NCBI GenBank assembly: GCA_951406725.2 | Contig: OX597819.1 | Location: forward strand, 12,028,001 to 12,092,000 | Direction of reading: 5' to 3' | Source of the DNA: Octopus vulgaris | Taxonomy: Eukaryota | DNA length: 64,000 nt | Shown: positions 1 to 64,000 of the stretch, piece by piece | How positions within the stretch are numbered: position 1 is the first letter of the stretch | Layout: each line of letters starts with the position of its first letter | Made by a program: the position numbers and the translations under genes | The notes under the pieces: generated by a model | Databases searched by the model: none | The model's input: the letters and a program-made list of their open reading frames with translations, nothing else | Told to the model about the DNA's origin: nothing

Positions 1-49
1 TCTCTTATTTTCCCTTCCCTTCTCACCAATGTTTCTTTGTTTCCTGAAG

Positions 50-211
50 GTATGTGCCACTCTCGGTACAACAGCAGTGTGCTCTTTTGATGCACTTAAT
101 GAAATTGCAGAAGTGTGCAACAGAGAACGACTATGGCTTCATGTGGATGGTGCATATGCAGGTAATGCCATGATATGTCCTGAGTTCCAGCATTTACTTT
201 CTGGCATTGAG
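50..211 (+). CDS. TDC: Tyrosine decarboxylase (group II PLP decarboxylase), internal exon; gene begins upstream of the window
   Basis: ag|GTA..GAG|gtaag, 162 nt; [14 protein letters not shown]...[11 protein letters not shown] is the family motif. Confidence 0.93.
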
Positions 212-625
212 GTAAGACAGATCCATAAATACTTTCGGTGTGTGTAATTTTTTAATCTGTCTTGTCTGTTGGAGTATTTTTTCTTGGTTAAGACGAGGCA
301 GACAGAGATAATGTACTTAGATGTTTAAGGCAGCGACCTGGCAGAATCGTTAGCGTGTGGCATAAAATCCTTAGTAGCATTTCTTCCTGCTCTTTAGTTC
401 TGAGTTCAAATCCCACCGAGGCCAACTTTGCCTTTCATCCATTTAGAGTCAATAAAACGAATACCAATCAAATACTGGGATCGATATAATCGACGTGTCC
501 CTCCTCTCAAAAACTGCCGACCTACAACGGACCGCCGTCCTGTTTAGGGGGAATGTTGTGATTTCGGCCACTTATATATCATGGAGATCGGGCAACCGGC
601 CAATATGAGTTCTAGGATGTAAAGA

Positions 626-659
<34 letters not shown>

Positions 660-921
660 ATATATACATACATATATATAATGGACTCTCCCGTCGAAGA
701 CAACGTATGAGCGATAAGCTCTTACCGAACGACCTGGTCAAATGATTTGTTTCTAAAGATCAAATGTGCACGGTGTCTCGAAGTGATCGCAACAATGTGA
801 AATGAAGTATTTTGCTCAAGAAAACAACGCACCACCCGGTCTAGGAATTGAAAACACAATCTCGCAATCGTGAATGCAACTCCCTAAACCACTAAGCCAT
901 GCACCTCACACACACATGCAT

Positions 922-960
<39 letters not shown>

Positions 961-1324
961 CATATATATGTATACATACAAATATATGCATGTACATATA
1001 TATATCAGAATATACCCTCCACGTATATATTCTTATATTCTTATAATTAAAAATTAAGAATTACAAAGTTTATATATTAAAATTTTTTTTTAATTGAAAT
1101 AATTTTAATTTATAAATTTAAAATTTTTTTTAAATTATTGCAGTTAGCAACCTTCTAAGATATTTGTGTTGGTAGAGAAGAAGAAAAGGAACGCACGTAT
1201 ATTGTAATGACTGTGGATGCATATGGGCATGTATTATGTATGTTGATTTTGCTTGCATCTGGACCTATGGAAGAATCTAAAGGTGCAATAGAATTCATGC
1301 TTACATGTAGAGAATACTTCGTGT

Positions 1325-1363
<39 letters not shown>

Positions 1364-1509
1364 TTATAATTATAATTTAGGGTATCTGAGAGATCCCACC
1401 ACGCTGAAAATAGCAGTCAAAACCTGACTCTAAAGCCACATTAAATGATCATATAGCACTAGGAGAGAAGACAGAAAGACAAAATAAACTAGCAAAAATT
1501 TACTGGATA

Positions 1510-1568
1510 ATTCCAGATCCTGGATTTCTGTCTTTGCATAAGGGATGCTTTGCCTTCGTCAGTGGAAT
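1510..1568 (-). ncRNA. Hammerhead ribozyme-like motif
   Basis: ATTCCA-CTGACGA-(imperfect stem II)-GAAA-TCCAGGA-TC-TGGAAT; 6-bp stem I. Confidence 0.55.
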
Positions 1569-1589
1569 ATACTCAGATAGCACATAAAT

Positions 1590-1671
<82 letters not shown>

Positions 1672-1793
1672 TGGCAGGGCTGGCCTGCTAGGTAGCCGGC
1701 CAGAATGCTAGAAGAAGATCATCAACGATCAAACTACAAGGGAAATTCTCTAGAGGAAGAATTCAGCGAACACCAGAACCAACTTTGGCCTCA

Positions 1794-1844
<51 letters not shown>

Positions 1845-2001
1845 ACATACGATATACTTACATATACGAATGTCTATACATACATATATATATATGCACG
1901 TATGTACATGACCAGTTTAAATTGCCCGCCTTAAAGCTCCTCGTGCGATATGGTCAGAATGGTCATATATATATATTTATATATATATATATATATATAT
2001 A

Positions 2002-2746
2002 TGAATAAAAAATGGAGTTAACGCAGGTGTAAACAAATATTTTTACTTTCGACACATGTTTCGAAAATTCCACTGATACTATTCAAAAGAATAAATGGTA
2101 TAAACAATGCAATCTTATCTTCGGGAAAGTGAAAAAAACGAAACTCGTCAATACGACATTTTAGCAAAAAATGATGGATTTGTATAGCGATAGACAGAAC
2201 GCTATTAATATTGTTTAAAAAAACGTTATATGATATAACGTCATAAGTAGCTAACAGAAAGAGTAGGGATATTAATAGTGAATGTTAAATATAAAGGAAA
2301 TTAAAGTTTAAATTATATATAATGATAGAGACTACTTATATGCACTAAATGTATGTTTTTGCCAATGCTTACATCTGTATGCTCGCTCTATAACCGTGTT
2401 TACTAGAGTATTTTTAGAAAAAATAATTAAAAATAGCTCAGAATTGCAGAGAAGACAGAATTTCTTGCCTTTGTCATATGGTATTGAAATTGAAAGGATC
2501 AACCATTCTAAATGAAATTGTTCATTGTGGTCTTTTAAATCCCAAATCAGTTTGCTGACACCGGTACTATTCCGTTTATTTCTATCCCTAAATGTTGAGT
2601 AATGGATAGAAATTCTTTTAGATAACTCTAACGATGTGCTTCCAATGTAAAATCGTACTTTATTACGAGTATCAGTGGAATTTTCGAAACATGTGTCGAA
2701 AGTAAAAATATTTGTTTACACCTGCGTTAACTCCATTTTTTATTCA
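2002..2746 (-). mobile_element. Truncated Penelope-like element: GIY-YIG endonuclease C-half plus inverted terminal segment
   Basis: Stop-free minus frame about 2667-2332 (FYIGSTSLELSKRISIH...SKLIWDLKD...PYDKGKKFCLLCNSE); 79-bp perfect inverted arms; hammerhead-like motif at 2045-2130. Confidence 0.8.
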
Positions 2747-3371
2747 CAACAAACATCAGCGATCTGATTGTTGCCTGTACCATTCCTCAAATCAGATCTC
2801 TAATCTTTCGATAATTCCCATGTCTTCTACCTCATTACGACTTTGCGATGATACTGAAAAAACTATTTTCCAGCTTGTATAGCCATCCTTTTCTCTGGAG
2901 CCGTTTCTGCTCAGTATTCCATATATAAAACAATGAACAATGCCTCGTTATACGGAACAGTTATATGCCATACCCACTCGTTCGTAGACTTTAAATATGA
3001 GGAATCACAATAAAGAAATGTAGGCGTCCTCCGATGGAGTGATGCAGTGTGAGGTAACTGGAACATAACTCAGGTATAAATTCTAGTAAACCTGAAGCGA
3101 TGTTGAAACTAAGCCAGATAAGTGATACTACAAAAAGATCTAGAGAAGACAGGTCTTTAATATGAATAACGTTTGAAAATATGAGCAGAAGTAATAATTA
3201 GTAAAGTCTCGCCCAGATGTAAATCTCCATTTAACAGATATAACATTTGTAACCTTAACATATTCTGAAGGTGTCATTAATTCTATATTGCTGTCTAGCT
3301 TCCAAAATATTCATGACTTTAACGTGCAACGACCATTTGAAACTAATATAAACATTTCGCTTTTATTACAG

Positions 3372-3439
3372 TTTGCTCACTCTATCAATTTTAACCCGAA
3401 CAAATGGATGTTGGTCAACTTTGACTGCTCCCTCTTGTG
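3372..3439 (+). CDS. TDC: Tyrosine decarboxylase exon with the PLP-binding lysine
   Basis: cag|TTT..TG|gtaag, 68 nt; [28 protein letters not shown] is TDC-type (DDC has NPHKW, HDC has NPSKW). Confidence 0.93.
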
Positions 3440-3957
3440 GTAAGAACAATTTTTCAATATCCGGTTACACAGATACATTGGCTTGATTCTTCATTTTGCA
3501 GAGCTGGTCGATAAAATTATATTATTAGATCAGGCACCGAGTCAAAGAAAGAGCAGAGCGCAAAAGACGTATTCAAATGAGTTAAATGTTAAACGTCTAT
3601 TAGTGACCGATTGGGTGAACGTGGAAATGGAGGTGTCGCCATATTTGAATAAATCTAATGAACAAACGAGGGAGCCTCTGCATAGTCGCTCGAACTACTA
3701 GAAATAGTCCCTTATGTTTCCCCCATCTCATCCCTCGCTGTCTTAAAAAAAAACAACGAATGATGTAGTCTTAGATACACTGAAAGGAGGTAAACAGGAT
3801 GGTCATGGTTGAAGCGCTTCTGATAATATATCCGCTCGATCTAGGTTGACTTGCGACAACTACATTGAAAACCTACAAGAAAAATTAGCCAAATCTCCCT
3901 CAAGTCACACCCTATCGCTTTAAAATAAAGATAGTAGACAATATTTTTGCTGGTTAA

Positions 3958-4327
3958 TGCGGTGAGGTGGCAGAAACGTTAGCACGCCGAGCGAAATGCG
4001 TAGCCGTATTTCGTCTACCGCTATGTTCTGAGTTCAAATTCCGCCGTAGTCGAGTTTGCCTTTCATCCTTTCGGGGTCGATAAATTAAGTACCAGTTACG
4101 CACTGGGGTCGATGCAATCGACTTAATCCCGTTGTCTGTCCTTTTTTGTCCACTCTATGTTTAGCCCCTTGTGGGTAGTAAAGAAATAGGTATTTCGTTT
4201 TGTCTTTACGTTCTGAGTTCAAATTCCGGCCAGGTCGATTTTGCTTTTCATCCTTTCGGGGTCTATAAATTAAGTACCAGTTGCGTACTGGGGACGATCT
4301 AATCGACTGCCCCCCTTCCTTCAAAAT
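3958..4327 (+). mobile_element. SINE family C (tRNA-like head, Nin-like core), two-unit copy
   Basis: GGCAGAAACGTTAGCACGCC..GAGTTCAAATTCC..GCCTTTCATCCTTTCGGGGTCGATAAATTAAGTACCAG; related copies near 328, 8352(-), 37671(-), 44691, 45410(-), 59796, 63917. Confidence 0.8.
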
Positions 4328-5092
4328 TTATGTTTATGGCTTTCGCAGTCCCCACTCCCCATCACCCCCGATCCTGGTGAATTCGATGTCGATAATGTTT
4401 CATTTAATCTATACAAATCTACTCCCGCAGGAACAATGGAGAAGGGAGAATATTCCAGAGGAATGATGCTCTAGGGAAGAAGGATTGACCGTAGTGGTTA
4501 GTTTGGGACACAATATGGTAAGAGGAGGGGAGAAAAGTGAATAGGGAGTGCATGAGTGAAGCGGGGAACAGAAGCCATTGTAGTAACGGTATAAAAGATA
4601 GAGAGAGGAGACAATATGTCTGTGAACCAGAAGCTGGAACAAGTCTTGGTGGTATGTGTGCAGCAGCTGCAGTAATATCAGCAACAGTACTTTTCTAGAA
4701 TGGTAACAACGCTTCATTGTGACTTCAACTGAGCTTTGTTGAGAGTCAATAATTGTTGGAGTGCGATGACGTATTTCCTGGCTCTGATCCCAGTTATTTT
4801 AAAGACAAACTTTCATCAGAAAAGAGCCTCGGTGACGGCTGTAAGTGTTGCTCCATGTTTAGGGATTGATAAAGTGTGATCATGTTTCCTTGATATAAAG
4901 TCGCGTTGTTTTGTTGTTGTTGTTGTTTTTTTTCTCTATTGAAAAAGGGACAAATTTGGCATAGCACCGGTGAAAGATACTTTCGTGGTCTCCGTTCATG
5001 AAATCAGTGCAGACTTGTTGTGTCTTGCTTGTATGTGGATGAAGCATTATTGTGGAAGGTGGGGAAGAAATGAAGGCTCATGTCATCTACAT

Positions 5093-5477
5093 TGGAAGCA
5101 CTCCGTCGGTTACGACGACGAGGGTTCCAGTTGAACCGATCAACGGAACAGCCTGCTCGTGAAATAAACGTGTAAGTGGCTGAGCACTCCACAGACACGC
5201 GCACCCTTAATGTAGTTCTCGGGGATATTCAGCGTGACACAGAGAGTGACAAGGCCGGCCCCTTGGAATACAGGTACAACAGAAACAGGAAGTAAGAGTG
5301 AGAGAAAGTTGTGGTGAAAGAGTACAGCAGGGATCACCACCATCCCCTGCCGGAGCCTCGTGGAGCTTTTAGGTGCTTTCGCTCAATAAACACTCACAAC
5401 GCCCGGTCTGGGAATCGAAACCGCGGTCCTATGACCGCGAGTCCGCTGCCCTAACCACTGGGCCATTGCGCCTCCGC
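5093..5477 (-). mobile_element. tRNA-derived SINE family A, full length
   Basis: Minus strand has A-box TGGCCCAGTGG and B-box GGTTTCGATTCCC; 12-bp TSD TGTCATCTACAT. Confidence 0.88.
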
Positions 5478-6268
5478 TGTCATCTACATACATAACAGTG
5501 TGCGTTAGTAATCTAGCAAATAGTGCATTGTCGTGTGAAGGCCATCCTGTTTGGAAATGGGATACGTTTCTCCAGGCGTTGTTGGCCCTTTTTGTCTAAA
5601 CTGTTGCAGCGCTGCTATGGCGTGAACCCCCTGGGGAACTTGGGACATTGTGTTTTTGCTGTGTGTCGGAGAATGCGGAGGAATACGTCTAAAAGGGTAG
5701 TTTCAGTCACTTACCTACCTGTTTCTGATTGGTCACCAGCGAAACACGTGATCTGCCAAGGAATGTGAATCTGTGATGAAATACGAATAGAATTTTGAGA
5801 CTAACCCTAAATAATAATAATAGTCAATTCTCTATAACAATAGTATCTGCTTCTATCAGACGTTATATAAAATAGATCTGGAGATATCGAGCAAATCTCT
5901 CCTCTGTGTAGTCGCTCGACCATTAAGAAACTACACCTTCCCTGTCACAAAATAATACTCATTATCTTATGTAGACTGGAGTGCCTAAAATATAAGGTTA
6001 AGATGATTATGGTTGGAATGTCTTCGCATATAAGTCTGCTGAATCGAGTTAAAACAACAGTAGCACTATGTAACCTGAGAATTAATTCCATTCCTGAGTT
6101 TATGGTTATATTAGTACTAAAATCAGCTAATCTTGTATTATGCAATGTAATCCTAGGGGCGTAGTTACGGTTGAAATGTCTTTCATTGCGGTTCTGCCCG
6201 ATCAGAGTTGACCTGGGGTTAAGCAACAACAATGAAAACAAACAACTATTCCTATTTTTTATAATACA

Positions 6269-6664
6269 CTAGCAGTATCGCCCGGCGTTGCTCGGGTTTG
6301 TAAGGGAAATAACTATATAAGCATTTTTAGAGAGTTATAGCCAAAAAATAGCAAAATATGCATTAAAATGGAAAAGAAATTATGGTAATTTTTTTTTTAA
6401 TCGTTGACTCATCGTAGACATTTTTAGAGAGTTACTTCCCTTATGTAATAGCGAAAAAATACATTAAAATGGGAAAAAATGATGGTAATTTTTTTTTTTT
6501 AATCGTAGACTCATCGTAGACGCGCGCTAATACCCAGAAGGGCTCGATATGAATCACGACTATAAGATACCCGGTTTTGGTTAAACTGCACCGCAAAATG
6601 TGGGAGTAGTTAGGAATCTAAATCGTAGGAGACAGACACACAACTTGACTTTTATATATAAAGA
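6269..6664 (-). mobile_element. Non-autonomous Helitron
   Basis: Minus strand 5'-TCTTTATATATAAAAG...CCCGAGCAACGCCGGG hairpin...CTAG-3', inserted between A and T; internal direct repeat of about 95 bp. Confidence 0.8.
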
Positions 6665-6714
6665 TTAGAAACTCTGTAACTATTGAATATTTCTGACTGC
6701 TTGTTATGTTTCAG

Positions 6715-6785
6715 GGTGAAAGACAGCCAGCTGTTGTCAGAGGCCTTGACCGTTGACCCAATCTATCTACAACATCCACACGGAG
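6715..6785 (+). CDS. TDC: Tyrosine decarboxylase exon
   Basis: cag|G GTG..GGA G|gtaaat, 71 nt; VKDSQLLSEALTVDPIYLQHPHG; phases match both neighbours. Confidence 0.92.
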
Positions 6786-6988
6786 GTAAATATTTCTACT
6801 CTTTATTCTGTATATTTATACAACCAGACAACCAAGGAGTCGAATTGCTTGAAATAGCAGCCATTCTCTTAACTCACACCCTACTGCCCTAAACACAAAA
6901 AGACAGAAAAACACACACTGGATAATGTGATCCTAGGTTCGCTTTCTTTCCTTTCTGTTTTTTTAGCTAGGTCTGGTGGAAGAGGTAA

Positions 6989-7207
6989 CTCTCTCTCTCT
7001 CTTTTACTCTTTTACTTGTTTCAGTCATTTGACTGCGGCCATGCTGGAGCACCGCCTTTAGTCGATCAAATCGACCCCAGGACTTATTCTTTGTAAGCCC
7101 AGTCCTTATTCTATCGGTCTCTTTTGCCGAACCGCTAAGTGACGGGGACGTAAACACACCAGCATCGGTTGTCAAGCAATGCCAGGGAGACAAACACAGA
7201 CACACAA

Positions 7208-7238
<31 letters not shown>

Positions 7239-7402
7239 CATATATACGATAGCTTCTTTCAGTTTCCGTCTACCAAATCCACTCACAAGGCATTGGTCGG
7301 CCCGGGGCTATAGCAGAAGACACTTGCCCAAGATGCCACGCAGTGGACTGAACCCGGAACCATGTGGTTCGTAAGCAAGCTACTTACCACACAGCCACTC
7401 AT
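6989..7402 (-). mobile_element. tRNA-derived SINE family B (CORE-like, internal CA/TA microsatellite)
   Basis: tRNA-like head followed by TTGGGCAAGTGTCTTCT; further copies near 31921, 34550, 37880, 41183, 41553, 53280, 58444, 59292 (-) and 53960 (+). Confidence 0.85.
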
Positions 7403-8039
7403 GCTTTTTTTTTTTTTAAATCTGTAGGTCAAAAGGTAAAGATCCGTTTAAAACTTTGTCTTCTAATGTTTACTTTCATTTTATCACAGATCATGTACAA
7501 ATGCTGTTTTCTGATTGTTCAAAAATGATCAAACTTTAAACCTCTGAAACATTTTTCTCAAATTTTCCTCGAATACATGAATCACAAAATTGGATTCTGC
7601 GTGAAAAAATACACCAACATACCAAATTTGAAAATTTTCACTTAATTTTAAAATTTTAATATCTGTGACAGAAAGAGAAAAGATCTCTCTATCTCTTTCA
7701 TTTTTCGCTTTTCTCACGGTAAACTTACCCCTTCTCCATACATTTTACCACTCTCTCTCTCCCCCTCTCTCTCTCTCTCTCTCTCTCACTCACTCTCTGT
7801 AAAAGCTTATAGATAATGGTTTTTTTCGTTTTTGTTTTCCTCGCGGCTTTTCTTCTATGTATTACACCCAATAATATCATTTTCTAAAGCTTCTTTTCCG
7901 TGACTAATTACTTGTTTTTTCTATATTTTATTATATCAACATCACAACCCCTAACATCCACCAAACTTCGCAAAAATCCATCCACCACACCAAACTCCAC
8001 CGAACTCCATCAAACTCTACCACTATCGACGTCGAATAG

Positions 8040-8059
8040 ATAAAGCCATTGATTTCAGG
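8040..8059 (+). CDS. TDC: Tyrosine decarboxylase 20-nt micro-exon (DKAIDFR)
   Basis: tag|ATAAAGCCATTGATTTCAGG|gtaagt; needed to join phase 1 to phase 0 and supplies the conserved D[YF]R before HW. Confidence 0.88.
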
Positions 8060-8918
8060 GTAAGTTGATTTTCTTTTTCTCAAATTTTTTCGTTATCTGA
8101 AAATCATAAATCTTGACATCATCGAATAAATTTGGTCGCTGTTCAAGTTTGACTTCGAGTCAGTCTTGATCGAGATCAATCCCGAACGCTGCTCTTCCCC
8201 CGCTGCCTAAACGATGAAAAAGTAAATATTGGACAATGTAACCTTAAATAAGCTCTTCTTAGAGTCTGTTATAAACCCTACGATTCATGAAGCAGGATCT
8301 TAACCCGATTTCCATGACCTATATAGTGAGTCAGCTAACACCACCACCTATTTCATTATTACCCACAAGGGGCTAAACATAGAGGGGACAAACAAGGACA
8401 GACATAGGTATTAAGTTGATTACACCGACCCCAGTGCGTAACTAGTACTTAATTTATCGACCCCGAAAGGATAAAAGGCAAAGTCGACCTCGGCGGAATT
8501 TGAACTCAGAACGAAACGGCAGACGAAATACCGCTTAGCATTTCGCCCGACGTGCTAACGATTCTGCCAGCTCACCACCACTACCATCCATCGAACGCAA
8601 TGCCGATCCTTTGCAAAGTTAATCTGCCTGCTTTTGCTGAAACTCATCGATAGCAGAGTGAACTGGAGCAACATGAAATGAAGTGTTTTGCTCAAGAACA
8701 CAATGCAACGCCCGGTCTAGGAATCGAAATCACGACCTAACAGTTGTGAGTGCGACAACGTAACACCTAAATCATGCACCTTCACCCTAAATATGTCTGA
8801 AAATGAAAAGGAAGTGAATGTCTTGGCTGAGACGCCCTTAATCAAAAGTCTGGTTTAGCAGAGCCGACTGGAAACTAAACAACACCACCAACGTGTCTTA
8901 GAAATAACATCGAGTTAA

Positions 8919-9482
8919 AGAGTTCCTAAAAGTTCTGCGAGAGTTCCTAAAAGCTCTGCGAGAGTTCCTAAAAGCTCTGCGAGGGTTCTTAAAAGCTCTG
9001 CGTGAGTTCCTAAAAGCTCTGCGAGAGTTCCTAAAAGCTCTGCGAGAGTTCCTAAAAGCTCTACGAGAGTTCCTAAAAGCTCTGCGAGAGTTCCTAAAAG
9101 ATCTACGAGAGTTCCTAAAAGCTCTGCGAGAGTTCCTAAAAGCTCTGCGTGAGTTCCTAAAAGCTCTACGAGAGTTCCTAAAAGCTCTGCGAGAGTTCCT
9201 AAAAGCTCTGCGAGAGTTTCTAAAAGCTCTGCGTGAGTTCCTAAAAGTTCTGCGAGGGTTCTTAAAAGCTCTACGAGAGTTCCTAAAAGCTCTGCGTGAG
9301 TTCCTAAAAGCTCTACGAGAGTTTCTAAAAGCTCTGCGTGAGTTCCTAAAAGTTCTGCGAGGGTTCTTAAAAGCTCTGCGTGAGTTCCTAAAATTTCTGC
9401 GAGGGTTCTTAAAAGCTCTGCGTGCGTTCCTAAAAGCTCTACGAGAGTTCCTAAAAGCTCTGCAAGGGTTCCTAAAAGTTCT
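8919..9482. repeat. 21-bp minisatellite, about 27 copies, intronic
   Basis: Unit AGAGTTCCTAAAAGCTCTGCG with single-base variants. Confidence 0.95.
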
Positions 9483-9588
9483 GGACTTAAAGAGAGTTCG
9501 TTGCAAAGTCTAGTGAGATGATTTACTGTAGGAAATGAAAAGTCTATTTCGTCTCCATTCTTTTCGTTTCATGGTTAAGTAGAGACAG

Positions 9589-9607
9589 TGGTGCCACCTG
9601 GTGGCCA
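9589..9607 (-). promoter_or_regulatory. CTCF-like motif
   Basis: TGGCCACCAGGTGGCACCA in AT-rich intron; motif match only. Confidence 0.4.
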
Positions 9608-9656
9608 GGTAACAAATAGATATTCAGTTATGTTTTCTCTTTTTTGTTTATTCTAG

Positions 9657-9755
9657 CATTGGGGAATTCCGTTGAGTCGAAGATTCCGTTCATTGAAATT
9701 ATGGTTTGTTCTGAGAACATACGGTATTGAAGGATTGCAGCATTATATTCGAGAA
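9657..9755 (+). CDS. TDC: Tyrosine decarboxylase exon
   Basis: tag|CAT..GAA|gtaaac, 99 nt; [33 protein letters not shown]. Confidence 0.94.
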
Positions 9756-9919
9756 GTAAACACCGGTTTCATACAATTCCCATCACCATCAACACCACTG
9801 ACATCGTTATCGTCATCAGATTCGCTACCACCCTATCATCAACATCATTGTTCTCATCCCAGGATCATCACCATCATCACCATCATCATCATCATCATCA
9901 TCATCATTGTCATCACTAT

Positions 9920-10307
9920 GGATGGAAGCACTCCGTCGGTTACGACGACGAGGGTTCCAATTGATCCGAATCAACGAAACAGCCTGCTCGTGAAATTAAC
10001 GTATAAGTGGCTGAGCACTCCACAGACACGTGTACCCTTAACGTAGTTCTCGGGGATATTCAGCGTGACACAGAGAGTGACAAGGCCGGCCCTTTGAAAT
10101 ACAGGTACAACAGAAACAGTAAGTAAGAGTGAGAGAATGTTGTGGTGAAAGAGTACAGCAGGGATCACCACCATCCCCTGCCGGAGCCTCGTGGAACTTT
10201 TAGGTGTTTTCGCTCAATAAACACTCACAACGCCCGGTCTGGGAATCGAAACCGCGATCCTACGACCGCGAGTCCGCTGCCCTAACCACTGGGCCATTGC
10301 GCCTCCA
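9920..10307 (-). mobile_element. SINE family A, full length
   Basis: 15-bp TSD CATTGTCATCACTAT; inserted in a (CAT)n-rich tract. Confidence 0.88.
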
Positions 10308-10513
10308 CATTGTCATCACTATCACCACCGTCGCTACCATTATCATTATCGCCACCATCACCAGCACTACCACTACCAACATCATCACAATCATCTCCAT
10401 CCTCTCCATCATCGTCATCGCCATCTTCACCACAACCATCCGCACTACCAACGTTATCATCCCCCTCTGCCAATATTATCTTCGATAACGGTCTTCTTTT
10501 TCTACCGTTTCAG

Positions 10514-10615
10514 CATGTCAGACTTGCCAAATTATTTGAATCCAAAGTGTTGGAAGAAGACAGATTTGAAGTATTGGGAGAAGTGATTATGGGACTTGTC
10601 TGTTTTCGATTGAAG
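10514..10615 (+). CDS. TDC: Tyrosine decarboxylase exon
   Basis: cag|CAT..AAG|gtaaat, 102 nt; HVRLAKLFESKVLEEDRFEVLGEVIMGLVCFRLK. Confidence 0.93.
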
Positions 10616-11262
10616 GTAAATAAATACGTACGTTCGCGCACACACATACGTACATGCATGCATACATGTTTATAATTATGATATGACACAAATAATTGCG
10701 CTCACAAGGAAAAAGTGTACTCAATATGTAATGTAGAGTTTTATTCTATTTATTGTAAACTGAAAGCCCCACTAACTGTTACTATGAGTTTTATGGTTCC
10801 ACTCTTCGGACGATGTTGAATGTTGGAGCAAAAAGTAGCATAAAACGAACCTGCGAAAATGTATTACTAAATTGGTCCGTGTAATTGTCAGGTTTATAGT
10901 AACTCTCTGGTTGAATATTTGGTTTAAAGCGCTAAAATTCACTTAAGTCCGTCATTGAACTCGACGAATGATTTCAATCACGGTTCTACCAACGTAACTA
11001 TTCTTTCGTTGATGCTCAAAGACACAGCGCGACCGCTTTATCAAAATATACCTGGATAATTAGAAAGGCAACCAAGCATTATTTTGTCCGTCTTAGGCTA
11101 CACGCAGCGACATCGTCGTCGAAACTTCGCATCTAGGCTGCTCCGATGCAGTATGCCAAACTGAAAAGAGGCTCAACTCACACCAAGTCAGAGCTATTGT
11201 CTTCTTGCAAACGTGCACCAAAATCACCATTCAGCCTGGTACAAACCACCATAACATAATAA

Positions 11263-11630
11263 GGTTACGACGATGAGGGTTCCGGTTGATCCGAATCAAC
11301 GGAACAGCCTGCTCGTGAAATTAACGTGTAAGTGGCTGAGCACTCCACAGACACGTGCACCCTTAACGTAGTTCTCGGGGATATTCAGCGTGACACAGAG
11401 AGTGACAAGGCCGGCCCCTTGAAAGACAGGTACAACAGAAACAGGAAGTAAGAGTGAGAGAAAGTTGTGGCGAAAGAGTACAGCAAGGATCACCACCATC
11501 CCCTGCCGGAGCCTCGTGGAGCTTTTAGGTGTTTTCGCTCAATAAACACTCACAACGCCCGGTCCGGGAATCGAAACCGCGATCCTACGACCGCGTGTCC
11601 GCTGCCCTAACCGCTGGGCCATTGCGCCTC
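11263..11630 (-). mobile_element. SINE family A, tail-less copy with 35-bp flanking duplication
   Basis: 11228-11262 equals 11631-11665 with one mismatch. Confidence 0.85.
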
Positions 11631-12102
11631 CATTCAGCCTGGTACAAACCACCTTAACATAATAATTTTTCTAATGTATTTTGATTATATAAAAAAGACA
11701 CTATGAGGTTTTAAAACCACCTTTCTTCAGTTTGGTAAAGTCGTTCCTAAGGGACCTTCATCACTTTCAGTTACCCTTATTTCCAACAGTTTTAACTGTT
11801 GGACTAAATGCTGTCAACGCCAATACTTTTTACTCTTATTCGATCCACTTTGCTTCACCTCCGCTCATTTTTCATTCATTTTTAATGCACTAAATTTATT
11901 TGTACTTTTATCTTCTTAAACCGCTTCTTTTTCAATACGGTTTTCATATTTTTTGTTCAACGTTTTAACATTCAATATTATTATAACTTGCTGTTACGAT
12001 TATATAGGTGCATGTATGGCTGTGTGGTGAAGAAGCACGATTTGCAACCATGTGGTCTCGGGTTCAATCTCACTGCGCAGCACCTTGGGCGTGTGTGTGT
12101 GT

Positions 12103-12702
12103 GTTAAATGAAATGAGATAACAAGGCCAAGGCAGTGTGATATTTCTAAGACATTTATAAAGAGAAAAGTAGTCTTACAGCTGTTTCAGGGATATAAAAG
12201 ATGTCCCATCATCAGAGATGGTATAAAAGAGTTTCAATATCAGGAAATAGTAGAGTTCATTATATTTGAAGTTATTTAGGAAAGGTAGAGATACAGGAAG
12301 TATAAGGGGAAATACGAGAATAAAAATATATGTTAGATGTTAAAGTTACTGTTCTATTATCCAAGCAAAATATCAACTCCTATCGGAATTTACACACCAT
12401 GAACAAGAAGCCTCTTCACCCATTCTACACAGCACATTCCTTGGATAATGGAACAGCGACTTTAACATCCAACATATATTTTTATTCTCATATTTTCCTT
12501 TATACTTCCTGTAACTCTCCCTTTCCAAAATAACTTCTTATATTGAACTCTACTATTACCTTCTTGTTAACTCTCTCTCGTATCGCCTCTGATGGTGGGA
12601 TATCTTTTGTATCCCTGAAACAGCTGTAAGACTACTTCTCTCTTTATAAAGGTCTTAGAAATATCACACTGTCTTGGCCTTGTTATCTCATTTTATTTAA
12701 CA
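12103..12702. mobile_element. Inverted pair of PLE-type terminal repeats with hammerhead motifs
   Basis: About 12103-12270 is the reverse complement of about 12540-12702; CTGATGA..GAAACAGCTGTA at 12172-12219(-) and a CTGATGG variant at 12586-12633(+). Confidence 0.7.
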
Positions 12703-13160
12703 TATACATGCTCACACACGACCCGCATCAGACTCATCTCTCATACTATTATCGAACCGAGAGTCTAACAGTGGTCCTTCTGTAGCACTTACATAGCCTT
12801 ACCTGCCTTTTAGGTCTTCTGGATACCAAAACTTCTCATATGTGTGTATATATTATGCGCGCATTAACAGTGAAATATCGTGTATGCATATATGGTGTGT
12901 ATATGTGTGATACTACTAAGATAAACTAGAACTCAATACATGCTACCATATGCTTTTATTTTTTAATATAAACCCTACGATGATACCAACATCTCGAACT
13001 TAACGGCTTTCATCAAAAGCAGACGTACGTGCGTGTGTGTGTGTGTGTGTGTTCATTATCATATTTACATTTATTCTTGATAATAATGTTCTTTTTTCAT
13101 CTTCTTAATGATATGTTTTTTAGTAATTATTATTTGTATCTTTTTTATTTTATAATGAAG

Positions 13161-13685
13161 GGTCCGAATACTTTAACCCAGAAACTCCTCCGGCAAATCA
13201 ACGAGTCCGGACGTCTTCACATGGTCCCTGCCCTGTTGAACGAACATTACATCATTCGATTTGCCATCTGTGCGCAAAATGCAGACGACAGTGACATCAT
13301 CTATGCATGGCAGACGATCTCAAAAATCGCTGACGAGTTGTTGGCCAGTCGAGAACGAGAATCAAGCGTGCGTGAATCGAGGCGAATTGCTTTGTCCGAC
13401 ACAAGCGAAGAAGGCGAATCGGCTGAAGAAGAAGAAGTTTTTCTCGAATTTGATAAAGAGAATATCTACGACAATCAGCAACTCAACTTCCAGAGGGCTC
13501 GAATGCGTCGCAACCTTTTCCTGCGCATGGTATCTGACCCTAAATCATATAGCCCTCACATGATGAAGTCTTATAGCATTGATGATTCGTCCAGTCGTCT
13601 TCCGAGTGATACACCCAGCGAAACTGGTTCCACTAACAGCACCAAACGTTCGCCGAAAACACCACAACAGGCCACTCCTTTATAA
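13161..13685 (+). CDS. TDC: Tyrosine decarboxylase terminal coding exon with C-terminal extension
   Basis: aag|GGT CCG AAT..TAA; GPNTLTQKLLRQINESGRLHMVPA...IIRFAIC, then FLRMVSDPKSY as in invertebrate TDC tails. Confidence 0.92.
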   Translation, partial: GPNTLTQKLLRQINESGRLHMVPALLNEHYIIRFAICAQNADDSDIIYAWQTISKIADELLASRERESSVRESRRIALSDTSEEGESAEEEEVFLEFDKENIYDNQQLNFQRARMRRNLFLRMVSDPKSYSPHMMKSYSIDDSSSRLPSDTPSETGSTNSTKRSPKTPQQATPL

Positions 13686-15110
13686 TCCAATCTATTTTAA
13701 GATTTTAGAATTTATGGGGTGATGAGTGGGACCTTTGAAGGTATCTGGATACCCTGTTTTAGCCGGTTTCTTTTCCTGGTGACTGTTTTTGGTGTTAATT
13801 TGTACGTTATTTGATTGATTGTTTGCTTGCTTGATCAAACTAGTTTCTTTTTGTCGTATATGATGGTCAATTTGTGTTGAGCGTTATAGAGAAGATGAAT
13901 GCTTGATTCATGATTTACACACACACACATACACATAAATACATACACACACAAATATATACACCAACGCAAACACAATTATTTATATCAATTATATATA
14001 TATATACACGCAAATAGTTATTAGGTAGAAAGGAGAGCTCAGATGGCCAAATCGATAAGGTATCTGTTAACAGCCCAAGTGACACAAACGCTTGATTATA
14101 TATCTTAATCTTTTTTTAAGTAAGTTATTGTTAAAATAACTTATAACTTATTGATCTGTTAACCTAAGTTCGTGTTTCTTTGTTCAATTATTCATTTCGA
14201 CTGGTTCATATCCATTGTATTTAGATATCCTAAACAAATCCTTACTTCTGACCTAAGAGTTTGAATGCCCCTTACACAATGCCTTAGTCACGTGACATAA
14301 TTATTTCTGAAATTTGCTGAAATTCGAACAGTAATTGCCTAAGTGAGATGTGACTTAGTTATAAGCGTTAGAAATACATTTTCTGTGTTCGAAGCCAGAC
14401 TACATGTGTATATAGAGCACAAAAAATTATCGTTGATTGGAGCAATGATGAAGCAGTATGAGGAGAAAGCTGTGTGGTGTGCGGAAGATGAGGGTTTATG
14501 CGATGGAGATATTATACAATTACATATACTTATCCCGTCGTCTTTGTTCGTCACATTCAAAGTATATCATTATTATTTAACCACGCCTACCCTGATTGAA
14601 GAAGCCAATCATTGAAGGCGTTGCAACTATGAAACACTCTTTTTTTTTTTCTTTTTAGTTAGAGTTTACTTAACCACGTGATCTAACGTGTTCTTTTTAA
14701 AAAACAGGAATGTGTCCTTTGAGAGTGAGAGGGGGAGGAGCAGAAGAGTGAAACAGAGAGATAAACAGAGAAATTCTAACGGGTCGAGCAGCCACATAGA
14801 GTTTCCTTTATTAGTTCGTTCCGAGTAAATGGCAGGAATGTTAGTAATTAGTCAAGGAGAGTCCATTATTCCTAGTCTTCTTGAGTCAACAAAGGAGTAC
14901 AAAAAGAAAAACTGATGGGTTTTTTTTTTATCGTTTGTTACTTTGAAGAATTCAGTGGATTTAGGTAAAAATTAAACAGATTACAGCTTAGGGTTTACCT
15001 GTCTGGAAGGGTCTATCAAAATCTCGGTATTTTCTTTTCATTCATTACAGTGTTATTAGAGTTCGTATTTGAGTGATAATTTAAACCAGTTTTTGCCTCA
15101 ATCTAATAAT

Positions 15111-15255
15111 TATAAGGTTGTCCCAAAAGTTCGTAGAAAGTCTTGGAAAATAATGGTCTTTATTTTGAGGAATAATTTTTGTTGTTTTTGTTAGTACTTG
15201 GCGGGTAAAAATTCAATTTTCGCAAGTGTTTACGAACTTTTGGGACAACCTAATA
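15111..15255. mobile_element. Mariner-type MITE
   Basis: TIR AGGTTGTCCCAAAAGTTCGTA at both ends, TA-flanked. Confidence 0.8.
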
Positions 15256-15416
15256 TTTAAACAATTAAAACAGGAAATCTTACTTAACTAAAAGTTTATG
15301 AAATTATTTTGCTCTTTTAATTTAAAGACATTTCGTCATTTGAATTACAGCGAACGAATTTCCAGTTTCTTATTTTTTCTTATTGAAATTGCATAATTAA
15401 AAACATAATTTTAAAG

Positions 15417-16090
15417 CAGTTCTATATTTAAGAGATGGGGAATTATGTATGTTAGTTACATTATTTACATTTGACGGATATTTTTCCTCATCTTGTACGG
15501 ATATTTGTACCTCATCATGCAGCTGTGGTAGGTTATACAAAGGCGAAACATGCCGCCCCTTCAAAATAAAGGTAGAGGAACATCGCAAAGCTGTGACACG
15601 AGGAGATATTGATAAATCGAGTATAGCTGTTCATGTATGGAAAAATGGAGACCACCTCCCTCTGTGGGATGAAGTTAAAATAATAGACAGAAAACACCAC
15701 TGGAAAATACGAAAACTAAAAGAAGCAGCACATATGCTAGGACACAACCTCCTAAGCAGACCGAGTGCAGATATGAACAGCATATGGGAACCAGTATTAA
15801 CGAAAGGATAGGAGAATATTAGATTTATAAGCTCTAAAATGTACTCTATAATTGCTCACGGGCATGTGGCGTAGTGGTTAAGAGCGCGGGCTACAAAACC
15901 CAAAATTCCGAGTTCGACCTTAATAATAATAAAAATAATAATGATAGCATCGAAAAATACGTTAGAAATGAGAACCCAGGTTCGAAATTTCCCCCAAGAC
16001 ACCTGATGAAAGCTGGAGGATATATCAACCGAAACGTTGTATTAGCGACAAACAAGATAAGGACAAATATCCGTCAAATATAAATAATTT
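15417..16090 (+). mobile_element. Penelope-like element 3' end: GIY-YIG domain, tRNA-like segment, hammerhead-bearing terminal repeat
   Basis: CSCGRLYKGETCRPFKIKVEEH...SSIAVHVW...RKLKEA; inverted terminal fragment 15417-15497; hammerhead 15999-16042. Confidence 0.8.
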
Positions 16091-17246
16091 TAAATATTTA
16101 ATTTTCCAAAAGTTTATTATGTATTTTGACGGCAATCTTGACAAATTCAGTCATTACACAGTCTTATTCTATGTTAACAATTGCCAAATAGGACCTGTAC
16201 AAGATGCTATAGCTTAAGGCCTCACCATGTCTCAATCCGACCAGTTGGCTGGTTCGGAAAAAAAATGCAAGCAAGGCAGTATGAAGTGCCGCGTTAACAT
16301 TACGTTCAGAGACAACAAATCAAGTAATGGAATTTCACGAGCAGGCTGTTCCGTTGATTCGGATCAACCGGAACCCTCATCGTCGTAACCGACGGAGTGC
16401 TTCCACATACATACATACATACATGCATGCATGCATGCATGTATGTATGTATGTATGTATGTATGTATGCATGCATGCATGCATGCATGCATGCATGCAT
16501 GCATGTAAGTAAGTAAGTAAGTAATATTGGATAGGGATGCTACAGAATATGTACCGAGTGGGTTGTGGTCTATTCAGGATAAAATGTTGTGTTGACTCAC
16601 AATACTGAAGAACAGATGAAATGTAGTCTTGGTGTTAAGATTCTGGGGTAACAGTGAAAAAAGTGTCGACCATCCGAACCCCGCGTTATTCTGAACTCCT
16701 TGTAAAAATCAAAAATACCTTCTACTGGTTCGGGCTGTTGTCTAAATATGCAGCGGCATGGGGAGGCACGGCTCTCTTATGAATAACTATATAATCGTTT
16801 AGTACTGATAGTGTTTATCCCTGGGTCAGCTCGTGCAAAGCATTTCATCTTTCACTCTTCCAGCCGTCCTCTTTTTTTCTTTTTCTTTTATTTTTATATG
16901 AATCTAAGACTAGATTATCCTGTAATCCAGTGTCATTCACTTACTTTTTAAGGCGATAGGTATGATAAAATAATTTAGCTGCTGTTTCTAGCATGTCTAG
17001 TGACTACGTATTGGCTCCGTCTAAAGAGAAAACTAAGCAACAATCTATGCCCCTGTTTGTGTAATACTGAAAAATACTGGCGATATATGGAGGATTATCT
17101 GTGTAATATGATGACACACGGGGATTACAGAAGCAATAATACTTATTAACATAAAATGAGAGAGATCTGTATAATTGGATAATTCAAATTCAATACTTTT
17201 AAACACACATCAATAAAAAAATAGCGAATGTCTAATAATAATAATC

Positions 17247-17451
17247 CTGTTCTATATTTAAGAGATGAAGAATTATCTACATTATTTACATTTGACGGAT
17301 ATTTGTCCTCATTTTGTTTGTTGTTAACACAACGTTTCGGCTGATATGTACCCTCCAGCCTTCATCAGGTGTCTTGGAGAAATTTCGAACCTGGGTTCTC
17401 ATTCCTAAGATATTTTTCGATGTAGTTGTTGTTGTTATTATTATTATTATT

Positions 17452-17484
<33 letters not shown>

Positions 17485-17560
17485 ATTATTATTATTATTA
17501 TTATTATTAGCCATATGCCCGTGGGCATAGCGGTTAAGAGCGCGGGATTCCAGGCAGTGA

Positions 17561-17566
<6 letters not shown>
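17247..17566. mobile_element. Solo terminal-repeat copy of the same PLE family, inverted arrangement
   Basis: Intact hammerhead ACAC-CTGATGA-AGGCTG..CAGCC-GAAACGTT-GTGT at 17327-17372(-). Confidence 0.75.
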
Positions 17567-18525
<959 letters not shown>

Positions 18526-18826
18526 TTACATACCAAACAGGCAAAAAAATATTAAAATACCACCAGAACCAACAAAAAAATTATTATCTCACAACAAAAC
18601 AGAACTGATGTCGCATACGAATACAATTCTGCATATTCCACGGACAATGCATCAGAATCATCAGGAGCATTGATGTGCATCTGGGGGTGAAGGAGAAACT
18701 CGCATGAACATATTAACAATATGATTCTATTGTATAACTGAAAAATATTATAAATACATACAGTATACATTCTATATAATCATCACCCACTGCGATAACC
18801 CACACATAGTACATATTCTATACAAT

Positions 18827-18889
<63 letters not shown>

Positions 18890-19145
18890 CAATTCAATCG
18901 CCGACCAATGTATTCAGTACTATAACTATCAAATACTATATATATACCCAATACAATCAATGGCAAGTACAATACTTGACCCAACACTATGTAACACAAC
19001 ACACATATTCTACACAATCCTACCCACTAATGCTGTATATGCCAGTATATACGCAAACGCAATCATGACCAACCACTGTAGACCACAACCCACTCGGTAC
19101 ATATTCTGTAGCATCCCTATCCAATATTATATAATACATACATGT

Positions 19146-19472
19146 ACAATGGCCCAGTGGTTAGGGCATACGGACTCGCGGTTTCGATTCCCAGACCGGG
19201 CATTGTGAGTGTTTATTGAGCGAAAACACCTAAAGCTCCACGAGGCTCCGGCAGGGATGGTGGTGATCCCTGCTGTACTCTTTCACCACAATCTTACTTC
19301 CTGTTTCTGTTGTACTTGTATTTCAAAGGGGCCATACTCTCTGTGTACGCTGAATATAGAATACGTTAGGGTACACGTGTCTGTAGTGCTCAGCCACTTG
19401 CACGTTAATTCCACGAGCAGGCTGTTCCGTTATCGTATCAGCTGGGACTCTCATCGTCGTAACCGACGGAGT
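19146..19472 (+). mobile_element. SINE family A, degenerate
   Basis: Collinear with other family A copies, with internal deletions. Confidence 0.75.
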
Positions 19473-19485
19473 ATATACTAATACA

Positions 19486-19519
<34 letters not shown>

Positions 19520-19590
19520 CATACATACATACATACATATATACATACATACATACATACATACATACATACATACATACATGTATATAC

Positions 19591-21392
19591 ATGGCGCCGT
19601 CAACATCAGACATGCAGGCGTAGGGAGCCGTTTAAATTGTTCTTTTGAACGATTTCCTTCTACATTTATGCCGGCTCCTCCAGCCTAAATCAGTAACTGC
19701 TTTATTTCTCCCATTATGAATAAGAAAAACATTGTACTTACCAACTGTAGCGTTATTTTAAAGATATACCTTATACCAGGTGGAATTTTGCTAACATGGT
19801 AATGGCTGAAACTATAACAGTAACACCACGACGGAAACAACATTGCAACACCAGTAAACTAAGCAGACGTACGTACTCCTCTCATTTTACTTGGACCCTA
19901 CATCTAAACTACATCTAAACCGAGATCTACTTCGATGCTATGAAAAAGCCCGTGAAGACCCTTCTATCGGATATACCAAGCGGTTAATAAAATACTGAGA
20001 CGGATCTTACCCCGACTTAAGTACCTTTACTGCGAAACATCTTCGACAACAAGCATCTTATTTTAAGAGAATAATGACTTGCTCCCGTGACGTAAATCGA
20101 TCTTTTCATAACGCTGAAAACTGGCCACAACCAGCCAAAACCAGAGAGATCGACAATAATGTGAACAAACCGCTCCAAATGTAGCTGAGTTAACAGAGAT
20201 AAGTGTGGAATATATTCGACTTAGAAATATCCCGAAACCACAGTTCAAAGATAACTTTTCTTTTCTTTTTCTTTTTTTCCGAAACTATCGTTATGCGACA
20301 GGCCATTATTAACACGTTTAAGAACAAAATCCAAAAGCTCTGGTGTTGAAAGCTATCGACGATGTCGTTGAAGATCATATGGAATGATGTGATGTTAATT
20401 ACTGGAATATTATTACCGTCACTGCCATCACTTTTAAAGCACACCTAGAACAAATCTGCAATACACATGGTAATGAACCGACTAAATGGAAAGAAACAGT
20501 CGTTTCCCTGAAGCAACCTAGATGGAAAACTAAACTAGAAGAAAACATCGGCAATCTACGCCACCATATTGGATGGTTAAACACGACAATTAAATGTAAG
20601 AAGAATGATGAATATACACCTCATCACTTACATCTTATAAAGAAATTAAGAAAACAGTATGGTGACTCTTCATACCGAGCTCTTGAGGAGTGGTTCATTA
20701 CTTTAAAACATGGACTCGGGTTTCTCAGCGAAAATCTTCGCTACAGCAGTCGAATTTTGAGCGAGTTTGTATAAATCGCAGGTTTGCTTCTAAGCCACAG
20801 ACAATAAAGAAATAGTGAAGGAAAATATTACCGTTAATAAATCCCTCTCGCAAGAAGATTTTGAATCATTTTGGTTGAAAATCTGGAAGGAAAAGAGGAA
20901 TCTCAACCTCAATGCATCGTGGCTAAATGTAGTAAAGAGAGAATGCTGCACCAACATCAACAGTAAAATATATGTTATTGACCCGGAAACTTTCGTCTGA
21001 GCTGTAGGCAAGCTGCATGATAGGAAGGCACCTGGAGGGGATCTAATAGTTGGATACTTGTACAAGAGGCAGACATTTTACAGGGAACCACTAGTAAGTA
21101 TATTCAAAAGAACTATAGAAGACCAGACAGACATACCAGACTGGCTTGCTATAGCACGGATGAATCTTGTAACTAAGAATGAAACCACACAGAGTTAGCT
21201 GAAAACTATTGGCCCGTTTCCTGCCTAAACCTTTGGTACAAATTGTACGCAAGCTATTTCAGCCAATTCCTCCAGGGTCACTGTGAGTCCAACAACATAG
21301 TGACTGATTAGCATGCCGGTAGAAAGAAGGGAGTGAGGGGATGTGCCGAACAACCTCTGATAAACAAAGCTGTACTGTCTGAGGTAAAAACA

Positions 21393-21451
<59 letters not shown>

Positions 21452-22517
21452 CTCTCTCTCCCTCTCATTCTCTCTCTCAGACAGCACTTGCTAAACAACA
21501 GCTACAAAAATAAATACATTAAATGAGTGTTGGAAAGCGAAGAAAACAATATCTTACGTGTTGCTCCTCAGGAAGCACTCACTTCCTGACGACCTCCCAT
21601 ACAACCCCAAATCAGCCGAACGAGCACACCTCAAAGAAGAGCTGGAGTTGAAACATTTTGCATACAAAAAAAAAATAGACCATACATGAATACGTTCCCC
21701 GAACACTTGAAAGAGTCAATAACATTGACATGAAAAGAAGCCTCTCTTGGACTCGTGACCGAAACACCACATCACACTTCGTATACTATGCATTTGCGAT
21801 CCAGGAACCGAGGATTGTTACTAAATACCTAAGAGACAGTGAAGCCCTTCGATTCTAAGACGTAGATTATGTCATATTCTTGTGGAAGTCATCACACATG
21901 TGACTAGCAGATTCCAAAAAAAACGTCAGCAAGCTACTACGACACGACATTGTCGCAAAAATAGTATAGAACGCCATCTGGAAAAAGACTGTCCTGGAAT
22001 AAATATAGAGAATTCCCTGTTATTGAATAGGTGGACAAACAGCAGAAAAAGGAATACTGGTGGAACATTCCCATCAAGGTATCTATCAAGTGTAAGCATA
22101 ACAAAAGGGATATTGTTGTCTAGAACAGAAAATAAAAGTATATACTGTCATAAAGGTCAGCTGTCCTTCTGATGTAAATATCTCTTTGAAAATCAAAGAG
22201 GAAGAAGATAACTATGGACAACTGCTTCCAGATTATAAATTTCCGTTTATACCAATAATAATTGGTGTACTTGGTTTTGTAAGCAATTGCTTAACTATCA
22301 GTCTAGACAAGCTTGGATTTTCAAAAAGAGAAATTGACCAACTGACTCGTACGTTACAAATACAGTCTATGAGCGAAGCAGTAAAACTATGCAAGACTAT
22401 TCTCAGGTTTAAAATGTGACATTGTCTTCGTTATCTACATTCCAAAGACGGAGCTTTGTATCTTAGAAACCAGCTCCTTCCTCAAAGGAAGAATTTAAAT
22501 AATTAAAAATGGAAAAA
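19591..22517 (+). mobile_element. Degenerate R4/Dong-clade non-LTR retrotransposon, internally deleted
   Basis: Frameshifted RT N-part (FWLKIW, KAPGGD, IPDWL, NYWPVSCLNLWYKL, EQPLINKAV); C-terminal RLCH..E..TH, RHDIV and FIPIIIGVLG of a restriction-like endonuclease. Confidence 0.72.
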
Positions 22518-22692
22518 TACATACATACATACATACATACATACATACATGCATACATACACACACATACATACATACATATATATATAAACATATACAC
22601 ATATATAGTTGGAATTTGCAAAAAGACAAAAGACGAAGACAGGTGTGTAAACAACAAACAGGTGTATTAGTTTGTATACATATATTACATAT

Positions 22693-22737
<45 letters not shown>

Positions 22738-22877
22738 AATATATATCTATATATAAACACATACGCGCACACATACACACACACACATATATATATATAC
22801 ATATACCCAATACACTCAGTACACAATGTAACACTACATAAATCCATTACACAAATACTACCCTATTAATATACATA

Positions 22878-22921
<44 letters not shown>

Positions 22922-22926
<5 letters not shown>

Positions 22927-23030
22927 TTTATTTAAAAGCAGCAGAAATATAACAAAAGCTGTTACTCGGAGTTTCACGTTCCCTGAGTAACAGCTTTTGT
23001 TATATATCTGCTGCTTTTAAATAAAGTATA
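22922..23030. repeat. Short palindrome (arms about 47 bp) between (TA)n tracts
   Basis: TATACTTTATTTAAAAGCAGCAGA..GTTACTC / GAGTAAC..TCTGCTGCTTTTAAATAAAGTATA. Confidence 0.8.
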
Positions 23031-23095
23031 TTACTCTACCTCTGGTATTTGAGTACCCTTTTTTCCACCTTGTTTCACATTTATGTGCTTACTCC

Positions 23096-23149
<54 letters not shown>

Positions 23150-23769
23150 AGTATATACCAAATGTAAATACCACACTACGCAACTGAGTATACATATAAC
23201 CGACACAATATTAAGATATATGCAATAATAATGTAGCACGGTATACAACCAACAGAATTTCTGTCAAAAAATAATTCCAATGATTCGGGGAACCCAATCG
23301 AATGAGGGAGCCTCCACAAAGTCTCACGACCAGGTAGATGTAGCAGCAATCGCTCCCTCAAATCACTTTACTGTCTTGGTAAATGGTGGGGGCGGAGGCA
23401 CATTGATAATGTAGTTCTAGATATGTAATATTCAAGGGAAGGGTGGGATAATCGTGGCAGGAATGCATTTAATGGTAGGTCTGCTCTGCCAGTGCTGACC
23501 GGGAGCTAAAATAGAGACACAACATCAACGTCACACACAATACTGCACCACCTTCTACATATTTCGCATACCAAACAGACCGAACCCTAAAAAAAAAAAC
23601 AGCAAGATAAACCCCACGACAAAACGAAATAGATGTTACTTATACAAGCACCTTGCACACAAAAGACGATGCTGCTTATACCTCAGGAACGAACATGGGA
23701 TGGTGGGATACATCGGACGGCATAAGAGAGACCTAGATGTAACTGCTGAAAACATGATGCAAATAATGA

Positions 23770-24643
23770 TATTGAGTTGATTCAAAAGTTTTGCGATATT
23801 TTGGTAATTTAGTTGCTTTATTGGTCAAGTTACAACAAAAGCCTCGTTGCATTCAAAGTAGAGGCCATCGTGTTGCACCGCCTGAAGCCATCTTTCTATC
23901 AGTTCTTTGATCCCACGCTGAGACCCGTTCTTGTCCTTCGAGGTAAAGAACCCCTTCACTGAAACTTCCATTCCTCTTGGTTGATGAAGCGTGACGAGTG
24001 CAGGAAGTAAGTCATGAATCGGAACAAATAATAATCCGAAGGATAGAATTTCCCTGAAATCCTAACATGCAATCCTAACAAGTGGTTAAGCAAGGACCAG
24101 CTTCCGGAACCTGTCGCCAAGCATGGACGTTTCGAACACAAGGTGATGCTCAGGGTTTTGTGGAATTATGAGGAGGATAATTCACCACGAGTACATTCTG
24201 GATGGTCGAGTCATCGATGCCACCCTGTACTCCGAATAGCTGGAGAGGATGTATGCCATTATGCGACAAAAAATACCCGGAATTGGTGAACAGAAAGCGA
24301 CCTCTTCTACAGCAAAACAACGCAAGACCTCATCCTGCTTGAATAACCCGGAATAAACTCCAGGAACTTGAGGGAATGGAACTAATGCCACACCTAGCAT
24401 ATAGTCCGGACCTAGCCCCCTCGGACTATTATTTGTTCCGATCCATGGCTCACTTCCTGCGCTCGTAATGCTTCATCAACCAAGAGGAGTTCATCGCCTC
24501 GGGCAAAAATTGATATCAACGTGAGATCAATTTCTGCAACTCCATGGTTTCTGCTCTGAATGCTTAATTACTTTTGTTGTAACTTGACGAATAAAGCAAA
24601 TAAGTTACCAAAATATTGCAAAACTTTTGACTCAACACAATAA
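23770..24643. mobile_element. Mariner transposase relic with two inverted 3' ends
   Basis: Plus strand KVMLRVLWN..QQNNARPH..YSPDLAPSDYYLFRSM; minus strand SDYYLFRFM..GIKELIERW; inverted termini of about 70 bp. Confidence 0.85.
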
Positions 24644-25429
24644 TGATTTGCTGTAATTAGAAGTGAAGAAAGAGTGTTTGTAATTTAGTTATTTCTTCCA
24701 GCCGCAATATGACAATTAATGGGTCTTCGTTTTGTTGCCTCATGCTACAGTGAGTATTCTACCAATACCAATCGGACGAGAGTATTTGCTCCTCACACCG
24801 TTGTGATATTGGACAGAGTTGTTTTGAAGATTAAAATATTATTTTTACATCACCACCTTGGGCAGATTCTGGGGGTTATTTGTTGACTTTTAATTTTATT
24901 TTTATTGTTTTTTCATTTAGTGTGATTCTTGTTATTTTTATTGTGAGTTAAAGAAAAGTATTTTAAAATTAAACAAAAAATATAAACCTGGTTTGAGATT
25001 AAAGTTTATTTAATTTTTATGTTTTCGTTCGTTTTTTTCTTTCATTGAACACAAGATTTTCCTTCATTTTTTTTTTTTTAGCTAACGATCCTTTTCTGTC
25101 GTGTTCACGACTTTACTCTATAAATCTCCTTTTCTCCTTAATGACCAACACTCTAGATTTTCATAAAACCAGACTGAAAGAGAACTACACTTCTAAATTA
25201 TTCACCACTGGGCTTTTAGCCCCTAACCTCTTAATAAAAGCAGTTTTGTTGCCCTCGACTTTACCAAAGCTTTCATGAGAGTTTGATGTACAAATCTCTT
25301 GTCAAAAATTCACCCCTAATGGGTGCCATCCATCTCTTATATCTTGGAACAGTGACTTCATGTTTGATGACACTACCAAGACATATACTGTGGGAAATGT
25401 CTCTAACCATTTCTCAAACCCAGACGTGG

Positions 25430-26070
25430 CCCATTGTTTCTGTTTTTGTCCCCCACCCCACACTTCTCCTCCTCCTGCACATCAATGGCAAACTTACTGC
25501 TAGCTCCGACATCACCCACTTCTATGCAGACGATACCATCCGTCATTCTTCCGTAACCTTCAGCACCCAATAGTCGTCCTTATAGAACGTAGACGCCAAA
25601 TTTACACTAACATGAATAGAAACCACCTCCAGTAGAGGGGCACCAATTTCTACGCCTTAACAAAAAAAAAGTCAATATTACTACACATGTCAAGAAGACC
25701 TTATCGCATTTCTAGACATGAATAGCATGCCGCCAGAACCCACCTCCCAATCACTTTAAATGCTAGGCCTCGCCATTACTCAAGGTCCATCCTACGTATA
25801 TTCTCACCATGAAAAAAATCTGCATCACAAAGATTTGCCTTCTAGAACCAGAAAATATTTCAATCCGCCCCACTCCCTCTCTCAACAACAACAAATCTTT
25901 TACGAAGCTCAAGTGAAACACAATGAAACCCTGCTCCCATATCTGGCAGGTCCTGATGCTGCATACACAGTCATCCTATATCGCATCCCACATTGATTAG
26001 TATTAAGTCACCACCGTCACACATCAAACTCTGTTAGACAGGTGTGCTGTTTCCTTTTTTCCGTTTATGC
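25430..26070 (+). mobile_element. Decayed LINE (Jockey/CR1-like) reverse transcriptase fragment
   Basis: PTLLLLLHING..HFYADDT motif with downstream frameshifted remnants. Confidence 0.55.
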
Positions 26071-27876
26071 CTACCGATGTAAAAACCACAGTTATGTCGC
26101 AAAGCGCAACTTAACATTTTAATAAATCTAGATCATTAGAAAATAAAAGGCTGAAACATCTACTGAGTTCAGTATGACTAACTAAAACCCTTAAAGGTAA
26201 AGCCCCTGCATGGCTAGGGTCTAATGACTGAAACTAGTGAAAGAATCGATTAAGGTAAAATACTTCCAGTGGAAATTTCCAGAACCAAAATGTCAGTCGA
26301 TGAACCAAACAACAGTGAAAGCAAACGAAGTCATTTACCGATTAGTGAAAAAGTTGCTGATATCAGCCATTAAAATAGTGACCTTCGCAAGTGAAAGAGA
26401 ATTAAAGAAATGCAGACCTTGCGTAGGAAGATCCTGATATTATTGCCAGAGAACTGAGTAGTTTTATTTTCTTCTTTATAGCTTAGTCCATGGCCATATT
26501 CAAAGCGTCTGATAGCCAAGGGAGGAAAGGTGGAGGTTATTCTACAACCGCAGACCTGGCCCAAATGTATTCTGCATCATAGGCTTCGTTAATGGCACCC
26601 ACGAACCACCCAAGGAACATCCAAATACCAGGATGTGATGTTAAACCGGGTAGGAGATTAAGTCTGCCACCCGAGACCAGGTACGGTGGCTCTAACAGGC
26701 TTCAGTACAAATCAATAGGGAACAAACACATCTAACGAAGGTGCAGCACAAGAACATCGAAATCTGAACCGCTTTAAAAAGAACTTGTAAAGTAAAGCGA
26801 GCGTTTGAACATTCTTGCCGAGTGAAATGTTTACAGAAGAATAGAAACCCTAGGAAGGACTTGTGGTTTATCTTTAGGGCATCACTATAGATGTGACTGA
26901 GAAAGTTTCCAGGATTAGTCGAATAACTTCCGGCTGATATTCTTGAAGAAGGTGAAATATTTCATAAGACTTGCTGTTGTTATGGTCATCGTCGCCGTTG
27001 TTATTGTTTCACACTTGGTCAGCTATGATGGAGCGAACAACTGATGTTGAAAAGTATTCCAGCCATAATCCCATCTTGATTTTTTTTTTTTACTCATTCA
27101 TAGTGATCTTCCCTATCTAAGTCAATAGGTAGTATTAAGAATATTTAGCTGCTATTTCTAACAAGTTGAGTAAACTTTTTTCGGTTCGTGTATAAAGTAA
27201 GCTGTATAAATGGATGTAAATTCTGCCGCCACCCAGTCTTAACACTTCCTTTCTTGTACCTCATCCCAGATACAGTCAACAATCACAAGTGTTGAAAGAT
27301 ATGGGTTTGTTCTTTAAATTCTGCAAAACTTAGGAGAGTCCGGCATTGGACTGCTGTTCCCATATCTAGGATTAAGATGTCTGTATGCAGAGCTACTGCT
27401 GTTATACAGACAGCGGAATGAGACGATTGGGCACAGCTGGTTGGACGCTGGCGATTTGGTACGATTGACTAGACATTCAGCTTCTTCTTTGTCGACAGTA
27501 TTTTTTGATGGTGGAGGCAAACACACGCGCGTGCGCGTATACGTAAAAATATTTTCATTACCTTTTCTTTTTTCAAGTGCCTCAACGCAACATAATCTGC
27601 ATCCATCCCTCTGCCGTTATAAGGCATGACACAAGTAGATCGAGTAATCAATACAACGGGGCTTAAGTTTCCAGATCATTTTGGACAGTGATGCACAATT
27701 AGCTTAACTTTCAATTTTAAAGCTATGTAAATGGTTGCATAATCTTGCCTTGAAAATAGTTGAAATGACATTAATATATGTACATACTATTCGAGATGTA
27801 GCGATCGAGTATTTGTATATAATGAGATAACAAATCCAAGCCTGTGAGGAGTTTTCAGAACATTTATAATGAAATA

Positions 27877-27924
27877 GTCTTACAGCTGTTTCTGACATAT
27901 TATGGATATCCCTTCATCAGAGAC
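27877..27924 (-). ncRNA. Hammerhead motif in PLE-type repeat
   Basis: GTCT-CTGATGA-..-GAAAC-AGCT-GTA-AGAC; stem II imperfect. Confidence 0.6.
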
Positions 27925-28674
27925 GGTTTGAGAAAATATCTGAGTTCGAATTATTGTAAAAAAAGATAGGGAATATAGAGGAAAATAAGAGAATGAATGT
28001 AGAAGTAAGATATATAAAGATATTGTAGTTGCAGTTCCATTATTCGAGGAGAGTGGTGTATAGAAGTGGTAAAAAAATTTCCTGTACATAGCAGTTGATA
28101 TTTCGTCATTTCCAAGCATGGAACCGTGTAAACAGTGTTGCTCGTTCGAAAGGGCTTTGTGATTTAGTTAATATAGATAATATATAATATTATCTATATA
28201 TTCCTTATCTTTGACAATAAAGTATATTAATGTTTTCTTTGATGTAAACCTGTGATCTCTTTATACTTGCAAATCTAGAGATGAATTCTATTGTGGTTAT
28301 ATTTTTATTGAAATTGTCTCGTATACATTAGAGTATATATAAAGTGTCTTATAATTTGTCAGTTGAAAAAGATTTATTACACTAAATGTCATTCATAAAT
28401 GTCTCGGGCAATAACTGCGCTGATTGGCTAAATATTAAATTAAATTTATCCCTTCAATAAATGTTTGTAAATGCTTTCTTCTGCAAAAAACATTTTCACG
28501 GAATGTTGAGATAACTTTCTCGCAAATCGAATTGTGATTTGATAATTCACGTCACGTCTGGCAAAGTGGTTTGATTATTTTGTTCTATTATATAATCAAT
28601 AAATAAACAATAGCCACTCTCGTGGAAATCTGCATTACATAATTGAAAAGTTGACTTCATTCTTATTTATGTCT

Positions 28675-28752
<78 letters not shown>

Positions 28753-29001
28753 GAGTTTAAAGAGATAGAGCATCCTGGTGGTTACCGTGCTTCCTCTTAA
28801 TTCGGTTTCAGATACCGGCTAACCCCAACGGTCCTTTCGTGATGCCCGAACTAACAGAATAAGTTGCTAGGCTCTGGTAACGTTTCTTGCTTGGTAAATC
28901 CGAGAGTCCTATTCAGGACTGCATAATTTCCGTAGAGCAAGTAATAAAGTAACAGTAATTAATAATTTATCAACTCTATTATCATTATTGATATTATTGG
29001 T

Positions 29002-29071
<70 letters not shown>

Positions 29072-29209
29072 GGTATAAGTTAGAGGTGTTTAAACCCTCT
29101 AAGGGATAAATGTATCCAAAGGCACTCCTGGTAATTACCTCAGTAAGTATAATCCTTGGTGTAAGGTATACGGCAGCAGGTAATTTAACAGGTAAACCAT
29201 AGTTAAATT

Positions 29210-29555
29210 TATATAGACGATAAGAAAATGGAAGAAAAATAACAATAACAATAAGAAGTGTGTCTTTTGCGCTAGGAAGCCATTATTTAATTAGCTAAGA
29301 AAGGTGAGAGTAAAAGTGAGTTTACGATCGTTTCTGTGGACCATGGTGAGGAAAATATATATTTATATTTATATTTTTGAGACAAAAATATAAATATAAA
29401 TATATATTTTTCCTCGCCATAGTCCAGAGAAGCGATCGTAAACTCACTCTTACTCTCACCTTTCTTAGGTAATTAAATAATGGCTTCCTAGCGCAAAAGA
29501 CACACTTCTTATTGTTATTGTTATTTTTCTTCCATTTTCTTATCGCCTATATATA
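29210..29555. repeat. Near-perfect palindrome of about 345 bp
   Basis: Arms of about 170 bp meeting at TTTTTG-AGA-CAAAAA (about 29381). Confidence 0.9.
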
Positions 29556-29571
29556 TAAATATATATGTATG

Positions 29572-29603
<32 letters not shown>

Positions 29604-30305
29604 TGTATAATATGAGGGAATATTATTCCAAACATACAGGGAAAATTTCAATTTAGAAATACTAAATCAAATTTCACAAAATATAATATACATATAGATA
29701 TAAATTAGAAAATAAAACACCTTTTATCAATTCAATAATGAAAAATTAAATTATACCATTTAGAAAAATTACATATTATTGAAAGATTAAATATAAGATA
29801 AAACATATAACAATGATTAAGTAATATGCAAAATGGTAAATAAAATGTATATATTTGGTAGAATAACGACACGTGTTTCGTGGATATATTTAAGAAATGA
29901 TAATAGTAATAATAATAATAAAATTGCTTCAATATAAATATAGTCACACTTCAGGTTAAAGATAAAAACAATAAAATAGTTAATTAGATAAATTAATAAT
30001 TATACGTAAACAATTTTCTAAAATACGAAATATCTTAACAAATATATTCTTGTTTAAATAAAAAAAATAGAATAAAAAATAAGATACAATTAATTAAAAT
30101 ATTTATAACAAATATATATATATATATAAAATACAAAATATACATTAAGTGAAAACTAAATACTATAATTTAATCTATATACATTAAATTAAATTATTAA
30201 TTAATTTATTTATTTAATAAAAATCTAAATAAAATCTTATACTCATTAAGTAATTTATATAAAAAAAACCTTTAATGTCAAGTAATATACATAATGTTAG
30301 TAAAG

Positions 30306-30597
30306 TTTCAAGAAAATTCCGAGGGTGTGACTTCCGGGAAAATTTCATGGAGAGTTCCGAGGGTGGGACTTCCTGGAAAATTCCCGTGCTTTCTTGGAAA
30401 GTTCCGAGGATGAGAAACTTCCTGGAAGTTCCGATGATGTGATTTCCTGGGAAGTTCCGAGGATTTCCTGGAAAGTTCCGGTGTTGGAGACTTCCTGGGA
30501 AGTTCCGATGACTCCCTGGAAAGTTCTGATAATAGAGACATCCTGGAAAGTTCTGAGGATGGTAGTTCCTGGGAACTTCCTGGAAAATTCCGATGAC
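30306..30597. repeat. Degenerate tandem array with TTCCTGG(G/A)AAGTTCC core
   Basis: About 12 irregular units; piggyBac-like end CAAGGGG-TTAA at about 30804. Confidence 0.8.
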
Positions 30598-31337
30598 TTG
30601 AACGTAACCTAAAATACCTAAGATAATGCACGGGACGGCGAACACGCGTGCTTCAAGAGATAAAGTACACGATAGTGAACGTAAACCACTAAAAAAAGTC
30701 CGTGATAGATGTAGGGCAGCTCTACATCGTATATTTACGTCAACCGCGGGTAGGCAAGCAAAAGTGTGATCGCATATTTGCATCAACCGTTGTCAAGGGG
30801 TTAAAAATTACTGTAGAGCTACCTCGTTTGTGACTTATTCGATTTTCTAAGGGCTCTTTTGAAGGAATTGACAAGCGTTGTGCTAGGGATTGTATGGCCT
30901 CATGGTTACATGTTCTACCGTAAACATTTCACAAAATACTTTAATTTCAACAGATTTAAATGCAGTTTTAAATTCAATTGCATTCCATTGTCAGGCACCA
31001 TCTTGTCTTGGTATCAAATCTTGCAAACAATTCATGTAAAACATTTATCACACTTGAGGAGGTCCGTGTTTTACATTTGCGAATTTCGGGCCATTTCGAA
31101 AAACTATAAACTTCGACCAAGTTATAAGAACCAATTAAAAGACCAGCGAAATCGATGTCTAGTCTCCATCATGGAACATCTACTTTTGAACAATCTTTAC
31201 TTTTTATCTTAGACAATTTTTTTTATTTCGTTTTGGCTTAGTTACTGGTGTTCCGCTCTGTTTTACTGCAATTTTTTTTTGTTTCAGTCGTTCGGCCTCG
31301 TATGAACCTTTGACTAAACCAACAATATTTCCACACA

Positions 31338-31635
31338 TGGAAGCACTCCGTCGGTTACGACGACGAGGGTTCCGGTTGATCCAATCAACGGAACAGCCTG
31401 CTCGTGAAATTAACGTGTAAGTGGCTGAGCACTCCACAGACACGTGTACCCTGAACGTAGTTCTCGGGGATATTCAGCGTGACACAGAGAGTGACAAGGC
31501 CGGCCCTTTGAAATACAGGTACAACAGAAACAGGAAGTAAGTGTGAGAGAAAGTTGTGGTGAAAGAGTACAGCAGGGATCACCACCATCCCCTGCCGGAG
31601 CCTCGTGGAGCTTTAGGTGTTTTCGCTCAATAAAC
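31338..31635 (-). mobile_element. SINE family A, 5'-truncated
   Basis: Near-identical to the 5093 and 9920 copies but lacks the tRNA head. Confidence 0.85.
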
Positions 31636-32561
31636 ATTTCCACACAGAACGCTTATGGGTGTATGCCATATAGTTCCATCCACTCTGCACCGAATAAATT
31701 GTGAATTTTTTAACACATAAATCTTTGCCTTTTTTTTGTTTGATATCGAAATGTTATACTACATACACATTTACCAAGAAAATATAATCTTTTTCCCGTA
31801 ACATTATGTGCTACCTTTTTAGATTTAACTACTTTAGGCTTACCGAAGTATATCCAGGTTTTTTCGTTTATAATGGTGATACCTTCACCTTCACGAATTT
31901 CCTCATCATTATAGTCATCACTCTTTTACTTGTTTCAGTCATTTGACTGCGGCCATGCTGGAGCACCGCCTTTAGTCGAGCAAATCGAGCCCGGGAATTA
32001 TTCTTTGTAAGCCCAGTACTTATTCTATCAGTCTCTTTTGCCGAACCGCTAAGTAACGGGGACGTAAACACACCAGCATCGGTTGTCAAGCAATGCTAGG
32101 GGGACAAACACACACATACACATATATACATATATATACATATATACGACAGGCTTCTTTCAGTTTCTGTCTACCAAATCCACTCACAAGGTATTGGTCG
32201 GCCCGGGGCTATAGCAGAAGACACTTGCCCAAGATGCCACGCAGTGGGACTGAACCCGGAACCATGTGGTTGGTTAGCAAGCTACTTACCACACATTTCC
32301 AATTTCTTCTGATGACATACTATTTATTCTTTTCTCTTTGTTCTGTGGTTTTGTCATCTTCGTTCTACAGTTTCAAACTGTTTAGTTTTAAAAAATGAAT
32401 TTTAAAATCTGTGATTGAGATGGAACAACTAAGGTGGAATATAAAGCCATAACTGCAACAATTATGTTTGATAAACTTCCACAATGACATGAAAATAATA
32501 CTCAAAGTTGTCTCATGTAAGAAGAAAAATCAGTAAAAGACTTTAATTTTAAATAAAATAT

Positions 32562-32744
32562 TCATTTATTTACAATAATTTCAATATCTGATAAATTATA
32601 ATTTGGTTCTGATCTGTCTAGCCACAAATCTTCTGGAAGTTTCTTCAAGTTTTTCATTGGGAAACAATGTATGGATGTATCGTTGAAGATGTCAGAATAA
32701 ATAAAGGTATTAGACAGAGCAATCTCTTCAGTGGCTGGATATAT
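32562..32744 (-). CDS. SRRD: SRR1-like protein, terminal exon 7
   Basis: aag|ATA..TGA; IYPATEEIALSNTFIYSDIFNDTSIHCFP...EPNY...IEIIVNK*; total CDS 1041 nt, 346 aa. Confidence 0.9.
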   Translation of the reverse strand: MYPATEEIALSNTFIYSDIFNDTSIHCFPMKNLKKLPEDLWLDRSEPNYNLSDIEIIVNK

Positions 32745-33863
32745 CTTCAGTAAGTTAAGGTTTAATAATTTGTTAAACTGTGTAATTGCGGATGATGCCA
32801 GTGCCACCTGACTGACTCCCATGCTGGTGGCATGCAATAAGCACCATTCATGCGTGGGTCATTGCCAGTACTGCCTGACTAGCTCCCTGTGCCGGTGGTA
32901 TGTAAAAAGCACCATCCGAACATGGTCGATACCAGAGCCGCCTGACTGGCTCCCATGCCACTGACACATAAAAGCACCCACTACACTCTCACAAACATTC
33001 ATTTAGAAAATCATCATCATTTAACGCCCATTTTCCATGGAGGCGTGGACCAATGTTTAAGTATTTAAGTGTTTAAACAAATAGGGATTGAGAAATCGCA
33101 TATATAAAAGGGCACATAAGTTAACCTAGTCAAATAATCACAAATTTGCTTCTTAAGTTAGATTTTAACAAGTTTGCACTAAACAATATTTTTTTTCTTT
33201 GTGAAGTAAGACAAAATATGGTTAGAATTTCAATTTACTTCATTCATCTCAATTAATACTAGACTCTTCTAATATTTAAAAGAAGTATAAAATTTTATTG
33301 CTATAGACTGGTCTGAATACCAAAATGAAATGATATTTGTTTCCTCTTTTGATTCTTTTTAAACCTGACCATTCATCTTATACTGTTTTACAGTATTTTC
33401 ATTATGAGTGGTCAGTGGTGTGAATGCATCCTGGTCTAGTTAAGGTTCTTTCTACTCTTAACTATATAAAATAATCTTTTCCCTTAATATCTAAGAAGGT
33501 CAGTCTAAGTTTAAGTGATGCAAGAACTATAGCCATATCATATTTCAATGCTAATTCTATTGTTCTATACCCTAAGGTCTTATATCCCTCACCTGGAATA
33601 TATTTTAAGAAGGCCTATCACATACTTAAATCTTCAGTTCACTTCATCTGCCCACATGGGTAAAACCTTGAACAAAGCTGCATGGGACTGTCTACCTTTG
33701 GATGAATAGATACTAAATCAACTAAATGCACATAAACACTACAACAAAGGACACTAGGACACTTATCCAGCAGAAACACATGATGGATTGGAAGTTGATG
33801 AGAATAATACTATAATGCACAAATTTTGAAGATGTACTATTCTCCATTCTTCTTCATGTCTTA

Positions 33864-33900
<37 letters not shown>

Positions 33901-34514
33901 GACCTAGTTTAAAAACTGCTGGATCTCACTCATAAGCTATTGGAAACTTATATTGTGTATAAACTCTATATTTGGAAGGACCCATTTTAAACTCTGTTGG
34001 ACTTTACTCATCAGGTATTGGAATCCGACATATATACCATTCTACCTAAAAAATGGATCTACAACTTCAATATCCCTACATATCTTACATCTATTTTCTT
34101 TTCTCCACCTCACTCTCTATTTTTAAACCATCTAAATTAATTATTACTTAACCATCCTCTCACACCGTCTCCGATGAAGGGATATAATTAATAAATATCC
34201 TGGAAACAGCTGTAAGACCGTCTATCTATAAATGTTCTAATATCTACACAGCCTTGGTTTTTTATCTCATTACGCAAAAAATTCTTATATATATATATAT
34301 ATATCACCGTGATCACCGTAACCGACCAGGCTATCAGATGTTGCTACGCATCGCTGGTCACAATGCGCTTTGCATTGTTTTAGCCTTCAAATGATGCCAC
34401 CTCGCTGGCTAAGCGAGCAGGCCAACAGAAGAAAGAGTGAGAGAAAGTTGTGGCGATAGAGTACAGCAGGGACCGCCATCACCCCCTGCCGGAGCCTCGT
34501 GGAGCTTTAGGTGT

Positions 34515-34545
<31 letters not shown>

Positions 34546-35123
34546 TTTATATTTTACTTGTTTCAGTCATTTGACAGCAGCCATGATGGAAAACCACCTT
34601 TTATTGAACAAATCAGCCCCAAGACTTATTCTTTGTAAGCCTAGTACTTATTCAATTGGTCTCTTTTGTCTAACTACTAAGTGACAGTGACATAAATACA
34701 CCACCCTCGGTTGTCAAGTGATGGTGGGGGGACAGACTCACAAATACATACATATATATATGACAGGCTTCTTTCAGTTTCTGTCTACCAAATCCACTCA
34801 CAAGGCTTTGGTCAGCCTGAGGCTATAGCAGAAGACACTCGCCCAAGGTGCCACACAGTGGGACTGAACCTTGAGCCATGTGGTTAGGAAGAAAGCTTCT
34901 TACCACACAGCCATGCCTGCACCTATATATATATAGATCGCCATGATAGATCGTTAGCCACTACACACATTTTTTTTATCTCCTTCTTTTCTATGTCCCT
35001 TTCTGTAGAAGAGCGTAGGCTCGAAACGTAAAAGACTTTTTCTATTCCTGAACGTTATACTAATACTATAATAATGTTTTGTACACCACCTGTCTTCGTC
35101 TTTTGTTTTTTTTCATAAACTCT

Positions 35124-35185
<62 letters not shown>

Positions 35186-35225
35186 ACACACCAAACATAA
35201 ACAAATTTGAAAATCCAAAGGATAC
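32745..35225 (-). other. U12-type (minor spliceosome) GT-AG intron
   Basis: 5' splice site GTATCCTTT; branch site CCTTAAC 9 nt before the intron end; no polypyrimidine tract. Confidence 0.85.
34167..34218 (+). ncRNA. Hammerhead-like motif, core variant CCGATGA
   Basis: GTCT-CCGATGA-AGGGATAT..ATATCCTG-GAAAC-AGCT-GTA-AGAC. Confidence 0.5.
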
Positions 35226-35271
35226 TTTATAAATATATGCAGCTTTTTCTTGTAGATCTTTATCAGAGTGC
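35226..35271 (-). CDS. SRRD: SRR1-like protein, exon 6
   Basis: cag|G CAC..AAA|gtatccttt, 46 nt; RHSDKDLQEKAAYIYK; bridges phase 2 to phase 0. Confidence 0.85.
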
Positions 35272-35649
35272 CTGGAAAAAGTGAGAAAAATCAGATTATT
35301 AAGAAAATAATTATCATTATTTATGATAAAGAAATATTTTCTAATTCAACAACAGCTCGCAGTGGCATTTCCATCTCTCCTTCTCAGCAAATGCACCACT
35401 ATCGTTATTTACAAGCTTTTCATTGAGAACATCCTAACTCACACTCACAACAACAACGACATCGCAACCACTGCCACTGCCAAGACATCATCATCATCAA
35501 CACCATCGCCACCACCTCCACACTGATTCACAATTCAGAACATTTCTTTGCTTCTAATTCTCACAATGTAAAATATTGGTAAACCTTTTACTTTCAACTT
35601 CTCTCTTTTGTAGATATATCCACTGATGTCTACCTTCTCTTCTAGATGC

Positions 35650-35880
35650 TTAACCCATTAAGTCCCAGAGTACTTAAATTTCTGAATATTACTTTTAAAT
35701 TTTTACAGATGATTAAAAATAGGTTAAATGAAAAAAAATTATTATTAAAACTCCTTTACTTCAAGTAGAAATGGAAATACTCGGTGTCCTATAAATAGGA
35801 CACTGAGACAATGTGATATAGCTTTTTTAATATTCTCATTTTGTGTCCTATTTACAGGACAGTGGGACTTAATGGGTTAA
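35650..35880. mobile_element. piggyBac-type MITE
   Basis: TTAA-CCCATTAAGTCCCA ... TGGGACTTAATGGG-TTAA. Confidence 0.85.
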
Positions 35881-36458
35881 CACTGTTCCTTACTTCTCAC
35901 TTTCTTCTACTCCACCATCAATTCACCTTAACTCTACCTAAGACTTCATGCTAATCACAGGTGTGGTATGTGGCTTACAACAAGCTTCTTATCAAAACCT
36001 CTTTTTTGTTATAGTTGCTGCCTCGTACGCCTTTGTATATGTGTGTATGTGTGAGAGAGATTATGTGTATATGGGTGTCAGTACACTGTATTAAATTTGT
36101 AGAAGGGAGAAAACTTTTACTGAATGTATCTTGGGTGAGGGTCATTGAATGAAGAGGTATTAATAAAATGATTACTGAACGGAGTGTGGGATGGGGGATG
36201 CAATGTAACTGGCCGAGCCAGTTGAGGGTGTTGCCTCAATATGTCAATAACTGATAAAGATCTTTACAGTTCTATATTGCAAGGAGGGGTGAAGAGCATG
36301 TTCTGAGGAAGGTGATTGCATTTGAGGTAAATGGAGCGTGAAAGCGAGGTAGACACTGGATGACTGACTGACTGTGTGTGAAGAACAAAACAATGGATAT
36401 TGACAGTTCTGAAGGAGGACAAGAATTCAGCATCACTGAATTAATGTGCAATGAAAGC

Positions 36459-36745
36459 ATGTGGATCAGTGGTTAGAGCGTCAGGCTCATAATCAAGAGG
36501 TAGTGAGTTTGATTCCTGGACTGGGCTGTGTGTTGTGTTCTTGAGCAAGACACTTTATTTCACGTTGCTCCAATTCATTCAGCTGAAGAAATGAGTTGTG
36601 ACATCACTGGTGCCAAGCTGTATTGGCCCCTTTGCCTTTCCCTTGGATAACATTGGTTGCATGGAGTGGGGAGGCTGGTATGCATGGGTGACTACTGGCC
36701 TTCCATAATCAACCTTGCCCAGACTTGTACCTCAGAGGTAAACTT
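36459..36745 (+). mobile_element. tRNA-derived SINE family E
   Basis: tRNA-like head then GTGTTCTTGAGCAAGACACTT..TTTCACGTTGCTCCA; related copies near 790(-), 8660(-), 62588(+). Confidence 0.7.
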
Positions 36746-36820
36746 TCATCATCATCATCATCATGACAATGATGAGAATGTTAAAGGATACAGACAAAAA
36801 CAAACTCTCAAGTGACTCAC

Positions 36821-36978
36821 CTGTCAACAAGATTTTGGAAACTGTTACCAATAATGATTAGATTTCTTAGCTGTGAAGGGTTCCAGTTGGCCCAGAGTAA
36901 ATTGTTGTACAATGCAGTACCACAGTGGGGCATCAAAAACAGAGTTAGCTTGTTGGACAGACAGCTTCTCTTTCCTTC
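36821..36978 (-). CDS. SRRD: SRR1-like protein, exon 5
   Basis: tag|GAA..AG|gtgagt, 158 nt; EGKR...TLFLMPHCGTALYNNLLWANW...LIIIGNSF is the SRR1 hallmark. Confidence 0.93.
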
Positions 36979-37026
36979 CTAACAAACAAAATGAACAAAA
37001 AGTATCAATTAATAGACTTCTGACAT

Positions 37027-37370
37027 TCATCATCATCATCGTTTAACGTCCGTTCTCCATGCTAGCATGGGTTGGACGGTTCGACCGGGGATCTGGGAAG
37101 CCAGAAGGCTGCACCAGGCTCCAGTCTGATCTGGCAATGTTTCTACAGCTGGATGCCCTTCCTAATGCCAACCACTCCGTGAGTGTAGTGGGTGCTTTTT
37201 ACGTGCCACCTGCACAGGTGCCAGGCGAGGCTGGCGACGGCCACGGTCGGATTGGTGCATTTTACGTGCCACCGGCACGGAAGCCAGTCGAGGCGGCACT
37301 GGCATTGGCCACGATTTGGATGGTGCTTTTTATGTGCCACCAGCACGGAAGCCAGTCGAGGCAGCACTGA
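37027..37370 (-). mobile_element. Retroposon family D, (GAT)n tail, internal GTGCTTTTTACGTGCCACC repeats
   Basis: GGAAGGGCATCCAGCTGTAGAAAC..AACCCATGCTAGCATGG..GTTAAACGATGATG; copies near 32800, 39070, 49955, 51103, 52035, 54829, 55855, 60028, 61418. Confidence 0.8.
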
Positions 37371-38064
37371 CATTGTTTCAACTATATCACCATTGCTAGG
37401 GGTTTGCCAAACATGCTTAAACATGTCTCCTCTCAGCACCCAATGTTGTCCTTAATCAAGTACAGTAAAATAAGGGATACGTTTTCAGCATGTTGATTCT
37501 ATGCTTTGCTTTTATTTCCTAATTAAACCCATCTCGTTTCTCTTATAATGACAATGTCCACAAGAAAGAAATTAAGATTATATTTCCTTTCCTTTGTAAA
37601 CCTGAGACCTTCTGCCTATAGAAGGCAACACTACCAACAACAGTAATATTATTTCAATGTTATATATCCTTTCTACTGGAGGCACAAGGCCTCATATTTG
37701 TGGAGAGGGGACTAGTTGATTACATCAACCCCAGTATTTCACTGGTACTTAGTTTATCGACCCTGAAAGGATGAAAGACAAAGTCGACCTTGGCAGAATT
37801 TGAACTCAGAACGTAGTGACGGACGAAATACCACTAAGCATATCATTTGGCGCACTAACGATTCTGCCAGCTTACCACCTTACTCTCTTTTTACTCTTTT
37901 ACTTGTTTCAGTCATTTGACTGCGGCCATGCTGGAGCACCGCCTTTAGTCGAGCAAATCGACCCCGGGACTTATTCTATCAGTCCCTATTGCCGAACCGC
38001 TAAGTGACAGGGACGTAAACACACCAACATCGGTTGTCAAGCAATGCTAGCAGGACAAACACAG

Positions 38065-38116
<52 letters not shown>

Positions 38117-39533
38117 GACAGGCTTCTTTCAGTTTCCGTCTACCAAATCCACTCACAAGGCATTGGTCGGCCTGGGGCTATAGCAGAAGACACTTGCCCA
38201 AGATGCCACGCAGTGGGACTGAACCCAGAACCGTGTGGTTGGTTAGCAAGCTACTTACCACACAGCCACTCCTGCACCTTGTTATATAATGTTATAAAAT
38301 ATAACAATAGTTAATTAGTTCAACATGGCATCATATTTCATCATCATCATCATCACCAGCATTGTGTATTTTCATGTTGCTTTTACACACCAACACAGGC
38401 TGCATAGAACTTGTCAAGGCAGAGCTTCATCAACAGACAGCTTTCCTGACAACAACCACTTTGCTTATCTGTTTTTACTTGTTGCAGCCATTGGACAGCT
38501 GAAGGATTTTAATTGAACATATTAATTTCAATATCTATTTTAAGTCTGGTACATATTCTACCAGTTTTTTTTTTTTTTGCCAAACCTTAAGTAACAGGGC
38601 CACAAGCAAACCACCAACTATTGTCAAATGGTGAGAAACAGACACAAAAATGCACATGCACACATATATACAAGTGATGATGATGATGTTCATACATATA
38701 GTTTTATATACGTGTGTATGTATATACATGATGGGCTTCCACAGTTTTCCTCCAACAAATTCACTCACAAGACATTAATCAACTTGAAACTCCAGTAGAA
38801 GACACTGGCCCAAGGTGCCATACAGTGGGACAGAACCCAAAACCATGTGGTTGGGAAATGGCGTTTGTCAATACAGCCATTCAAAAAATGTAAAGATCAG
38901 CAAGAAAACATATAAACTTATGCATTTGAACAAAAATACTTTGTGGTATTTACTCAGCCCTAGTTGCACAGACACTCCCAAGTTAATCTTGTCATCAGAA
39001 ATGCAATAAAACCAATGATTGGCTTATTGGGAACCTACAACTAATGCACTTTAATAATGATTTCTAATTTACGGTGCCACATAAAAAGCACCGGTGCCGG
39101 CGTCACATGGAAAGCGCCCATGCTAGTGACATGTGATAAGCACCTATGCCAATTCCACATGAAGGGCACCTGTGCTGGTGCCACATGAAAAGCACCCATG
39201 CTGGCACCATTTGGAAAGAACCCATACCAGTCCCACATGAAGAGCACCCTGCCAGTCACATGTAGCATATGCTCCAGTGTCATGTTTAAAAACACCTGTG
39301 CCGGTTCCACATGAAATGCACCCTGAACACTTAGTAAGATGGTTGGAATTCGAAAGGGGCATCCGGATGTAAAAACATCCAAGTCAAAAACAGACAATTG
39401 GAGCGTGGTGCAACCCTCTGGCTTGCCAGCTGCTGTCAAACTGCCCGACCCATGCCAACATAAAAAACAGATATTAAATGATGACGATGATGACCTTTTA
39501 AACATTAATAATATTAAATAAATAGAAACTTAC

Positions 39534-39632
39534 TTCATTTTTGGAGACCAGAGAGACACCAATGCTGTGTATCACAGACTTCTCAATGTCTGACCAAACT
39601 GGATCATATGTATAACATTGATACAATGACAG
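39534..39632 (-). CDS. SRRD: SRR1-like protein, exon 4
   Basis: cag|CTG..GAA|gtaagt, 99 nt; LSLYQCYTYDPVWSDIEKSVIHSIGVSLVSKNE (YDP motif). Confidence 0.9.
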
Positions 39633-39919
39633 CTGCAAAGATTTCAAAACAGATTTATCATTTCTAGCTCCAATATCAACAACAACAACATCAGTGACAG
39701 AGCATCTATGACATCACTGCTTAAAATAGTAGTCAAGTCTCCCTAAAATTACACAATACAGTCTAAAATATGAAGGACCCATTGAACAGTATAATCCTAG
39801 ATATACTAAAAGACAAGACAGTCATGGTTGGAAAACCTTTGATCATAGAACTGCAAGAAGAGAGCTGACCTAGGGGTAAACAACAACATAACCCAACTAT
39901 TTAGAATAACAATCAAGAA

Positions 39920-40475
39920 CATTATTTACATTATTCACAATTGACGGATATTTGTCCTCATCTTGTTTGTTGTTAACACAACGTTTCGGCTGATATACCC
40001 TCCAGCCTTCATCAGGTGTCTCGGGGAAATTTCGAACCTGGTTCTCATTCTTAAGGTATTTTACGATGTTGTTGTTGTTGTTATTATTAACCACTATGCC
40101 ATATGCCCACGAGCATATGACATAGTGATTAAGAGCGCAGGCTACTAACCCCAAGATTTTGAGTTCGATTCCAGGCTGTAACCTGGAGGAGGAGGGCGGC
40201 GGTGACAACAACATTGAAAAATACCTTAGGAATGAGAACCCAGGTTTGAAATTTCCCCAAGACACCTGATGAAGGCTGGAGGGTATGAACCAATGAGGAG
40301 GCTTTTTGCTGTCATGCAGCATCATACTTTTTACAAAAACATCATTGGTTTGGGGAGAGCAACTATTCTGAGGATGTTCTTGATTGTTGCAGTTCTATAT
40401 TTAAGAGATGAGGAATTATGTACATTATTTACATTTGACGGATATTTTGTCCTCATCTTGTTTGTTGTTAACACA
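39920..40475. mobile_element. PLE terminal repeats, inverted plus direct, with tRNA-like head and hammerhead
   Basis: Intact hammerhead at 39976-40019(-); tRNA-like head 40105-40185(+); partial hammerhead at about 40265. Confidence 0.75.
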
Positions 40476-40673
40476 TAGACCCAGTTGGAAAAGGGAGAGG
40501 AGATGATAGTAAAGATGTGTCATGGTGTACCCTCAAGTTACAGGGATGTGAATATAAATGAAATGGAACAGAGCATTGAGTGGGGAGGTAAATTTGCAAG
40601 AGGGCAAAGGTGCATGGGAGACAACGGAGAGAAGAATAAAATGAGTGGTGAACACAGGTGGAAAATTGCCTAC

Positions 40674-41029
40674 CTTAAACTGATCACATATAGCCATCAT
40701 CAATGCCAACTGGTACTGTGCGATTTTACACTCAGCAAAATGTCCAACACCATAAGCCACAAGTTCAAGTTTAAGCTGAGCTAATTGTGTTATACATTCT
40801 TCCATCTTTAACTGGGAAGAAGATTCATCTTTTGGAAGGCCTTGATGCCCAAGAGATGAGGTGTCATCTTGCAAACTCAACAGATGTTTGAAGGTCTCTT
40901 CCAGACTTGTATTGTGTTCAGGAGAAATTTCTCCAAAAGTCTCGTTAGAAATACCACAGTCTGTTGCAGTCATTAACTCTTCATAATGACAAGACAGAAA
41001 ACATTCAGAAATCTTCTTCACCAGAATTT
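40674..41029 (-). CDS. SRRD: SRR1-like protein, exon 3 (SRR1 domain start)
   Basis: cag|AA ATT..AAG|gtaggc, 356 nt; contains LVAYGVGHFAECKIAQYQLALM. Confidence 0.9.
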
Positions 41030-43230
41030 CTGAAAAAATATGCAGGAAATATTTAAAAAGGTAAACAAATCGAACCTAAGAGGTAAGACCAAATGGCATC
41101 CCTCAATTCCAACTAATGGCCACCTCTACTTTAAATCTGTCCAAATATCCTACCAACAATACAGACTGGAGTTTTTTTTCTTCTTTACTTGTTTCAGTCA
41201 TTAGACTGTGGCCATGCTGGGGCACTGCCTTGGAGAATTTTAGCCGAATGAATCAACCCCAGGTCTTATTTTAATCCTGGTACTTTTTCAATTGGTCTCT
41301 TTTGCCAAAACACAAACTTACAGAGACATAAACAAACCATCACCAGGTGTCAAGCAGTGGTAGGGGACACATACACACACACACAACAGGCTTCTTTCAG
41401 TTTCCATCCACCAAATCCACTCACAAGATTTTGGTCAGCCCAAGACTATAGTAGAAGACCAATGCTGAAGGTGCCACACAGTGGAACTGAACCTGGAACC
41501 ATGTGGTTGGAAAGTAAGCTTCTTACAACATAACCAAGTGTGCAACTATACTCTTACTCTCTCTTTTACTCTTTTACTTGTTTCAGTCATTTGACTGCGG
41601 CCATGCTAGAGCACCGCCTTTAATCGAGCAACTCGACCCCGGGACTTATTCTTTTGTAAGCCCAGTACTTATTCTATCAGTCTCTTTTGCCAAACCGCTA
41701 AGTAACGGGGACATAAACACACCAGCATCGGTTGTCAAGCAATACTAGGGGGACAAACACACACACACGCATATATATATATACATATATATGACGGGCT
41801 TCTTTCAGTTTCCGTCCACCAAATCCACTCACAAGGTTTTGGTCAGCCCAAGACTATAGTAGAAGACCAATGCTGAAGGTGCCACACAGTGGGACTGAAC
41901 CTGGAACCATATGGTTGGAAAGCAAGCTTCTTACAACATAGCCAAGTGTGCAACTATACTGGTAAGATATTTTTTAAAAAGGGATTGATATAAAAATTAA
42001 AGCAGCAATTCTGTGCCTCTGAGAGATTGGCAAAAACCATTTGCTGATGCATGATAAATTTCAAACAAATATTCATCCTAAACCAGGACTGCCATGTTAT
42101 ATTGGCAATCAATCTTTACTCCAAAGTACTGTTGCTGAATATCTCTTGTTGTGAGATTTGAAAATGGTAATTTTCTAATTTATGGATCAGTAACTAGTTA
42201 TCAGTTTGAAAACTATATATTTCGAACAGGAATTTGGCAGCACCACCTCTAGCTGAACAATTATTCTGTGCTGATGAAGGGAAATAACCCGGAAGCCGCG
42301 ATACACATATATTGTTTTGAGCTGATTTGGGGTGCTAGATTCTAAATATAAGGACACAGATCGTGTCGTACAGCCAGCTGGAGACGATGTCCCCTGGGGC
42401 TAAATTACAGCAACATTCGTCCTAAACCAAGACTGCCATGTTATGTTAGCAAACAATCTTTACTCCAAAGTACTGTTGCTGGATATCTCTTGTCAAGAAA
42501 TTTTAAAATAGTACTTTTCCAAATATGTGTGCCACCCAAAAACATAAATCTGAGATAAAGCATTTAGTCCACCAACAAAATAAAGGGACCTAAACTAGGT
42601 GGTGGAGAGCTTTAAGCCATGACATTGCAACTAGATTTAGTAAGAAATACAACCAGAACATGTGACAGACATGTAACACTAAACTCTGTCACACAAACAT
42701 GCCGTCTCTCCTCTCTACATATTCTACTGCTACTATGATGGTTTTGCTTTCTCATAACAAAATATTCTCATACTCACACCAAAACACTTCTGATTCACTC
42801 ATCTCTCCACCTCCCCCATCGCCCTAACCTCTGCACTCTGTCCATTTTCCCAGTGGCACCAGCACCTCTGGAATTCCTTCAACCCATGTTTTCACTGCAG
42901 TTGTTCAAGACAAACATCAGTCGCAACAGTTTTAAAAGTTCACATCAATGGCTCAGAGCACAATCCTTCCTCCAGACCAAACCTAAAATTAAAAAACAAA
43001 AACAACACCCAACATCTAAAGTCTTAAACTAAATATACAACAACTAACAGAAGCCCAGTTACAATGAATTAGGAGACACACAATATCTCATCTCATACAG
43101 GATACTAGAGTTGATAATATTCCTCATATTTAGTACATACACACCAACTAGAGAACCAAAAGTGACCCATGCATTGGAATTTAGTAATAATTAACAACTG
43201 TAATCTAATGAAACTATAAACAAGTGATAC

Positions 43231-43271
43231 CTTGGAATTTGGTGTAGAAGTCCGAGAGTTCTATTTCATTC
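43231..43271 (-). CDS. SRRD: SRR1-like protein, exon 2
   Basis: tag|G AAT..CAA G|gtatca, 41 nt; RNEIELSDFYTKFQ; phases fit. Confidence 0.8.
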
Positions 43272-43619
43272 CTATAAGAGAGCAAAAGAATATCAAAATA
43301 TAACATACAGCAGAGATATAAACATAAGTGCATTATATACACACACTCTTATTATACATACCTGTGAGTGTCTGTCACATGTACACAACATATAGCATTG
43401 ATACAACCACGACATAATTATTGCGACAAAGCATTGGCACAGTATTCTTTTCTACTCTAGGCACAAGGGCCGAAATTTTGGGGGAAGGGGCCAGTCAATT
43501 AGATCGACCCCAGTACACAACTGGACGACGCAGGTGGTAAGGCGATTTGGGGGTAAGTTATTCAGGCCCTATTTTTAATTACACACACACGCATTACAAA
43601 TCATTGAAATTCCTTTTAC

Positions 43620-43777
43620 CTGCATTTTTGTAATTTTTGTAGGATAGACTCTTTCGATTCCTGACACTCAGGTGTGAGGGAACTTCCAAAGCTAATAATA
43701 CCATCTTTGAACTGTTTAGCTTTGCGAAATTTCTGGCGCCTTTTGGGTCGAACAACTAGTTGGAAGTCATCGGTCAT
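43620..43777 (-). CDS. SRRD: SRR1-like protein, coding exon 1
   Basis: ATG at 43777; MTDDFQLVVRPKRRQKFRK...LQKC AG|gtaaaa, 158 nt. Confidence 0.8.
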
Positions 43778-46657
43778 TCCGAAGACATCTAGTAACAGAA
43801 CTTGTTACCTCGACCAGAAAATAGTCATTTTGTTTATATTATTTATTGCCTTTTAACAATATTACACATAAACACGTGAGTGTTTCAAAGTTAGTGCTTG
43901 TTTGATAAATGCCTTTATATAGTTGTGATATCGTGACTATTTTGGTGATAGATGATCTTTAATATATATTAGTTCATAGCCACAAAGAATGTGGTGTATA
44001 AATAGAACAAGGTGGATGTAGAACGTAGTTTAATCAGCGACGTAGCTTCTGGAATGGATTGACGTGAAATGTTGGTGATATACATCGAAAACAATGTGGT
44101 TGCTTAAAATTATTGGAATGGAGAACTGGAATCTCGATCGTTTCAGTGACAGAAAAAAAAAAATTTCTCTCAGAACTTAAAATATTGAATTCAAAAACAT
44201 ATCTTTAAACACAGACGTTCAGTTATACACTGTTTTAAGTGATTTACTTAGCGGAATTTTCTGAATGCGATTTTAATTATATATTTATTGACGTTTGTGT
44301 TAATCATATCCCCAGGAAACGTACTTTGTTTACAACTGACAGAACAAGGTATAACTACTGGAATGGTAGTGGTGAAACGCAATGGAACTTACGTCACCGC
44401 ATTCCTTATTTCTGGTTTTAATTATTTTGGATGCGTCAACCCATTTCAAACGTTATTTTTATTTTGTTTGTAGTTTGTGTGTGTGATCTTTGTCTTTTAC
44501 TGACTTAAACATTGTTCATTGGGCATATCTACACAAGCGTCCCCCACTCAATATACACTATGAATTTGTTTCCTCATAACTTTCAGAAAAATGAATATTT
44601 TTTAACTAAATTTTCGACACGCACCTTCAGATTGTTGCAGATTGTTTTTTCTATCTGCAACATCTGACCGGCTTGTTATAATCTCGGGACTGGCGAGCTG
44701 GCAGAAACGTTAGCACGCCGGGCGAAATGCGTAGCCGTATTTCATCTGCCGTTGCGTTCTGGGTTCAAATTCCGCCGAGGTCGACTTTGCCTTTCATCCT
44801 TTCGGGGTCGATAAATTAAGTACCAGTTACGCACTGAGGTCGATGTAATCGACTTAATCCGTTTGTCTGTCCTTGTTTGTCCCCTCTGTGTTTAGCCCTT
44901 TGTGGGTAGTAAAGAAATATATAATGTCGGGAGGTACAAAATAATGAGATCAATAACTCCTTCCCCCATTTGAAATGCTATCTGTTGTAAGCATGGGATT
45001 CCCCATTCATTGATTAGAGCCAGAAAAGGTCCTCGCAAACTGGAAACAGCCAAAGGGCGGATATTCCCTGTTCGCCCCTGAAGTCCATTAGAATTACTAA
45101 CTGAATTGGTCTAAGGGAGATTACTCGTCCTGGCTCTTGCAACACATATTGCTATTTTATTCTTTGTTCACAAATTACTGACCATAACAGATTTTTACCT
45201 TCGGTTCGAAGACGGGTTATTTGCCCTCCACTATTAGAGTCTGACAAATTGTCTATAAAGCTAAGCGCTTTAGGAAGGTGAAATCATTGGTCACTCTATG
45301 ACCGGACATACATTTAACTAAATATAGATATGTATGTACGTACGACAGCCTTCTTTCAGTCTCCGTCTATTAAATCCACTTACGATGTATTTATCTATCG
45401 TAATATATTCTTTTCTACTCTAGGCACAGGGCCCGAAATTTTGGTGAGTGGAGGGGGACAGTCGATTAGAACGACTTCAGTACGCAACTGGTACTTAATT
45501 TATCGCCCCCAAAAGGATGAAAGGCAAAGTCGACCTCGACGGAATTTGAACTCAGAAGGTAAAGACAGACGAAGTCGCTAAGCATTTCGCCCGGCCTGCT
45601 AACGATTCTGCCAGCACGCCGCCTTTCTATCGTAGTATATTATGGGTTTAAAGTGCATAGTGCATAAATTTTTTGACCGAATGAAAAGATTTTTCCCCAG
45701 ATATAGAAAACACTGTATCGTAGGTTTTAGCTTAGGCCAGAGGGACTCGACCTTAGCTTCTGGTGGGACACAGAAAATAAAATAAACTTTAATATACTCA
45801 CACACACACTTATTTTGGTGATCTAAATCACATCCATACTTTCTTCGAGCTTTATGAATAAATCTTCTCAAGAAAGCCAAGGTGGGACAACTCCCATTCC
45901 CAGTAGGGGAATGACGTGTTTCGGTCTTATTAGACCTCTTCATTACTGTTTATACTTTTTGTACAAAATATGGATGCGCGAGACAACAATAAAATCTATA
46001 AGCAAGTTCTCTTCACTTTCTACAAATCACCAGAAGGTAGACTTCTACCAGCCTAAGTGGATTGATAAATCAATGTAGTTAAAATTCAAGTATTTATTTC
46101 CAAAAGATCGTAAAAATACAGGTTTGACTGAAACAGAAATTTATGCCTAGAAAAATAACTATTTTCACTCACAACAATCATTTTGAGACAAACGGGTAGT
46201 GTCACGTGTAGTGTGAAAGGGAAAATGTTGCTATGGTAATAAAGAGAAACTCAGCATGTAAGATGAGGCAACCTAGAGGAATCGAGATACGGCAAATTGA
46301 TGTTTCGTTCATCTGAGACGTGTCTCGTATTGCAACAAACAAAACAGAATAGACTGCGAGCGATTCCATTGATTCTTATGCTAATTTACCGAGAAATAAA
46401 AAAACACATAGCTCTGTTTATATAACAAGTACATTACTGAGAAGTATTGTTCCATCATTGTCATTGGCCAGTGAAAGCCAATGAACGACCAAAACTTTGC
46501 CTGGTTGCCCGAGGATTGTCTCCAAAAGTTTTCTAAACCATTTTCAACAAGCCACCAATAATGACTTTTTTTTTTTCACTGGATACGAAACCAATATTGT
46601 GAAGTTGCGAAATGGTTGACTAAATATATACTGGTATTAAATATTACTGGTATTCAA

Positions 46658-47388
46658 GGCGGCGAGCTGGTAGAAACGCCAGCACGCCGGGCGAAATTTC
46701 ATCTGCCGTTACGTTCTGAGTTCAAATTCCGCTGAGGTCGACTTTGCCTTTCATCCTTTCAGGGTCGATAAATTAAGTACCAGTTACGCACTGAGGTCGA
46801 TATAATCGACTTAATCCGTTTGTCCGTCCTTGTTTGTTCCCTCTGTGTGTAGCCCCCTGTGAGTAGTAAAGAAATAGGTATTTCGTCTGCCGCTACGTTC
46901 TGAGTTCAAATTCCGCCGAGGTCGACTTTGCTTTTCATCCTTTCAGGGTCGATAAATTAAGTACCAGTTACGCACTGAGGTCGATATAATCGACTTAATC
47001 CGTTTGTCTGTCCTTGTTTGTCCCCTCTGTGTGTAGCCCCTTGTGAGTAGTAAAGAAATAGGTATTTCGTCTGCCGCTACGTTCTGAGTTCAAATTCCGC
47101 CGAGGTCGACTTTGGCTTTCATCCTTTCAGGGTCGATAAATTAAGTACCAGTTACGCACTGAGGTCGATATAATCGACTTAATCCGTTTGTCTGTCCTTT
47201 GTGAGTCGTAAAGAAATATGTATTTCGTCTGCCGCTACGTTCTGAGTTCAAATTCCGCCGAGGTCGACTTTGGCTTTCATTCTTTCAGGGTCGATAAATT
47301 AAGTACCAGTTGCCTACTGAAATCGATCTAATCGACTGGCCCCCTCCTCAAAAATTTCGGGCCTTGTGCCTAGAGTAGAAAAGAATAT
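46658..47388 (+). mobile_element. SINE family C with four tandem internal units
   Basis: One head, four units starting ATTTCGTCTGCCG (about 150-185 bp each), one distinct tail ending AGTAGAAAAGAATATT. Confidence 0.85.
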
Positions 47389-48212
47389 TACTAGTCTTCA
47401 TTTCAACAAGCGTAGAAGAACGAAAAGCTAAGTCAAAATCAAATACTGCAAGGTATTTAATTACTTCGGTTTTTATCGTAAAATAACAAATGACTGTAAT
47501 ATAAATTATTTTTCGGTCTAAGTAAGAAGTAAATAAATTGCCTTTTATATTTTGTAAATGTGCCATAATGTATGAGAAGTATTTTTTTAATGCTCCTCGA
47601 AACCCTTCAAATGAGAAACTGAAACCGCACCAGATACTCGTTTCGTCGAGACTTGACCACAACAGTTCATTTTGTATTTTAGTAGTTGTTAACCCCAGGG
47701 CAGAGCAGATTTACAATGAAAAGTATATTTACGATGTCCAGGGGGAAATCCGGACATATAAAGAAAGGAAACTTCTGTAAGCCAACACCGTCTTCTGCAG
47801 CTGAAGATGGCCTTTAGTCACAACAGAATGTAGTAGAAATAAGTTTGTATTTTCTTTTGTTTTGTTCGTCATTTCTCCTAAGATATTAATTTTTTTTTAA
47901 TTTCAATAATTTACCACTCTTCTCAAAATAATATCTAGACGACGTATCCTCTGATTCTCAAGAAACAAATTGAAACAACACTCAAAGAAACAAGTTGAAG
48001 CCCCTCTCTCAGATAAACTGAACAGACTTGTAATTTGATAAAACAACCTGGAGACTGTTTTAGAAGAAACTATTTAATTCTTCTATTATTGTGGTTGTTG
48101 TAGGTCGGCTGAGTGATTTTAAAGGTTGCTATTCGGACATGACATCTTAAAACAGCTCTCTCTCTCCTTCTCTCTCTCCCTCCTCCTTTGTGTGAGAGGA
48201 AAGGTTAAACAA

Positions 48213-48340
48213 ATGGCTGTCTGTCTGCTTCAGAAGTATTTCAAGGCAAACTTTAGTCTGACCCTTTGCAAACGCCTCAGGGAAGGTCTGCGTCAGCCAA
48301 CGTCCATCACGCCAATCTCCTGTTGTTTCTATTCCACGAG
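48213..48340 (+). CDS. Unidentified gene, first coding exon; mitochondrial-presequence-like
   Basis: aaATGg with in-frame upstream TAA; MAVCLLQKYFKANFSLTLCKRLREGLRQPTSITPISCCFYST is basic and hydroxylated with one acidic residue; strong donor AG|gtaagc. Confidence 0.6.
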
Positions 48341-49700
48341 GTAAGCTAAATTTATCACTACTACTACTACTACTATTGATGCTTATATCACAATCATTTC
48401 TACTACTACTACTACTACTACTACTACGTGAGTGAGTGAATGGGGGAACCTCCTGAGATTGCTTGGTCTCGATTTGCTAGAAATAGCAGTAAAATTTTCT
48501 TTAAATCGTATCTTGCCATCTTTTTCTTTTTTTCATTTTCATTTCTTTTTTAGCAAAAAGACGAAAAGAGTAAAGTTGCATTGAATAATACAAAAAGACG
48601 ATTTGATTACCGTTAGAATATCATTCATTATAGGTTTGCTGAATCATGGTTAAACAACCACCACTGATACTATTACCACTACTATTATGGTGACTGTTTA
48701 TTCCAAAGAAAAGGTGCATTGCACCAATAGCCGTTGCTTCCGGGCTGGCACACATGTGGTCGTTTAAGTCCTTGCCAGTCCTCGAAGGATTTTGTCCTAA
48801 ATGTCCGAGCTTGTTTTCAGACTTTTAATGAGTCCTTGTTTCACAAATGTTGAGTAATGCAAAGCTTTCCACTGAAAAATCCCAAGTTACTCTGGTGATT
48901 GGAAAAAAAAATTGGGAATGTGTATCGTATGTGCTGTGTGGATGCCAGGGAAATATGTTGTGTGTGTTTATATGTGAGATGTTGAACAAGCAAAGGTTAA
49001 AATTCAGATCATCCTTCATCGAGCAGACATATGATCATAGACATTCCACTTTATGGCTGCCCTGTCTTTTTATTTTAAACAACAACAAAAACAGAACTTC
49101 TTTGTTCAATGTGTCCCTTTTTAAGACGCCGGTGTAATTAAAGGGTGATTTGACTGCTATTTCTAGCACATCGATCACGTTGGGACTCCATCGTTGACGT
49201 GGGCAGATGATGTGGAGTTGGGCCCAGAGAAATGGTCAGACATAACGAATTATTAAGTAGAGAGAATAGAAGGAGGTCAGTTTGTAGCAGGAATTTGATT
49301 TGTTGCCGTTTGACCCCCAGATCAGCCTGTTTCAACACCCCCATAATCAACCAATTATTTAAGATATAATGCAGTCATGGATGTATAAGTCTTGTACAAC
49401 ATTCAGGTGTGATTTGAGAGAGATTTGGTTGCTATTTCTGGCAGGCCATGCAAACACATTTGTATATAGTAAACAATCTCCCCTGTCATCCCTTCTTTAT
49501 AAGATATATTTAAACTGTTCTATTGCATCTATCACTGCCTTCATCAGGGCCAGGATCTTTCAGTTCATTTTCTTTACTTTCAGCCCCCTCACACACACAC
49601 ACACACACCTACAATATACTCATAACTAGATGGTTGTTTAGCTCCTTAATCCAACAGACCAATAATCAAAAGTATTCCAGTCTTAGCCATTTTTTGGTAC

Positions 49701-49815
49701 CACTTAAATACAGAGGTCCTGATACATCTATGTAAACCTCACCCTAAACCTAATGAGTGTGCACTGTAAAAACATTGTTACGTCGATGTGTTGGGACCTC
49801 TGTATTTAAGTAGTG
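49701..49815. mobile_element. Small MITE with inverted ends
   Basis: CTTAAATACAGAGGTCC ... GGACCTCTGTATTTAAG. Confidence 0.6.
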
Positions 49816-49867
49816 TCCATTTTTCTTTTGACAAAACAACATTATTTAATGTGTTCTATTTTTAAGG

Positions 49868-50596
49868 CAGGGGTCAGGGAACTTTTTAACCAACTACCCC
49901 AAAATATATTTATGCTGATGTTACCCACTTGATTTGGAAGGAAGAAAATCATATCCTCATCATCATCATCATTGTCGTTTAACGTCTGCTTTCCATGCTG
50001 GCATGGGTTGGACAGCTTGACTGAGGACTGGTGAGCCAGAAGGCTGCACCAGGCTCAATCTGATCTAGCAATGTTTCTACAGCTGGATGCCCTTCCTAAC
50101 ACTAACACGAGAGTGTAGTGGATGCTTTTACATGTCACTGGCACAAGAGTCAGTCAGGCGGTTCTGGCAACGACCACACTCAAAAGGGTGTTCTTTACAT
50201 GCTACCTCCACAGGAGCCAGACCGGCAGCACTTGCAACAACCACGTTCAAATGATGTTTTTTATGTGCCAGTAGGTCGACACTGGTAATGTTCACACTTG
50301 AATGGTGCTTTTTATGTGCCACCGGCATGGGAGCCAATCCGTGGCCCTGGCCACGATCATGCTCGGATGTGCTTTAAATTCTTTGAATTTAAAAGGTTTA
50401 TTGAATCTATTTATATGAACCTGTTTACACGTCCATTACATTGGACAGATGCATTGTTATCAGAAGAAAAATCTCTGTCATAACAAGGAACAGGTTTTTT
50501 TATATAATCTTACTTATGTCTAATGAGTCCTCATTACCCCCAAGAATTTCATTTTTACCTCACTTAGGGTAATTTACCTCAGTTTGCCAACCCCTG
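49868..50596. mobile_element. hAT (Charlie-like) non-autonomous element interrupted by a family D copy
   Basis: CAGGGGTCAGGGAACT ... AGTTTGCCAACCCCTG; TSD only partly preserved (..TAAGG). Confidence 0.5.
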
Positions 50597-52661
50597 CAAT
50601 AAGGTTTGAATTAGGTACGTTTGGCTGGTATTTCTTACCAATCAAATGACCTCATAGAGGTCCCTTTGTTGGGTTGGCAAATAAATTCCTCCTCTTCTTC
50701 ATTCTGCATCCTGCTAACATGAGTTGGATGGATCATCATGGTCTAAACCACATTCCTTTTCTTGCATGGTTCTGTAGCTAGATACCCTTCCTAACACCAG
50801 CTACGTTATACAGGGTACTTGGTGTGTTTTATCATAGCATCAACACTATGGAAGTTGCTTTGTCTCTTGCAAGACTAAATGGTCCTCTCTATGCTGCTCA
50901 CAGTTATTCAAGGTTAACATGACTGAGAATGTGGATAGGAGAGTAATGATCGAGAAGCTGACAGAAGAGAGAATTTGAGTGTTGAGAAGGGGCTAGTGGG
51001 AGAGTAATGGAAGAGAGATGATTATAGACAGCTTTGGTGAGGAGATTAAAGAGAAAGGCTGCATGATGGTGGGAGGCGAAGTATTAGGAGAAAGCAAGGT
51101 TATCATCATCATCATCATCATCGTTTAACGTCCGTTCTCCATGCTAGCATGGGTTGGACGGTTCGACCGGGGATCTGGGAAGCCAGAAGGCTGCACCAGG
51201 CTCCAGTCTTATCTGGCAATGTTTCTACAGCTGGATGCCCTTCCTAACGCCAACCACTCCGTGAGTGTAGTGGGTGCTTTTTACGTGCCACCTGCACAGG
51301 TGCCAGGCGAGGCTGGCATCGGCCACGGTCGGATTGGTGCATTTTACGTGCCACTGGCACGGAAGCCAGTCGAGGCAGCACTGGCTTCGGCCACGATTCA
51401 GATAGTGCTTTTTACGTACCACCAGTCCAGGGATCCTGGCATCTGCCGGGTGCCAGTCATAGGATTGGTTTAATTTCGATTTTGATTTCACTTGCCCCAA
51501 CAGGTCTTCGCAAGTAAAGGGGTGTTGGCATGGGTGCCTGTCATCGGATGAGGTTCGATAATGAAAATATGAAATGTAATGGAAGTGAAGAAGAGTGATA
51601 GAGGAAGGAGCAATGTTAAGGGAGGGAGAGAAAGAGAGAGGTTGGTAAGAGAAAGTGATGGATAATGGCATAAGAGAATGGTGGGATTCAGTAAAAAGTG
51701 TCATGTCATGGGAGATAGAGTAAGAATGAGGGTTAACAGTAAAGAATAATAAATATATGCATATTTGATGCTCCCCCTACTTGCATAGGAATCACAGTGA
51801 AAGAGAGGAAGGTTGGTTTCCCCTCGTCCTCCACATTCTTTATCACTTTTTCCTCTCTAAAGCTGTCCACTTCAATGGCTGATCCCTCTGTTTAGTCTGC
51901 TTGAGGTACACCTCTCTCCTACATATTCTCATTAACAACCTCTCGTAATATCATTTTCATGTCTATTATTTTTGCCACCAGAAATGACAAGTGTCATTAT
52001 TTTCCAGTCTTCAATCATTGGGCAATATACTGTGCTTAAGAAGACCTGTTGAGTCAAGTGAAATCATTGCCATGGCCAATGCTAGTACTGCCTGGCTGGC
52101 ACCATACTGGTGGCATGTAAAAAGTATCATTCGAGTGTGGTTGTTGCCAGTACCACTGGCTGGCCCCCGTGCCGGTGGCACATAAAAAGCACCCACTACA
52201 CTCTCTGAGTGATTGGCATTAGGAAGGGCATCCAGCTGTAGAAACCTTGCCAGGTCAGATTGGAGCCTGGTGCCAGCCTCCTGACTTGCCAGTCCTCAGT
52301 CAAACCATCCAACCCATGCCAGCATGGAAAGCGGACATTAAACGAAGATGATGATGATGATGCTGATCAGTTCTCTCCAGTATACTACTTTGCAGTCCAG
52401 AAAACTTCATCTCTCAATGCAGAACATGTGCAAACATCTTACTTTTAGCTTTCCTCTTAGGTTTACCTGACATCTAGCTTCTCTTTTAGTTACCTGATAT
52501 TGCTTATTGCTATTTGCGTTACTCCAGCCACTCAATGTGTGTCTCTTAGCTTATATGGCTTTATCTACAGGACTTTACCATCACCATGTCATCATGCTTT
52601 TGGTTGTAGCCCTCAGCAGGGTCTCTTGGAACTTTCACTTATACTCTCTATATATATATAT

Positions 52662-52967
52662 ATCACCGTGACCGACCAGGCTATCAGATGTTGCTACACA
52701 TCGCTGGTCACAATGCGCTTTGCATTGTTTTTTAGCCTTCAAATGACGCCACCCTGCTGGCTAAGTGAGCAGGCCAACAGAAGAAAGAGTGGGAGAAAGT
52801 TGTGGCGAAAGAGTACAGCAGGGATCGCCGCCACCCTCTGCTGGAGCCTCATGGAGCTTTTAGGTGTTTTCGCTCAATAAACACTCACAACGCCCGGTCT
52901 GGGAATTGAATCTGTGATCCTACGACCGCGAGCCCGCTGCCCTAACCACTGGGCCATTGCGCCTCCA
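52662..52967 (-). mobile_element. SINE with family A head and an alternative 3' half
   Basis: Family A 5' region joined to an unrelated tail ending ..GGTCACGGTGATA(TA)n; second copy at 34303-34513. Confidence 0.75.
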
Positions 52968-55343
52968 CATATATATATATATATGTATATATGTATATGT
53001 ATTGTTTCGTGTAGAATTTCTCTGAAACTATAACAAGTCAAGGCTCTTTCAGCTTTTGTATCTTTCTTCTTTAGATTTTTTTGTGCCTCTGTGTCCATCT
53101 AACTCTTACTAAAAAGTTCGTGGACATAGAGTCATTAATCACTCATTTGTGTTGAATCAGAGAAAGATTTGGCTTTTACTACCATCTGTGTACATCTTTC
53201 CTGAGGAGTATAAAGACTATCCAGCTTGTTTGTTTGTTTGTTTACCTAATTTGTAGGTGATCAGGTGGCTGATTGGTTTACTCTTTTACTTGTTTCAGTC
53301 ATTTTGACTGCGGCCATGCTGGAGCACCGCCTTTAGTCGAGCAAATCGACTCAGGGACTTATTCTTTGTAAGCCCAGTACTTATTCTATCGGTCTCTTTT
53401 GCCGAACTGCTAAGTGACCGGGATGTAAACACACCAGCATCGGTTGTCAAGCAATGCTAGGGGGACAAACACAGACACACACAAACACACACACACATAT
53501 ATATATATATACATATATACGACGGGCTTCTTTCAGTTTCCGTCTACCAAATCCACTCACAAGGCATTAGTCGGCCCAGGGCTATAGCAGAAGACACTTG
53601 CCCAAGATGCCACGCAGTGGGACTGAACCCGAAACCATGTGGTTGGTTAGCAAGCTACTTACCACACAGCCACTCCTGCGCCTATTGATGTTAGTATTGT
53701 GAAATCATTTGTGTCACAGAACTCCAGTAGCCTTGATCTATTTTCATTCCTCAAACCATAGCCATTACTGCTATCTGTGCCATAGAAGTTGTCCTAACAA
53801 TACCCAACATGTCTCAAATCACCAGCCATTGTAATGAGGTCATTGTCACTCATTATCAAGACTGTCTGCAAGAGAGTCTCTGCTGTTTGTCTGCCAGCCA
53901 TGATTGTGGTTCATGTGCAGAGATATATTGCTGTCATGTTATCTATGATTAGCCTAAACAGGAGTGGCTGTGTGGTAAAAGGCTTGCTTCCTAACTATGT
54001 GGTTCCAGGTTCAGTCCCACTGCATGACACCTTGCACAAGTGTCTTCTACTATAGACTCGGGTAAACCAAAGCTTTGTGAGTGGATTTTGTAGACAGAAA
54101 CTGAAAGAAGCCCGTCATATATATATATGTGTGTGTATATATATATATATATATGTGTGTGTGTATCTGTCTCCCGACCATCGCTTGACAACCAATGTTG
54201 GTGTGTTTACGTCCCTGTCACTTAGCAGTTTGGCAAAAGAAACCGATAGAATAAGTACTAGGCTTAAAAAGAATAAGTCCTTGGGTCAATTTGTTCGACT
54301 AAAGGTGATGCTGCAGCATGGCCACAGTCAAATAACTGAAACAAGTATAAAAGAATGAAACAATAATAAATACTCTATCTCAGTTACCTTAGTTGTCCAT
54401 TATTTCTCTGCCAACAATGTCCACTCTGCTTCTACCCATTCAGAAGAACTTCTACTGGCTGAGACTTTCCCCCACAATATTGAAAAGCCCTGTGGTGTTG
54501 GAACTGTCTGATTCTATAGTATCTTGTCTCAGGAATCAATGTTAAAGCTCATGTGCATCCATTTCTGCATGTGCTGAGATTGTGGCATGACTAGATTGTT
54601 GTCATTGAAGCAGAGGTTAACACACCTGTGACTGATGTCATTCTAATCTCAACCATTTTCAGGGGTAAATAGGATGTGTTTCAGTTCCTTATGTAGTGTG
54701 TGATTTGAGACTTGGCTATTTCTAGAACACAAGCGAACACAACTCTCTTCAACAGTCCAGGAGTCCAGAATTTTGTGATTGTGAGTGCAACAGCCTGGCC
54801 ACAAGGTCATGCACCTTCACATCCTCTATCATCATCATCATCATCGGTTAACATCCGCTTTCCATTGCTGGCATGAGTTGGACATTTTGGCTGAGGACTG
54901 GTGAGCCAGAGACTGCACCAGACTCAACCTGGTCTGGCAAACTTTCTACAGCTGGATGCCCTTCCTAATGCCAACCACTCTGAGGGTGTAGTGGGTGCTT
55001 TTACATGCCACCAGCACAATGGCCAGTCAGGCGGTTCTGGCAACGACCACGCTCAAAAGGTGTTTTTACGTGCTACCTGCATGAGAGCCAGTCCAGCGGT
55101 ACTGGCAACGACCATGCTCGAATGTTGTTTTTCATGTACCACCGGCACATGTTCCAGTAAGGGTTAGACAGGTATTAAAATGAGAACCAAAATAATTTCG
55201 TTTCAGATGAATTTGACATCTCTTTTCCGATATTGGCATTAGTTATGATGTCTGTGCAGAATGGTAAATCACTGGATAGCTTTTGTAGTTAATGATGCAT
55301 CCACCCCCAATTCATGTTGTATCCCCTTGTTTGTCTTTTACAG

Positions 55344-55407
55344 GTTAGCTGAAGTTGGTGTTCTCGAGAGGCCCCGGGAAAGAGGTCAAGCTTATGAAAC
55401 TGGCCAG
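55344..55407 (+). CDS. Unidentified gene, candidate exon 2
   Basis: ttgtcttttacag|G..CAG|gtttgt, 64 nt; RLAEVGVLERPRERGQAYETGQ continues exon 1 in frame. Confidence 0.5.
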
Positions 55408-56702
55408 GTTTGTAGCCCTTCTGCTACTCATCCTAACAGAGATTTAACTATCGTTGCTACTAAAGATGAACTCTGGCTTCTTCAGATGAATGAATGTTAA
55501 AGAAAAACCTAACAAGAAAATCTGTTTGAAGATCTACGTGTCATTACAGCTTGGGAATTATCAATAATGGTGAAAGAAATTGTTGGTTAGGTCACCCCTG
55601 ATTGAGCAAACTTATGATGGAAGGCATTCTGTGATCATCTCATCTTTTTAGGTGTACTTAATTTCATTTTACAATAATAATAATCAGGTTAGTTGTAGGG
55701 TATGATTTTAAAAGGATTTAGCTGCTCTTTCTAGAAAATTGAGTGGTTACATAAAGACTCCCGTAGTCTCTGTACTCTAGAAAACACCTGAGAAGTACAT
55801 TCTGTACATGGCCTGATCTAAAACTACCTGACAGATCTATCATATAGTGTATACCACATGACTGGCACCCATGCTGGGGGCACATAAAAAACACCACTCG
55901 AGCGTGGTCGATGCCAGTCCCTCTGCACTGGCTCCCATGCTGGTGGCATGTAAAATACACCATAAAGACGTGGTCAATGCCAGTGCCGCCTGACTGGCTC
56001 CCCTGCCAATGGCATGTAAAAAGCACCATTCAAGAGTGGTCAATGCCAGTACTGTCTGACTGGCCCTTATACCGGTGCCACATAAAAAGCACTCACTACA
56101 CTCTGCTGAATGGTTGGCGTTAGGAAGGGCATCCAGTTGTAGAAACCTTGCCAGATCAGATTGGAGCCTGGTGCAGCCTTCTAGCTCTCCAGACGTCAGT
56201 CGAACTGTCCAACCCATGCCAGCATGGGAAGCAGACATTAAACGATGATGATGAGGATATATTCTGTCTTGTATCATTACTGTATGCTGCTGCCGCTAAT
56301 GGTAGTGATGATGAATCTTCCTCTGCTAATGACATTGTGCTATAATCCCCATTACTGTTGATGGTGTTCCTAACTCTGCTATATCGTGGACATTTATAAA
56401 TTGTGCTCATGTAGAGTCATTTATCATCATCATCATTTAACATCTGTACTAGCACAAGCTAGTAACCCCAAGATTCTGAGTTCAATTCCAGGCAGTGACC
56501 TGAATAATAATAATAATAATAATGATACTAATAATAATAATAATAACAACAACATCGAAAAATACCTTAGGAATGAAAACCTGGGTTCAAAATTTCCCCA
56601 AGACACTTGATGAAAGCTGGAGAGGATATATCAGCCGAAACGTTGTGTTAACAACAAACAAATATCCATCAAATGTAAATAATGTACATAATTCCTCATC
56701 TC

Positions 56703-56930
56703 TTAACCCTTTCGTTACTATATTTATTTTGAGATGATCTGTGTTTCTTTCAATTACTTTAAATACAACAAAGAATTTAGTAAAATAACTTAGTTATCAT
56801 TAAGCTAGTGTTAGGAACATAAATTGTGACAAAGGTTTGGTGGGAGATTTTAATTTAAAACTTATGAAAACAAGACATTTGTACTCAGAACCAGAGCCGG
56901 TTTCAGTGGGGTTGGTAACGAAAGGGTTAA
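56703..56930. mobile_element. piggyBac-type MITE nested in a PLE terminal repeat
   Basis: TTAA-CCCTTTCGTTAC ... GTAACGAAAGGG-TTAA. Confidence 0.88.
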
Positions 56931-57177
56931 ATATAGAACTGAATCTCTCTAAATTGTCCTCCAGAAAAAATGGATCTCTGCTTTGTGGATGTCCAATACA
57001 GTTACTGCCTCACTAACCTGCAAGCTTGAATATTCACCTAGAAATGTTGCCCATCTATCAGATGTGGATGGAGATGTTGTCTGTATATCATCAATGTTGG
57101 ATTCATTCAGGGCTGCAGTTTAGATACAGATATCAGTGGTGGCAAGTTATCCCTCATAAGGACTACGATAGTATTAT

Positions 57178-57562
57178 GGATGGAAGCACTCCGTCAGTTA
57201 CGACGACGAGGGTTCTGGTTGATCCGAATCAACGGAACAGCCTGCTCGTGAAATTAACGTGTAAGTGGCTGAGCACTCCACAGACACGTGTACCCTTAAC
57301 GTAATTCTCAGGGATATTCAGCATGACACAGAGAGTGACAAGGCCGGCCCTTTGAAATACAGGTACAACAGAAACAGGAAGTAAGAGTGAGAGAAAGTTG
57401 TGGTGAAAGATTACAGCAGGGATCACCACCATCCCCTGCCGGAGCCTCGTGGAGCTTTAGGTGTTTTCGCTCAATAAACACTCAACACCTGGTCTGGAAA
57501 TCGAAACCGCGATCCTATGACCGCGAGTCCGCTGCCCTAACCACTGGGCCATTGCGCCTCCA
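57178..57562 (-). mobile_element. SINE family A, full length
   Basis: 13-bp TSD ACGATAGTATTAT; (TCCA)n tail. Confidence 0.87.
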
Positions 57563-57641
57563 CCACGATAGTATTATAAAGACATACGCGTAAGCTAATA
57601 TGTGTCTATCTGTACTATTATAAAGGTGTACATGTAAGCTG

Positions 57642-58004
57642 TGGAGGTGCAATGGCCCAGTGGTTAGGGCAGTGGACTCGCAGTTGTAGGATCACAGTTT
57701 CAGTTCCCAGACCAGGTGTTGTGAGTGTTTATTGAGTGAAAACACCCATAGGTCCATGAGGCTCCAGCAGGGAGTGGTGGCAAACCCTGCTGTATTCTCT
57801 CACTCTTACTTCCTGTTTCTGTTGTTCCTGTATTTTGAAGGGCCAGCCTTGTCACATTGTGTCACGCTGAATTTCCCCAAGAACTACGGTAAGGGTACAC
57901 GTATCTGTGGAGTACTCAGCCACTTGCACATTAATTTCACGAGCAGGCTGTTCTGTTGATCAGATCAACTGGAACCCTCATTGTAATAACCAACACGGTG
58001 CCAC
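57642..58004 (+). mobile_element. SINE family A, older CpG-decayed copy
   Basis: Collinear with family A; head-to-head with the 57178 copy. Confidence 0.8.
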
Positions 58005-58681
58005 AACATGTAAACTAATATAAGCGTGTGTGTGTGTATGTATGTGAGCCAGTTTATGTGTCTTACTATAAATTACCTGTCATTATATGTGCATATTGCT
58101 ATATTTCCAGTTGTTTCTACATAAAGTCTTTGGTTACCGAGGTATTGTGCTCTTCCCATGGTTAGCCCGTGTCTATGATCGTGACATAGCAGCAAAATCA
58201 AAAGAAAAGTATGTAGCCACTTTATTTTTTTTTTTATAATGTATATGTGTAGGATTAGTGGTACAAGGGACCTGCCAATTTATTAATTAATAGTCAAACT
58301 CCACTGTAATTAGTATCGTAAATATCAATGATAACTAGTATCACTCAGAATTAGTGAGATCCCCAGAACCCAGAACAGGTTTCATGGCTTGTGGAATAAA
58401 AAAAGCAAAAAGATCCCCAGAACCCAGAACAGGTTTCATGGCTTACTCTCTCTCTTTACTCTTTTACTTGTTTCAGTCATTTGACTGCGGCCATGCTGAG
58501 CACCGCCTTTAGTCGAGCAAATCAACCCCGGGACTTATTCTTTGTGTGCCCAGTACTCATTCTATCGGTCTCTTTTTGCCAAACCGCTAAGTGACGGGGA
58601 CATAAACACACCAATATCGGTTGTCAAGCAATGCTAGGGGGACAAACACAGACACAAACACACACACACACACACACACAC

Positions 58682-58728
<47 letters not shown>

Positions 58729-59119
58729 CATATACGACAGGCTTCTTTCAGTTTCCGTCTACCAAATCCACTCACAAGTCATTGGTCAGCCCGGGGCTAT
58801 AGCAGAAGACATTTGCCCAAGATGCCACGCAGTGGACTGAACCCGGAACCATGTGGTTGGTAGCACAGACCCCAGTTGAACCGTCCAACCCATGCTAGCA
58901 TGGAAAGCAGACACTAAATGATGATGATGTTGTGTACAAACAATTCTAAATACAAGTGACAATACCTTATTTGATTAGAACCTTATTTCTGGCAGAATGA
59001 TTGGGATGGTAGGCAATTTAAACACATATCATGGACTAAGTTTACTCAGTTTGATATGTTGCATCAGGATTTTATGACTTGTGTTAAGGTGGCTCACCCA
59101 TCATAGTCTCAGTTTAGTG

Positions 59120-59267
59120 CAGTGGTTCCCAACCCTTTTATTTAAATAAGTTTTCCCATGAACCCCTTTTAATATGCTTATGTTTATGTATATATATATA
59201 TGACATTTTGAGTTTAATTCACAGACCCCCAGTACTACCTTTGCAGACCAGAGGTTGCAAACCACTG
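59120..59267. mobile_element. hAT (Charlie-like) MITE
   Basis: TIR CAGTGGTTCCCAACC / GGTTGCAAACCACTG; perfect 8-bp TSD GTTTAGTG. Confidence 0.85.
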
Positions 59268-60434
59268 GTTTAGTGTATCATTTCAGGTTATACTCTCTTT
59301 ACTTGTTTCAGTCATTTGACTGCAGCCATGCTGGAGCACTGCCTTTAGTCGAGCAAATTGACCCCAGGACTTATTCTTTGTAACCCTAGTACTTATTCTA
59401 TTTGTCTCTTTTGCCGAACCGCCAAGTTACGGGGATGTAAACACACTAGCATCGGTTGTCAAGCGATGTTGGTGGGGGACAAACACAGACACACACACAT
59501 ACATATACATATATACGATGGGCTTCTTTCAGTTTCCGTCTACCAACTCCACTCACAAGATTTTGGTTGGCCCGAAGCTATAGTAGAAGACACTTGCACA
59601 AGGTGCCATACAGTGGGGCTGAACCCAGAACTATGTGGTTGGTAAGCAAGCTACTTACCACACAGCCACTCCTGCGCCTATGGTGAGACATAGCATAGAA
59701 CCCAGGCTACATTGAGTTAAATTTGCAAAACCATCCAACCCTAACATAGATGAAAATCTAAAGTTGCCATTCTGCTTTTATTACACATGAAACAGGCGGC
59801 AGCGAGCTGGCATAAGTGTTAGCACGCCAGGCGAAATGCTTAGCAGTATTTCATCTGTCTTTACATTTTGAGTTCAAATTCTGCCAAGGTCGACTTTGCC
59901 TTTCATCCTTTCAGGGTCAATAAATTAAGTACCAGTTGCGTACTGGGGTTGATCTAATTGACTGGCACCCCCTCCCCAAAAATTTTGGGCCTTGTGCCTA
60001 GAGTAGAAAAGATTATATGTGAGACATGTGGTTGGCGTTAGGAAGGGCATCCAGCTGTAGAAACTCTGCCAGATCAAGATTGGGGCCGGGTGCAGCCATC
60101 TGGTTCACCAGCCCTCAGTCAAAATCGTCCAACCCATGCTAGCATGAAAAGTGGACATTAAACAATGATGATGATGACAGTTCAGATTCTGCTGAGGCCA
60201 ACTTCACCTTTCGTCCTTTTGGGATCTATGACATAAGTACCAGTTGAGCAGTGGTGGGGGTCGATGTAATCAGCTAGTCCCCCTGCCCCTAATTTCAGGC
60301 CTTGTGCCTTTAGTAGAAAGGATTGTATATGTGAGGCAGTAGGCTACTTCACTTGCCATCACTTTCAAGTTTCCAGAATATACAATGAGTCTCTTGAAGA
60401 CCCATCCAATCATTCAAGTATGACAAAATAGACA

Positions 60435-60663
60435 TTAACCCTTTCATTACCGTATTCATTTTGAGATGCTCTGTGTTTCTTTCAATTATTTTAAATATGA
60501 CAAAGAATTTAGTAAAATAACTTAGTTATCATTAAGCTAGTGTTAGGATCATAAATTGTGATTAAGGTTTGGTGGAAGATTTTAATTCAAAACTTATGAA
60601 AACAAGACATTTGTACTACAGAGCCAGAGCCGGTTTTGGCCGGGTTGGTAACAAAAGGGTTAA
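60435..60663. mobile_element. piggyBac-type MITE, same family as 56703
   Basis: TTAA-CCCTTTCATTACC ... GGTAACAAAAGGG-TTAA; interior collinear with the 56703 copy. Confidence 0.85.
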
Positions 60664-63086
60664 AATGATTGTGGTGAGTAACTGCAGTTGATCTCTTGCT
60701 CAGTATTTTCCTGTTATGTCTCCATCCCCTGCTCTCCTCCCTCCTTTCTTATTTCATACCTGACACTTACCCTCTCTCCTATTCACTGTAGCATACACGC
60801 CACTGGAGTAACAAGGGTTATCAATGGACATTGGTCATTCTCAATCTCTCACCAAACTCACTTTTTGTTAGTCAACCTCTCTTCCATCATGATACCTGTG
60901 TATTGAGGGATGGCACTGGATCTAGCCATATTCAATACCTGCTGTCATCACTCTTGCTATCCATTATTCACTCTATCTCTGTCTTTCCAACAGCCATCTT
61001 TAATGCTATCCTTCACTTTTTTTTGATATGCACCACTCTCCCTTACTTCATAACTCCTCCTTCCAACACCACCTCCCCCTATTACTCCCTCCTCCTCTCA
61101 CTTCACTCATGTTTTCCTATTCAATCTCCTTACCAACAACCATCATGTAGCTACGTATCTTCGTCTCTTTTCCTTCGTCTATCACTCTGTTTCTCTTATC
61201 ATACTCATATTTATGCTCTCTCTCTATATATATCTCTCTCTCTATATATATCTCTCTCTCTCTCTCTCTCTCACCTTGGCTCTTTCTTTCTCATCACTTT
61301 CCCTTCTATCCACCATCTTGGTCATGTTTGCCTTGAACAAATAAACACAACAAAAAGCAGAGGATTTTTTTGTCTTGCATAGGACAAAGCCTCATCTCTA
61401 GCTCTGATGCCATGATAACATCATCATCATCATCATCATCATTTAGCGTCCGCTTTCCATGCTAGCATGGGTTGGACGGTTCAACTGGGGTCTGTGAAGC
61501 CAGAAGGCTGCATCAGGCCCAGTCTGATCTGGCAGTGTTTCTACGGCTGGATGCCCTTCCTAACGCCAACCACTCCGTGAGTGTAGTGGGTGCTTTTTAC
61601 GTGCCACCCGCACAGGTGCCAGACGGAGCTGGCAAACGGCCACGGACGGATGGTGCTTTTTACGTGCCACCGGCACGGGGGGCCAGGCGAGGCTGACAAT
61701 GGCCACAATCAGATGGTGCTTTTTACGTACCACCGGCACGGGGGCCAGGCGAGGCTGGCAACGGCCAAAGCATGTTGCATCAGCCGTACACTTTAAATTG
61801 TTGGGATTCAGAAAGGCATCAATCCCTAGACCCCATGCCAACAATGGAATGTACAAGTGAGATGTGATCTTCCAACCCATCTAGAAGGGAAGTAACACTA
61901 AAAAAATTACTGACTTGGACTGTGATGACTCCCCTAACTCCTGCTGACATGAAAGTAAAAGATAAAATAATGGTGATGTGGATGGCAGTTCACTATACGT
62001 CACCTACCAGTTGCTTACTTCATTATACATTAACTAATAGTTTCCTGAATTATAATATATACCAGTTCCCTATTACTCTATACATCATCATCATTGTCAT
62101 CATCTACGGGTTAGTCCATGACCTGCAAACATTTAATGTCACCATTCCTGCAACTTAACTGTTCCATCTTTCTCCTCCAACTTTTAGGAACCCTGAAGAT
62201 GATTCCACTGTGGTGGGCAAGGAAGTTAAAGGCTGCACCCATCTCTATTATTTAGTTCTGGTGGATTCCAGAGATTGTCCCTACATAGTAAGTTCACACA
62301 GTTTCTTCTATGTTATTCTCTCTTTCTTTTCCTCAACAGTACTCCTCTATCAAATAACACTACTACAGCACCCAACATTGTACTATTACACACCATACAG
62401 TGCTACGCCACATACACTAGTATACATCATACAGTACTACGTAAATATTGCCCATTCAACACTTTATACTCTGTTTCTATAGAAAATATTTTTATGCTTA
62501 TATTGGTGATGAAAGGTAGAGTGATGTACCTTGCCTAAGAGCAATGCCACAAGAATGTCAAGTTTAGGGGCACCCTCTCGTATTACAGAGGTGCATGGCT
62601 TAGTGGTTAGGATATTTGACTCCTGATCACAAGATTGTGGTTTCAATTCCTGAAGCAGGCAATGCATTGTGTTCTTGAGCAAGACACTTCATTTCACGTT
62701 GCTCCAGTCCACTCAGCTGGTGAAAATACATAATCCTGTGATGGACCAGTGTCCCGTCCAGGGAGGAAGAATATACATCAGAGAAGCTGGGAAACCAGCC
62801 CTATGCTCCTTACGGAGTAATGTTGACTAACCTAACCAGTTGGTCAATATTTATATAGCATTTACCAATGTACAAAGATGTTTAACTAATCCCATCCAAA
62901 GTCTTAGCTCTGTCAGAACAGATAGGTAGTAGTCCACTCCTTAGAAATTTAGTTATGAAGGGGTCGGACGTTTCACCTTTTAAAGTATAAATCAGTGTTT
63001 TTAACATCATGGTACCACTACTAATACTTCTACTACTACTACTTCTTCGTTGATTTTGTTTGTTTTTCTCTCTTTTATTCTATCAG

Positions 63087-63156
63087 AGAGCCCAAACTGA
63101 AGCTGTCACTTTCCTTGGTAATCAAGAAAACAGCCGAGCTTTGTACGCCATCTCAG
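63087..63156 (+). CDS. Unidentified gene, candidate exon 3; gene continues beyond the window
   Basis: long pyrimidine tract cag|AGA..CAG|gtaagg, 70 nt; RAQTEAVTFLGNQENSRALYAIS. Confidence 0.6.
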
Positions 63157-64000
63157 GTAAGGCCTTACTTAAAAAAATCATCCTCTTTCCTTGCTGACTC
63201 CCTCTTATGTTTGAATGGTCATTGTCTGTGTTGTTGTTTAACCCCAGTCAATGTTGCTTGACCAATAATCAAAGATGTTCCAGCTATGACTGGTTTCTGT
63301 CAGCAACTACATTGTCCAAGGTGTCCTTGTTTTATTATTAAGAAAACCAGTTGTCATTTAAAACAGATTTGACTGCTGTTTCTAGCAGGTATGGCAGTCT
63401 CATTAATTCTTCCTCCCTTGTTGGCTAGCTATAAGTATAGTGTGCAGTATTATGGGTGTTATTTGTATTAATATGTGCTGTATAGACACAACAGGGGTTG
63501 ATGTTAGGAGAGGCAGGTAGCATCTCCCATCAGCCAAATGGCCCATCTGACATTGGGCTTACACAGTGTGTGCCTTTGGTTATTAATGAGGTCACTGACC
63601 AGTCAAAAGTTGATACTCTTTAGACCCTGTTCAGCTCTGATGGAGCAAACTTACTGTCAAAAATATTCCAGCCATGACCATTCCATCTATTTAAGGGCAT
63701 ATAGGACTTTGTTGCTTGCTATGTTTTCTCCTTATTTGAGGTGGTAATGTGTGGTTTGAATCAGACTTGGCTGGTATTTCTTGTAGTTCAAATAACCATG
63801 TAGAAGCCCCTTAATTCTTGTAGAGCTGGGATGTCATTTTTTCCATGGCACCAGCACCATTGAGGTTATCAAGTACTCACAGGACTGACCCATCAACTGA
63901 ATTATTATTATTGTAAGGTAGCGAGCTGGCAGAATCATTAGCCTACCAGCCGCAATGCTTAACGGCATCTTGCCTGTCTTCACATTCTGGGTTCAATTTC

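What the first reader, a model, noticed from the sequence alone, without database searches (positions are those of the whole stretch)
15417..16090. Penelope terminal repeat fusing a tRNA-like Pol III head, an (AAT)n spacer and a hammerhead ribozyme
Seen: right after the GIY-YIG stop comes TGGCGTAGTGGTTAAGAGCGCGGGCTAC..GAGTTCGA (A-box, anticodon-like arm, B-box), then (AAT)n, then a hammerhead and a conserved tail. The same module recurs without any ORF near 17247-17566, 39920-40475 and 56455-56940. In two of these the arms are inverted and meet at the tRNA 5' end (TGCCCGTGGGCA; TATGCCCACGAGCATATG). Known: Schistosoma SMalpha repeats join tRNA-derived promoters to hammerheads, and PLE termini carry hammerheads. 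Inference: a PLE that captured a Pol III promoter and spawns non-autonomous, self-cleaving SINE/retrozyme-like RNAs. This is the best candidate here for an undescribed system; novelty is unverified.
Basis: partly seen in the sequence, partly recalled or inferred. Interest (0 to 1): 0.75.

Follow-up and report, generated by a model that had tools for sequence, protein, structure and literature searches.

The report
Penelope retrotransposon with tRNA-type promoter
This is a broken copy of a very common protein-coding jumping gene whose repeat unit starts with a tRNA-like promoter and carries a predicted self-cutting RNA inside its reading frame; the element is likely read by RNA polymerase III, and the many short SINE-like copies are likely by-products of the same transcript, not a separate element.

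Summary
15417-16088 is a 5'-truncated Penelope/Poseidon-type element with an inverted tail arm. The tRNA-like head is integral: 59 of 63 copies that reach the endonuclease stop carry it. The module is not a non-coding terminus. It is the start of the next tandem unit: head, (AAT)n, ATG, and an 835-codon frame running through a minimal type I hammerhead. About 56,000 insertions exist (29,000-98,000), mostly without ORF body. They show no diagnostic differences from ORF-linked copies, so no separate SINE subfamily was found. Three results point to Pol III transcription of the whole unit. First, 5' ends pile up at the tRNA +1 region (22 of 29 arms, about 25 times the upstream rate). Second, two copies that run into the ORF begin there. 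Third, the 2.65-kb unit has no sense-strand T4 run, while two control Penelope-like families have 10 each. The main rival is a hairpin at the same place, a known Penelope boundary feature. Pol III transcription and cleavage are untested, and the hammerhead in this copy is damaged. The scan noted this family before on other pieces of this genome. Not found in the papers searched; Repbase and Dfam could not be checked.

The parts
15417..15496 (-). Inverted arm: 3' part of the terminal module ending at the long ('tail') end
   Evidence: blastn to the family majority, positions 106-176, 86%; the long/short end rule
15497..15517 (.). Junction filler that repeats part of the inverted tail
   Evidence: sequence; origin by template switching is inference
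15518..15811 (+). C-terminal 97 codons of the GIY-YIG endonuclease plus stop, of a 5'-truncated Penelope/Poseidon-type ORF
   Evidence: 150 scored genome matches at 79-100% identity of 3905 candidates; contiguous with RT motifs in other copies; RVT_1 E 2.7e-6, below its cut-off
15812..15852 (+). 41-nt spacer (3' UTR) between stop and hairpin
   Evidence: conserved in EN- and RT-anchored loci
15853..15864 (+). 12-nt palindrome/hairpin overlapping the tRNA +1 position; centre of many inverted junctions
   Evidence: majority form folds at -4.6 kcal/mol, -7.1 with context
15860..15919 (+). tRNA-derived head, A-box 15867-15877, B-box 15910-15919 (3' end shortened in this copy)
   Evidence: aligns to the genome's own tRNAs, best tRNA-Arg(TCT) 52/78 columns, z 7.9 against shuffles; not called by ARAGORN or Rfam
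15921..15947 (+). (AAT/AAC)n spacer of variable length in the 5' leader
   Evidence: 29 of 30 head-anchored loci
15948..15997 (+). Leader with the ORF start codon at 15968-15970 and the first codons
   Evidence: frame open from this ATG for 835 codons in the family majority
15998..16043 (+). Minimal type I hammerhead inside the reading frame; predicted cut after 16038; three stem mismatches in this copy
   Evidence: core, stems I and II and loopless palindromic stem III checked
16044..16088 (+). ORF 5' segment up to about the short 3' end (inferred RT start site)
17249..17564 (.). Short copy: minus arm with intact hammerhead (17322-17375), inverted junction at the hairpin, partial plus head followed by a long (AAT)n
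39921..40475 (.). Short head-to-head copy with intact minus-arm hammerhead (39971-40021), plus a further inverted tail piece
56458..56940 (+). Short copy starting inside the head; hammerhead core mutated; tail interrupted by an unrelated inverted-repeat insertion

Best explanation
This is a 5'-truncated copy of a Penelope/Poseidon-type retrotransposon whose repeat unit begins with a tRNA-derived A/B-box head, followed by (AAT)n and an 835-codon RT-endonuclease frame that runs through a minimal hammerhead, and the head is likely the element's own RNA polymerase III promoter. Shown: the order of parts, head-ORF linkage at both ends, two fixed 3' ends, the 5'-end pile-up at the head start, and no sense T4 run in the unit. 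Inferred: Pol III starts 7-14 nt upstream of the A-box of a tandem master and reads through the terminator-free unit into the next one. The RT starts internally at one of two sites about 130 and 155 nt into the ORF, as shown for the anole element. Starting in the second unit gives ORF-bearing copies with a 3' head, like this one. Starting in the first unit runs off the RNA 5' end after about 300 nt and gives the SINE-like short copies, often folded back into head-to-head pairs. The hammerhead is predicted to cut only as a dimer or with protein help; a cut would remove head and start codon, so it would act as an off-switch or processing step, and uncut RNA would be the template.
For: Linkage: 59 of 63 distinct endonuclease ends carry the head within 170 nt (one of the 4 misses, L005, has it behind an insertion). 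Tail-to-ORF continuity in most of 30 ORF-start loci; L370 is a true tandem; L345 and L367 run from head into ORF body and begin about 9 and 14 nt upstream of the A-box with unrelated flank. Frame through the ribozyme: the majority is open for 835 codons from the leader ATG, and homolog P0003 (55% identical) has matching residues over the ribozyme region. 3' ends at two sites 25 nt apart; 40 of 44 classifiable inverted pairs have one long and one short end. 5' ends: of 90 hammerhead-anchored arms 45 reach the head and 29 reach the A-box; 22 of these end within 24 nt upstream (0.051 per nt) against 3 ends in 1479 nt further up (0.002 per nt), p 7e-12; non-inverted copies 7 of 9, p 0.04. The modes are -7, which is tRNA position 1, and -14. 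T4: 0 in 2652 nt; expected in the ORF 2.9 by synonymous shuffle (p 0.029) or 5.0 by codon resampling (p 0.003); two other Penelope-like families with the same T content have 10 against 10.9-11.5 and 10 against 8.3-9.0 expected. Same source: no non-CpG diagnostic site between 58 long and 65 short arms over 258 positions.
Against: The pile-up coincides with a hairpin that lies in the most stable 30-nt windows of the upstream template, and palindromes at the 5' end of Penelope repeats without any reported tRNA head are published (PMC3846280). The T4 test is modest (p 0.03 by the stricter null), uses a majority sequence against single young control copies, and both controls belong to another clade. 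No copy with head, whole ORF and downstream head was seen in one piece (ORF-start loci were read only 1.5 kb downstream). A and B boxes are not clearly better kept than the rest of the head among copies (92-94% against 90-92%), as expected under neutral decay but no support. How an uncapped Pol III RNA would be translated is unexplained. The sample is biased to copies with an exact 41-mer, all from contig C1, and some arms with internal deletions were classed as ending in the spacer or leader.
Confidence: 0.55

Rival explanations
1. Ordinary Penelope element with a passenger head. A tRNA or SINE head was once captured into the terminal repeat but is not the working promoter. The element is read by Pol II or by read-through, and short copies end at the head because the hairpin there stalls the RT or primes fold-back.
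For: Hairpin at exactly the pile-up, in the most stable local windows. Palindromes at pLTR 5' ends and at inverted junctions are described for Adineta elements (PMC3846280). Drosophila Penelope has a LINE-like internal promoter (PMC2377424 abstract). A Pol II RNA is easier to translate (established knowledge).
Against: The commonest end (-7) is tRNA position 1, in the middle of the hairpin, and not its 3' edge where a stall would fall (inference). The pile-up also holds in non-inverted copies (7 of 9) and where the second arm ends far from the head. Hairpins of similar strength downstream (stem II -6.7, leader -7.1 kcal/mol) give no comparable stop. It does not explain the missing T4 runs.
Confidence: 0.3
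2. One reading: short copies are a true SINE or retrozyme family that is transcribed by Pol III from dispersed copies and re-amplified in trans by the Penelope protein.
For: Short copies hold promoter and both RT start sites, so they could be templates. 10 of 12 insertions in 600 kb of evenly spaced genome stretches lack the endonuclease. Non-autonomous Penelope derivatives are published (PMC8557442; preprint 10.64898/2026.07.22.740005).
Against: No diagnostic sites and similar divergence (5.9% short, 6.8% long). Half of the hammerhead arms (45 of 90) were classed as not reaching the head. No tandem arrays of the short unit beyond partial dimers. In the anole element the protein needs ORF sequence beyond the RT start sites (PMC11167929), which copies ending at the tail may lack.
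Confidence: 0.12
3. An independent host SINE inserted by chance behind the endonuclease in this copy.
For: The genome is rich in tRNA-derived SINEs.
Against: Fixed position in 59 of 63 copies. The head is only 54-67% identical to the tRNAs and other SINE heads sampled, and no cluster joins it to another body.
Confidence: 0.02

Closest known systems
Penelope/Poseidon elements, e.g. Poseidon_Ac of the green anole (PMC11167929; parts 1-2 of 4 read) and Adineta Pen2/Pen3 (PMC3846280; passages read)
   Same: Single ORF with RT and C-terminal GIY-YIG; repeat that includes the ORF start; hammerhead overlapping the ORF start; two 3' ends giving a one-sided tail; partial tandems and inverted 5' arms; palindrome at the repeat's 5' end.
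   Different: No tRNA-derived head or A/B boxes in the passages read (0 hits for 'tRNA' in PMC3846280 and PMC4209133); the promoters described are TATA/Inr-like or LINE-like. Here the unit lacks T4 runs and 5' ends pile up at tRNA +1.
Minimal type I hammerheads of animal PLEs (Cervera and De la Pena 2014, PMC4209133; passages read)
   Same: Short helix I, 6-bp helix II, extra base between positions 9 and 10.1, G10.1-C11.1 pair, palindromic 15.2-16.2 without loop 3.
   Different: Nothing in the ribozyme itself; cleavage is not tested here.
Schistosoma SM-alpha / Sj-alpha SINE-like repeats (as reviewed in PMC6765202; passages read; the original paper was not held)
   Same: Pol III-type promoter upstream of a hammerhead in a high-copy repeat.
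   Different: Those are non-coding, often tandem, with a ribozyme shown to cut. Here the same layout is the 5' end of a protein-coding element.
Animal non-LTR retrozymes (PMC7229834, passages read; bioRxiv 10.64898/2026.07.22.740005, parts 1-2 of 5 read plus a term search)
   Same: Type I hammerhead, about 300 nt, related to Penelope repeats.
   Different: Retrozymes are head-to-tail tandems that yield circles. These copies are mostly single or head-to-head. The preprint has no hit for tRNA, promoter or Pol III.
Small-RNA-promoter elements outside SINEs: Cassandra, Helenus, Ajax (PMC10886601; search listing and passages)
   Same: A retroelement terminal repeat with a captured 5S- or tRNA-like sequence.
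   Different: Those are non-autonomous LTR elements; the paper has no hit for Penelope.
Octopus tRNA-derived SINEs of Ohshima and Okada 1994 (not held; title seen in reference lists; OR2 named as a CORE SINE in PMC4758252)
   Same: tRNA-derived repeats in what I take to be the same animal group (inference).
   Different: Could not be compared. One of the three families might be this module described without its Penelope context.

Membership tests
Penelope-like element, Penelope/Poseidon type | Single ORF, RT followed by C-terminal GIY-YIG endonuclease | tested here: met
   569-aa natural open frame with RT motifs and endonuclease; RVT_1 27.7 bits, under the 29.6 cut-off; 2980 homologs. Pfam GIY-YIG does not hit this family; the domain call rests on motif and position, and K stands in place of I in the second motif.
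Penelope-like element, Penelope/Poseidon type | Pseudo-LTR from partial tandems, inverted 5' arms, one-sided tail | tested here: met
   55 of 90 loci inverted; 40 of 44 pairs long/short; tandem L370
Penelope-like element, Penelope/Poseidon type | Clade placement by RT phylogeny | not tested
   No tree was built. Assignment rests on domain order and on the lack of the Cys-rich linker seen in the control families; that this linker marks Neptune is recalled.
Minimal type I hammerhead | Conserved core, helices I and II, palindromic loopless helix III | tested here: met
   Met in the majority and in copies at 17322 and 39971; damaged at 15998 and 56600. The most variable non-CpG position between stems is the free N7 (15 of 61 copies A; C variant in run X19).
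Minimal type I hammerhead | Self-cleavage | not testable with these tools
   Needs an in vitro assay
tRNA-derived SINE | tRNA-related head with A and B boxes at tRNA spacing | tested here: met
   (13 tRNA sequences compared, z 2.3-7.9; the donor tRNA is not settled)
tRNA-derived SINE | Independent non-autonomous lineage with its own source copies | tested here: not met
   No diagnostic differences from ORF-linked copies; minor subfamilies are not excluded at this sample size
tRNA-derived SINE | Transcription by Pol III | tested here: inconclusive
   Indirect support; RNA-seq uninformative
Non-LTR retrozyme | Head-to-tail tandem units each with a hammerhead | tested here: not met
   Mostly single or head-to-head; only occasional partial dimers such as L070 and L107
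Non-LTR retrozyme | Unit-length circular RNA | not testable with these tools
   No suitable reads

The most novel reading that the evidence does not exclude
An autonomous, protein-coding retrotransposon that replaced its Pol II promoter with a captured tRNA-type promoter and purged Pol III terminators from its whole 2.7-kb unit, so that an RT-endonuclease mRNA is made by Pol III, with a hammerhead inside the first codons as a switch; its tens of thousands of run-off cDNAs look like a SINE and show a route by which SINE-like and SM-alpha-like elements arise from Penelope elements.
Probability: 0.45. Interest if true: 0.8.

Novelty: new variant of a known kind. Interest (0 to 1): 0.6.

Why it matters
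If true, it is a natural case of a long protein-coding RNA made by Pol III in an animal, which raises the question of how an uncapped RNA is translated. It would give Penelope biology a mappable transcription start, since the short insertions record the RNA 5' end, and a direct test of what the hammerhead does. It would link Penelope termini to Pol III-plus-hammerhead repeats such as SM-alpha. It also warns annotators that a large 'SINE' family in this genome is a Penelope by-product.

Tried and rejected
Rfam and ARAGORN find neither head nor ribozyme. Free folding of single copies gives z of -1.3 to +0.7, no support on its own. Covariation was not tested, since the copies descend from one or a few masters. 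The run search listed no holder on record as RNA. Three raw RNA-seq runs of one study (6% of each read) gave 6,297-9,055 reads with both mate directions about equal and no place where many molecules begin or end; this fits passenger transcription or unstranded libraries and says nothing on Pol III or cleavage. Contig depths cannot rank parts and were not used as copy numbers. A search for a headless sister family with homolog P0046 returned, in the 30 loci fetched, only this family, so the time of capture is undated. No PDB sequence matches the ORF. The idea that the first-strand arm always carries the long end was dropped after reading the junctions. That the spacer is a decayed inverted head is a visual impression only. 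Literature searches that showed no Penelope element with a tRNA head or Pol III promoter: (listings seen; only the papers named under Closest known systems, plus passages of PMC8557442, PMC13282606, PMC9223172 and the abstract of PMC2377424, were opened). Repbase, Dfam, SINEBase entries, most subscription papers and all supplements were not seen and may already hold this family.

Full report
Setting. The window is G000:C6:12028001-12092000 of a 2.8-Gb animal genome; I take it to be an octopus, by inference only. The finding lies 1.7 kb behind the last exon of a decarboxylase-like gene.

Observation. Reading left to right: an inverted tail arm (15417-15496), a 21-nt filler, the last 97 codons of an endonuclease with stop (15518-15811), a 41-nt spacer, a 12-nt palindrome, a tRNA-like head with A-box (15867) and B-box (15910), (AAT)n, a leader, a hammerhead (15998-16043) and 45 further bases. 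ARAGORN and Rfam miss head and ribozyme. Exact 41- and 28-mers of ribozyme and head occur 1117 and 852 times, reversed controls 0. Sixty evenly spaced 10-kb stretches hold 12 insertions, 2 with endonuclease, or about 56,000 genome-wide (95% range 29,000-98,000). Copies are about 6-7% from the majority, so the burst is old, and no intact full ORF was seen among the scored hits.

The element. Upstream of the endonuclease other copies carry a Penelope-type RT in the same frame. There is no Cys-rich linker, unlike the two control families, which points to Penelope/Poseidon; no tree was built. 3' ends fall at two sites 25 nt apart. Of 90 hammerhead-anchored loci 55 have an inverted partner, and 40 of the 44 pairs with both ends classifiable have one long and one short end. 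That is the one-sided tail of Penelope elements (PMC8557442, passages), which in the anole element reflects two internal RT start sites (PMC11167929, parts 1-2 of 4).

The head is integral. 59 of 63 distinct endonuclease ends have it within 170 nt; 29 of 30 head-anchored loci go on into (AAT)n and 25 of 30 into the ribozyme region. It aligns with the genome's own tRNAs, best tRNA-Arg(TCT) at 52 of 78 columns (z 7.9; 13 sequences compared), and about as well with three other SINE heads. It is therefore tRNA-derived, of unsettled donor, and not a copy of a sampled host SINE. Contigs under four organism labels show the same endonuclease-spacer-hairpin link and the same two 3' ends.

The module is the start of the unit, not a non-coding end. 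An ATG in the leader (window 15968) opens a frame through the ribozyme and tail. Loci anchored on the ORF start show tail and ORF body to be continuous, and L370 is a true tandem. The majority frame is open for 835 codons. Homolog P0003 has matching residues across the ribozyme, so the overlap is old, and the anole element also starts its ORF in the ribozyme.

Ribozyme. The majority and two window copies have a full core, a 5-pair helix I, a 6-pair helix II, the extra base before 10.1 and a loopless palindromic helix III, as in the minimal PLE hammerheads that need dimers and cut weakly (PMC4209133, passages). The focal copy has three stem mismatches and is probably dead (inference). Variation between copies and organisms is highest at the free N7 position. 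Cleavage is untested.

Where do copies begin? One arm per locus was traced upstream from the ribozyme. 16 of 90 end in the leader and 29 in the (AAT)n (some of these are internally deleted arms); 45 reach the head and 29 the A-box. Of these 29, 22 end within 24 nt upstream of the A-box (0.051 per nt), 3 end in the next 326 nt (0.002 per nt; p 7e-12) and 4 run beyond; the rate inside the head is 0.014. Counting all 75 anchored arms, the modes are -7, which is tRNA position 1, and -14. Non-inverted copies show it too (7 of 9, p 0.04). Of 30 ORF-start loci 4 reach the head, and two of these, L345 and L367, begin at about -9 and -14 next to unrelated DNA, so ORF-containing templates also began there. 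The sample is biased to copies with an exact 41-mer on contig C1.

One source. 58 long and 65 short arms were compared at 258 positions. The only strong difference is a CpG at the alignment edge; three non-CpG polymorphisms segregate alike. The short copies are best read as products of the same masters.

Terminators. Pol III stops at runs of four or more T (established knowledge). The 2652-nt majority unit has none on the sense strand, with 14 runs of exactly three and 31 runs of four or more A. Expected in the ORF: 2.9 by synonymous shuffle (p 0.029), 5.0 by codon resampling (p 0.003). An earlier, shorter build gave p 0.09 for its longest open stretch. Two other Penelope-like families with 22-23% T have 10 runs each, matching expectation. 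This is suggestive, not proof.

Against. The palindrome at the pile-up lies in the most stable local windows, and palindromes mark the 5' ends of Adineta Penelope repeats (PMC3846280, passages), so a structural stop is a live rival. RNA-seq gave no strand or end information. No copy with head, whole ORF and downstream head was seen in one piece. Translation of a Pol III RNA is unexplained.

Model and odds. Penelope/Poseidon-type element with an integral tRNA-derived 5' leader and short copies from the same source: about 0.9. Head as working Pol III promoter: about 0.55. Passenger head plus hairpin stop: 0.3. Self-propagating SINE: 0.12.

Known and new. Hammerheads in Penelope repeats, Penelope-derived retrozymes and Pol III-plus-hammerhead repeats in Schistosoma (review passages) are in print. 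Nine searches showed no Penelope element with a tRNA-derived promoter. A 2026 octopus repeat annotation lists Penelope and many unclassified SINE families and has no hit for hammerhead (PMC13282606, passages). The 1994 octopus SINE paper, Repbase, Dfam and supplements could not be seen. This scan noted what appears to be the same family before on other pieces of this genome (unchecked AI notes, not counted as support), and one tRNA-Gly case in another genome that I did not test. Verdict: new variant of a known kind, interest 0.6.

Noticed in passing
window 56707-56925: A roughly 220-bp element with terminal inverted repeats starting CCC and TTAA on both sides interrupts the tail of the short copy; it looks like a piggyBac-type MITE (label recalled; sequence).
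   Followed up: no
window 13158-13682 (+): Last coding exon of an aromatic amino acid (DOPA/histidine/tyrosine) decarboxylase-like gene, E 1e-9 to DOPA decarboxylase; the element lies 1.7 kb behind its stop.
   Followed up: partly
L076, L084, L086, L087, L089, L125, L131, L151, L157, L160, L165: 11 of 18 non-inverted arms classed as ending in the spacer join the (AAT)n tails of three other recurring repeats. The element's own (AAT)n may anneal to genomic (AAT)n to finish integration; the anole enzyme prefers ATT (PMC11167929).
   Followed up: partly
L343-L372: Many ORF-start copies carry only 150-250 nt of ORF body and then jump back into the terminal module, with ends clustered near 150-170 and 230-250 (the query itself sets the lower bound). 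These may be further RT start sites or RNA ends.
   Followed up: no
L271-L300 and L373-L392: Two young Penelope-like families with a Cys-rich linker and many intact 780-810-codon frames; used here only as controls.
   Followed up: partly
runs X15, X17, X18, X19 laid on L016:1400-2200: Contigs under four organism labels (three studies) cover endonuclease, head, ribozyme and tail, stop at the same two 3' ends, and continue from the endonuclease end into spacer and hairpin; X19 has its own variants.
   Followed up: partly
L246: A cluster of seven tRNA-Cys-like genes within 3 kb.
   Followed up: no
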